Positions 1-64,000 of a stretch of 64,000 bases of DNA are shown here, piece after piece (within the stretch, counting starts at the first letter, position 1; each line of letters begins with the position of its first letter). Origin of the DNA: Pavona decussata (taxonomy: Eukaryota); assembly GCA_977016875.1 (NCBI GenBank), contig CDRNST010000354.1, forward strand, positions 806,001 through 870,000. Direction: 5' to 3'. Under the pieces are notes generated by a model, which was not told the origin of the DNA, made no database searches, and worked only from the letters and a program-made list of their open reading frames with translations. A program made the translations under genes and the position numbers.

Positions 1-4
1 ACAA

Positions 5-320
5 TCCAAGTTAGTATTTTGATGGTAGTTTATTGGAATATCATGTTTAACAGGTAACAGTCCAATAAAATACCATGAAACCAGACTTGGATTGTTAAGT
101 GACTGATAAAAACCAGTTATTTACCAATACAACTCCAAGTTAGTTTTGATGGTAATTTCTTGGAAAATCACTCCCATCACATGATAATGCAATAGAAATC
201 ATAAAACCAGACTTGGATTGTTGAGTGACTGATAAACCAGTTAATTACCAATACAACTCCAAGTTAGTTTTGATGGCAATTTATTGGAAATCCACTTCTA
301 GCATGTGATAATCCATTAAA
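5..320. repeat. ~125-bp tandem repeat (~2.5 copies), probable subterminal repeat
   Basis: CCAAGTTAG recurs at about 6, 135 and 259; the block AAACCAGACTTGGATTGTT.AGTGACTGATAAA occurs twice. Confidence 0.8.
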
Positions 321-631
321 AAGGAAACAGTATAGCAAACTTGCAAACTCATTTTTAAAACCACTGCTAATAATTTTCATTGTACATAAATAATTTATTT
401 TCGATTCAATTAAAGAACATTCTTTATATTTAAATGGTAAACATTATCTTTTGTTTAACTGCATTTTTCGTTTTATGTGGGAGACAGTTTATGTTTCGTT
501 TTTTGCTTGACTTCTCCTCAATAATTTTACGACAATAACACAATAACACAAATATCCATAGGTACATTTCTGGGTAGTATCCATAAACAGCAGTCCCTGC
601 AATCTAACCCTTTCCCAGGTCCAAGGGTGGG

Positions 632-1577
632 TTAAGGACAGACTCTAGAAATAAGGCTGCCTTCAATTAAAAGTGTTTCTGAACAGTAGAACAAGGCAAC
701 ATCTCTGAACACTACATCATCGTAATATGAATAATGGCACTGATAATGGCACTCCTCATCAACCCAACAAGAATATGCCACCTGCCAGCAGCTAACCCTA
801 ACTAAGTAGTAGTATGGGATTGTCCCTGAATGACCGCAATGGGGACAAGGTTCATCTCTCGATTCCATCACCCCATAGTGACTAGAATGGTCATTACTTA
901 CACATATCCAATAATGTTTTGGTTCAGAAAAACCCAGTTCCTTTAGCAGTGTTTGTACATCATCCCAGTTTCTTGGCCAGTGAATTGCAGCATCATCATT
1001 TCTACTTATATTCAAATCTTTACCCCATTGTAGAAGTTCTTCAAAATGATTTACGAAGCAGCCCATTTTCTGTTTCATTTCCACTAACCGAAGAACACTA
1101 TCCTGCACAAACTTCTTTACATTCTCTTCCTCATCATCACTGCCAACCGAGTCTGTTTCATCATCAATTGGTCCTGACTCGTCATCATTATCAGCTGACC
1201 CTGAACCACCAGCACTACTACAGTTGTTGGATGAAATATCATCATGTGCCCCGGCACAAAGATCACTAGGGTTTGGCAATTCGCTGTAAGTGTCTGCAAA
1301 ACAAGAAACAAATTCGTGCTCTTCATATTCCGCAGGATACTCCAAAGGTGAGTACTCCAGTTCCTCCAACGTTTTACGTGTTTTTTTAATAGGTGAAGGC
1401 TGAGATGATTGTGCTCGTTCTGACCTCAAGTGCTTCCATGAGGTCATACGCCAAGTTGCCCTGCCATTTGTCACATGGACAGTGTACATGAGGTTTTCCT
1501 TGCTTGCTGATTTCTCTAGCTTCAGCGGTTAATTGACAATGGCAGCAAGTAAGAGAAAAGTCTTCCCCTGCTTGCAT
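632..1577 (-). pseudogene. CACTA/EnSpm transposase remnant (N-terminal transposase-associated region; catalytic core missing)
   Basis: HVHCPCDK...TWRMTSWKHL (frameshift near 1480), acidic linker, then KHYWICVSNDH...CPHCG...IPYYYL, as in EnSpm TnpD N-termini. Ends shortly after YYYL with no DDE core. Confidence 0.6.
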
Positions 1578-2251
1578 TCCAGTTTGTTTAACACAGAAAG
1601 CAAAACACAGATAGGCAAGAAAGAAAAGAACCGCAACGTTTATAACCAACGCCATATCAAGTCCGCCATGTTTACTCTTCAGTGTACGTACGGGGTCTGG
1701 TAAGCATAAAGCCACAAGGGATCTGGGAATGAGAAAGTGAACGCGCCAAAACGACAGTCATCACAGCAAAGGAAGACAGGAAAGGTTCGATCACGGCTAA
1801 ATTGAAATAAACACAAACCAGGAGCTGGTATGGCTGAAAATAGCGAGGCAGCTGCCAGTGCATTGTCTTCAGAAAACCCAGGTAGATATTTTTGAAATGA
1901 TAGCTATTGATAGTGCGCCGTTACGAGTACTTATTTAGCTTCTTTGGTCTCTTCAAACCCATAATTATAAGCTTAGTTTTTGGCGCCATTTCTTGTTCAG
2001 TTGGTGAAAACAATAAGCTTAGCAAGCGCTTATTTTAGGGATTAGCGGAGCCATAGTTTAATAAACGTTCAATAAGACAAGTTACACCTGCGGTTAAGTA
2101 TATTTGAGACGCCTAGGAAGTAGTGGGTGAAATTTTGTACACTCCCATGCCACACAACTGTGCAGAGCAGCTTGATGTTGTTGCCGAGCGGCTTCTTTCG
2201 ATTTTTTTGGGGGGTCAAAAATGTTTGTGTTCCAGTCCGCTCACGTCCTAG

Positions 2252-5167
2252 ATAACTGTTATTTTTCCCTTTTATGAACAATCAGTGGAATGGAGTCCTG
2301 CTGAATTAGCAGCATGGTTTAAGACACAACATCCCACTTTAAATGAGGAAGCAAGTCTTCTACAGGGTAAGCATTGTGTAATTTTGGCTTTCCATCTCCT
2401 TTTTTGCTATTTGTTTGCTTACAGGGCTGGGGTAAAATTGGGAGATGGCTAATCCATGTGCAGAGCGGCATGGGAAGACTTCTCCTCACGGCAGTTTGTC
2501 CATACATGTATTAATATTATTTGCATGCGGCCTAATATACAATGGCTTCACATCATTTATAGGAAAAGTAAGGAGGCCCATACTATATACTTTTTTTGAC
2601 TGTGTTTTCAATGTTAAACACACCACTCATAGGAGCTTATTATTATGATTCCATACTAGATAATGACATATCTGGTAAAACACTATCACTGCTAGACAGG
2701 CAGTGTTTGAAGGACCTTGGAATTACATCAATCAGAAAACAACTCGCTGTGTTGGCTTGCATGAACTACTCTGTCAGTAAAAGTATGGTCCAACATATCT
2801 TTGTCTTGTGTGATAGTTCTTTCATACACAACAATTGCCATTGAGCATGATTTGAGTCAAATTCTTCCAGAAGTAAAAGTGGTAAATTGCACTCCCTAAA
2901 CCTGGGTAGCTTAGTGGGGAGGGTAGGGGTTTAGTGGAGAAATTTATTTGACTGGAACATTTCTTGATTCTAATATAATTGGGCCATTTTTTTTGTGATA
3001 AGAGATATTCATCTTAAAGGGTGGGCATAAGAGTAGAGTATTCAATTGAACCTCATATAAATTTCAACACATGTGAACACATGGAGGAATTATTAGTGTG
3101 GCAAAACGTATCAGCTAGGCAAATATGTCAGATATCTGTGTGCAACTTCATGCACCCAAACTTGAAAGTGAGCAGCACATCCAATATTTGAACAAACAAA
3201 GCTTTCAAATAATATTAAATGATAATTATAAACCCCTTTCATAGAATGCTTGTCAAACAACATTTTAATGAAATTAATTTTAGCAAATAGTGAAAGAGAA
3301 TCCAGCCCAAAATCAAGGTCTGCCCAGAGTCCTTCAAAGGGTATGAAAGCAAAAATAACAAGAAAAGACAAACAAGAAATGACAGCTGAGGACAAACATT
3401 TGTACCATAACAAGTGAGTACTGTTTTATTAACGGAGTACCCTCTGAATTTGGGAACAGAAAACAATGTAACTTGGAAATGATTGAAAATGTGATTCCAT
3501 AATGTACAATATCTTTTTTAAATTGCAGGATCAAGCTCATAAGGAAGGAATGCTCCAAGAGGTGGCCTGGAAACAAGAAAGTGTATTTTCGCAGTAACAA
3601 TGTGAACAGCTTAATAATGCTCTCAGAAATGGTGTCTTCATTGGAGCCCATCTGTACAGTGAGGCAAATTGGCTTTGGGCAAAGTAAGTGAAGGTTACCT
3701 ATTGAACCCTGACTAAAGCCAAGTCACAAATAGTGGTTATTGTGGAGAAAAAAAAATCCCAATGAAAGGTGCCTGAAGTTTTAAACTTGCAATAATTTGT
3801 GACTCTATTTTGCAGGGGTCCAGCCATAGAGGTTTATAATACATGAATGCCAGTAAGACGACGTGCATTACATATATGTGGTTACATAATAATATTATTC
3901 ATCTAACATAGCAATCTACACAGTATCCTCTGAGTTGAGGTTTAAGCTCAGTCAGTTGTCTTTTGTGTGTTTGGATTTCTTAATGATTATTTTTTTCTTG
4001 TGTGATTGTTTCAGGTGCAATCAGAAACCACATAATACAGTGGGCGAATGAAAAAACCGGAAACTAACTGATGGCTATGATTTTGAGGTACATCTGCTTG
4101 TTAATTCTATTTAGTTAGCAATTTGGGAATGGAACATTACCTTTTTCCTCTTGATTTTTTAACAGAAATCTAGGACACCTGCAAAGAGGGCTATTTCAAG
4201 TCAAGCAACAGATTCAAACCAGAACATTGGTAAGTAAAGGCTATTGTCACAGCCATCCTTTTTTGTGCTAAAACCACAACATATAATAATGCTTGCTGGA
4301 AAAGAAAAGCTAACATGACAAAGTTCTATATGTAGACTATTACATCTATTCATAAACCTGTGACTTCAGACATTCTTGTCAGGAGCATTTCAGTTATGAT
4401 CTGTTGATGACAGTACAAGCATTATTACAGATCAGTTTTTGATTTCATAGCAAGGCTGATTCTCAAAACATGATTATGAAGTGCAGGTTGAGCAGTAGAT
4501 GATTTAATAATATCAACTGTTAGGCTTCAACACAATAAGTAAGCCTGTTTAGTGTGTGCTTTGTAATTGTGTCTGTATTATGAAGGTCTTGTTGAGTTCT
4601 CTGTACTAAGACAAAAATAAGAAAATACACTGAAGGAAATACTAAAGTTTGAGAATTCACAATTTCTACAAGGAATTGTCTGGCAGGTAGGTCACACAAC
4701 CCTCCTGCCTGCCAGACATTCCTTGCAAAATTGCAATTTTTGAATTTTTATCAACTATTCCTTGCATATTTCTTTCAGGAACATCAATCATTTGTTAGAT
4801 TCAGTATGGTGAATCTATTTGTAAACCTTTAATTTTTTATTTCATTTAACATATTTTAACATTTTTCACACAATTTAAGACAAATCATTAAGAAAAGGGG
4901 CTATACTTAATACTTGATGAGATTTTAAAGTTAACATATGTTATTAAAAACTGGATCATTGTATAATGCAATGCCAGGGATTTGATTGGCTTAGCGGCCA
5001 TGGTATATGAGCCATTATACCATGCCCGATAAATGGTGACCATCAAATTGTCTTCTAATTGTTTTTTCAAAGCGAAATCAGCAAGATCTTGATTGTTTTT
5101 AATAAAACAATTATTCCAATCGCGCTTGTTGGATATGAGATGATTATAGCCAACTCGGCGCTACGCA

Positions 5168-5203
<36 letters not shown>

Positions 5204-5741
5204 GCTCGTGGAATAATTGTTAACTATAATTACTCAGTTAGCCTCTCAATGACCTGAGTGACTCATTGCTTTTTCTTTTTGCTTTCAGATGAGAGAGACA
5301 CAGAAAAACCTAGTCTTGGCGAAACCTGCAGCAGTGAAGGTATTAATGACATATCTCTGTTATCCGACTACAGTGCACACTTCATCTGTCCAGTATTCTT
5401 CAAAACGGTGACCTTCAAAAATTTTAAGTGTCAAAAAACACCTTGCCCCAGCCGCTAAAGTGCTCAACATCAAGTTTCGAGGGAATGGAAAATATGAATT
5501 GGCAAAGAAAATAGCTGCTGAACTTGTAAAGAAAGAGATGGTTCGTGTTGTTGAAGGTGCAAAGTACAACTGCCTTTCAAGAGATGAAATAGTAATCGAA
5601 CAAGAACTGGATCTGCAATTAGCTAAACCAAGCACTTCAGAACTAAATTCATCCTCAAGTTCTACCATGTCTGTTGATGACAGAGATGACCTTTCATCAC
5701 TGTCTGATTTTTCTGATGAGCAGAATGTTAACACAAGCTAG
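2252..5741 (+). pseudogene. 7-exon SAM (sterile alpha motif) domain gene, probable CACTA accessory gene, two frameshifts
   Basis: Exons ~2252-2366, 2660-2782, 3284-3413, 3529-3683, 4015-4087, 4166-4229, 5289-5741 with phase-compatible GT-AG junctions. Exons 1+2 give EWSPAELAAWFKTQHPTLNEEASLLQDNDISGKTLSLLDRQCLKDLGITSIRKQLAVL, a SAM-like pattern. Confidence 0.7.
4945..5222. mobile_element. non-autonomous element with long terminal hairpin, in an intron
   Basis: Imperfect palindrome 5106-5221: AACAATTATTCCA..GTTGGATATGAGATGAT..ATAGCCAAC / GTTGGCTAT..ATCATCTCATATCCAAC..TGGAATAATTGTT. Confidence 0.6.
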
Positions 5742-5938
5742 CTGGTTTGCAGTCAGACGTGATACAATGTATGTTATCCGATTACAGTGTTATCATGCCT
5801 GTAAAAGAGGAAAAATTATTTTAAAACTGGACTGCGTACTCTTAAAGTTCATGTTGTAACGGTTGACAATGTAAAAGGGTTTTTTGTTTCAGTTCAAATT
5901 ATTGTACGGCAGGTCTGAGCTATAAAGAGGACACTATT

Positions 5939-5984
<46 letters not shown>
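5939..5984. repeat. (AAT)n microsatellite
   Basis: About 15 AAT units read directly. Confidence 0.95.
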
Positions 5985-5986
<2 letters not shown>

Positions 5987-6059
5987 CAGTGTTAATGTTT
6001 CCTGTTTTTGGAGATGTGCATATTAATAATTATTAGATTTACTGACTTTGACAAAAGCA

Positions 6060-6645
6060 GCTTCAAATGTTGGATATTTTGAATAAAAATTAAGTTACCA
6101 ATCTTGGAAAAGTTACTTCCATTGTTGGACACTAATATTGTGGTATGGCCAACCTTGGTAATGGTGTTGTCAATGTTGAATATTTAGTAATTTACCAATG
6201 TTGGCAAAGCTGTTTCCCAATGTTGGACATGTAAGTTAATGATTTTCCAACCTTGGAAATGCTGTTTACAACTTTGGACTTTTATTAAATTTACCAACCT
6301 TGGAAATGCTGTGTCCAATATTGGACTTTCATTAAATTTACCAACCTTGGAAATGCTTTTTCCAATATTGGACTTTCATTAAGTTTACCAACCTTGGAAA
6401 TGCTGTTTTCAATATTGGACTTTCATTAAATTTACAAACCTTGGAAATGCTGTTTCCAATATTGGACTTTCATTAAATTTACCAACCTTGGTTAATTAAA
6501 AATAGACTTCCAACCTTGGAAAATTATGAAATGACTTTCCAATGTTGGTAAGTGTATCTCTTTTTCCAATGTTGGTGTTTCACTTGAATTTCCAATATTT
6601 TTCCAATATTTTCCCAAGGATTTTCCAATGCTCTTCCAATTTTGG
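6060..6645. repeat. subterminal array of CCAA..TTGG motifs including a 47-bp tandem repeat (~5 copies, 6247-6492)
   Basis: CCAACCTTGG(AAATGCT) at 6247, 6294, 6341, 6388, 6435 (variant) and 6482, period 47; many more CCAATGTTGG-type motifs flank it. Confidence 0.9.
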
Positions 6646-6885
6646 CTACATGAGTGACAGGCGCCAAAAATGTGACATCAAAACAGAAAAATAGTTGGAT
6701 GACGCCTACAGAAGTGTTAAGAATGGATGGATCACCCTATGGGTGGATCCACATACTTCCTTCGAACGAAAACAGGGAGAGATAGAAAGAAGGGAAGGTA
6801 AAGCAAAGAGGAAGAGAAATTCAGGTATGAATGGAAAACCATATTGCCTGTGTTTCCCGCTTGTTACAAAATTACTCAATGTTTA

Positions 6886-7810
6886 ATGGAAACAATGTCC
6901 TCCTTTAAAGTTGTTCATTCAGACGACACTATCGACGGCGGTGACAGTACTGAAGAGAACAACCATGACTCCTACAAAAACAGACTCGCGCGACTGCGAG
7001 AAAAACATGGAGAAACATTAGCGGACTTTAAACTGAAATATTGGGAAAAATGTTGGTAACCTTGGACATAAAAAAATTTCTTTTGGTAAAATAGAAAAAA
7101 ATTAATCTCATATTTAAATTTGGCTTTTCAAAAACTACATATTTTAAAAGTATGTGCGTACATTTGTTATTTTAAATTACAAACTTTGTCCGTCATTGTT
7201 CATGGACGAAAAATACAGTTGTGTGCCTTGACTTTTTTTTATTACTACAGGTAAATAAAACTCATCACAGTGAGGATGAAATGCCTCAGGTTTCCTTTTT
7301 TACCGGGAGAAATAAAGCCAGCTGTTCAACGGTTGACCTACCTTCATCTTCTTCAGCTCAGCCTTCAATGAAAGAAACAACATTAAACTCAATTTCGGAT
7401 GCTGAGGAAAAGGTAACTCTCTCACTTGATACTCCACTTTGCGAACAAGCAGCGCGAGGCAATCCTGGAGAGTGATTTTTTGTTGTTGCAATTGCTGCCA
7501 TTAATTGCAACAAAACTCTGAAACCGGTGTGTTTTCTTTTAAATCTTGCGCTCGAGATCCATAAATTTTGAAAGCACACTCGTCACCTCTACTTAACAAG
7601 AGAAAATTGCACTCCTTACTGATGTAATTTATTTTTCATTTTCCACAGCTACGTTTAAGAAGTATGATCTATAACCAGATTGCACAACTGAAGGATCTGT
7701 TTCATAAAGAAATCATTGCAAGAGGTCGATTTGACAAAGAACGTGCAAAATTAGTTAATGAGCTAAATAACATCGACCAAATTTTTCTGATTGATTATTT
7801 CGAATAAAGG
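6886..7810 (+). pseudogene. decayed spliced ORF of unknown function, convergent with the IS630-like transposase
   Basis: Exon-like pieces METMSSFKVV...KYWEKCW (6886-7056), ~7251-7570 and ~7650-7808, with AG acceptors and internal stops. Confidence 0.3.
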
Positions 7811-7948
7811 AAATGCGAATACAGGAAACTTGTGAAGCCGCGTAGAAAATAAAATTTAAAAAAATTAATGTGATAATAATTGGCAGCGTGTCATGCCGTA
7901 CTCTTCTGCTATTTCTTGTAAAACCACCTTTCATAGATGTACATGTAA

Positions 7949-9684
7949 TTAAAGGTATTCACAATGAGGAATGTAGTTTGCAATGGCTTCATCAGCTTTT
8001 TGCAAAAAGGCTTCGAAAACCACGTTCTCTAGTTCATCACACTGCTCCCAAACAAGGTCGTTTTCTCGTATCCAGCTCTTTGCCAGTGCAATCACTCCTT
8101 CGCAAGGCATCAGATTCGGACTATAAGGTGGATGAAAAATAAGGAGTGCACCGGAAGCGTTTATTGCATCAACAACACGTTGTGAATGATGTATGGCTGC
8201 ATTATCTGAGAACAACAATGACAAATTAAAAAATGTCTCAAATCTATAATGTGGTCTAAAAAATCTTTAAACGTTTTATGTCATACCCATTATAACTAGA
8301 AAGTGAGGATTTGCACTATTAAAAGGCAGAAGGTTCGGGACAAGCTTCTCATTAACAAACTGAAGAAAGACATCTCCATTTGTTGCTCCTCTATGAATAC
8401 CAATTTCAAGCAAGCCTTCAGAGGATACAATTGGGATGGCTGTAATTCGTGGATGCCAATTTGTATGCTCACTTTGGCACTATAACCTCGGAAACTGTAG
8501 CCAAATCTCCTTGTAAGTTGACGATCCTTAAAAAAGAATAAAACATACCTACTAATCTTCAAAAACAAGGGGTGTAAAAACAAGTGAAAATAAGGTTTCC
8601 TTGAATTATACTTACAAATCCACTTTCATCAAGAAAGACAAACATCTCTGCATGTAGGAGACAAGTATCCGCACGAAAATTGATGTTGGGCAATTCGCTT
8701 TGTTGTCAAGCAGCTTTCTTAAGCTAGAAAAAATAGTTACACTAGTGTTAGTTCGGGGCGACTTTAGCTTAAACTTGGTGTTCAGTAGAAGGTGGAGGAT
8801 AAAATGTGCCCTCACTGATCACACTTCATTTTCGGACAGTATGGTGACAAAATTGATTGGAATAATGGGCAGTTCAGTTAACACCACGGCAACAACAGAG
8901 ACAAAAATGCCACTTCAAAAAAACAACCCTCCTTCTTTCAAATTACTTTTATTTTAATTTTTCCATTACGCATAATTTGTTTCTTGTTACTGAGGTCTCT
9001 CGAGTTTGAATTTCATAGGTAGGAAACTGCCATGCCTTCGTGTTCTCCAAAAAAACGAAAATTTGATCATTTTGATGTTGTTGTTTGGCAAAGACTGGCG
9101 CGTGAAGAAATATGAAAAAAGCACGAGCAGAGGCACTTTTTCCCTTTGTCACTTGGCGGCCATCTCGAGTCTCATGGGAATAAAAAGCTTCATTCTTGCA
9201 CAGCAAACCCCTCTCTAAATTCGCGTCCGGCCGAGGCTTGTTGTGCAAAAACAAAGCTATTTATTCTTCTGAGTAAACAAATATCCCCGCGTTAAAAGGT
9301 CTATAATAATCCTGCCGATAACTGCTTACCCGTTTTCTTGTAACACCATTTCTTTGAAAGTATCGGCAAACCGTCGACACTTGAAAATGGTTTCCAAATA
9401 CAGTCATAATTTTCTCTTACAATCTCAGCCAGTGTCTTCTCTGAGTGCTCTAGCATAGCTTCCATAATCACGAGCTCCTCACGCAGGTGCATTCCAACCA
9501 GATCCAAAGGTCTTCCAGTTTTCTTGGCCACAACTTCACCCGTGTGCACAATTTCTTTTATGAATCTCTTTACCGAGCTTGGTGACATTGCCAGCATACC
9601 GGATGTATCCTCAATGTTATAACCAAGGAACACATGAAGCCATACAGCCCTTAAAAGTAAATCGTCCGAGTATGCTTTGGGCAA
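7949..9684 (-). pseudogene. IS630/Tc1-mariner superfamily DD34E transposase, 4 exons, frameshifted
   Basis: N-terminal (M)PKAYSDDL..R HTH...GRP; FVFLDESGF (~8616-8645); DNAAIHH-x-HPPYSPNLMPCE with 34 residues between D and E; minus-strand GT donors near 9329, 8615 and 8286. Confidence 0.85.
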
Positions 9685-12600
9685 ACTTTTTTTCCAGCAC
9701 TGTATTTTTTATTGCAAAGAATGATAATAGTAAATTATTGATTATCATGATGGAAATGAGGTTATTGTTCAAACACTACCCACAAATCCGTTGGGTCTCA
9801 TCGTTCACGGTTTATGCTTTCAAGGTGTCAACGTTTTTGTAATCGAGTGTATCAGGGCTCCTGGTTTATATAGCCGACACAGTGCCCGCGCTCTATATAG
9901 CTACTTTGAATTTTATTGTACAACATTATAGTTCATATTCACAGCCTTTCAGGATATATATAGGACATACAGATCATCATTCACTGCCGCAACCATCTAA
10001 TCAGTGGCTCATCTCTAAATTCCTTCTCACTAGTCGAGTGTAATTCAGCACTGCATATACTGTATTATGGATCCTCTTGTTATACGAAATTTTCATGATC
10101 ATTACAAAACAGAAAAAACCTAGCGTTTACAAGATGATTAATATATACACTTTTAATTTCATTCTCCGGGACAAAAATAGGCATCAGAAACGTGATTTTC
10201 ATTGACAGTTGTTAGAAACTAGCTAATGCTTATTCGGATGGCGCAAGCAAACAATTAAAGCGTATTACAAGGTTTGAAAAGTTGTAAGATTACAACCAAC
10301 ATACACCGTGTAAGTTTGTTCGAGACTTTACGAGTCTCTGCCATTTAACTATATTCTTTCCAACTATATTTCGTGCTTTTAGTTAGCAATAAAATTCATC
10401 TCTGAGAAAAATAAACACAAGTTAAAATTTGGAAGGTCAAGTCGTTGCTCTTTTAAACAAATGTGTTAAAACTCAGAACAAAATGTTTATTGCTTTATAC
10501 CAAGATGTTTTCCACAAATTTCGTTATAGTAATCAAAGCAGTGTTGGACAAATAAATGCTAAGCAAAAATTGTACGTGAAGGCCGTCTTTGAGAAGCAAA
10601 GCTTAGGTAAATCAGGAAGCTATGTTACCTCAAACCTCAAATGTGTCACTAGCTTACATATTCTTACATGGAAATATTTGTCCCTAAGTAAATCTGTGTA
10701 AAATCGCAGTTCCGATCAGCCTTGCAGAAATTTGAGTCATTTATATTTTTCCCTGATTAGATCTTTTACAGATCCTGCGTATACTTGCAGCATTTTCGTT
10801 GTTTACGTTTAAGTTTATTGAAACTCTCTGGCAGTTGAAAAGAACTGAATTAGCGAGCTAAATTTACAGAAGATAATGAAATGAATAAACTAATCTAATA
10901 ATACTAACAACTAACTAATTGAAATATTAACATGTAAAAAATTCCTCCCCCAAAAACTGTTTACAATACAAAGAATCGGTCAATCAGAATAGTATTTCAG
11001 TACGAATTCACAATTAAACCTGTAATTTTTTGGCTGTTGAATTCCCAGAAGTACTCGAAAATTTCGTAGAAAGTCCGTGGCCTGTATAACGTTTTGAGAT
11101 GTCTGCTCGCTCGTCACTTGGATAAAACAACAATTTGTACTTGAAGCACAATTTCTTCGCCATTATCTCTCGGATTTCCGCTGTCAAAAGTGTTGAGTAT
11201 TACTTAGTAGTTTACCATTTCGAAAAGGTGTGTTTTCCTTTGGAAAATGCCAAAATGGGCGAGTAAAAATTTAGCCACGCGGCCCACGAGGCAACAAAAA
11301 TTGAAATTTGACTCTGCTTCCTATAGACAAAAAGCTCTTTTGTCTAGGTCCCCCAAAGACGGAAAAAAATATGCGTGGTAATCCACTAGTCAGTGGAAAG
11401 CCCTGCACCCCCATACCTGGAGAATGCGCGTCATTAGTGGGGGATTTTAGCGGTTTTTAGTGGTCATCTTTGCCCCAGTGTGCGGGGTGTTCGACAACAT
11501 TAGACACAAATAACAGTGACTGGGGACCGTTAGCGGGGCTAGCGGGGCTTTGGCAGGGATTTCGCTTTTGAATAGGCCTGCAAAGAACACTGGGAAAGCA
11601 TATGATCTCAAAATGGTAGAAGGTATGTACGATTTAAAATCCATTCTTTTCATGCTTGTAATGGGCCATCGATTAAATTCTGTGTTCAGTCTCTAAATAT
11701 TATCATGTCTTGTAGTGTAATTAGAAAAAGTTGGGTATTGTTTATGCCCTTGTCATACTTGATTAGCGATTTATTTAGGGCGTTGACCTTTTGTCTTTTG
11801 GCACTTGTTTTCATTTCCGTTGCAACTGTGCAAACCGAGCCAATGGGCGTTTTTTATTTGTTGTTTTAAATAACTGTATTTGTTTTTTTATTGAACTATG
11901 TTTTTATAATGTGCTCAGTGTGTCAATTTACTTTTAAGTCTTTCAAATTCAAATTGTTGGATCGGATCGATTTTCAGTTTTCTGTCGCACCTTTTAGTTA
12001 TAAACATCAGTTCAGTATATTTATATTAAAGGCAGATGGTGTAACTTAATGCAATAATACAGTATATTTTAGCTTTTAATCGCTCCATTGTGAAGACCTC
12101 AGTCATTCATATGGTGAGAATGTTTGGTAATATAGCTATGGCCACATGTGTATACGAATATAAGCTTATATTTGCTAGTCATTAATCGATTTTGATCTTA
12201 AAGCTTATCGAAGGCTTTAACCTTGTGTTTTAAGTGGCAACGAAATTTTTGTTTTTCAAAGGTTTTATTTCAATATAAGGACAGCAGGTGGGCAGTGGAC
12301 ATTTGTGAAACTGAGGGTGTCATTATGAAAATCAAGGATTATTACAAACTCAGCAGCACTGCTGTTGTGGTTTTAAAGAAATATTCAGACTTGGTCTGAC
12401 TGGATCGACATTAAAGTTGAAGATATCTGTGACAAGGACAAAATTAATGTAATTGTGCTGGAGCAGAACACTGACAGTGACAAGTCCATTGACAAAACTC
12501 AAGTATCAAATATCCGGGTAATTGCACATGATTGATTTGAGTCCAGTTCCAGTTAATAGATCTGTGTGTTGTCCATACTGTAACAAGTTTAGTACCTTGT

Positions 12601-13164
12601 GGCTTTAACTTTTGAAGTTAAAAGTCTGTTTTGTTTTGTTGCCAGATGCTAGGAGTTTGTCTATTTCAATGTTTCAATGTGTTATTTTATAGTAAAAAGA
12701 CAAGTGAGATTTAATAACGGGATAAAGGAGTTTATAGACCATAGTAAGTTATTTTGTTAAAACGATTATTTCACTATTCACTTGCTGCTGTCTTGGCTGT
12801 AAAACTTAGCAGTGATATTGAATGTAATAAGTCTTGTAGATAAATAATCATAACATTTCATTGATTGGAATATTTATACAAAAGATGTTTTCTTCTTTGG
12901 CAGGTGGAAGAACAGACAGGATGCAGAGATGTTTTGCATGGTCTTGACCGAGAAATCTAATCCTTTGTTTTGGTGTCTTGTTGATGCATTGACATCTTTG
13001 AGCTATTTATTGAAAGCGATACTCAAAAAATTGTGACAGTACCTTTCAAGTCAATGGCAGATGCTTGATCAAGGAAATGTCATTTACCACTCTGCTAAGT
13101 TTTCTTCCCAACCTTTTTAGCACATTTACAGGAATTCTACACTTCACTTTTACCGCTTGATGGT

Positions 13165-13323
13165 TGTAACGAGTATGTTTACATGAAGTACAAGTCTAGT
13201 TCCCGCCTTGCGTGTCACGTGACCGAGCTTGTCGGAAGCCATCTTGAAGTTTTGTTGTTGCTGTTCAACCGGAATAAATAAGTTGTGTTTTGCGGACTCT
13301 GTGTCTTTCCGCCTGTCGTTACA
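13165..13323 (+). repeat. Gypsy 5' LTR
   Basis: TG...CA ends; direct repeat of 17632-17790. Confidence 0.97.
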
Positions 13324-13336
13324 TGGTGTCAGAAGT
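13324..13336 (+). promoter_or_regulatory. primer binding site, tRNA-Leu type
   Basis: TGGTGTCAGAAGT immediately after the LTR is complementary to the tRNA-Leu 3' end (..ACUUCUGACACCA). Confidence 0.85.
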
Positions 13337-13446
13337 TTCCCGGATCCACACGTCACGAAAAGGAATGATTTGTGGCAGAAGCTACCGAATTTATGCCTGA
13401 AACCAGTGTTCAAAATAGCGAAAGTCCGGCTTCAAGTTTGATAACC

Positions 13447-16317
13447 ATGGCGAATTTCCAAATACCTCCTCCTGACATACTCGAGCTAAACGAAGGTTCG
13501 ACAGCGTCCAATTGGCGAACTTGGGTTTCTGCTTGGAATAATTACAGGCTGGCTACGAAGCTAGATAAAGAGGAAGAAGCACGCCAAGTAGCAACACTTT
13601 TGGCCGTAATTGGAAAAGAAGCGAACAAGATGTTTCGTACTTTCACGTGGGCCTCGCCAGACGACGCGAAGAAAATCGCTGCGGTTGTAAGCAAGTTCGA
13701 AGAGTATTGCATTCCCAGGGAAAACACTATTTACGAACGTTTTCTTTTCTTTACGCGGGATCAGCGGGAATCTGAAACTGTTGATCAATATTTGACGGAG
13801 CTTCGCCAAATTGCAGCAAATTGTGATTTCGAGTCAATCACACCCGATCAGCTTCTCCGGGATCGACTGGTGACAGGTACCAAAACTGCCAAGGTACGTG
13901 AAAATTTGCTCAAAGAGAGGAAATTGACTCTTGAGAAAGCTATAGATATCGCTCGTGCCGCCGAGAGTACGGCTGTCCAAATGAAAGTTATGTCTGCTGA
14001 GTCTGGATTGAGTGCTGTGAAAGAGAAAGAGAAAGAGCAGTCAGAAAATGTCCCATCTGTCAGCAGTGGCTGGATCAAGGACTGCAGATTCTGTGGTAGG
14101 AACCACGAAAGACGTAGCTGCCCTGCCTTTGGCCAGATTTGTCCATATTGTAAAAAAAGGAATCACTTTGTTGTCAAGTGCCCAGCAAAAAGCAAGGTGT
14201 CTTCTGTCCAAGAGCGATTTTATTTAAGTGCCGCAGGTGTTGGAAACGGAGGTCGTGAGATGGTTACCCTCACTGTATCAAAAGAGTCTAACCCCCTTTC
14301 AGGTCATGATGTAAGCTTCTTGATGGACACGGGGGCTGAATGCAATCTTTTGCCCTTGGATGTGTACAAGAAGGTGACTGGCGATCTGCACTTGAATTTC
14401 CTCAATGCACGCGGCAAGTCAATCCTGGTTTTAGCTAATGGAGATGAGCAACCCATCGAGGGCAAAGCCACAGTGTATGTCTCCCGCAAAGGAAACGCAC
14501 ACAAAATTGAAGTCAATGTAGTCAGGGGCCATGGGTATGAGCCCATACTGTCTAAGCAGACAATGCTGGAAATGAACTTGATAAAGATCCTAGACAGTGA
14601 CCGAGATCCACGCGTCAATGTACTGAAGTCCGACACAGAGCCACTGCTGGAAGAGTATGACGATGTATTTGAAGGCCTTGGAAAGTTGGACGGACAGTAC
14701 CACATTGTAACAGACGAGTCCATCAGACCTGTAGTGCATCCTCCGCGACGTTTACCTGTTGCGATGACTGAGCGAGTTCAGCGGAAACTCGAAGAAATGG
14801 TAGCTGCTAACATAATCGAACAAGTCGACCATCCTACTGACTGGGTATCCAGTATGCTAGTGGTGACCAAGCCATCCACCGAAGCTGAGGGGGAAACCAA
14901 GTTACGCATCTGTTTGGATCCCAGGGATCTGAATCTTGCCATAAAGCGTGAACACTTCCCGATGCCGACAATTGAAGAGATTGCAACTAGGCTGAATGGG
15001 GCAAAATTGTTCAGTGTTTTTGATGCCAGTAATGGTTTCTGGCAAGTGGAACTTGACGATGAGTCTAGTAGTTTAACAACGTTTAACACCCCGTTCGGGC
15101 GCTACCGTTGGAAGCGAATGCCATTCGGCATCAATAGTGCACCGGAAGTTTGGCAGCGCAAAATGCGAGAGCACATTGAGGGGCTTAAAGGAGTAGAAGT
15201 AATTGCAGATGATTTTGTGATCGTTGGATTTGGCAACACACCTGCTGAGTGGCAGACAGACCATGACCGGAATGTGCGTGCCTTCCTAGACCGTTGCCGT
15301 GAGAGAAACCTGAAGTTGAACAAGAAGAAAGCCCGACTGAGACAGCAAGAAGTTCCCTTCATCGGACACATTCTAACCCGTGAGGGACTGAAACCAGATC
15401 CACACAAGGTTGAGGCAATTGTGGGGATGCCAGACCCGACTGATGTCCAGTCCTTACGTAGGTTCCTGGGCATGGTGAACTACTTGGCAAAGTTCCTCCC
15501 ACGTCTATCCGAAGAAACAGAAGTCTTGAGAAAACTCACTGAAAAGGATGCTGAGTGGTGTTGGCTGCAAAGTCATACTGATGCTGTGGCCCATGTCAAG
15601 GAAATGATTGTATCTGCACCTGTACTTGCCTACTATGACGTGAATAAGCCAGTGGTCATTCAATGCGATGCTTCCCAAAGTGGACTTGGTGCAGCTCTGC
15701 TACAGGAGGAGCGCCCAGTGGCTTACAGCTCTCGTGTGATGACTCAAACGGAACAAAACTATGCGCAGATTGAAAAAGAGCTACTCGCCATAGTTTATGC
15801 TTGTGAGAAATTTGATCAGTACATTTTTGGAAGGAGCAATGTAATTGTGCAGTCAGACCACAAGCCATTGGAAACCATATTCAAGAAGCCAATCCACAGT
15901 TCGCCAAAACGCCTCCAACGCATGCGTCTCCGTTTACAGAACTATGACATCCAAGTGGTATACAAGAAAGGAGAGACCATGTTCTTGGCTGACACATTAA
16001 GTCGCGCTTACTTGGAAAAGGAACCAGTGAGTCAGACCCAGGACAGTGACGTCCGTTCTGTCAGAGAACGACTGTTCGCTTTTGAGTTAGAGCAGATTAA
16101 AAATGGTGAAGATCTAAGTGTCTCCCCCACTCGCCTGGAAGAGCTGCGCAAGGAGACTGCTCAGGATGAAGAATTACAGACCCTGTCTGATGTTATTCAT
16201 GAGGGTTGGCCAGAGACCCTGTCAGAAGCTCACGAATATGACCGGCGTCGGAGGCAAGTAATTGAGCTGTATTGGAACAGCCGTGATGAGCTGACCATAG
16301 AAGATGGATTGGTATAA
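13447..16317 (+). CDS. gag-pol: Gag-Pol polyprotein part 1 (capsid, two Cys/His knuckles, aspartic protease, RT, RNase H)
   Basis: CRFCGRNH..CPAFGQICPYCKKRNHFVVKC; MDTGA protease; RMPFGI and IADD in RT; QCDAS..EKE..SDHKPL in RNase H. First ATG at 13447; ORF track opens at 13372. Confidence 0.93.
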   Translation: MANFQIPPPDILELNEGSTASNWRTWVSAWNNYRLATKLDKEEEARQVATLLAVIGKEANKMFRTFTWASPDDAKKIAAVVSKFEEYCIPRENTIYERFLFFTRDQRESETVDQYLTELRQIAANCDFESITPDQLLRDRLVTGTKTAKVRENLLKERKLTLEKAIDIARAAESTAVQMKVMSAESGLSAVKEKEKEQSENVPSVSSGWIKDCRFCGRNHERRSCPAFGQICPYCKKRNHFVVKCPAKSKVSSVQERFYLSAAGVGNGGREMVTLTVSKESNPLSGHDVSFLMDTGAECNLLPLDVYKKVTGDLHLNFLNARGKSILVLANGDEQPIEGKATVYVSRKGNAHKIEVNVVRGHGYEPILSKQTMLEMNLIKILDSDRDPRVNVLKSDTEPLLEEYDDVFEGLGKLDGQYHIVTDESIRPVVHPPRRLPVAMTERVQRKLEEMVAANIIEQVDHPTDWVSSMLVVTKPSTEAEGETKLRICLDPRDLNLAIKREHFPMPTIEEIATRLNGAKLFSVFDASNGFWQVELDDESSSLTTFNTPFGRYRWKRMPFGINSAPEVWQRKMREHIEGLKGVEVIADDFVIVGFGNTPAEWQTDHDRNVRAFLDRCRERNLKLNKKKARLRQQEVPFIGHILTREGLKPDPHKVEAIVGMPDPTDVQSLRRFLGMVNYLAKFLPRLSEETEVLRKLTEKDAEWCWLQSHTDAVAHVKEMIVSAPVLAYYDVNKPVVIQCDASQSGLGAALLQEERPVAYSSRVMTQTEQNYAQIEKELLAIVYACEKFDQYIFGRSNVIVQSDHKPLETIFKKPIHSSPKRLQRMRLRLQNYDIQVVYKKGETMFLADTLSRAYLEKEPVSQTQDSDVRSVRERLFAFELEQIKNGEDLSVSPTRLEELRKETAQDEELQTLSDVIHEGWPETLSEAHEYDRRRRQVIELYWNSRDELTIEDGLV

Positions 16318-17451
16318 AAGGGTCATCGCCTTGTGATACCATTTAAAGAGCGTTCTGGTGTTGTAAAGAGCCTGCATGAATCACATATTGGAATAGAAGG
16401 AACATTGCGTCGTGCCTGCGACATTGTTTACTGGCCTGGAATCACAGCCCAGCTCAAAGATCACTTGTCAAGGTATGGAATCTGTAACCGTTATCAGCCC
16501 GAACAATGTAAAGAGCCTTTAAAGCCTCATGAATTGCCTAATTTGCCATGGCAGAAAGTTGGTGTTGATCTTTTCGTGCTGGACGGGCAATCATTTTTGA
16601 TAGCCGTTGATTACTACTCTGGCTATTTTGAAGTGCAAGATATGAGTAGCACCACCAGCAACCGTGTTATCACCATTCTAAAGGCGTGGTTTTCCAGGCA
16701 TGGTATTCCTGTGACTCTCATCAGTGACAATGGGCCCCCCTTCAACAGTGAAGATTTCCAGACCTTCAGTAAGGAATGGGATTTTCACCACGTCACATCA
16801 AGCCCTTATCACGCACAAAGTAATGGTCGTGTGGAAAATGCAGTTAAGACTTGCAAGTCATTGCTGACCAAAGCCCGAGCTGATAAGCGTGATCCTCTGC
16901 TGGCGTTACTTGAGTGGCGCAACACACCAACTGAGGGTATGAATGCTTCTCCTGTTCAGCTACTATATGGTAGGCGAACACACACCTGTCTCCCAGTAGC
17001 CAAGCAATTGTTAACTCCACAGGTGATAACTGATGTCCCCGAAAAGATCAAGATTAGAAAGCAGAAGCAGAAATACTACTATGATCGTCACTCACATGAA
17101 CTGCCAAAATTGCGTGACGGTGATGCCATTAGAATGCGATTGCCACGCGAGAAGGAATGGTCACTGGGGCGCGTCATTGGAGAGGAGGGGACCCGTTCCT
17201 ACTTGGTTGAAGTGAACGGAAAGCATTATCGTCGGAACCGCAAATGGCTCAGAGCAACACCCGAGGAGTTACCGGAGTCAGTGGAGACAAACCTCGACAT
17301 GACCGATCCAATGGAACTGGTAGAGTCAAGTCCTGCTGAGCCGCCACAGGCAATGATACCATCATCACCAGTGGTTTCTGGGCCTCATACTGAAGGTCGT
17401 CCAGTGCGGGACCGCCGCCCCCCAGTGTGGTTAAAAGATTATGAGTGCTGA
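16318..17451 (+). CDS. pol: Pol part 2: integrase, same frame, separated from part 1 by a single TAA
   Basis: HESH zinc-binding region, GVDLF, ISDNGPPF, QSNGRVE; GLV*KGHRLVIP continues in frame. Confidence 0.9.
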   Translation, partial: KGHRLVIPFKERSGVVKSLHESHIGIEGTLRRACDIVYWPGITAQLKDHLSRYGICNRYQPEQCKEPLKPHELPNLPWQKVGVDLFVLDGQSFLIAVDYYSGYFEVQDMSSTTSNRVITILKAWFSRHGIPVTLISDNGPPFNSEDFQTFSKEWDFHHVTSSPYHAQSNGRVENAVKTCKSLLTKARADKRDPLLALLEWRNTPTEGMNASPVQLLYGRRTHTCLPVAKQLLTPQVITDVPEKIKIRKQKQKYYYDRHSHELPKLRDGDAIRMRLPREKEWSLGRVIGEEGTRSYLVEVNGKHYRRNRKWLRATPEELPESVETNLDMTDPMELVESSPAEPPQAMIPSSPVVSGPHTEGRPVRDRRPPVWLKDYEC

Positions 17452-17620
17452 AATAAGACACTGACTCTGCCTTGTTGCCCCTTTTTTCAATTTGGCTTTA
17501 TTATGTACTTTTGCAGGGGCGTTTTAATATAGGAGACTTTCTAAGGCAGATTTGAACATTATGTTATTGCTTTTTTATTATCATTAACGTTCTGTATGCA
17601 TAAACTAAACTATTAGACTT

Positions 17621-17631
17621 AGGAAGGGAGA
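17621..17631 (+). promoter_or_regulatory. polypurine tract
   Basis: AGGAAGGGAGA directly before the 3' LTR. Confidence 0.9.
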
Positions 17632-17790
17632 TGTAACGAGTATGTTTACATGAAGTACAAGTCTAGTTCCCGCCTTGCGTGTCACGTGACCGAGCTTGTC
17701 GGAAGCCATCTTGAAGTTTTGTTGTCGCTGTTCAACCGGAATAAATAAGTTGTGTTTTGCGGACTCTGTGTCTTTCCGCCTGTCGTTACA
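17632..17790 (+). repeat. Gypsy 3' LTR
   Basis: Identical to the 5' LTR except one T/C difference. Confidence 0.97.
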
Positions 17791-19099
17791 ATGGTGCTTG
17801 TATTTACTCATGATAGAGATGCCATGCATTGAGTTTTATTTTATATGACTCTGGACTCTGTCTCATTAAACATCTTGTGCACAGCACATAATTTTCAACT
17901 ACATATATTATTGACATATACAATTTTAGTGCCACCTTCCTTTTTTGTAGAGGCTGGGAAACTAAGAGTTTGATGACTGTCAATATTTTTTGCAGCCCAA
18001 AACATAATCAATTATGTACCAAGGTCAGGACAAACCACGTTAGTATTTAATGATGGAGGACTCGCAGTTGGCCCTCGGGTAAAAGTGAGTATAAACAGGG
18101 TCGTCTTTATAAGTAAAGCTTGTTAACCAAAAAAATTGTAGACTGAAACTAGTCACCATCATAGAATCATTTAGTGATTCACATTGTCATGTGCTTTGCA
18201 AATTGTCCCTTTATAATCAGACCAATTATGGGTAAAATTTTCACAGATGTTTCTGTTTTTTCCTGATTGTAGTTCCTTAAGCAACAAACCAAAGAGATAA
18301 TTAACGCCGAAATTGATTTAAATCAACTAAGAATGCAGTGAGCTATTTACTCTTTGGATCCTGGTGATAAACTAAAAGATTACCACAAGGCCATCAATGA
18401 TGCTTGCTTTGAGATAAAAAAACAAAAGCCAAGTCTTGTTCATGATAAAAAAAATAAATCTTTAAAAGCTTGCTATTGCAAAAGTGGATGCCGATGGTTA
18501 TGCATACAAAAAGAAAAAATCAAGATCAAAGGCACTAATGACAACTGATGTTAAATTGAACACTACCAAAGCAAAGAACATTGCTCAAGAAGGACAAAAC
18601 GCACGAACAAGGTAATGGAAGACCTTAAAGAGGCTGATTTACAAATGAGCCTCTACGAAAAACAGTGATCAAGACAAACTAACGTTCAACACTATTCTCA
18701 GGCAATAATCTTAACCGCGCACATGGCTGAATTGCAACAAAAAAAGAGGAAACTTCAAGATGAGCTTACTGATTTACAGTGTAAAAATGCCAAATCAGTG
18801 AGATACAGAGAGCACAAGGAAAAGAAAACTGGAGCCAAATGTAGTTCATCTTTAATAGGTCAAGGTGCAACAATTGATGTCATGCTCAAAAGAAAAGTAT
18901 GTGGCCCTGTAGCCATTGTTGGTGCTACCGACGGTAATAATGAAGGTGTGGACACAAAGAAACAGAAAGTTGCCATAGAAGATCCAAACAACACAGAAAC
19001 AAGTCTTAATATTGACGGCAATTGGTCGTGACAAAGAAGAATGTACTGTTCACAAATCTACCAAAGAAAGTGCAGTGTCGGAGAAGTCTTCTGAAGATG

Positions 19100-19712
19100 A
19101 TCCTTTTTTATAGACTTTGCCGCGCCCTCTGTAGACTTTGATGCATACAGAAGATACGCTGCATCCGTAAAACGTAACTTGAGTAACAAAGATTCCTACA
19201 AAGTTGGCGAGGGTCTGTACAGGTCGTTGATAAATGATATTTCACTTCTTGAGTTCACATCTCTCTGCCTGTTTTTGTGTGGGGCAAACCATAGGAATTG
19301 TCAAGTGTAGAAAACTTTTGAATTGTGCTAATGACATTTTACACTATGGTGTAATAGACGTTTAAACTGTTTATTGTAAACACTTCCCTGAAACGAAGTA
19401 CATTAGTAACAAGGCCGTCCGCAAATTAATGCAATTGCCTGTGGCAGTTTTTACTCTTACCCTTCAAGGGCCAGGCTCACAACGACTTTTCGTGACTGAG
19501 AACAAACCACATGTGGACTTTTCGCTATTTGTTTCGTGGTTTCCTAAGGTCATCCCAACTGATCAAATCAAGATTAAGGCGTGACCAGAGATCAACTCCA
19601 AGCAATTTGTTCCCTTGCTTCTTCTGAGAAAGACAGAAAACTTATTAGGTTTGCCGCATGCAAAGCACAAGGTCTTAGTAACAAAAAAGCCAGAAAGGAA
19701 CTACACCTGTAG
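19100..19712 (+). pseudogene. decayed second ORF, possibly the N-terminus of a Zator-like or other DDE transposase
   Basis: Frameshifted coding-like sequence ending VTRDQLQAICSLASSEKDRKLIRFAACKAQGLSNKKARKELHL*. No catalytic motif visible; family call is from recalled resemblance only. Confidence 0.3.
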
Positions 19713-20601
19713 AAAAAGAAAAGGAAGAATGGGCGAAAAACAAATTATTGCTGTGTTTATGCATAACTAGTATATAATCGGTATATACCAAACTCACAGT
19801 TGACCATATAGATAAACTGAGATATTCTCCGGGTTTTTTCGCCATTGCTAAAGTTAATAGAATTACTGCAAGGATCATCAATTTCACTCATGTTTTTCCA
19901 ACACAGGCACATACGCCCTGCCGATTCCCTCTACCTTCTGGGCTTTTGAGTGGTTCAGCGCAGCCCCAGCCAAATGCCAAAGAACCCGGGCCATCAGTAG
20001 AAATAAGACAGTTGTATGCCTGCCACCAAGTCAGATAACATCCTCCATCGCTATCCTATGGGGGGGAATCCAGAGCTGCTTTGCAGGAGGCTGGATTTTT
20101 GGGAAAAGTTACTATAGACTCTTCCTAGAGATCACGGGAAATAGAAAGGGAGATTCCAAGTCTCTTTGGACCCTGTTTTGAGTTCATGGATGACGAAATT
20201 CTTCCATTCCACTACCTCAGGTAAGACCGTGCATGAAAATGGGCCATTTCTTGGTGTTGCGAGGGTTGACGACCACCAAGTGACGTAAAACAAGAGATTC
20301 ACATTACCCATACCTAAACTCAATAGCCAACCAACAATTGTTTCCGAAACACAAGTTAAGGGTTAATTGCTGCTATGCGTTGGATAATGAGTTGAATCTA
20401 CTCAAAATTAGCTTGTAAGATTATGATCGAGTTATGCACCAGCAGACAACATTCGTGTATTTCTAATTCATTTATCTTGCGAATAGAGGTCTCCTATAAT
20501 GTATTGACTTGTATTACCTTATTTTGTCTGAAAAGCCCCGTATGCGCTACGGCTTCCCTAATGTATCCTGCGTAAGAAACCCAAGAGTTACATGCTTTTT
20601 G

Positions 20602-23600
20602 CAAATTACGGTCTTTTCGTTCCAAGTCACTTCGTTCCATAAAAAAGTTGTTTCGTTCCACGTAATAATCACTTTGTTCCATAAAAAAGTCGTTTTGTTC
20701 TACGCATTAGTCAATTCGTTCCACAGCAAAAATAGTCTTAAACAAATTACATACAGCTTACCTCAAGTCGCGCAACAGCAGCAGATCGAGAAATTTGTCT
20801 GAAACATATCCGTCTCCCCAATCTTCTTGCACGCGTAATCAGTTGATAGAGAATACATATGATAAACGCAATGGACTGAACATTACCGGCCGCGTGCGCG
20901 CAAAATAAGAGTTAGTTAGGTACGCAACTTGACAGTCACAAACAATCTTTAATAGACAAACGTAAGATCTTTAATAGGTAAAACAAAAAAAAAACATTCT
21001 GCTTCTATAAACGTGGTTAAACTTTATTTCAGCCACACACAATGTGTGAACTTATGTTAATTCTAGGTGACGCTTAAAACCAACATGCAATGTGTGAACT
21101 TATGTTAAGTAGGAGGGACTACTCCAATTATTAACAAACATCCTATTTACATATCAATCAACGTTTCGACCAATCCAATCGCGTGTTTATACTTAACTGA
21201 AAATTTGGATCCGTGAGGTTGTGTATAAAAGGAGCACTTTGTTGCGGGGTCTTCATATCAGCTATCAGCTACCCGAACAACAACTTTCAAATCGCGATCA
21301 TCGTATCATTATGTCTTTGAAGTGTTTATCTAGTCAGCTTCCTGTGTGGCCCCGTCAAAAAGGGCTTCAGTGTGATGGCTTCTTGCATTGGCACCACCGT
21401 AGTTGCGTAACGGGAATAACTCAAGCCGAGTACTGTGAAGCCGTTAACAATGGTGGTTCGATTGAATGGCAGTGCTCAACCTGTGACATCCCTCTGGCTG
21501 AGTGTACACCTGTGCTCTTTGATTGCACATCTGGATCGGACAACCTGTCTACCCTACCTGATGACCTGGACCAGTCTATTATAATAATATATAATAAATA
21601 AGATCTTTCAACAGGGAGCCCACGTCACCAAAAAAAAAAACAAATATAGCTATCTAAAAATAAAAAGTAAAAAGGGTAAGACCGAATCGCAATTTTGGTT
21701 TCCCCTTCTACTGTGTACGATCCCATCCCCATTGAAGACCCCCCCCCCCTAGACGAGTCATCCATCGACGACCCACCAACTGCCGAGAATGTACTCACTG
21801 GCCTCGATCACATTCCAGATAATTGAGGACTCCTCAATGAAGGGGAAACCAAAATCAATCAACAGCAGCGGTTATAGCTATGGAGTAAAACGTCGTCAAG
21901 TTAATGCCACTGACTGGGTGTGCACTGTAAGACCAAAGGTAAATATCACTACAAAAAACAAGTAAAAAAATTAATCAAATTAAGCAATCGATCTCTTTAA
22001 CGTAAACATTTTATCACAGACTAATTTACTTCTTTGTTTTCCTTACTAGGTGAACCCATGTAAAGCAGCTGTGATTGAACGCTCCGACGGTGTCTTTGAG
22101 ATAAGAAACAACAGCCACAACCACCCAGCCAACGTCAGAGCAGTATTGGACACTACCATAACATCGTAAAGGCAAAAGCAGTTGCCGATATCTTCAGACC
22201 TGCGTCCGCCATCGTAGAAGTACTGTTAGAGGAAATGGAAGGTATCCCCTGTCCCAGCTTCCCAAGGCCTGAGTATATTAAAAGGGCTGCAAATAGACGC
22301 TGTCAGCAACTCCGCCCGGCAGATCCAACAGACCTGGATTTCGATCCAGATGAAAGTCACATCCCTGATGGCTTTCTACGCGGTGACATCAGCAACCACG
22401 GAAGCAGACATTTAATGTTTGCAACTGACCAGCAACTAGAATTCCAAGGGAAGGCGAAGTATTGATACGTCGACGGAACCTTCAAGCTGTGCCGGGATCC
22501 CTTAAATCAGCTTCTTACAATCAATGCCTTTGTAAGAAAGGACGACCACGCCAAGCAGGTGCCTCTCCTCTTTATACTGATGTCTGGACGTAGGAAAAAG
22601 GATTACAGAAAAGTCTTCAAGAAGCTCCTCGAGGTCCTTCCGACTGCACCGGCAGTGCAGCGAATAATAACAACGCTAGATTTCAAGAAGGCAACCTGGT
22701 CAGCACTTAGGAGCGTCATCCCACACGCAAAGCTTCCACTGGACGCAAGCTGTATGGAGAAAGGTGAGATTTCAAAATAATGAATGAGATTACGAGATTA
22801 CGTTCAACAAGGTTCAGGAAATTTTGTAGTGAGATTTTGAGAAAGCATAATACAAAAAATTCAAGAAATTTAAAATGTGTACTTATGTCTTTCTGTATTT
22901 TTATCCCCCTAGGTTCAGGAACTCGGCCTCCAGGCGTCTTATCAAAACGACGAGCAGACCCACTCCTTTATCTGTGAAGTGATGGCGTTGCTCTTTCTAC
23001 CCGAAGAAGAAATCAAACCAATGTTCCAGAGGTTACAGCGACGAGCGACTAAGTCACTCAAGGAATTTACCTCCTACGTATCCAGCACCTGGATTGACGG
23101 CACCTGGAGCCCAGCAGACTGGACCGCCTTTAAGAAAGCAGTTAGAACCAACAACAACATCGAGGAATGGCACCATGGCCTTAACCACAGAGCCTCTGGA
23201 CATGGACAGCTCCTCCTATACCTGCTGATTAAGCTGCTCCACAGAGAAGCCAGACTGACAGCAATCCAGATCCATCTTGTCCCTGACAAGAAACTGAAGC
23301 GAATCCAGTGTCGCAAGTGATCTCCAGGCCAAAATCTTCACTTACTGGGATCAGTACGAAGCCAACGACATTTCAGCAAAGCATTTACCGAAATGCTGCT
23401 CCTACCTCAACGAACCGAGAGAGAAGTGAAGATTAATAAACTGAACAAACGCAACCAAACGGCTCCTTTAGGAGCCACCAAATGACATGAAAGCCATGAC
23501 CAACAACAATGCCATATATTTTACTCAACAACGGTCAGGCATCTATCCTTATAACTGCGTGAAACTAGGTACTAATATATCCTCCGAGGCTCTGCTTCCA

Positions 23601-23784
23601 TGCCGAACATCTTGTAATTTCTATGAAACTTCTACATTTAATTTTTATACGTCAAGTTAAGTTAACTTCTAAATTTCCAATACTCACTTTAAGACTTTGT
23701 AAAACTATTGGTGTTTCATGGAACGAATTGACTATTGCGTGGAACGATACGACTTGTTTTATGGAACGAAACGACCAGATACCG
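20602..23784 (+). mobile_element. Mutator/MULE DNA transposon with repetitive terminal inverted repeats
   Basis: Left end has GGTC..TTCGTTCCA repeats (20610-20745); right end has inverted TGGAACGA repeats (23718-23776); encloses a MULE transposase. TSD not resolved. Confidence 0.8.
21311..23429 (+). pseudogene. MULE transposase with N-terminal PHD finger and FLYWCH/WRKY-like zinc finger
   Basis: GLQCDG..HWHHRSC..EWQCSTC; GYSYG..DWVC..CKAAV..HNHP; YVDGTFK, VPLLFILM, FHWTQAVWRK, RTNNNIEEWH. Introns 21939-22049 and 22764-22912; several stops and frameshifts. Confidence 0.88.
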
Positions 23785-24199
23785 TTTTCGCGAGTCTTTG
23801 GGGGCCTATGTTAATAAATCGGGCATGTTTCCATTCAAATATCCTCAAATGAACCCAAATGGATTTTAAATGACGTATGAACAGTATGAAAATCACTATA
23901 CAAATCCCTAGTAACTCTAGTTCTTCAGTCTAGTCCCCCCACCTTAAACGAGGTTTCAGTCTCAGTATGTTCAGCCTGCATTGCGAATTTAAGTCCGTCT
24001 GCGAATCAGCGCTAAAATCCAACAAACTCAACAAAATTCCTGAAGTGCCTTTTGAAATCTCCTTTATTCTGATTGACTATTGAAAGGCTCACTTAGACAA
24101 TCTCACTTAGACAATCATATCATTAAAAATCTTGTTTTTGAAAAGGCGAATCACAGACCGTCCTCAGATCCTGGTACATGATTGGGGGTTTAGAACAAG

Positions 24200-25005
24200 G
24201 CTTGCGGCGCTGATTTCCAGACGGGCTGAACCGAGGGTTGAATTATGTCTGTGACACTGAATGTTAAAACACGATTACTTTGCTTTCTCAATAGCACTCT
24301 GCCAGGAACAAAGAAACTTTGCGTTCCAAAAACTTCCAGCTCCTTCGTCTGGGATGCTGGCCAGGTCTTGTCCACATGTGTCAGGGACACCCTGTATATT
24401 ATGTCAAAAGTGGAACCATTGCATTCGCTGTTTAAGAATGATAAAACGGTAATTATCACACAACGGTAAGTTATCTAAGATTACTTATTGACTTCGTAAT
24501 GAGCTCTCCCAGGAAAAGAGAGGAGTGAAGTTCCGATGAACAAACGACGAAAGTAAAACCAAGACAAGGAATACCCTGCATGATAGAACGAAAACATGCT
24601 GTGGATTGGCATGTTTGACACATAGCATATTTTGTTACATCGTTTTTAACAACTTTCCTTTTGTAAAGTGGTTAGTGAATACATTTTCAAGGAAAAATAC
24701 TACAACACAAATACAAATGTCTTTGTAATGCTTCACTTGAATTTTTCTCCACGTGTCCAAAGTTTCACGTGTCATCATCTGTCCTACTGTAGGCTAACTC
24801 TGACCATCAATTTGAAGATGACAGCATTCTATACCAGCCATTCTTTAACCGCCCAAACGATAGTCACCAGACAAATCACCCACCAGAAGACCCTCCCCCT
24901 GTCGGTGATCAGTCACAAAACAGACAGCAGATCAACAGTCCACCAGCCACCAGTCGTCAGCCAGAAGACACAGCCACAAACGTTAACCTCTCCCGATGTA
25001 TTCCG
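24200..25005 (+). pseudogene. fragment of an uncharacterised spliced gene (copy 1), resembling the N-terminal domain of invertebrate G2E3-like HECT families
   Basis: FLNSTLPGTKKLCVPKTSSSFVWDAGQVLSTCVRDTLYIMSK, donor near 24450, acidic/Pro-rich next exon 24793-25005; paralog at 27480-27680. Confidence 0.35.
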
Positions 25006-25109
25006 GTAAAATTGTTATTATTAAATGACACATTGAAATAATAATTCTTTTGGGCCTAACGCCTTTAAGCCTAGTTTTCACTGGCGACGCAAGCACAAGA
25101 GCTCTACAC

Positions 25110-25222
25110 TACTACGCTTGCGATTTATAAATCACAAAGTTACTACGCTTGCGATTTATAAAATGCAAAGTCACTATGCCCTGGATTTATAAATCGCAAA
25201 GTTACAACCTCTGCGATTTACT
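25110..25222. repeat. ~31-bp tandem repeat (~3.5 copies)
   Basis: ACTACGCTTGCGATTTATAAA..CAAAGT repeated. Confidence 0.8.
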
Positions 25223-25376
25223 AAATAACATAAAAAGTAGAAAAAAATCACTAAATGATATTTTTACACTTGGCACCCCATAGTATGTTGCATTACCCAA
25301 AGAAAAGCATGATGTGTACTGCTCCTCGTGAAATCTTCCCTTTTTACAACACGGTCGCTTTCCAGGTTGATTGATT

Positions 25377-25923
25377 TTCTACCAGAAAGTCTTAAAAATA
25401 AACCTTTTTCCGAATGTCCAGAGATGTTCCCAAGCTGCCAATAAGTTACTGTCACCAAATCCTCTGCCGCCATCAGTCAGTCAATTATGTGATTTAATTA
25501 TCGAAATGACCAGTGTAAAGCTTAAGTAGTGGATTTTCTGTTAAAGTGTGACGCCAATATTTTATTGGAAACTAATACGCTTTACTATTAGAAAAGCAGT
25601 AAACAGTCAGTAAACGTAATTTAATTCTGCAATCAAAGAAGCGGAGTCCAGTCTTCTACCATAAAGTCTTAAAAATAAACCTTTTTCCGAATGTCCAGAG
25701 ATGTTCCCAAGCTGCCAATAAGTTACTGTCACCAAATCCTCTGCCACCATCAGTCAGTCAATTATGTGATTTAATTCTCGAAATGACCAGTGTAAAGCTA
25801 AAGTAGTGGATTTTCTGTTAAAGCGTGACGCCAATTGGAAACTAATACGCTTTACTATTAGAAAAGCAGTAAACAGTCAGTAACCGTAATTTAATTCTGC
25901 AATCAAAGAAGCGAAGTCCAGTC
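25377..25923. repeat. 277-bp tandem duplication
   Basis: 25377-25653 and 25654-25923 are nearly identical, with a few substitutions and one short indel. Confidence 0.93.
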
Positions 25924-27479
25924 TCGATTTTAGCGACATCCGGTATTGTCGGGTCGTGATGCCAGAGTGATCTGTAGCATACTTTATTTTCACAATTAAA
26001 GTTAAAACCATCTTTGCTGAAAAACGAACATGACACAAAAATCTCTCCTGAAGCTCATTTTCCCAAAAAATTATAACAGGGAAAATAAAAATCCTCTAAA
26101 AATGAAAAAAAAAAAAAAAAAGATTTTATCCACTAGCGTGAGAAGAGGGGGTGGGGAGGGCGGGGGGAGCGGTGGCAGCATTGCATTTGTTGTTGCCTGT
26201 CAGCTTTAAAGACTGATTGTGTCACGGGAAGTTGAATTTATTAAAGAAAAGTTAATAGTCTAATCAACTGTTTAAAACGAAACAATTTTTTCATCCAGCG
26301 TTTTCATCCAAGGCTTTATACTTCAAACCGTTGATAACACGACACCTCCTAGCGGTAAATACCATTGATACTTTTTGTTGCCCTTCTCTCAATGAGTTGA
26401 ACTTGGGCCACCCAGCGATGATATTATTAGAGGGGCTTGGACAGATGAGTGTGTCATGTTTTCTTTGTGTCAAATTTGTTAACAGTTGCTTTCTATCATA
26501 GGCACAAGCCTCTCAATTTCCATTACCATCTTCCTTTTCCTGGGTCATGGCATTGCCTCCCCCCCCCCCCCCCCCCGCTAAGCGGCGAGAACTGCAGGGA
26601 ACAGCCAAAAAATATACAATAAGACGGTCATATGTCTGTCACACGTCAGAAATAGAGCAACTTCCATTCCCATCCCAAGGGGAGAGTCAAGGGCAGCCTT
26701 GTAGGAGGCTGGTCTGCTCCAAAAAGTGTCAATTAATTCCTGCTGGAAAGCGCCAGACATCGAGATGTAGATCACCAGCCTTTTCAGCCCAAGTTTTGCC
26801 GTGGTCAATGAAGACTTTCTTTTCCTTATCTAAGGTGAGTTCAGAAGCGAAAATTAATATTAAATTCCTTTTGGATAGCCAAAATTTAAAACCCAACAGT
26901 CAGCTGACCACGATGTCGTATTATAACAAAATTACTGTTATGTGTAAGTGTTTGACAATGTGTTGATTATCATAAGAATTAACCACTGCCCTAGCTTGGA
27001 GTGACAGTGGCTATGTATGGCTTATCCCCTACCTTTGTCCGTGTTGAACATGTGCGGGATTGAAGTTTTGCAAGGTATACGCTATTTGTCAAAGGCCATT
27101 AAATTTTGTTTGTAGTTGTTGGGCTTTTTTTTCCATTCAACGATATAGCTACTTTGCTTCAAATCCTTCCAAAATTATCGTGCCATTTTATGACACATTA
27201 CGGAAGTGTACATTCCACATGATACTTGCAACATTAATACAATTATGGTTTCGAGGCTTTCAAATCTGGACCTTCAGGTTATGCCTCACCAGTGCTGACT
27301 AGTAACCACTGACTGAGTAAATCGGGTTGCCTGTTGTTCAGTGAATTACAAGTGTGACCACCCTACCCCTCCCCCCCCTGCATTTGTTGGTCGTCCAACA
27401 TCCCAACTTTCATCAGGCGCCACAACTTGCGTTAGAACAGCCCAATTCCTGTCTCCATAAAGAAAAACGTAAGGGACTA

Positions 27480-27680
27480 ACTGTCCCCTTGAATGTTATA
27501 AACTGCTTACTTTCCTTTCTCGTTAGCACTCTACCAGGAACGAAAAGGCTGTCTGTCCCAAGAACCTCATACTCCTTTGTTTGGGATGTTGGCCAGGTGT
27601 TATCAATATGCTCAAGGGACATGCTCTACATTATGGCAAAGGAGGAACCCTTGAATTAAATGTATTCGAAGGATAAAACG
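27480..27680 (+). pseudogene. diverged second copy of the 24.2-kb domain fragment
   Basis: FLVSTLPGTKRLSVPRTSYSFVWDVGQVLSICSRDMLYIMAKEEPL aligns with copy 1. Confidence 0.4.
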
Positions 27681-27951
27681 ATGAGTAACTAACAATAGTT
27701 AGATTCAATCATTTGTTCCCTGTTTACTTCCTAACAAATCATAATGAACTTGTGAATTAAAAAAAAAAGAAAATGCGAGGTGAGAAAAAAGAATCCGAAA
27801 GAGGTGGTGACACGGACCGCCATCAAGATGGGACAAAAAGAGATAATTATTTTAACTTGCAAACACTCAAATAAAAGGATCGGTTGCAAGCTCGACACCT
27901 TGCATTTGTTCGACACCTTGTACAATGCTTTGTAAATGACTCTCTCTCTCT

Positions 27952-28877
27952 GATAGCCAACCTTTAACTTGGTGTATCCCTCAAGGTACTATCCTTGGAC
28001 CTCTTCTTTTTCTACTCTACATAAACAATCTACCGAACTGTCTTGTTAACGCACATCCTAGAATGTATGCGGATGATACTAATTTGACCTTTGCCAGTAA
28101 CAATGTTGCGCATCTAGAAGAAAATATGAACGATGATCTAAGTTAAATTACTGAATGGTTAACAGCAAATAACCTCACTCTTAATAGGTCAAAGACCGAA
28201 TTTATGTTGATTGGTTCAAGGCAAAGGTTAAATACTTTCAACAGACTCCCATCCTTTACTATCGATGGTAATTCTATAAAACAAAATTTACCAAATCTCT
28301 TGTAGTATATATAGACGAAAACTTAACTTGGAACATACATATTGAACATATTTCCAAAACAGTTGCTTCCTGCATTGGCATCTTAAAAAGAAGCAGGTCT
28401 TTTCGTTCATTTTGAAATGCTCCTATGCACTCATAATACTTTAGTTCAACCTTACTTCGATTACTGTAGTGTCGTATGGGGGAATTGCAATAAATCTCTT
28501 TCTATTAAACTACAAAAACTACAGAATCGCGCTGCGCATATTTTAACCGCTTCTTCATATGATGCCAATGCGGATGATCTCTTTGCCAGCCAACTTAACC
28601 TTCAACATGATTTAAAAACAGTCACCATGCTCTATAACTCTCTCAATGGTCTCGCCCCTGATTATTTGAAATCAATGTTTACTAATCGGAGTGCAATATC
28701 TGAATTGTGAGGGCAAACTAGCTGTCCCACTCCCCCGCACCAATTTTCTAAAACAACAGTTTCAGCTACAGTGGTGCGTTGCTGTGGAACAGCTTACTTA
28801 TCAATCTGTGGCAAGCAAAATCTGTTGCTAGTTTTAAATCCGGCTGCAGGGGTTTCCTCTTCGATGATTAATTAATT

Positions 28878-28917
<40 letters not shown>

Positions 28918-29053
28918 CCATTTTTGTTGTTATCAAATTTAATTTAGTAGTAGATTAGTATTTTAATAACATAATTAATGCAATTTTAGTATTTACTTTA
29001 AGTCCTGATATTTTATCCGTGGATAAATAAAGTTAAATGAGATGAAATGAAAT
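27952..29053 (+). mobile_element. 5'-truncated L2/CR1-group LINE (RT C-terminal half, 3' UTR, tail)
   Basis: PQGTILGPLLFLLYIN, MYADDT, LNRSKTEFMLIGSRQRL, PYFDYCSVVWG, KLQKLQNRAA; ends AATAAA...(AAATG)n. Confidence 0.92.
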
Positions 29054-29416
29054 GTTATATTTGTCGTCTTGGGTATGCAAATTCTAGTCAAACGATACCT
29101 TTGGCTGGCTGTAAAAATACCCTCGTAGACAGATAAGGTGCCCATGAAGTATTAAAACATCCACATCCTTTCTTCTGCTCAACTCTAGGTTAATTCTGAC
29201 CATGAATCAGACGAAGATTTCTTATATCGGCAAGTTTTTTATGTACAGAACACACGTCAGCCAGCATCTGTAAGTGGTGATCCTGAAGATAGCCAACAGC
29301 CAAACAACCTTAGCGTGCCATTGGCTGTCACTCCTGATCGACAGATCCAGAATAACCCCGACTTATTCCACTATATATAGACATTCTCCATTGTGCGAGT
29401 TATATCATTTTATAGA

Positions 29417-30451
29417 ATGGCTTTGACAAAGCCAATGAGAAATACATGGAGAAACCAGACACATAACGAAGGAATAGATTCGCCCATCGATGAGTGCAAG
29501 CAAAGCAGCGAGGATGATGCCACACCATCCGCTAGTTTTATTGGAACAGCGAATCCAGCGAGGAACCCTCAAACCACGGAAAAACCAACAGAGCTTGGAT
29601 GGAAAGTGTGCTCCTTAAAAGAAAAAAACATGAGGATGAAACTACACATTGAATTCCTGAAGACGTGCATGGAGGAGGATATTATTCCCAAAGTATTAAC
29701 CATTGACTTGCGATCAACAACAGGCTGACAAGAAGAAACCTTCCAAACCAAATGCAAAGATACTTTAAGCAATTGCTCAAGGCAGCTGGCGGAATGTCTC
29801 GTGGAACACTACAAGAGGCAGGTGGCACATACATTGCTGTGATAACTGACACTTTGGAGTCACACGAGAAGATAGAGGACCGGCGGACAGGGACAAGCAA
29901 CAAGTAGAACAAGAAATACAATCCATTATCAACACCAAAGAAAAACAGCTAAAGGAGCAAAAACAAAACAAGTTAGAAACAACCCGAAAGAACAAACAAC
30001 CGGTACAAGAGGCACAACCACTTGATCAGGGTAGTGAAACATATGCAAAAGCAGTAAAGAAACACATTTCTCAGACACTGAACCCAAACAAGTCAGACCC
30101 CACAGGAAGCAAAAAATGGCCAGAAGAAAGTGGCCAAAGCCACCCATCACAACGACAGCCAACCCGCCAGGAGCAGATACAAAGACAGACATTGAAATTG
30201 AATAGAAAGGATATCATCGGAAAACATACATTGGAACGGAAATGGACAATGAGTAGACAAACTCAAAGTAATAACTCGTGAAAATTCCACACAGGAAGAG
30301 AATATCTTAAACAGGCAGAGTAAACTTATCTGACATTCAACTTACGCAGTCGGAAACAAACCTTCTATGCCAGGGACTTAACTTTTGCCCAACACCACCG
30401 CCACCAGGAAAGTATGACAATAAGGACATTGATATCTTTGTTCGTGTGTTA
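29417..30451 (+). mobile_element. Penelope-like element N-terminal ORF fragment (Neptune/Poseidon type)
   Basis: HIEFLKTCMEEDIIPK and VNLSDIQLTQSETNLLCQGLNFCPTP (~30320-30400) match the PLE pre-RT motif; truncated before the RT. Confidence 0.75.
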
Positions 30452-30886
30452 TATACCTGCCAACTCTCACGCCTTAGGCGTGAGTCTCACGCCTGTGGGT
30501 TGAAAACTTCGATTTCACGCCGGCTCACGCTTGCGGGCCAATTTCTCACGCTTAATTGAAAAATGTGAGTTGTTGCCGTCTTGCTTGACACAATTTCCAA
30601 AAATATGTTAACTCAGACCCATGTTAGAACGAAAACCATGTGCAAAAGGAATAAATAACAATACCGTCCTCGCGATCTCTGATTTTTGAAGGTGAAAAGC
30701 ACTGGGAGCGTGCTCGCGTCTATACGCGCCCTGAGACTTCGGACGTCCTCAGAAGACTTCGGACGTCTTCGGAATACTTCGGAATTCTTCGGGAATCTTC
30801 GGAAATAATTGTGTCGTCTTCAAAAATCCCAGCACTCCGAGGATAAAAATCTCACGCCTATATCTTAGAAAAAGTTGGCAGGTATA
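30452..30886. mobile_element. MITE with 14-bp TIRs and 6-bp TSD (hAT-like)
   Basis: TATACCTGCCAACT / AGTTGGCAGGTATA; GTGTTA at 30446-30451 and 30887-30892; internal CTTCGG and CTCACGC repeats. Confidence 0.9.
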
Positions 30887-31424
30887 GTGTTATGCAAAAA
30901 GTGTTCAGTGAGTTCGCAGCCACTCACTCCCCTTTTAATATGGTTTGTGTGATTGTTTAACCATAGGTTAAATGCTGTTTAACTTTTGCCAATGTGTTGA
31001 AGTTTGCAAATGTTGCACTCGATTATGTAAATGATCCATAACTGACAAAACGAAGTCCTTAGAGAAAGAGAGATTTTCTGGCAAAGAATATTAAACTCCA
31101 TTCAACCGTATGGACTAAACAAAAGAACTGGATAAAGTTTTTACACAAGAGCCTTTATAAAGTTTTGGGTACTTAAATGGCTTAAAACATACGTTTAAAG
31201 ATTGTAACACTCTTAACCTATGAGAAATACTAATTGTTTACATAACATTCTACTCAACATCCAATTAAGCAACACGCATTGTGCTATGTCGCACAATTGG
31301 CCAATTAAGACTCTGTAACAATTGCATGTTAAGGCCCCTAAGGAAGGCAAATGGCAAAAAGCGTCGGGTTTTGAATGAAGCATTGAAAGTGGAAGCACAT
31401 TCTCCATAGTGCAAGTGAGATAAG

Positions 31425-33275
31425 GTAAAGTGTATGTTTCAGCGAAACCTCTCGTCAGATATTAACAGCAATATCAAGACAGCTGACAAGCTCTTAGTAC
31501 CCGCAGACAAGACTTCAAACTTTTACAAAATGGATACACAATCATACACTAAACTGCTACAAAAAAACATCACTAAGAACTACAAGAAAGTACCCCCGGG
31601 TATAACCAACTCCATAGAAGTGGGAGCCAAAGCCATCGCTAAGAAACTACACCTAGATGACAGGATAAACACCACCGCCAAACATGAAGCTTTCATAACT
31701 CTTACGGACCACAAGCCTAACTACGCAAACAGCCCCACATGCCGCCTTATCAATCCAGCTAAATCTGAGATTGGCAAGATCAGCAAGCAACTCCTCGAGC
31801 ATATTAATACTAACATTCTCAGCAAGCTCAAGCTAAACCAATGGAAAAACACCAAAGCTGTATTATTTTGGTTTAATGATATACGGCATAAAGATTTGAG
31901 CTCATTCATGGCATTTGACATGGTAGAATTCTACCAATCGATTTTCGTCAAGTTGCTAGATGCTGCTCTCGAATTTGCATCCAAAAACATCACGATTAGC
32001 GACAATGACAGATATATCATCCATCAGGCAAAAAGTTCCCTTATCTACAATGCTGGTGAGCCATGGAGCACGAAAATGTCATCAAACTTGTTTGATGTCA
32101 CCATGGGTAGCTACGATGGAGCCAAAACATGCGAACTTGTTGGCTCTCACCTCCTCAACAACATCCAGGGAAAGTTTGTCAACGCATGTAATTTTGGCTT
32201 GTATAGAGATGACGGCCTCGGAGTAATGAACGCATCACCAAGGCAAACTGAAATTATCAAGAAAGAATTATGCAACATCTTCGGCAAGTTTGGACTGAAA
32301 ATTACAATTGAGCCAACAAAAAAATAGTCAACTAGAAAGAAACAAGAAAGTTACTTAGCAAATAATCAATTGCATAATTCTCTTTCTGTATGGGGCAAGC
32401 TATTGTAGTTATTATACATAATTTTGTAATACCACAATAAATATATTGTTAACCTAATAATTGTACTTTTGTAAATAATACTTCCAGTTTAGTGTTTTTT
32501 GTCTACTACGTACTTTCTACCTACATTGTACCTAACTTCTTGTTGTGTTTTGTCAATAACGATTAATATATAACATAAAAATAGTCAACTTCCTCAACGT
32601 CACCCTCAACCTCATGAACGGTAAATTCATGCCTTACACCAAACCAGGAAACATCCCACTCTACGTTCACAAGAAATCTAACCATTAACCACGTATAATC
32701 GAAAATATCCCAAAGTCCATTTAAGAAGCAGCACCTCTCTACCAGAAAGCCCTGACAACAGGTACAACCACCGCCTTACGTTCTCACCACCTACTGCACA
32801 GACCATGAACTCCGCAAGAAGGAACCGCCACAGAGACATCACTTGGTACAACCCTCCCTTTAGTAGGAATGTTGCTACTAATATTGGACAGTCATTCCCT
32901 AAGACTTTGGACGAGGAATGTCTGAAGAAGCACCCATTGCACAGGATTTTCAACCGGAATACAGTTAAGATCAGTTACAGTTGCATGTCAAACACAAGGC
33001 AGAAAATTGATGGGCATAATAAATCCATCCTTCGAAACATGAGCATCCCATCTCGAGCATGCAACTGCAGGCAACCAGATCACTGCCCTATGGCGGGAAT
33101 TGCCTTAAGCCATTCGTAGTTTACCAGGAGACAGTTACCACCAAACACAGCAGGCCAGCCCAATCGTACGTAGGACTTACTGAGACCTCTTTTAAAATGA
33201 GATTCGCGAATCATATGTCATTATTCCGAGGCGCGAAAAAGAGGCTCAGTACAGAACTAAGTAAACACGATTGGA
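31425..33275 (+). mobile_element. Penelope-like retroelement, Naiad-like, RT plus GIY-YIG endonuclease, disrupted
   Basis: PADKTSNFY, RLINPAKSEIGKISK, FDVTMGSYDGA, GLYRDDGL, WYNPPFS, CNCRQPDHCP..GNCL, VVYQ..YVGLTETSFKMRF. Confidence 0.88.
32334..32576. mobile_element. 243-bp AT-rich insertion with 14-bp TSD inside the PLE RT
   Basis: AAAAATAGTCAACT at 32320-32333 and 32577-32590; removing it rejoins K(K)[11 protein letters not shown]. Confidence 0.85.
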
Positions 33276-33292
33276 AAAACAGAACCACAAAG

Positions 33293-36280
33293 GTAAATTT
33301 CAGTTACAAGACGCCAGAAGGAAAAACCCTGAAATCGGCAAAAGATGAGCAAAAGCTCCTATGAGAGACCGGAGTATTTAGTCAAGTTGCGGTGGAATCA
33401 GATGAAAGAATTCCAGAGGCAAGTTCATCTGCAGTTTCTTCCATTTGTGAAGATCCGGATTTTCAGCCTCCTAATGCCAAGATTCTGAAAAAATCTAGAA
33501 ATAGTAATAAGCGGTAGGTGTATTGAAGTTCTTCCATCTATCACGATTTCTCTGCAACCATTATAGCAGATTATAGACTCGCTACGGTTACCCACTCAGT
33601 GAAGACTTTACTTGAGTTGCCTCTAATAATTTTACATTTGTACCACGGAATAGCTGTTCAAGAGGGTCTCTTTGTGGGAATGACATCGAGCATCGTTGTG
33701 CTTGTTGAAGATTTCAATCGATACTTTTTCTTTGTCCGTCAAACAATCGAACCTGCGAAGGTGAGTGTTCAATGTTTTTGTTTTTTGTTTTAATTTCAAG
33801 ATGCTTGGTTGCCAGAAATGTGGTCCATGATACCGAAGGAAAGTAGTTGCCTCTGAAATGTCCATAGCAATATGGCAGAAAAGTCCTGTAACGACCAAAT
33901 TGTTTGCATGTGTTATGCTCCAATTTCTATCTAAGTTAACGACACCTAAAGCTAGCATATTGTGCCGAAATGTGTGACTTTTTAACATTCGGCTGAGGCT
34001 GCATATCAGTTCTTGCCAAGTCCATTTAGTTATGTGCTTGTATTAAAGCAAGTAACAAGCGAATACTCGTTACTACTTTCCTTTTGCCAATCAGGAGAAG
34101 TGGATGTGTTCGCCTTGTTGCAGTTACCCCAGCCCCATCCTCAATCTTCTTCCATTTAAAAATAACTATTTAGCTGGGCCCAGTTGTTCAAAAGCTGTAT
34201 GATTTTATCCAGTAGATAACACTGTTCACGGTGTAAAATCTACTTCAAGTTAAAACATGCATTTACAACGGTTTTGTTACATTCCCATAATAAACATTAT
34301 TTCGCTATTCACATTACCTACTTATTGACTGAGTGAGAGGGCTGGATATATTTTTCCCGGGATCGTGGCGTACGGACCAAGTCCAGGGAGGTCCGTGTAC
34401 GCTGACCAAGGGCCAAATATTTTCCCATCTGGCCTGACCTAAACTCAGTCAACAAGCATTTTATCATATGACCTTATTTAAAAAAAAATTAAGACTTTCT
34501 GGCTGTCAAAAGAAAACGTTTGTTTCAACTCTTCTCCCGCAGGGCCGGACGGCTTTTTCCAGCCCTTTTGCGTCATTGCAAATGGTTCTCATATGGTAAT
34601 CTAATGAATACTTTTGCAATAAGTGCACTAGTGGGACCATATGGGTCATATGATAAAGTGTGTATATTCATGGTCGCATGTGGTGAAAATTTTAAAATTG
34701 CTAGAGAATTTCTAATTCACTGGATAAGGTTATCCAGCCTTGAAAAACTCGGACCTGGTCAGGACTTTTTTTGTGTGGTATAGTCCAACTGAAATGGGTC
34801 TTCATAATTTTTTCGCACACGGTATTAAACCCTTTTTGGTTTTTCTGATATCTAGAGTGATGAGGTCAAGGTAAGAGTACAGCTTTGGCTGATAACTCTT
34901 ACTGAGTATCTCAAAAGCGAAATGTAATATAATATATAGAAAACCTTAGGTAGGGGTTTGGGCTTAGGCATTTTATCTGATAAGCCATTTCTAGAAGTTA
35001 GCGATCATGCTTTCCCTCACATCAAGGAAATCCTTGATGAAATGTGCGAGGAGGAAAAAGAGCACATGAAAGCCCTTCCACCGACTCATTTGGGGAGTTG
35101 GTCTCGAGGAGTAACAACATGTGATGGGCGTTGGCAGATCAGGTGCCATTTTAGTCAAACCTGTACATTTGTTATTAAAAATTACTTGACAGGGTGTCTC
35201 CTTTACTACGGGCATTTATCAATGAGAGGGGCAGATACAATTTGTATAAAGAGTTATAGGAGGGTACATCAAAGGCTGCAGAGGGACATTTGGCACAGGT
35301 TTTGTGGGCAAAAGCAAAAGAAGAAGGGTTCAATGTTGAGGTTAATTGGCAGGATGCCGACTCATCATCAGCAAAGGGATTTCGTTATGCATATTCAAAT
35401 GAGCAAGAGTCGAGGATCATGTTGTGTGGGGCATGTAGGGAGGACTCATGGAAAGAAGCTCTTGGATCTTCAGACCAGAAGTTCTTTTAGTAGGGCGTTT
35501 ATTGACAGGCATAAGAAGGATCACCCCCATATGGACAAACTGAAGTGCTGCTGTTCTGGGAAGAAGCATACGTATGTCGCCACACGAAACAAGCCTGCAT
35601 GTGGTTGCATAAGCCCAGCCTTCATCCAAAGTGCAAAGCGCAACCATTATTGTGCTTTAGTTCAGGCTGGACAAGATGTGAGTTTCATGCTCTGTGCTAT
35701 GAAATAGAATGTTCTGCTGGGGCCTCTGAGGCAGAAAAGGTGGTTGATCCTGGGTTGGGAAAGGGCTACTCTAACCTGCCAGAATCAACATTTAGTGTCC
35801 TAAGTTTAGGGCTAAGAACGTGAATCTTCACTGGAAGCACTACTCTGATTCAACAAATTTGGGCCTCATTCAGGCAAGCATGATGTGATGTTTTAAGAAG
35901 AAAGGACTCAACTACCACTGGACTGTGGATTTATATTCCAGATTGGGATTGCCATTACTTGATGGCATCCAAGAAATGCTATGTCTTCTTATTCATTTAC
36001 ATGCTTTAAATGTAAATTGAATATGTGTAATAGATTTTATATGACTATGCAAAAGTTAACATTACCATACCCCTTCTCTTCTTCACATACAGACAATTAA
36101 TTATATTTTAGAGGAAAACATTTTTCCCCTTGCCATAGTGAAATCCACTAGCAAAAACTGCAGCTAATTATCTGTGAATATCTCTCTGCAGTGTATGCAT
36201 GATAATGAAGAGAAGTGAAGAGCCAAAAAAGAAGTGGGTTCAGTTGAAAATCAACAGGACTGAGGAGCAAGCACTAAGGT
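33293..36280 (+). pseudogene. Kolobok-like transposase, spliced, with upstream MBD-like exon
   Basis: VTTCDGRWQIRCHFSQ, GTSKAAEG, WQDADSSS, CxGHVGR, YSNLPESTFSVL in ~34940-35880; upstream exon FSYKTPEGKTLKSAKD (33293-33514). Linkage of the upstream exon is inferred. Confidence 0.7.
34174..34757. mobile_element. MITE (imperfect TIRs) containing a nested hairpin element at ~34316-34655
   Basis: CTGGGCCCAGTTGTTCAAAAGCTG / CAGCCTTGAAAAACTCGGACCTG; inner inverted pairs TTATTGACTGAGT/ACTCAGTCAACAA and TTTATCATATGACC/GGTCATATGATAAA. Confidence 0.65.
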
Positions 36281-37671
36281 ACAGGGAGAACCATTTTAAC
36301 TATACATTTGATCTAAGAAGGTTATTAGCAACTAGAAGATTGGTCAAGTAAATACCTCTATTATTCCCTTACTAAATAGGACGGAATGTGGTAAACTTTA
36401 ATTCTTTTGTTGCCCTAATTTGAGGGAGTATTCTCTTTCTATTGCAAAGGAATGCTGCATTATGCCATCCTAGACCCCCCTCCACCCAATAAATGTTTCT
36501 GAGCCAGCAATAAGCTACTTATGCATGTAAATACTAGCAATGAAAAGAGATGCTAGTTTTTCGATTTTTTTACCACTGTACTCAATGCGTTCACGTTCCT
36601 AAAACACAAAGTACAATTCAGTCTTCTGAAACTGACACCCACGCGATCAGCACCAACTGTGCATCTCGCAAGGCATAGGGGAATAACAAATAAAAAAATA
36701 CTGAGGTACTGCATGATTTGATGCGAGGTGTTTTTTCAGTAATTGTCTTTCTAAATATCAGGGAAATGATTTAACTATATATGTTATTTGCTCAGGGTTG
36801 TGAAAGCAAAAAGGAATAGAATAACACAAATGGCTTTCACTAACATATCTTTTTTATTGTATGTCATATTCTGAATATCACAGTCTGTTGTGATCAGCTC
36901 TTTCTTATTATTTCACAAGTTGTTTCGTGGTTTGAAATCATCCAGAAAAATAAAATGCAGATAAAGTTTCTAATAATTGTAACAGTATTAGTAAGACTTG
37001 CTTTAGAGCATTGTTAGCTAAAACTTGCATTTTGGCTGTTTGAAAAGTTGGTGAAGAAATAACTAAGAAACAAACACTTTTTGCACAGGTTTTAAGCTTT
37101 TTCACTCCCAAACTATGTGAAAGCAGCAAATCTAGAAAATTTGTGCTTCAGAGAAGTAACAGTGTCAGTACCATGTTATATAGGTCCCGTTGAAAACGTT
37201 TCTTCTTGAAGTAAGTGATTGTCGTCTGAGACAAATTACTCTTCTATGTTGCCTGTCTCCATAAATGACTTTGGAGTGAAAGAGCGTTTATGTATATATT
37301 GTATAACAATAAATTAATGTAAATAATTGATTTGGACTCAGGTAAAAAAGAAAAATCTATTTTTAAGTTCTTTTGTAAATAGATACATTTTTTTCACACG
37401 AATATTTTTCCCTTGATCACAAATCATTAATTTTTATAATAAAACATATTACTAAATTATTACACTCTGATTATTATTACTTTGCCTTGCTTCCAGGCCA
37501 TTTGGATTGGTACAAGTCACTGATAGTGACATGGTACACCTGGTTGAAAAAAAAAAAGATGCAGAAAATATGGAAAGAAAAAAGATTATAAAAAAAAGAA
37601 CTTTCACTACCACTCGTCACACATACCCATGAAAGACCATGACAGGGGAAAAATCAGTATCAAAAAACTTA

Positions 37672-38342
37672 CCGCAGATCCTTTGGGGTCTGGGTAGTCA
37701 GCCAGCTCCCCACCAATGGCTTCCCGCGCTGCTGCCTTGAGGCTAGGTGGATAGACATAGGTAGGGAGTGTCTTCCCTCTAAGTTTCCCTTTCCCTATGC
37801 TGTTTCCAAATCGTAGAGAAATCAAGAAGAGAATATTTTGGAAGGGTCTACAAGAAATCAGGTTTCTAGTATAATTTTTCCAGATCAGAGAAATAGGTTC
37901 AGAAAAAAAATGACTCCACGTGACTCAGTTCTGCTAGTTGATTTCGCAGGGCGTAGGTAGGGAGTCCTGAGAACCCCATCCCCCCCTCCTTTGTGAGAGT
38001 CAACGACCTACAAACCATATAATTCAGGTGGCGAAAAACGCACGGATCTGAAGAATCAACATGCATAAATCTTTTCCAGTGCTGAATACTCCATTTGCCG
38101 GTCCTTCTCGCCACATGAATACTACCGTGCTGATAACAATTACACAAGGCTTGCTCCTTATGGAGGAAGTCATTGCAAGACTCGACGAAGCATTTCGTCA
38201 GAATGGGTACTTCAGAGTTTCTGATTGATTTCTTCAAATTGAATTCCTTGTTAAGCTTCAGTTTAATAGAAAATGGTCGCAATTTTTGACATAGATTTGT
38301 TGGAACCCCGCCTGGTTTAGCGAACGTTTTACGGCGCGCCAA
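37672..38342 (-). pseudogene. orphan spliced gene fragment, head-to-head with the P-like transposase
   Basis: 147-aa ORF (37899-38342) plus downstream segment ..GKTLPTYVYPPSLKAAAREAIGGELADYPDPKGSA followed by a GTAAG donor near 37671. Confidence 0.35.
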
Positions 38343-38679
38343 GCCAAAGCCAGGTGAAAGACGCCAAGATTGCTAGCATCGGCTTTTTCGCTGTATTTTT
38401 GGCATATTGTGGGTAAGTATCGTTAAATTATCTCTTTACTATTGCAAATTTCTGCATAATTTTGAAGGAAATGATTGCTTTGTTGAATACGCCGCCATAA
38501 GATTTTTTACGCGAACATGTTTCAATAACACGTGGTCAAAAAAAAAATCTTTAGCAAACAGGGGCGTACCTAGGATTTTTGAAAGGGGGGGGGTCACACT
38601 GTGTCGCATCCAGGGTACTTGTCAGATTGTCATGTCGAAATCCACGCTTTGATTTACAAAAAGTGACAATTTTTCGAAT

Positions 38680-41410
38680 GGGCATGGATCGTTGGGCTGG
38701 ATTCTACAGATCTGAAGGAAGTGCTGATGGAGTCCTTCTCAGGGGTATGGAATGGAGATGTTGATTTGGGTGATGGGAAGTTTAAGGAGTTGAGGAGAGA
38801 GTATGATCAAAGAGTCGTCTTAGCAAGTACAGTTGCTAGAATTGACAACTGAGGTGATCTTGAGTTGGAATTGCAAAAGTGCATTGACAGTTTGGAGGAT
38901 GATATTTCATTTCTTGATGACGTTTTTCAGTTGGCTGTTGAGGATTAAAGAAAAGAAAATTAAGAATTGATCAACACCAGACGAACACCTTAAGAATGCA
39001 AATTGGAATGTTGTTGAATCCCAAACTCCCCTCCAGCAGGCACAATTCCCAAAGGGAACGTATGAGGAGGAGCTCGCTTGCCTTAATCCAGCTGTGTATT
39101 TTCCCTGTCACATTCTAAACATCAGAACCTCTTTAAGAGGATTGGTTAAATAGGTAAAAGGCTACCTACGTAACCTTTTCAAGAAGAAAAGGATAGCTGC
39201 CACCCATGTGTTAGTTCTTATGCTCTCAGATGAAAAAAAAAATAAGCCCTATGCATTGCCAATCAGATAAGTGTCCCAGAGTCTGCAGTACTAGTATGTC
39301 GGTCATCTAGCCAGGGATGTTAAACTGAAAATGCAAGAGAAAGAGGTCAACCTTGTAGGTCAGTACATGTATTGAATTTTAACAATGGTGGGTCAAAATG
39401 ATTTTGAACCATCAAGTTTGTGTGTGGGTTTTTTTTTTGTAGCATAATTGTGGTAATAAATCCACAATGAATGAAAGTAAAGATGAAAACTGGTTTTAAA
39501 TCAGTTTGAACTAAAATTCATTATAAAAATTGTAACATGCACCTCGACCATTGCACACCCTGGTTGTAGTTACTTTGCTTTGTCTTCAAGCATTCACTCG
39601 AATCTGCCACCAACGTAAGTCTGGAAACGAAGTAGCATTGTTTGCCATAAACATCTGTGAGGTATTAGTGACCAGAAATTTACAAGTTTATCTCTGTGGA
39701 CATGCTGATGGGACTCTTTGACCAGTTTTTGTTTAAAAGTAAGTCATAATCAAAAGTGAATTTTCCTGACATTGTATTTAAAAAAGGATATCGCTGTTTT
39801 TTTAGGGACTGCTACAGATGGAGAGTTTTGTTCATTGAGGTCAAGAGACAAAACAAGGGCCCTTCATTTCTGGCACCTTATACGTGATGCAAGAGAGAGT
39901 GTGCAGAAGTTTGGTAAGAAGACTTTACTGGAAATGCTGATTTTGATAAGCAGTAAGTTGAACTGGTGTAAATTCCAGTGTGTGCTGTTAAAGAAGCACT
40001 GCTTGTGTCTTAGCAGATCCGTTGAGTGCTCTCACCCATGCAGCCCTTGTTGGAAGGAGGCCTCAGAGTGTGAAGGATGCAGAACATCTATTTTCCTACA
40101 ATGCTGTACGTTCACTTGAGAGACATGGCAAGAATGAAGAGGCTGTGTTCGTTCGAAATATTGCACAGTGGCATGAAGTATCTGATGGGAAAGGTCTGAG
40201 TCAGCTTGAGAGATCTAGATACAACTATCACATGTTCAAATTCATTTTGGAGGAGTGGATGCCGAGGTATAGGGATTATTACGACTTTTCCACCATTGAC
40301 ATCAACAGGTATCTACATTTTAAAAAAAACGTTCACTTACAAATTGAGGTGTCAAATGGGTGGTACTTGAGAAACAAAAGCTGGAGTGCAGTATTTATTC
40401 TAAATTGCAGACATAATGCATAACATGAGGATACCATGATTTTCTTACATTTTTTTCCCATATGTGGTCAGTGTCTGGAACTGGCGTAACACCTATCATT
40501 TATTAGTTTATTTTATATTTACCCTTTTATGACAAATGTCTGGAGATTGTCCAAATACTTAAAAAAAAACCCATGTTGCTCAACTTGCAGTGTTCCAGAT
40601 TACTTATAAAGGCAGAAGGTCAATAAGGAATTTTGAGGGGTCAATAGGTATGGATCTCTTCAAATCGTCTCAACTTGACCATTTATTTTGTCAGGTCATG
40701 TTGCCAGGTTTCTCAGCTTTTTGACCCGAGACCCCTCTCTTATCTGGAAACTGAACTTGGCCATGCAATTCCCATATTTTGCAGCAGAAAAGTTCCAGCA
40801 TTGGGTCATATCTCTTTATGATTTGGTCAGGAATGTGTCATATAAAGAAATATAATTACTGTGGAATCAAATATATTTTTCATGCCTTCCAAATCTGATT
40901 TTAAAATCTTGTAGTTGCATTAGAAAGTATGTACATCTGGAATTATGGTGGTGATTGCAAATAAAAATAACATTTAATATTTATTAAGAAAACTTTTATT
41001 ATTTAAGACCTGTAGGAGGCATCTGCAGCTTCTCAAGAGAGACTGTGGTAGAAGAATACTTACATTGAGAGCCAAGGGCTTTGCCGTTGAGAGAATGGAG
41101 TTATTGGCTTTGAAGAACACCCCAGGGCTGCTGAAACTGATGATCTGGAATCTTACTTTTGTGTGTGTCATGGTGGTCATGGGCACATTTCACACTGAAA
41201 CAATTCAAACAATACTGGCCAAAAAGTGTCAGGTATCAGCAAATTTCTCATTTCTTTAGGTAGTCTCAGGAAGTCCAAATATTGTAAAAAGAAATTGCAA
41301 AATGTAAACAGGAGGCCAATATCCTACCATCTTGACATAACAATCTTGATCAAATGGTTTATGGTATGGTTCCTTGCCATTATTATAAGAAAAAGATTTG
41401 ACAGCCATTA
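38680..41410 (+). pseudogene. divergent P-element/THAP9-like transposase, multi-exon, decayed
   Basis: ATHVLVLMLSDE..PYALPI; TATDGEFCSLR; QSVKDAEHLFS..EEAVFVRNIAQWHEVSDGKGL (GTP-binding-insertion-like); EHPRAAETDDLESYF at ~41115-41160 resembles the P-type QDxLExFF catalytic Glu motif. Confidence 0.55.
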
Positions 41411-41698
41411 AAAATTGCTGCTGAATTTTAAAGCAAAACTAATTGAATCACACAAAACCGACTTGTAAGCCTTCCTCGTAAACAAGGCGACAGACGGAGA
41501 ATGCAACTAAAACCTGCACTGAGATGTGTCCTTCTGGGCTTCATCAAATTGTAGGGTTAAAAGATCCTCCACTTCTCACAATTGACCAAATGAAGGATTC
41601 GTTTAACATGTGTCAAATATCTAAAATCCATCAACTTCGTCAGTGAAGCAGGAGAATTTCCAATAGCTAGCCTCCACAAAATAATTTCATTTCCAGTC

Positions 41699-42086
41699 AG
41701 CTGCTTCAATCAATCCTGCATGAGAGGTTCTAACAAAGTTACGATTTATGATCGCAAGATTGAAGAACTGTTAAAGGCATGTAAAAACTGCATTTAGAGT
41801 TTATCTAACATACATACATGCATATTGTTTCATGTATCATGTGATGAAGAAGCCTTTCAGTTTCTCACAGAGAAATTATACTCTTTCAGCAAAGCTGCTT
41901 CAATCAATCCTGCATGAGAGGTTCTAACAAAGTTACGATTTATGATCGCAAGATTGAAGAACTGTTACAGGCATTTAAAAACTGCACTTTGAGCGTATCT
42001 AACATATATTCATGCATATTGCATGTATCATGTGATGAAGAAGCCTTTAAGTTTCTCACAGAGAAATTATACTCTTTCAGCAAAGC
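41699..42086. repeat. 194-bp tandem duplication
   Basis: AGCTGCTTCAATCAATCCTGCATGAGAGG... begins at 41699 and 41893. Confidence 0.92.
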
Positions 42087-43727
42087 ATAGTTTCATATCA
42101 GGCCAAAGGTATCCACAAGGTCCTGATCTAGTATTTACAAAACCTTCAAGGGCCGCCCTTAAAATGCCCAATTTGTCATTTTAGAAAACAAAAATAAACA
42201 AGAGAAGAATTGAAGAAAATGCTTTCTCTCATGAGGATCTACAACAGGTCATCAACCTCCACAATTCATTGGGATCAAGTTTACTACAGAAGAAAAAAAG
42301 GCCCCTTGTTAAAGTGGAAAACATAAAAGGTGGTGAAATCAAAGTAGGTGAAGAAGTGGTGGTTGGATTTAATGGTAAAGACAAAAAGTTGAAAGTCATA
42401 GTTCTGAGCGGTATGCCCACTTATAGTTCATGAAGGTAAAGCTCCATAGAACGAGAATTTTGCTGTTCTCTACAATGTCTTTCTTGCTTTTGAGTCTATA
42501 AAACTTACGGGTCTTGTGGGGTGCCGCAACAACTAATTCAAGAAAATTTACTGAAAAACGTAATTTACAAGGAAAATGAAAGATTTTAAAACTAATTCAA
42601 ATGGAATTTGCCCTTGGACTGTAGCCCAAGCGGCGCCAAAACAATACTCCAGATATATGTCAATCAAGTATGTTCTTTTTGGGGCAAGTTTCCGTTCCAT
42701 CCCCGTGAGGTATTTGACATCCAGTCAATGTCAAGGAAAGCCTCAAACTTCTTCTACAAGCAAAACACGAACAAACTTCATTTTTATAAAAAAAAGTCAA
42801 ATTGTCCCTGTCTAGGGAGTGGAAATGTGTCAATTTATTGTTGAGGGAAATTTGTGTAGCAAAGTTTGTAAAACGTGCCAACCACAGCTTTAAGGTTATG
42901 TTGAGCTAGGTATCAAGTATTTGGCGATTTGGAGATGCTCTTGCTATTCATTTGGCAAAATCTTAGAACAAAGTAGTCTTCTGAGTGTTATTAGACAGCA
43001 TGTATCTTCTTACTTGTACGATCAACACTGTGCAATTTAACACTGGTAATATTATTTGAGATCTTTGGTTTCCTTTACTGGCCTGATCTTTTGAAGAAGT
43101 TATTGCCAGTATGCTGGAGATTCCGAAACATCTGCCACCCTCCAACTCTGTGCAGACATTTTCAATTTGGCTCTATAATACAGCCAAAACTAATTTTTTG
43201 TTAATTTGCTGTGTAAGTTCAACAGGTTTTAAAACCAAAAAGCACGTACTCCTACGGGCCCTCTGGTGTACATGACAAGCCGGAATGATAAGTCCAGCGC
43301 TTTTATTAAAAGCAAATGACGTACTCAGTGAGGGCTCCCAGGTAACTAATTTGTTTTACGACATTTTTTCGTTGACCAACAGAACTAGCAAAGTTCAAAA
43401 TAAGTAAACAAAAGACCGAAAGCAAAAACAAACATACCTTGGAAAAGGCAGTTATCTATACGAAAAAGGCAATTCCAACCCAAAGAGGATCTGCACGTAA
43501 AAGTATCTTTTCTAAATGTGAAGCGCACATTTTCTGTTAGTTATCTTTAGTTTTACGCAGTTTATTTTATCGGCAAAACAATTCCATGACACTGTTTCTA
43601 CTTATTTCATACATCCAATATGATTACTTTGCGGTAAAGGCAGTGATCATATTTCAGCTTTCCTCAGTGATTCAGAGCGAGTGTGTTGAGTAGAGAGATT
43701 AACCAAGGAGAGTCAATTTAGTGAGCA

Positions 43728-44360
43728 ATGGGTTGTTCCAGAAAAAATCCACACCTCCCGACGAATGGGATTCTGGAAATTCTCGCGGGAGGGGGGATCA
43801 ACGACTCTGGAAATCCAGGCGGGAGGGGGGTTGAACTTAAGAAAGTCTTCTGCAGGGGTCATTTCGAACAATAGTTCACACGATTCGAACATTTAGTTCG
43901 GTGACACTTCAGTGTCTCAGACCCTGAAAATAGTGAGAATATTTTGTTCACATATTTCTCACCTAAAGTAAATGATAATCTAAGTTCCTTCGCAGGTCCT
44001 TTTATGGCAGAAAACGCGAACAACAAGATACTAAAGAATGAGCTGTCGCAACATTTTTGCAACGAAGAGTTTGAAACGCCTGACACATTTCTACTTGTAC
44101 CAGACCCAGCGCGTCACCATTGTGTAATTTCACCTTCTCGGTTGTTTGATCCGCCATTCTTAGCGTAGATTCCACTGCGTCAGGCAGAAGAATTTTTAAT
44201 GGTGTAAGTAAGGATGCAGAGCTATTAGCTGAAGAAGATAATTTCAAAGAATTTTGGTCCAAACATTTCCTCTTCATCAAAAATACTCCAGAGGAACTTG
44301 TAGCCATCTGTACTTCAAAAAAACTTTTGGAAACATAAGTTTATATTGCGAAAGCAACAG
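43728..44360. mobile_element. left part of a non-autonomous DNA transposon, truncated at the BEL junction
   Basis: Starts with TIR-like GGTTGTTCCAGAAAAAATCCACACC followed by repeated CTGGAAAT..GGGAGGGGG motifs. Confidence 0.45.
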
Positions 44361-44364
44361 AAAG

Positions 44365-46795
44365 AGGAAGTTGTGAGAGCTCCTTGCAAGAGGTGGCTTC
44401 AAGCTTACTAAATGGTTGTCGAACTCAAAAAGAGTACTCGAGTCCTTGCCAGAGTCTGAAAGAGCTGCAAAAGTAAAGGGGCTAGATTTCGACAAGCTGC
44501 CAGTCTAAAGAGCATTAGGAGTGCAATGGAATGTGTCATCCGACACATTTGGTTTCAGCATCGTAATTAAAGACAAACCTGCCACCAGGAGAGGGATACT
44601 ATCCATCGTCAGCTCGGTGTACGACCCCCTGGGATTTATCGCACCATTCATTCTGAAGGGAAAACTTATTCTGCAAGACCTTTGCCAAAATCAGTTTGGC
44701 TGGGATGACCGGATACCTGAAGAATACTTGAAGCATTGGCAGGCCTGGTTACAAGAGCTTCCAAAACTAGAGCAGCTGGAAATAGAACGTTGCTTCAAGC
44801 CATTCAGCTTTGAAGAGACCACTTCATATTAGCTGCATCACTTCTCCGAATTGTCAGCAGCTGTCATAGCAACCAGACTGGACCCAATTTCTCGAAACGA
44901 GCTAGCCCTGCCAATAACTGAGTCTTTCTTCTGGACCGATAGTACCTGCGTTCTCCGATACATCGAGAATCAAGACAAGCGGTTTCAAACCTTTGTTGCC
45001 AAACAAGTAGCGACAATATACGATGCCTCCTCTCCGTCTCAGTGGAAGTACGTGAACACACAAGATAATCTGGCAGATGATTCCTCTAGAGGTGTGCCTG
45101 CTGATTCCTTACAGCGCTGGATTCACGGCCCAAACTTTCTTTCTTCACCTCCTGAAATGTGGCCTCAAAGGCCTACAGGCATGACGAGGGCAATACCAGA
45201 AGACGACCCTGAAATAAAGTCAGAAAAAGCTTTATACACAGTCAATGTACTCACCCACGATCCTGTAACCGAAATCATCGAAAGATTCTCTTCCTTTTCA
45301 AAGCTCAAGAAAATCGTAGCCTGGTTTCTGCAATTGAGGAGAAACCTACAGAAGTCAGCCAAGAGTCCAAAGTCAAAGGAAGCACCCCATAGCAAGCCTT
45401 CAAGCACGATCAGTCCCATCACCGTGACAGAGTTGCGTGACGCAGAACACGCAATCCTTAATTACGTTCAGCATCAATTCTTCAAGCAAGAGTATGACGG
45501 ATTAAAGAACACAATTCAGCCAAACACTAGCAAGCACAAGGCCATCAAGTCAAGTAGCATCCAGAAGCTCGATCCCGTTATTATTCAAGGCCTTCTGCGA
45601 GTTGGCGGCCGTCTAAAGCACGTGTCCCTCGACACAGACACCAAGCACCCTATCATTCTACCAAGGGATCATCACGTGGCTAAACTTATCGTTCTCTATT
45701 ATCACCACGTTTCTGGTCACTCAGGCGTAGATTACACCCTATCCCTCATCCATCATAGATACTGGATCAAAAATGCAAGATCTGCTGTACGTAGGATACC
45801 AGAAAAGTGTCTCATCTGCAGAAAACACCAGTCCCCAACAGGTCAACAAAAGACAGCTGATCTCCCTGTAGATCAGACCGTCTTTCCATTTACAGGCGTC
45901 GACTGCTTTGGTCCCTTTGAAGTCCGTCGTGGACGATCCAAAGTCAAGAGATATGGCATCATTTTCACCTGTCTAGCCCTACGAGGGGTTCACATTAAGG
46001 TCGTGAGCTTGCTAGATACAGAGTCATTTATCAACGCCTTGCGGAGATTTGTCGCAAGAGGTTTGCCTGAAGAGATGCATTCCGACAACGGAGGCAACTT
46101 TGTAAGGGGTGAGAGAGAGCTGCGCGAAGCTATCAACAGTTCGAACCAAAGCCAGATCCATGAATTCTTGCTACAGCGTAATGTCAAGTGGACCCTCAAC
46201 CCCTCAACTGGTTCCCATCACGGTGGAGTGTGGGAGCGGTGCTTTTGCACCTCTCCGCAAGGTGTTAAGAGCCTAAATCAAGGAACAAGCACAAGATGAA
46301 GAAAGTCTCAGTACTCTGATGTGTGAAGTCGAGGCCATAGTAAACGGCAGACCAATCACCAAACTCTCTGATGATCCACGGGATCTGGAACCCCTGACGC
46401 CCAATCACCTGTTGCTGTTACGAGAAGGACCTGCTGTTCCACTCGGAATCTTCTCTAAGCAGGATTGTTACAACAAACGCCGCTGGCGTCAAGTTCAGTA
46501 CCTTGCTGCTGTGTTTTGGCGACGCTGGGTACGTGAATATTTACCCTCTCTACAGGAGCGGCAGAAATGGAACAAGAAGCGAAGAAATTTCGCAGTAGAC
46601 GACGTTGTGCTGGTACTTGATGACAAGAAACCCCGTAACTCCTGGCCACTCGGTCGGATCCTGGAGGTGTATGCCAACAGCAGAGATGGACTAGTACGCT
46701 GTCAAGCTGAAGACCAGTACATCGGAGCTGGTTCGACCAATCAACAAGATTGTGCTACCGGAAGCAGCTGATGTTCCAAACAGCAGTACCTAAGT
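44365..46795 (+). pseudogene. pol: BEL/Pao pol, with stops, frameshifts and a deletion inside RNase H (LHHFS joined directly to ELSAA)
   Basis: ORFs 44521-44832, 44851-46299 and 46319-46771 are collinear pol segments. Confidence 0.88.
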
Positions 46796-47850
46796 ATTTA
46801 GTATGAACACTGAACTCTGAAAATCCATTGCAAGTGGATTGAACTTTATTTGACATTATGTTATAGTTTAAAAGTCATTACTTTAAGGTTTTAGTTTAGT
46901 CAACCTCATGTTTCAAACCATTCTTTCTTTCTTCTTGTAAAGGCTATCTGCAGTACTGCCTTTAAGGGGCCGGAATATTGGTTTGAAACAGATGTTTTCC
47001 AGATTTTTTACCTGCTACTGCTAAATTGGTGTTTCGGCAGTTCTTTAGAGATTAGCACCTTCATAGATAAAGTTAGTCATAGCTATTATGGTTTCCTGCG
47101 CTTTGCTTTAGCGCCCGCAAAGGAAATGCGCAATGTTTTTCTAGGTTTGCCAAGCACGTTTTTGCTAGTCATAAGTTTTAGCGTTTTCAGCTAAGTAATT
47201 CAGTTCTAATGTAGACTTCATCGAGTCAACGTCTCAGTCATCCATCTGGGTTTAATTCAGTCTACACTCGTGTTCACCGTCAAGTTCTTAGTCAGAGCTT
47301 ATAAGTCAAGTCAAGCATTGGTGCGTGTGCAAACCAAAGTGAGTTTTTACTATTTTCTTGTTTCTAGTTTTTCTAGTCATCGGTTTAGGTTTATTAGTTT
47401 AGTTTCGTTTGTTTTATTCCTTCAGTGCTAGTTAAGTTCATAGTATTCAGTTTTTAAATTCGCTATTAATCGTCAGTTCTCAGCACGGAGACAAGGATTT
47501 ATTGTTTGATCTACATCAGAGTTTCTATCATCGTATCATCTTGATTATTGTTGTTAGCTTATTTGATTTTAATGCTATTGTATTTTACTGTTATGATTTT
47601 CGACACTATTAGCGTTTATGTTAGCCTTTTACATTCTCTTTTTGTTACTCTAAGATAGCTTAGCTAAATCAGTTTCTATTTATTTCTTATCGCCTTTCAG
47701 TTCGAACCGACTAACATCAATTTTCATCGTCTTTCATCGACCTTGTAATCTTATCAACTCAGCGACCTTTGTCACTGGAACTTTGAGCATTTCTGTTCAA
47801 TAAACCTTCACGCTATTGTTGTTAATTCGTCGTGTTCGTCTTTAAGATGA
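44365..47850 (+). mobile_element. BEL/Pao LTR retrotransposon, 3' half (RT end, RNase H, integrase, DUF5641-like tail, PPT, probable 3' LTR from ~46976)
   Basis: [74 protein letters not shown]; PPT AAGGGGCCGGAA at ~46964-46975. LTR end approximate. Confidence 0.88.
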
Positions 47851-48380
47851 GTGGTTTCTGTAATTTGCTTGTTTTTTTTCCTCGTTATTCTCCTGAGTAA
47901 GTTACATGTATCACCATGAAATATTATAAAATTCAACATTATTTTTTGGAATTTTGTAGGTATCACGGCCCAATACCCTGGTGCATCTGTAGTGAATGAG
48001 CATTATATCAAGTGTGTGAGTGGTCACGAAATACAGCTAAACAAGCCTAGAGTAGGACAGAGTTTTGAAAGTAAGAATATATGATAAGAATAAATGATTT
48101 ATTATATAATGAGAAATCAGGAAGAGATGAATAATAATTGTATATTCAGGTCATGTTGTGTCATGTCAAGCAGGTTAGTATGTAGGTGTGTATGGGTTGT
48201 ACTTCATTTATTAAATTGATCTGGTAGCACTTTAAACTCAGAGGAGTGGAATTTCAGGATATATCTAGTATACTTCCATGGGGGGAGGGGGGAGTGTGGA
48301 TATACTTTCTGGAACCAGTAGACAATACCTAAATTGTTATCCATTTCTGATTTTTATGTTTATTTTTATGTTTATCATAG

Positions 48381-50703
48381 TTTTACAAGAGGTGTAGCTG
48401 CTTGGGCATCTGTATGAGTCATTGGAGGGTGTTAAAGAAAATCGATGAATTTGGCCAGAACTTTGATGAGCTGGTTAAGGAGTGGAAAAGGAGCATTGAA
48501 CATAGCTGCAAGAGGGAGTCAGTTCTGGCATCGATTATGGAAGTTGTAGAGGATGCAGAAATGGAAGTTGTATAGAGGATTTACACCAGGATGCTGCTGA
48601 ATGGCAAGACATTGATGCTAATCTCTCAGTGGAGGAAATAAAGGAACGTGTTAAGATGCTAATGGGCAACAAATTCTGCGAGAAGGAATTTGATTTCGTA
48701 GTTGGCGAAGTAGGTGACATGTTCAATTCCGAAACATTAAAAGAGTTTGCAGAACACCTGAAAATGACACATCCTGCACCATTTCAAATTACTGGGGATA
48801 ATCTTGACCTGATGATCACGGTGAAACACATGTCGAGTACCAACCAGAACAATAGCATACACTGGTTCAACCTGAATGCTGTTAAAAACCGTGTGCTGAG
48901 GAACAACCTCCCAAATGATGCACAAATCAAGTCTGTGCTTGATTTGGAAAAAGTAGATTTTCTTCCGTCAGCAAGGGACAATGCTGAAGATTTACATGCC
49001 ATAACTGCCTTGGCCACAAGAGTGATTGTGAAGAACATCCCAGCATTCCATAAGTTCAAAGATGTTGTGGTTCATCACATTCCCCACGAATATTCTGATG
49101 TTATAAAGGAAAAATCAATTCAGGTAAATGAATAAACTCAAAAATTGAAATTAAATTGCCTTTGGAAAATGCAATATGTTCTAACTATAAGTACTTTTCC
49201 ATACCGTTAGAATTTCATGATCAATATTAAACGGCTTAGCTTCCCCCCAGGGGGAGTTGAATTTTGTTATACCTGGGATGATTGAATGGAAACAAAGATC
49301 AAAAATCAATGTTGAGTCCACCAAAAAATTAAATCATTATATGTCTCAACTGATCCCCAAATTGTGAATTTCAACCCTACGAAAGAATCCTTTGATTATG
49401 TATCCCCATAACTTTGTATCCATATAGTACTTACACCTCCACCTGGGGTCGAGGGAGGATAAATTAAAACTGTTGACTGAAGTTTAATATCCTTTGTTAT
49501 TATTATTGGACTTCTTTTTGAAAATGAAAATGTGAATGAGGACATGCTTGATATCTTGGAAGACCTGCATAAGAAATATCTTCGCATTGAGAAAGAAGAT
49601 GTCAATGGCCGTGAAGTTGTCACCATTCTGGAACGAGTGTTCTTTGGAGGAGACCAGCTCACCGATGAGCGAGCAAGCCACTGCACGGATGCACAGTGTG
49701 ACAGAGATACAAGTTTCAAACGACTTGAAGGTGTAATCAGTAAAGTTGAAGACTGGCATGCTATTCGCATACTTTGGGATGTCCAGTCTTGATGACAAAG
49801 TTGACTGTTATCCCACCAGACATCTTGAAGCCATCAAAAAAGAAGAGGAGGCTATGGCTTCATGGGCATGTCAAGCAGATGCTATCAAAGTTTGTTATGT
49901 CAGATCAGACATCTGAACATGAACACATCAGGCACAAGGAAATCACGAGAACAGAGTACACCCTGAATCAATACAGACTGGAGAGAATGATACTCCCCCC
50001 AGGATGGTGCAAATGCAGATGGTAACAGTGGGCCTAAAAAAAAACCCAAGAGATGACAGATACCAAAATGCAACCTTGCGCCTGTCCATGGGTTTTCTGT
50101 TACGGAACTTTGACAGTGCAGTCAAGGAGGGGGATGGAAAACGCATCACTTGCTGTTGGCAGTTTGCCATGCTCATTTACAGAGCTTTCAATCATAACAA
50201 GTATGCGCTGGCAGCTTTGCATCTATCAGCAGACATCATGGCAATGCTCACTCCAAGAGAAGCTGAGAGTTTGGTGTGCAACAGAACAGTGAACACCAAG
50301 GGAGGAGCTGGCAAAAACATTTCTGTGGATCTGAGAATGGAACATTTAATCAATTTAATCAAAGAATGTCTAAACCATCTTGGACGTAACATCACAGAGA
50401 GTGCTGCCACACGTTGAAGCAAGTCCATTGGTCATGTGGATCCCCTCCACGACACAGTGGATGAAGACTTGCTGGAAGAAAGCCCAGGTGGTCATCACAA
50501 GATACAGAGGCGGGAATCTGATTTTCGTCTCCTGGTGGATGAGATCCACCAGAAGGGAAGGATGTTTAAGTTCCTCCTGAGTCTGGACGAAGATACCATG
50601 TGTGTGGGAACGTTTGTGACAGTTTAATTTAAGGGTTGGATTTGGGAAAACTTAAGTGGATCAGCGAGAAAACGAAAGAACTTCACAAAATGGAGTCCTT
50701 GTA
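48381..50703 (+). pseudogene. AcademH-like (DUF6589-type) transposase, spliced and decayed
   Basis: LGICMSH, ITGDNLD, SIHWFN, FLPS, HIPHEYS, FGGDQLTDERA, VEDWHA, VKEGDG, NRTVNTKGGAGKNISVDLRMEHL. Confidence 0.75.
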
Positions 50704-51283
50704 AAAAATACATTTTAATTAGGGCTTCATTTTGTGACTACTTCTTTATTTTTTTCTCTGATCCATTATAGCATCTTATCTTTTTAGGGACTGGTCACTA
50801 TTTATGTAGAGGGTTTTGACAAAGGATGATGGGGGCTCCAGACTGTTACAATGAATTAATATGGCACCGTCAATGCAAAGTTTAGCCCTTACATGTACAT
50901 CTTTCAGTGAACACCCTCTTTTGATACCAGGGAAGATTCGTTGAGAACTTTATTACAGTTGGGCAATGATCTCAATAAGATGTGATTGGAAATGTTTATT
51001 TCCCTCAGACTCTTCAAATTTCTTTATGACATGTAGGATGGGCCTATATGGGGGAGTTGTATATGTATAATTGAATTAAGAAGGGTCAGAAATTCTTCCC
51101 ACCAAAAATGCAAAACAAATGCTTGGTCATTTCCTCAAATGAAAAATGGTTTGGTTACAGTTTGTACATAATGAGATTTGCTAGGCCAGGTTTGGCTGGG
51201 GAGATGGGTCTGATTTTGCCCCATTCTTAAAACTGTGAATAACTGTACATAATTCATTCTCAGACATTTATTGTTTAGTAACA

Positions 51284-51365
51284 CCAGGGGTAGTCAATTG
51301 ATAGAAATCGATATCAATCGATTGTTATTGATTATTATCGATTGATATCGATTGACTACCCCTGG
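51284..51365. mobile_element. 82-bp palindromic MITE with 7-bp TSD
   Basis: TIR CCAGGGGTAGTCAAT / ATTGACTACCCCTGG; AGTAACA at 51277-51283 and 51366-51372. Confidence 0.9.
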
Positions 51366-51704
51366 AGTAACATACTTATGCAGTGAATATAATTACTACT
51401 TTTTTACACTTATATATTTAATTATCATATAGATAAGGAAAAACCTCATTTGCATTTACTTTTATCTACATGATGTTGAGATATACTTTCTTGGCTTCGA
51501 CAAGCAAAATTTCTCAGAGATATTTCATTATATATTTAATTAAATGTAATAAATCATATTTACATTTTGTCATAAGGACATGAACATTCATAAAAAATAT
51601 AAAACTCCCCACAACACATACCGGCACCGGCATGTCACAGATGTTGAAAGTTATGTGAAATCATGATCACTGGTGTAAGAAGTGTTCACGATGTTTGCAC
51701 CCCC

Positions 51705-52310
51705 TTACTCTAACTCCATGACACCTAACAGTTCTGAGTCATTGGAGGTACCAGAATGTTCATCAGCCGAAGAACCGTTTTTATAGATTCCACCATACCC
51801 AAGATCAAAGTTCCAGGACAAATCGTCCTCACAGTTTAAGTCACAAGACATGTCTAATTCAAAATCTTCAAATACATCTCTGACCATGTACAAAATGTCT
51901 ACTGCATGTTGCCTTTTGAACACAGGGTTCAAACTAATCACATCATCCACAGTAAAAATGTACTTGCAAGTTTTTAATACAGACTTTATCAGCGCATCAG
52001 AGAAACCGGTTGTTGTCTCAGACGACAGAACATAGCCAGCACATCTTTTGTTTAGTTCTTCCTGGTGGTCATCTAAAAGTGCCTTAAGTTCTTCCTTCTG
52101 GTATTGCTCAACACTTCTTGTCTTATGCCCCTGCAAATTGTTGGCGGGAGAATGAACTGAAACATACTCTGATAGTTCCACTTCACAACTGTCCCCGAGG
52201 CAAACTGCATGGCAAATCACACAAAAGTCGTGTGCGACATAAGTCGACGATGCTGTTGCTCCAAATTTCGTTAGAAGCACTTTTGGAAAGCAAATGTACT
52301 TGAAAGGTCT
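51705..52310 (-). pseudogene. C-terminal remnant of a RecQ-like helicase of AcademH type, convergent with the transposase
   Basis: CFPKVLLTKFG..HDFCVICHAVCLGDSC (RecQ Zn-binding-like) and TGFSDALIKSV..IFTVDDV..PVFKRQHAVDIL; helicase motor motifs are absent. Confidence 0.55.
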
Positions 52311-52509
52311 TTGTCGACCTAGTGCTTGTAGAGATAAATGTTGGGCCGATCAGGACTAACCATTAAGAGAAAACAATTAGTTTGTAGCCAGCCAACACAG
52401 ACGAACACTGGGCCATTTCACACCGTGCCATTTGTCTTAAGAAAGGCGCACTTTTGAGCTCGCAAAAACAAGTTGTGTCATGCGGTTGTCAACTTGACAT
52501 CATTTCATT

Positions 52510-53116
52510 ATGGCGGCCGATGTTAACTGTGTGATTAGTACCATTCGTACTACATTTAAAGACGTAAACTTTGAAAACAGATTTGCCTTCGAAGACGAGA
52601 TACAGAACGCCTTGCACTTACTGGTTGAGAGGCATCGAGTAGGTACAGGGTCAATACAAGAAGTTCTTTGCTCCCAAATCGCCGCACGGAGATATAATGT
52701 TGGAGGAAATACAGCATTGGATAGCAACAATAAAAAGAAGGTTGACCCCACGAATGAAAGCGCACAATGCCTGACAGATAGATTTTAAACGAGATATTCC
52801 CATTCAAGTGTTTAGTTTATTTTTGAAAGTTGTGTGGAAGGCTCGTAGTGCATTTGGTGTGTCCTACACACAAATTTCTATTCAGTACACAGAGAAAAAG
52901 GGTCTAATCAGGGACTTGTCAGGCTTGGGCCAAATTACTCGTGAAGCAGTGAGGGAATACCTAAACCAAAATTTCCGACGAAGGAGGAGAGGAAGCGCAA
53001 ATGTAATTTGCAACAAGGACAAACCTTTTGCCATCCAACATACTCGGAAGATATCCCAAGTTTTTGTGAAATGCCATTACACTTTCACAAATAAGTTTGG
53101 TTTCATAGGAATTTGA
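52510..53116 (+). pseudogene. orphan ORF with stop/frameshift, possible transposon accessory gene
   Basis: ATGGCGGCC start; ORFs 52510-52788 and 52808-53116 are adjacent and coding-like. Confidence 0.35.
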
Positions 53117-54199
53117 CGGTATTCGGGAGCAAACATATTTGTTTGGGATTTTTTTCATAAATTAACCACCGGTAGGCCAAGACCTACCCCACGTTTTGTC
53201 CGAACCCTTTTTCTTTACCTTGGAAAAGCTGAGTCACATCAACGCCAAGCAAACGCACAACAAACTGTGGCTAGATGTTACAAAACTTCAAGCGTCGAAG
53301 GTGCTATTTTCAGCAGATTTCCCCTCGAATCTAACACAGAAAAGGACAAAGTGTGGAAATCAATCAAGAGAAAGATTATCTCTAAGTGTCACCTTAGTAA
53401 ACATATAAGTAAGCATGCTGGAGAAAGGAAAAAAGTAAGAAATTAAAGATTGTAAAAAATGCTAGCTGACCTAATTCCAAACAAAATGACATAATTTCAG
53501 AACCAGACAGAAGTAAATTACAGGGAACGCAAATAGGAATGTTTAAGGAGCATTAAAGAAATGCTAAGAGAACTTGAGAAATAAAGCATTCCGTTTTAAG
53601 GGGAACGCATTCTCAAAGCCCAAAAAATCCAGTGGAACACATTCCCTTTTGCCGTGTTTAGCAGGCTGAAGCACACCTTTTCACACGTCTTCAATTGTGG
53701 CCTGTGTTTATACACTATTACAAGTATTTAGCAGGTTCACGCCACATCTCTGATCTTTCCCGGGTTATCATGACAGAAAGAACTGTAAAGCTAGGTGAAT
53801 ACAATCGTTTATTTTTACTATTGATCAAGTCAAGTACAGCAATATTCTTTTAATCAAGTTTGAAAAAATGTAAACGTCCCTGTACAAGAGAAAAACATAA
53901 AAGGTGGCAAAATTAAAGACGTGAAGAAGTGGTCGTTGGAAAAAATGGTAAAGACAACAAAGCAAAAGTCGTAGTTCAAAGCAGTAAGTGTACTCTTTCT
54001 TTCCTTTTCATCTCACTTTACATGTAGCTTTAATTTGCGTCAGGCTGTTAGAACGTAATGCAAGACTCCGACATCCTGGGCATAGAGTTTCTTTGCACCT
54101 TTCTTTCTCTCACCGGGATTTTAAGCAATTTCTACCAATACCACAATGTACTAAAATACACAAAGCGTCTCCATGCCATACAGTGGGTAATGTTAGAAT

Positions 54200-54650
54200 T
54201 AAAACACAAAGTGCACTTTTTCAAGCCCAACTCAGTTGTTAGTTCAGTTCATATATATTTAATAACTTAGGCGAAGTAAAACTCAGTCTGGTTTCTTCTC
54301 TATATGTAGAAAAGGCCACAATCCCAAGTAATCATTTTCTTTGGTATCAGAAATATATATAGGTCTAAGTCTAGCTGGATATCCATTTGGCCATACTGTC
54401 TGACAGTATATCAGATACGGGTAAATCATAGCTAGTGTAAATATATATTTTGTAAATTTCTAGCGATAAGTAATGTCTGGCCTTAGCAATTATTCCTGTC
54501 AAAATTTTGATATTTTCTTTGTTACATGGTTTATACGATATAATTTCCAAGAGAGATCTTCATCAATGAACAACACTCAAAATTTTGTATACTTCACTTG
54601 TTCAATTTGTTGTCCATCAATTGTTACTGGAAAACACAAGGACTCCCATT
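54200..54650 (-). mobile_element. decayed CR1/L2-group LINE RT C-terminal fragment
   Basis: Across frameshifts: IDGQQIEQVKYTKF..FIDEDLSWK..HVTKKISK..GIIAKARHYL. Confidence 0.65.
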
Positions 54651-55819
54651 TTTAACACATGAATGTTTTGACTTCCGAATTTCTGATAACAAAGGATCAG
54701 GGAATTGCAAGAAATTTGCATAATGTAACATGTATGAACAATCTGATATAATATTTTCACGATACTATTGAGCTGTTTACTAAAATGATACCTTTTATTA
54801 ACGTTTTTTCAAAAGACATGAATATTTTGGCTTCCGAATTTCTGACAATGAAGGATCAGGGAATTGCAAGTTGAATGACCAAATTTGCATAATGTAACAT
54901 GTAAAAACAATCTGAAATAACATTTTCACAGTACTATTGAGCTGCTTGCTAAAATGACACCTTTAATTAACGTCTTTTCAAAAGACATGATTTAGATTAT
55001 TGCGATGAGCTGTTTATGCAACAAAATGACCATTGGTGACTTATTTTCCAATAATCACCTATTTATTGCAAAATCTCTAATAAAGAACAGTTTTTATGTG
55101 AGTAAAAGTAAAGATATTTTAATTTTTGAGCACCAAAACTTAATTTATTGATTGATTTTTTGAGATGACAGTGAAATCTTGAAATATGGGAATAAAAAAG
55201 GCAAAAACATGCCAGCTTCCATTACACTTCTTTTCGACTCTGTTACATCACCAACCCAACAAATAAGCTTTCTTTTGGATGAATGGCTATTTCGTAATGG
55301 AGATTACAATGGAGATATTAACCTTTCAATTTGTAGTAAATTTGAGGCAACATCAGAAACAATTATTTCTATTTTCTTTCCCCAGTTCACGGTATAATAT
55401 AATTTATTGTTTTACTCTGGAATAAAACATTAAAGTTTTGTGAAGGCATTTTCGTTGTTCAGGTTATAACATTTCTTTTCTTAAGTCGCTATTCCATTCA
55501 TCATCATGCTTTTAAAAAAAATGTGGGTTAGAAGAACAGTAGCCCAATGTCACAACTCCAAGAGGGAATACACACAACATTAGTAATACGATGAGAAACG
55601 ATGCACCCAGGGAGCCGGCGGAGATACCCCTCCCTCTCCACACATGGTCCAGTATACCCCACATAGTAATAGACACATACTTATTATGGGAATCTACTTT
55701 ATACATACATACATACATATATTGAACAGTGATTCCCCAAGGGGCTTTAAAACCAGTATTTGCAATATCAAAAATAATAAGAAAATTAAGAAAAAATTAT
55801 AACAAAATAATGAATTGAC

Positions 55820-56447
55820 AGCCGAGTTTGGATTTCAGGTTATATACTGAACTCAATCCAGGCATTACGTCATTTGGGACAACGGCTGAGTTTAGGTTTC
55901 ATTTTACACATCAAACGCAATCTGACTGTTAAGTCATTTGGGATAACGGCCTAGTTTGGGTTTCATTTTATATATCAAACTCAATCTTGCTGTTAAGTCA
56001 TTTAGGATAGCAGCCAACTTTGGGTTTCATCTCATATAACCAACACAATCCAGCCATTAAGTTATTTGGGATAATGGTGGAGTTTAGATTTCACGTTATA
56101 TACCGAACTTAATCCTGCCATCAAGTCATTTGGGTTAACGACTGAGTTTGGGTTTCATCTTATGTAGCAAACGCAATTCAGCAGTTCACTCATTTGGGTT
56201 TCATTTTATCTACCAAACTCAATGTGGCCTCTAAGTCATTTGGTATAATGGCCGAGTTTGGGTTTCATGTTACATACCCAAATGCAATCCGGTTGTTAAG
56301 TCATTTGGGATAACGGCCGAGCATGGTTTACATGTTACGTACCAAACTTATTCTGGCCATTACCTCATTTAGAATAACAGCCTAATTTGGATATCATGTT
56401 ATATACCGAATGCAATCCGGCCATTAAGTCATCTGCCATAATGGCCA
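55820..56447. repeat. 64-bp minisatellite, ~10 diverged copies
   Basis: (C)ATTTGGG-type anchor at 55871, 55935, 55999, 56063, 56127, 56191; unit approximately GCCGAGTTTGGGTTTCATGTTATATACCAAACTCAATCCGGCCATTAAGTCATTTGGGATAAC. Confidence 0.9.
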
Positions 56448-57505
56448 AATATTGATCAATAAATGGAAATGATCATAAAATTTCAACAAACAAGTAAACA
56501 GCCAAAAAATTCTTGCTATATACCAAACAAGATAATGCCGTAATTCGTAAATATAATAATTCCCTCACTGTACTAACAACTGGACTTGTAATCACCACTT
56601 TAACATGTACCTTTGGCACTCATTTATACCCATTTCATCTTGTTTCAGTATTCAGATGATTGGCTTCTTACTCACCTCATCAACAAACAGCTGAACAAGG
56701 CTGAATTGACGTATGAGGTTGTCTTTTCTGAAATCTTTTAAGCATACATGTATTTCACAAGTTTCGCCAGGTCAGTCCCCACTATGCCTGCTTCTGCTTC
56801 TGGAAATCAGCCCACTTCTTTCTGCATTTCTTCCCTTCAGGAAAATCATCATTATGGCATGCAGAACTATACCCTTCTGCACATCTGGGAAGGCAGTACC
56901 CACCACACATATAGCCGGCACATTTCGGGTACAGCATAGTGACAAATGAGCAAATGGTCTGTAGCTGAGATACCAGGTCGATGTCATAACCTTGTTACTG
57001 CTCAGTGTCTCATCTGTTCCTATCTTGTATTCAATATGGTGGAAAAAGGGCTATTTTGGAGGATTCTGTCCTCTAATAAAAACATGATGAAACACGGAAT
57101 ACAATTTATTTCTTCACAAAACGTCTTAGACATGCATACATTTTTCATATTCATTAACACTGTGTAAGGGTGATAGGCACTTTAAACATAAGATTATGTG
57201 GAAATGCCAAGAGATGTAGATGTCACGCTGGTTTCTAGGTCTCTAGGATATCAAGTTTGCCACACTCTTTCCTCTTTTCTCCCTTTGTGTAAGCTCACTA
57301 ATGGAACATAATAATGCGGATATACTTATATTTATTCCATTAATTAATAAATAAAATGATTCTTGATTAGAAGCATTCTCTCATCATAGGTAGATCCTTT
57401 TTATGACCATATGCAAATTATTTAAGAGAGAAGTATGTGAAAGGACACTGAAAGATGTTCATTTCAGTTGACCTTTGGCAATGACAGGAACGACTGACTT
57501 TCTGC

Positions 57506-58228
57506 CCTTAGCAATAATTCCTATCAAATTTGATATTTTCATTCTTACATGGTTTATGCGATATTTCGTTATCAATGAACAACATTAAAAAAATTGCATA
57601 CTTAACTTGTTGAATTTGTTGTCCATCAATCGTTATTGGCATTTGTTTAGAAAATATAATGACTCCCATTTTTGACACATGAATATTTTGGCTTCCGAAT
57701 TTCTGACAATGAGGGATCAGGGAATTGCAAGTTGAATGGCCAAATTTGCATAATGTAACATGTAAAAACAATCTGAAAAAACATTTTCACAATACTATTG
57801 AGCTGCTTGCTAAACTGACACCTTTAATTAAAATCTTTTTTAAAGACATGATTTAGATTATTGCGATGAGCTGTTTTTTGCAACAAAATGACCATCGGTG
57901 ACTTATTTTCCAATAATCACCCATTTATTGCAATATCTCTAATAAGGAACAGTTTTTAATGGGAGTAAAAGTAAAGATATATAGTAATAATTTAATTTGG
58001 GAGCACCAAAAATCAATTTGATTGTTTTTTGACATGACATAAAACATGGAAGCTTCCATTTCACTTCTTTCGACTCTTTTACATCACCAACCCAACAAAT
58101 AACCTTTGTTTTGGATCAATGGCTATTTCGTAATGGAGATTGCAATTGAGATACTGGCCTTTCAATTTGTAGTAAATTTGAGGCAACATCATAAACAGTT
58201 ATTTCTTTTTCTTTCCCCAGTTCACAAT
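57506..58228. repeat. dispersed direct duplicate of 54478-55395, including the LINE fragment
   Basis: Long shared blocks, e.g. CTTCCGAATTTCTGACAATG..GGATCAGGGAATTGCAAG and CATCACCAACCCAACAAATAA; the first copy has an extra ~160-bp internal tandem duplication. Confidence 0.85.
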
Positions 58229-58238
58229 ATAATGTAAA

Positions 58239-59815
58239 ACTTCCTGGCAAACGTCACTGCATACCACGCATTCTTGGTTAGTTAAAAAGAACGGAACATT
58301 ATAGACAATAAGACGAAAGAATTAGTAATGCTCGCAGAAAAACCTGAGCTCGAATTTTTATACGCTTGGCTCAATTTGGACAAGAATACCACCAAAGCTG
58401 AAATTATCATGGATTTACTCGTAACCGTGAAAGATTCGCTTTAAGGAGATCGAAGTGCTACATTCAATAAGCTGGCATCTCTTGACAAAGATGAAACCAC
58501 ATCCATTCGATCAAAGGTGTCACACAAAACCAACTGCTCTAACAGGTCAACTTCTTCTGGCAGCTCACGTTCTTCAAAGGAAACCCTGATGACTGTGAAA
58601 GCAAGACGTGCCTCTTTAGAACAAAAGATTAAATTTAGTGATGCTATCGAAGAACAACAAAACATGCTAAAGAAATAAAAACTCCAGCAACAACTGAGTG
58701 AAACTTTAGCAGGAGAAGCTGTATACAAGGAAGCGTTGAAAGATGAAGGTCATCTATTTGAACTTGAGCCCAATTGCCACACAAGTCGGAACGGATGATT
58801 GACCGATTCATGAAGCAGTCTGAACTTTCCACCAGACCTCTAAGTCCAACTGCTGGTCTGTTGTCAGTAGTAAATTTTGACACAGGAACCCCAGATGCCC
58901 CCAACTATGGCACAGAACTCCCCGCTGTCTCCATGCCTTTCTAAGCTACCTCGTCTACTGACACTCAAGACCCAAGTTGTGTTGCCCCAGCCTGGGAAGT
59001 TTGAGTCACTGGAGCAGTATTCTCATAAACGTTGGCGAAGAGTTCAGTACCTCGCTAACCAATTCTGGTTGCGCTGGCAGAAAGAATACTGTGCTCAACT
59101 CCCAAAACACCAGAAATGGACTACACCTAAAAGATGTATCAAACAAGGAGACGTCATACTTGTCGGCGACAATGAAGCTCCAAGAAACCAGTGGCCTTCA
59201 GCTGTAGCCACCCGAACATTTCCCAGCAGCGACCAGCTTGGCAGAAAACTGCAGATAATGACTGCCAAAGACGGAGAGAGAAAGTTCTTTGGGCAACCAG
59301 TGCACAAACTTGTGCTACTCTTAGCAAAAGAGGACTTTGAGAACTGATTGATACCCAGGTTCACAAATAGGCTTCATAATCAACGCATATTTGATTCTAT
59401 ATAGTATTTTTATAACTTACTAGGTTTATAAGTAAATGAAGGAAACATTTAGGGAAGAAGTGTAATGGCACCTGCGTGCCTTAGTTTTATTTCATAGTAT
59501 TTTTAGATATTTTCCCTCTTTTAACTACAACACGTCACAAGGATTTTCCGCTAGAGGTCAGATGTCCTCAGCTTTTATACAGCGAAAACGTGTGTCATTT
59601 TCCATAAGGTTCACAGAAATTTGACCAGCACAACGGGAGCAATTATTGCTGTTTAACTCAGAACCTACTAAAGCGTTCCCCTCAACGTATCCTACTACAC
59701 AGGATTGCTGTAAGAGTTGGCACAATAAACCTCTCAGTCTTGTGGAACCTGTGAGTTATTTAGTTTTCTTTTGAGTTTCACGAATCTCTCTGACAACAGA
59801 GCTGATACCACTACA
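58239..59815 (+). mobile_element. internally deleted BEL/Pao element: gag 5' fragment joined to integrase C-terminus, PPT and 3' LTR
   Basis: Ser-rich/coiled-coil gag start (~58480-58800); KRWRRVQYLANQFWLRWQKEY..GDVILV..PRNQWP..PVHKLVLLL; PPT AGGGAAGAAG 59451-59460. Confidence 0.8.
59461..59815 (+). repeat. BEL 3' LTR
   Basis: TGTA...TACA ends directly after the PPT; internal AATAAA near 59724. Confidence 0.7.
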
Positions 59816-61103
59816 CTAGTGCTGAAAGAAAAATTTGGAAGACCATTTTTTACTGACCCCTTCAAATCCCTCAAAATTTAAGAAAACAGAGCAGAGTTGA
59901 CGACCTATTACTATTTAATGCCTTAACATTTCAAGCAATAATTATTGATCACTGGTGATCAAAAATAACCCTGAATTTCTTGCATAAATCAATGGGAAAA
60001 ACCCAAACACAATCTGCAGAAAACCAATAAACATGTTAAGGCAGCAATCATGCACACATTTCCTTTTATATGCATTCTTGAGGAAAGCCATGACTCGTTC
60101 CGAGATGCACCAGGCAACTCACAATACCTGTCGTTTCAGCACTAGTTACTGCTTCAACTAACAGAATGTCTGGAACAGGACCGGTTAACAAAAACTGTGT
60201 GGTGGCCATTTTTTTTTTTAACTTCTGGCCTTTCTTTCAGTCAGGAGAGACTAATATCATCGTGGAGAGAATCACTGTGGAACCGATGATCAGAAGACAT
60301 TTCAGTTTGTTTGAAAGCGGTACTTCAATAGGAGATATTAGAGCTTAGATGCCAATTGAGATAAAATTAGAAGCAATTGTGTTAACTTGTAATTTTGGTT
60401 GTACTGCTTTGTGGGAAATGTGTGAAGAGCAGTCAAATTTACATAAGGTGCTTATATTATGGGCAATTTACATTGAGTAGAACTAAGGTACCTGCTCAGG
60501 CAAATTCGCATGTTTCACATTTAAATAAATTTCGGCATATTTATAGTTTGGTCACCTAACATTAGAAAGATACGATTTTATCCCAGTTCTAGGTACCGAT
60601 AACATTCTAATACTTGACAAAGTTTTGCATTTTTACTAGAAGTCAGTTCCACTGGCTGAGAAAGGATCTGGGTCGGCCATCATGAAAATAGTTGAAAACG
60701 CCAAATTTTCAGGCAGCCATCTCTGGCATAGGGTAGAACAAAGAAGATGGAAATCCAGGAGATTTTCTGAGAGGCGGCATTGGAGGATTTTATGGCTGAA
60801 TTTTCAAGAAATGGGTAGGTTTTTGTGCCATTGGGCATATTAACTTATTGAGGCATTTTGAGCTCAGGCCTTACTAAGGTCCTGATGAAGCGCGTTCAAG
60901 ACTTTATAAAAGGGTGTGGGCCTTTGTTTGGGTAAGTTGCTATATTTTGAAGTACCAAATCCTTTGGTGGCATGGGTTTCTTTATACGTGAGTGGCAAAA
61001 TGGCATGCTGTTTTAGCCTTTGACATTTTTATTATCGTCTACATGTGGACCTACTATGGCATAGAATTTGAAACCCCCACTGCATCTTGGGGGAGGTGGC
61101 TAA

Positions 61104-61610
61104 GGGGCTTTTCACATGATTTCATTATGGAACGAGTTTTGTTCCAGAATGAAGTTTGTGCCGCATTCACATGTGAAAATCGACCGACTCTGCCTCACGT
61201 GGTTTAAGTTCCCGCGCATCAGTTTTGTGAGAGTTTTGCACAAAACGTTGTGCATATTAATGGCAATAGCTGCCACGATTTCGAACAACTTGACCACAGG
61301 GCTGCTTCTTTGGGCCAGACGGAAAAGACAATCACATATGTTGGCGCTAAGTCCAAACTCTGGCTTGCTGTATGCAAATATATTCACTAAAAGAAGAGAA
61401 GAAAGGAGGAGAAGATCACACTGGATAAGGCCAGGAAGGACAGATTTGTGGTGGAGAAACATGATCAAGGGTCTATGCTTTCCTGAGGAATGGAAAAAAA
61501 CTTTCGAATGAGCAAAGAAAACTTTATGGAGCTTGTAGATGAACTGGAACTGTACATTGCACCAAGCCCTAGATCTCCAAGACCGGCACTATCATCAGCA
61601 AAAAAGGAAA
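61104..61610 (+). mobile_element. PIF/Harbinger element left end with transposase N-terminal fragment
   Basis: TAA then GGGGCTTTTCACATG terminus; RRRSHWIRPGRTDLWW..EEWKK.FRMSKENFMELVDEL..I, a HARBI1-like N-terminus; truncated before the DDE core. Confidence 0.75.
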
Positions 61611-62522
61611 AAAAAAGCTTTGCATATCTTACTTAAAACTTTGTGGGAAAGGGGTATTTTTAATTAATGGACTTTCAGGGCAAATTTCTTAATCTCGTGA
61701 TATTTTAAAGTACAAGAGCCAATAACCAAGAGTACATGCATTTTCAGTTGGTAGCCATGTTGAAATCTAAAAAAGGGGCTTGGGGCGAGTCAAAGGCCTT
61801 GGCCTGAGAATAATTTACTGGGAATAAAAGAGGAGAGGTTAGGTTAGTGAGGGCAAACCATTTCGATTACTACTTATTAATTAGCAAATAATTATTAATT
61901 AATTATTAATAACTAATACCCATACCCTACCCTTGTATACCATTACAACAGATATGCTGGGCATAGCACACCAATGTTCATTACGCTTCGTTGCTGTTTT
62001 GATCCTTCGATGTCCGCTCTTCCTTTCTATCGCGAAGCTTAGAAATAGAAACCAAATTATTTCATATTGTTCCCAATGGTTTTTACATACTTTCCTAATG
62101 CTAAGTCATTCTGATAGATGTTTTCTTTCCTCTATTGATGTAACTGTCAATGTGTTATTGGTTTTTTTTCGGCACACTACTTTTAAAGGGCATTGGCTTT
62201 AACTTTTGAAAAGTTTTGGAAGTTTGTTGGCAATTCGTTATGTTTACATCTGCGTTGAAATCAACGTTTCGTTTATTTGGTTGAATGCAAAATTGTAATT
62301 CCACAGTTGGTATGTCATGACAATTGACGGTAGAAGTGTGTTATTTCTCCTTCACAAGCAGATACTGGGTATGCACTAAGGGAAAAAAAAGAAGAAGGAC
62401 CAAAAGTCCAAACAGTCGGAGAACACAGAGTAATTGGCGGATCCTTACAGGATACCTACAACGACTCGCTCTGCTGGGTTAACAGTAGAGAGGTACGATC
62501 GCTGGTTTTTATATTTTTCAGA

Positions 62523-63017
62523 ATGATGGCAGAAGCTCTAGGCGCAGAAGCCCTAGCAGTGTCCTATCAAAGCATGACTATAAACAAGGAGAGCCTCCTG
62601 GCATCTCCACGCCAGGAGGAACAAGTAGATCCTCAAATCGAGGAACAGGTCCACCAAGAAAGGAGGGAAAGAGGACATCGCAGAGAAGAAAGAAGGAGGC
62701 AGGAAGATGAGAACTCGAGAATCAGGGAAAGAGAAAGGAGAGATAGAAGAAGAAGGGAAAGAGAAGAAAGAGATCGGAGGAACGAGGATGAACAAAGGCA
62801 AAGGGATGAAGAAAATAGACGCCAACGCGGTAAGATCATCTACATTTACAATATATGTCACACAGGTATTGGTACCAATGTTATTCTCTTTCAGTGAGAT
62901 GCGACAACTGTGGCCAATAAGCCCACAAGAAGAGAGAATGCTGCAATCCGCGAAAGAGGCCATCAAAGCGAAACACTTTTATCGACTTTTATGGACAGCT
63001 CAGAAACATTATTAATT
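62523..63017 (+). pseudogene. spliced Arg/Glu-rich protein with C-terminal CCHC zinc knuckle carrying a premature stop
   Basis: Intron 62830-62894 (GTAAG..TTTCAG, phase 1) gives ..ENRRQR-VRCDNCGQ*AHKKRECCNP. Confidence 0.55.
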
Positions 63018-63450
63018 AATTTTCAGTTATGCTTTCTTTTGGAAGTTTTTAAGGGAGTTTCCATGTCACCAACCTTTGTGCATTCATAAATAATATTTAA
63101 CAAGGGTGAGAACCATAGGGTAACTTTCAAGACAAGATTATTTTTCACTGCTTGCTCGGCCGTAAAATTGTGGAAAAAAATTGAGAATTCATACCTTATC
63201 AGAAAACCCAAGCTAGTAGGGCTAATAGGCATTTTAAATGGTTATTTGGGTAGTCTCTTATTTTGCAGCCTGTATGAGAATTTTAAGCCTGGAAATTAGC
63301 CAAGGAAATAGTGTGTATTGTCACTGCTATACAGTAAATTGTAACGTATATTCAAAACTATTTTCTAATGCCAAAGTAACGATAATTTCAAAGGTGACAA
63401 TGATTTTCTCTTGGGACTGCCTCCATAGAGCCAAAGGTTGATTGTAAAAA

Positions 63451-64000
63451 TTATGACACAGGATAATATTCAAAATATTTGTATGGGGATGTTGACCTTG
63501 CACGGCTTGGATAAATAGCTTCTTGTACTTGAGTAGCAGATGGTTGCCCTTGTGAAGAAAACTGCCCTGGGATACCCTGATCCCTGAATTCAGCAGCCCC
63601 TTGTTTGAACATAACAGGAGTATAAGGAACATGCTGCTGTTGACCCATTCTCATCATGTATTGCATAGTTGTGCCAAAGTCCTGTTCAACAATGCTGTAG
63701 ACTCGGCCATTGTTTTTAAAGCAGTGTCTAAAGCTTCATTTTGCTTCTTCATAGCTTCCAACATTGATTGCTGAAGTTCCATTTGCCTCTGTGAATTTTG
63801 CAGAACAATATCTTAGTTTCCTTCTTTTGTCAGTTGTTTCTGAAGCTTCTTACGCTTACAGTCTACAAATGTTTTTGCAGACTTAACTGTTTTCTCAGAT
63901 CATTTCTTGGTACTGCCTGATTCTTCGGTTGAACCAGGATTAACACTCACAGAACTTTCTGTTTCCTCAGATCCTTCATCACGTGGTGTTAACTGCTCTT
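63451..64000 (-). pseudogene. C-terminal part of a probable Harbinger accessory (Myb/SANT-type) protein; continues beyond the window
   Basis: FVDCKRKKLQK..QMELQQSMLEAMKKQNEALDTALKTMAES coiled coil followed by a Gln/Pro-rich tail; the DNA-binding domain is not in the window. Confidence 0.4.

Follow-up and report, generated by a model that had tools for sequence, protein, structure and literature searches.

A damaged SAM-domain gene in a coral genome, a probable second gene of CACTA/EnSpm-like DNA transposons

We know of almost no non-catalytic second protein of CACTA elements outside maize En/Spm. Two-gene DNA transposons are familiar from PIF/Harbinger, in which a transposase is accompanied by a Myb-like DNA-binding protein; as in the coral elements described here, the non-catalytic protein has a separate gene of its own, but the transposase belongs to another superfamily and the second protein is of Myb/SANT type with no SAM domain. 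In maize En/Spm, TnpA reads the subterminal motifs and pairs the ends of the element (PMC1636069). In Schistosoma mansoni, SmTRC1 encodes a Transposase_21 transposase together with shorter products that were proposed to be TnpA-like; these extra proteins are splice variants without the transposase domain or any recognisable domain, are unconserved in other animals, and come from an element with CCC-starting ends and a 2-bp duplication (DeMarco et al. 2006, PMC1636069).

The elements analysed here, one of which lies in a 64-kb stretch of Pavona decussata DNA (the window), resemble En/Spm in their CAC-starting ends, in a target duplication of 3 bp and in extended subterminal regions crowded with copies of one short motif; they also have two proteins, one the transposase, whose database relatives match Transposase_21, and the second the natural candidate for the reader of that motif. 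The coral second protein differs from TnpA in that it has no detectable sequence similarity to it and carries a SAM domain; it is encoded by a separate, divergent gene of eight exons, whereas maize produces its protein by alternative splicing from a single transcription unit. The coral motif is a 10-bp palindrome, CCAANNTTGG, and the ends are CACAGG/CACGGG rather than CACTA. With SmTRC1 the coral element shares membership of the superfamily in an animal and the combination of a transposase, in the coral case one related to proteins that match Transposase_21, with an additional non-transposase product; the coral second gene, by contrast, has a SAM domain and has been conserved in different element clades and in at least three genera of corals. 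In the literature searched, no published description turned up of a DNA transposon, CACTA/EnSpm or other, that encodes a SAM-domain protein.

Exon structure and decay of the SAM-domain gene

A spliced SAM-domain gene is present at 1830–5741 of the window, in damaged form (Table 1). The initial annotation had placed seven exons at 2252–5741, and the six introns within that span all have GT..AG ends (2367–2659, 2777–3283, 3414–3528, 3684–4014, 4088–4165 and 4230–5288); the gene, however, has eight exons, because an additional ATG exon lies upstream at 1830–1881. An exon start at 2252 was also rejected in favour of a homology-supported acceptor at 2285/2286: it has no ATG, it is out of phase with the ATG exon further upstream, and the paralogue on contig C119 favours 2286. 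For exon 3 the preferred donor is 2776/2777, with 2782/2783 as a possible alternative in the same phase. The SAM-like motif is indeed split by intron 2367–2659 (phase 1), the position and phase of which are identical in the C119 paralogue despite an identity of ~40%, and intron positions and phases are conserved in this paralogue.

Annotated proteins of other corals follow the same order. P0165 of Montipora is collinear with exons 5–8, with identity of up to 84%; exons 3, 5, 6 and 8 have ordered matches in P0102 (Porites lobata) and P0174 (Oculina), exons 3, 5 and 8 in P0176 (Oculina), and P0067 (Oculina) is a homologue spanning exons 3–8. Accessions of the coral proteins include CAH3153574.1 (Porites lobata), KAL9976595.1 (Oculina) and XP_068733302.1 (Montipora). 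The encoded protein has ~320–390 amino acids and begins with the SAM domain, behind which come a linker rich in lysine, the conserved helical middle domain and a second basic stretch; an acidic/serine-rich linker then leads to a conserved C-terminal domain (three helices and a hairpin) and an acidic tail.

Table 1. Features of the SAM-gene element in the window (positions are those of the 64-kb stretch).
Feature	Position	Strand	Remarks
Transposase-side subterminal array	1–321	.	124-bp period x 2.5
Transposase N-terminal remnant	632–1489	-	open 285-aa frame
SAM gene exon 1	1830–1881	+	ATG, ends in phase 1; layout shared with C119 paralogue
SAM gene exon 2	2286–2366	+	first half of SAM domain
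SAM gene exon 3	2660–2776	+	second half of SAM domain
SAM gene exon 4	3284–3413	+	basic, lysine-rich linker
SAM gene exon 5	3529–3683	+	first part of conserved helical middle domain
SAM gene exon 6	4015–4087	+	second part of middle domain
SAM gene exon 7	4166–4229	+	basic stretch, PAKRA-type
MITE-like high-copy repeat, ~293 bp	4930–5222	.	internal inverted repeat; inserted in intron 7
SAM gene exon 8 (last)	5289–5741	+	acidic linker, conserved C-terminal domain, acidic tail, TAG end
SAM-gene-side subterminal region	6050–6645	.	array of 47-bp period with related units; CCAANNTTGG present 16 times

The exons had also been said to join in matching phases. Arithmetically this stands, with a total of 1125 nt, but the sum fits only through two 1-nt changes that offset each other, a deletion in exon 6 and an insertion in the last exon. 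The A-run at 4051–4056 in exon 6 has one A fewer than in all four of the other copies compared, so that the exon as spliced is frameshifted and then meets a TAA at 4063–4065; the T-run at 5422–5425 in the last exon has one T extra by comparison with the other copies and the frame is shifted there too. The premature stop of the window copy is thus accounted for by two 1-nt homopolymer indels. An intron at ~5340–5451, by which both frames of the last exon could be joined, was considered and rejected: its donor is GC in C36, and C354up, C119 and C49 read through it with conserved residues.

The window copy of the gene is most likely non-functional. As both frameshifts are in homopolymers they could be assembly errors, and the SAM protein would then still be made from an element that has lost its transposase; we regard this as rather doubtful. 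It is favoured by the nature of the indels (A6 versus A7 and T4 versus T3, with lengths that cancel), by splice sites that are all intact, by a suspicious A-run frameshift in the C119 copy as well, and by a dN/dS of 0.38 for the window copy versus C36. The rest of the element has nevertheless decayed, with the transposase core deleted, the right tip gone and a MITE-like repeat inserted; neighbouring and sister copies have independent stops (a TAA in C36, two stops in C354up, and stops in C13 and C49); and spliced RNA was not found in the sequencing runs guessed to be RNA. DNA contigs over 3940–4225 show exactly the differences of the C36 paralogue; they derive from that paralogue and are therefore uninformative on the exon 6 frameshift. 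RNA junction reads, suggested earlier as a check on the gene model, were likewise looked for: the runs guessed to be RNA contain almost nothing of the window and yielded no spliced contigs or splice joints, their read depth being confined to the MITE-like repeat, and low-depth unspliced contigs at 2288–2458 were present in one of them.

The window's element and its relatives

According to the initial annotation, the SAM gene faces a transposase remnant head-to-head and is enclosed by two subterminal arrays. Both observations hold: the remnant is the N-terminal part of a transposase on the minus strand, and the arrays have periods of 124 bp (1–321) and 47 bp (6149–6640). The two genes are divergent and share a region of ~340 bp between them. 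Homology of the remnant to full-length transposases spans 803–1150 and ends at a YYYL motif; the catalytic core is deleted. The left inverted end of the element (CACAGGAAAAAA...) is situated 148 bp before the first base of the window, at L039:3852, and the element extends from there to ~6645, after which the last ~14 bp of the right inverted end are missing. The MITE-like repeat in the SAM gene is missing from the C36 copy. The window element is a dead, non-autonomous internal-deletion derivative. Its 124-bp and 47-bp arrays are different repeats that have CCAA/TTGG half-sites in common; that they might be inverted copies of each other was not supported, the matches found being of 21 nt and 81% only.

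A structurally complete copy of 13.9 kb on another contig, C119, has both genes and CACAGG/CACGGG inverted ends (CACAGGAAAAAAAGTGAAAT / CACGGGAAAAAAAGTGAAAT, flanked by GCT/GCT). This copy is delimited by the element ends CACAGGAAAAAA... and CACGGGAAAAAA...; arrays occur at either end, and the genes inside are the SAM gene and a transposase over residues 109–787 of an 800-aa relative. It is not fully intact: the transposase has an in-frame stop and its exon 4 is apparently frameshifted in an A-run; no fully intact copy was demonstrated in the genome. The 3-bp target duplication, GCT, comes from this single copy with both ends available, and such a match has a chance probability of 1 in 64. The C119-type end also occurs at the left side of the window element and in the C13 and C49 copies, and the end is CAAAGG in C36 and C354up; the ends begin with CAC and are not literally CACTA.

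Pfam scans of the transposase remnant and of full-length transposases of this genome gave no match, even at E 10. Database proteins with 53–61% identity to the 800-aa C65 transposase do match PF02992 (Transposase_21), with scores of 29.5 bits for P0060, 27.0 for P0018 and 24.9 for P0023 against a cut-off of 28.6. The element transposase is tentatively placed in the Transposase_21 family by transitive homology, because only these database relatives match PF02992. The earlier description of the element as CACTA-like thus agrees with its CAC... inverted ends, 3-bp target duplication, subterminal arrays and close transposase relatives matching Transposase_21. We consider it probable that the family is one of scleractinian-coral CACTA/EnSpm-like DNA transposons and that 1830–5741 is a decayed copy of their second gene.

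The SAM protein and its possible role at the element ends

The proposal that the gene encodes a SAM domain was confirmed by Pfam matches in the C119 paralogue and P0102 and by a SAM fold in a model of P0102. Window exons were scanned against Pfam singly, and exon 3 alone is below threshold for SAM_2 (E 0.0025–0.009, 16.5–18.4 bits versus a cut-off of 20.5; profile positions 21–61). Exon 3 of C119 scores 28.2 bits with SAM_2 (cut-off 20.5) and 25.5 bits with SAM_1 (cut-off 23), and its exon 2 aligns to SAM profile positions 4–26; P0102, a full-length Porites lobata homologue, scores 41.4 bits with SAM_2 (E 1.7e-10). SAM profile matches were obtained in six of the six alignment rows covering SAM-coding sequence. 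The AlphaFold model of P0102 (pLDDT 84.7, and 88–95 over the SAM residues, ~25–95) predicts a five-helix SAM fold, for this homologue rather than for the window's own product. The modelled domain superimposes on those of TIR-1/SARM1, Scm, DGK-delta, Shank and PHC3 with Z scores of 11.6–13.1 and rmsd of 1.1–1.8 Å (VIA-align Z 13.1 for TIR-1, 12.6 for Scm/Sfmbt and 11.9 for DGK-delta), and on the Shank2 SAM domain with a TM score of 0.92 and rmsd of 1.0 Å in Foldseek. The SAM domain is a classic self-association domain, and the five-helix fold is common to P0102 and the oligomerising SAM domains of Shank, DGK-delta, Ph/Scm/PHC3, SAMD1 and SARM1/TIR-1 (22–31% identity over 68–74 residues), none of which, to our knowledge, is transposon-encoded.

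Fold searches with the C-terminal domain gave no significant match: the best Z was 4.1, and Foldseek E values exceeded 1, the weak hits there being mostly winged-helix proteins. Searching the PDB with profiles from the C-terminal-domain and full-length alignments turned up nothing, a search of the ESM Atlas with residues 105–320 gave no usable match, and no DNA-binding fold was recognised in the C-terminal domain or, as part of these longer queries, in the middle domain. Homology to plant TnpA was not found either, Pfam scans of all exons and of full-length homologues giving SAM families only. The K, R and K of a VK.R..GKY stretch are nearly invariant.

The palindrome CCAANNTTGG occurs 17 times in the 64 kb versus 1.6 expected, and 16 of these copies are within 6098–6645. 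All copies of both lineages show enrichment of the palindrome at their ends, with a density of 9–27 per kb in SAM-side ends and 2–4 per kb in transposase-side ends, and none in interiors (0 in those of 5.7 kb and 12.7 kb). Given these findings we tentatively suggest, at somewhat less than even odds, that in active elements the SAM protein may be a TnpA-like factor that reads CCAANNTTGG, forms SAM oligomers, and functions in end pairing and/or promoter regulation. The middle and/or C-terminal domain would recognise the palindromes in both subterminal regions, the SAM domain would link the bound molecules into oligomers, and these would coat both ends and bring them together for the transposase and/or control the divergent promoter. 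The more specific form of this model, an end-recognition factor in which a DNA-binding module of novel fold reads CCAANNTTGG and a SAM polymer coats and synapses the subterminal regions, is possible but doubtful; if true, this architecture would be new among the accessory proteins of transposons. Polymerisation of the SAM domain along the subterminal repeats, as put forward in the initial annotation, is pure conjecture.

The helper might instead dock through its SAM domain onto host SAM proteins, either relatives of the Polycomb-type Scm/Ph/L3MBTL/SAMD1 or SARM-like ones, and not bind the repeats at all; it would then direct where the element inserts, work against silencing or control the divergent promoter, and the N-terminus of the transposase would read the subterminal motifs. 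Among the best structural matches are indeed SAM domains of chromatin proteins that form hetero-oligomers (Scm/Sfmbt, PHC3, SAMD1 and L3MBTL3), the other domains have no recognised DNA-binding fold, and in the window's deletion derivative the N-terminal part of the transposase has stayed open over 285 aa. How alike two SAM domains are in structure, however, does not predict their partners. Nucleic-acid binding would suit the rest of the protein, in which two more conserved domains have basic residues that hardly vary, two stretches are basic and a helix-helix-helix-hairpin topology is predicted. Docking onto host proteins is on balance unlikely.

Linkage to the transposase and selection on the second gene

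The SAM gene is head-to-head with the transposase at at least 11 loci from several transposase clades (the window, C13, C49, C119, C67 with two loci, C225, C65, C88, C8 and C343), as expected from the linkage that had been proposed. Between element sublineages dN/dS is 0.11, which points to purifying selection on the SAM gene between element lineages; the value is 1.04 between two young copies.

CACTA elements are generally known to capture fragments of host genes, and the SAM gene could be passenger cargo of this kind, captured once from the host (transduplication) and without any role in transposition. Similarity to plant TnpA was not detected and the family is so far from corals only, both of which would fit such an origin. 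Against this, the head-to-head position is identical across transposase clades that are ~30–45% identical to each other, the full domain order and the intron positions have been kept, and selection between element lineages has been purifying. An unlinked single-copy host parent was not found in this genome. The gene is better regarded as the second gene of the element than as a stray host gene, and cargo without function is improbable. That it is an ordinary host SAM-domain gene merely beside transposon debris, for which the low copy number of about a dozen loci might speak, is highly improbable and already contradicted by the C119 gene lying inside inverted ends and a target duplication, by copies on many contigs with the same flanking arrays and ends, and by truncations or stops in most copies examined.

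The coral second gene is conserved, domain-rich and subject to purifying selection, and the ends of the element offer a clear candidate for the motif that its product would bind; how an animal CACTA transpososome finds and pairs its ends is therefore testable, and the SAM module suggests a concrete mechanism for its assembly. The 84% identity to the Montipora protein might reflect horizontal transmission of the element between genera of corals. For annotation, the 'uncharacterized SAM-domain proteins' in the gene sets of Porites, Oculina and Montipora would be transposon genes, and some of the annotated models, for example P0067, are built from decayed copies.

Gene model and coding defects

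The initial annotation had placed a seven-exon gene at 2252–5741, and all six introns assigned within this interval are present with GT..AG ends (6/6). The exon start at 2252 did not hold: although an AG precedes it, an ATG is lacking and the phase clashes with that of the upstream ATG exon. Addition of this ATG exon and correction of the acceptor bring the count to eight. This model was preferred because the acceptor at 2285/2286 is phase-compatible with the upstream exon and because the layout matches that of a paralogue on contig C119 (only ~40% protein identity), in which a phase-1 ATG exon is followed by a short exon starting from the conserved SAM tryptophan, a phase-1 intron and the second half of the SAM domain. 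The proposal that an intron divides the SAM motif was borne out; a phase-1 intron lies mid-SAM, as in the C119 paralogue.

Exons of the SAM gene and the repeat within its last intron (window positions)
Feature	Position	Strand	Remarks
Exon 1	1830-1881	+	ATG; ends in phase 1
Exon 2	2286-2366	+	acceptor 2285/2286
Exon 3	2660-2776	+	
Exon 4	3284-3413	+	
Exon 5	3529-3683	+	
Exon 6	4015-4087	+	
Exon 7	4166-4229	+	
Exon 8 (last)	5289-5741	+	
High-copy repeat, ~293 bp, MITE-like	4930-5222		in intron 7; internal inverted repeat 5106-5144 / 5183-5221; missing from C36

Junctions 5/6, 6/7 and 7/8 were confirmed by collinear annotated coral proteins, mainly Montipora capricornis XP_068733302.1 (identity up to 84%); Porites lobata CAH3153574.1, Oculina patagonica KAL9976595.1 and two further Oculina proteins (P0174 and P0176) likewise align to the window exons. 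The closest named protein relatives are from Porites, Oculina, Montipora and Nematostella. A comparison across two coral genera, of the Montipora protein with window 3530–4228, gives ~84% identity over exon 5. This exceeds the 69–70% identity to the sister copy 5 kb away; constraint may be strong, or the element may have been transferred horizontally. In KAL9976595.1, annotated as 'hypothetical protein', exon 5 and the initial half of exon 6 are read out of frame, and the gene model seems to have been forced through a decayed copy of the transposon.

The matching phases reported initially stand in so far as the exon lengths total 1125 nt, but the match is only apparent. By alignment, the exon 6 A-run at 4051–4056 has one A fewer than in four other copies and the last-exon T-run at 5422–5425 has one T more than in two other copies; these indels cancel in length, which explains the apparent agreement of the phases. 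After the shift, translation would run into a TAA at 4063–4065; across the family the last exon stays open in one frame from 5289 onwards. A frame-rescuing intron at ~5340–5451 was ruled out as it has no conservation in other copies. DNA contigs over 3940–4225 show exactly the differences of the C36 paralogue (92% identical) and therefore derive from that locus. Both frameshifts sit in homopolymers; they are probably genuine.

The DNA runs containing the stretch come from one study, and runs guessed to be RNA contain 0–4% of its words. Over 1500–5900 the latter gave heavy cover on the MITE-like repeat and elsewhere just three low-depth contigs (2288–2458), unspliced across the exon 2 donor; no splice joints at the predicted introns were found in these runs over this interval. 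Dozens of ~90% identical matches to the repeat occur among the 40 of 3174 candidates that were scored. A (TAA)15 microsatellite lies at 5941–5985, 200 bp 3' of the SAM gene stop codon.

The SAM gene encodes a SAM domain and two further conserved domains

Besides these three domains the product has two basic stretches. Pfam scans of the window gene were run exon by exon, and exon 3 gave sub-threshold SAM_2 and SAM_1 matches at the correct profile positions. In the C119 paralogue, exon 3 by itself scores above both curated cut-offs and exon 2 aligns with the initial third of the SAM profile; the C88 copy has an undivided domain that matches the entire SAM_1 profile (E 0.0013). A last-exon profile searched against 1.84 billion representatives returned 104 relatives, most of them single-exon ORFs from unannotated assemblies with few full-length models. 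Among the named relatives, the 320 aa Porites protein has a SAM_2 match of 41.4 bits, and P0174 and P0176 are also SAM-bearing. The AlphaFold model of the Porites protein (pLDDT 84.7) has three folded parts, the first of which superimposes on solved SAM domains (Z up to 13.1, rmsd 1.1 A; TM 0.92 to Shank2 SAM), which supports the SAM assignment made initially from a motif. The C-terminal domain modelled by itself (pLDDT 86) consists of three helices and a hairpin; no significant match was found in structure searches, nor any match in a sequence search of the PDB.

The SAM gene is conserved in the element and under selection

Relatives of this gene occupy about a dozen loci in the 602-Mb assembly. 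The head-to-head arrangement with a transposase or its remnant, first noted in the window, recurs at at least ten further loci: C13, C49, C119, C225, C65, C88 and C67:5222845 (transposase at 5230508), and, by coordinates only, C8:1724432 (with 1720941), C67:3246834 (with 3244609) and C343:436143 (with 433918); the remaining loci are truncated fragments or without clear arrangement. The paired transposases are only ~30–45% identical to the window remnant, so the pairing must be ancient and widespread within the family. Nei–Gojobori counts summed over separately aligned exons gave a dN/dS of 0.11 for lineage 1 against the upstream sister copy (dS saturated), 0.38 for the window against C36 and 1.04 for C119 against C49, two young copies. 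This pattern is as would be expected for a gene needed during element activity and decaying after insertion.

The 64-kb window contains 17 copies of the subterminal palindrome CCAANNTTGG versus 1.6 expected, with 16 of the 17 within 6098–6645. Every copy of both protein lineages has the palindrome concentrated subterminally, with none in the interiors, and the half-sites CCAA/TTGG are ~2.5- to 8-fold enriched at both ends by comparison with the interiors. On the likeliest reading, the SAM protein would be the TnpA-like factor of the element. It would read the palindrome, a kind of site that suits a dimer; its SAM domain would assemble the bound molecules, and the assembled protein would condense and pair the ends for the transposase and perhaps also control the divergent promoter. 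In the chief alternative the protein is still a helper, but its SAM domain would bind SAM proteins of the host. That the gene is captured cargo is unlikely given the head-to-head pairing at many loci and the selection. An ordinary host gene is likewise improbable in view of the transposase linkage and the selection; no intact, unlinked host gene was found among the relatives in this genome.

With its TnpA-like factor the coral element would resemble En/Spm as a two-protein system, whereas the coral second protein is unrelated to TnpA, is encoded by a separate divergent gene and bears a SAM domain. In animals, the CACTA element SmTRC1 has extra products without domains, which are not conserved (PMC1636069). 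In the literature searched, we found no SAM-domain protein described for CACTA elements or for other DNA transposons.

Element structure and neighbouring sequences

The description of the element as CACTA-like gained from its ends, which begin CAC, a 3 bp target duplication in the single measurable case (C119) and repeat arrays in both subterminal regions. Proteins 53–61% identical to the C65 transposase match Pfam Transposase_21, one above the gathering score, but the genome's own transposases of the family gave no Pfam match, so the CACTA assignment depends on transitive homology.

On C119 the SAM gene (minus) lies head-to-head with the transposase (plus) within inverted ends CACAGGAAAAAAAGTGAAAT and CACGGGAAAAAAAGTGAAAT, flanked on both sides by GCT and with a tandem array inside each end; the element measures 13.9 kb. 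This copy is structurally complete, yet not intact: a single in-frame stop interrupts the transposase, and in the SAM gene exon 4 seems to be frameshifted within an A-run. The left end of the window element (CACAGGAAAAAATT...) is 148 bp before the window and its right side ends at ~6645, without the terminal ~14 bp still kept in the C36 copy. It is evidently an internal-deletion derivative, since minus-strand ORF 632–1489 matches only residues 114–256 of the 800-aa C65 transposase (E 4e-23) and the catalytic part is missing from the window. The match between the C13 copy and the window covers this region too, running from the left array to within the N-terminus of the transposase.

Immediately upstream, L039:1-3795 (C354:802001-805795) holds a second, 5'-truncated copy from a sister lineage in the same orientation, with exons 4–8, of which the last has two stops, an array of its own and a CAAAGG end 57 bp upstream of the window element's left end. 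In the C65 and C119 elements a further conserved ORF (154–267 aa; L035:2362-3165, L037:6278-6742) comes immediately after that of the transposase; it has no Pfam match and may represent either the C-terminal part of the transposase or a third product. Right after the broken element end, on the plus strand of window 6650–7810, are three ORF pieces (6844–7056, 7221–7472 and 7664–7804), possibly exons, none with a Pfam match. A Tc1/mariner-type transposase remnant lies in pieces on the minus strand at 7949–9700, in which ORF 7952–8224 matches DDE_3 (E 4.6e-10) and the upstream ORF 9304–9684 is helix-turn-helix-like.
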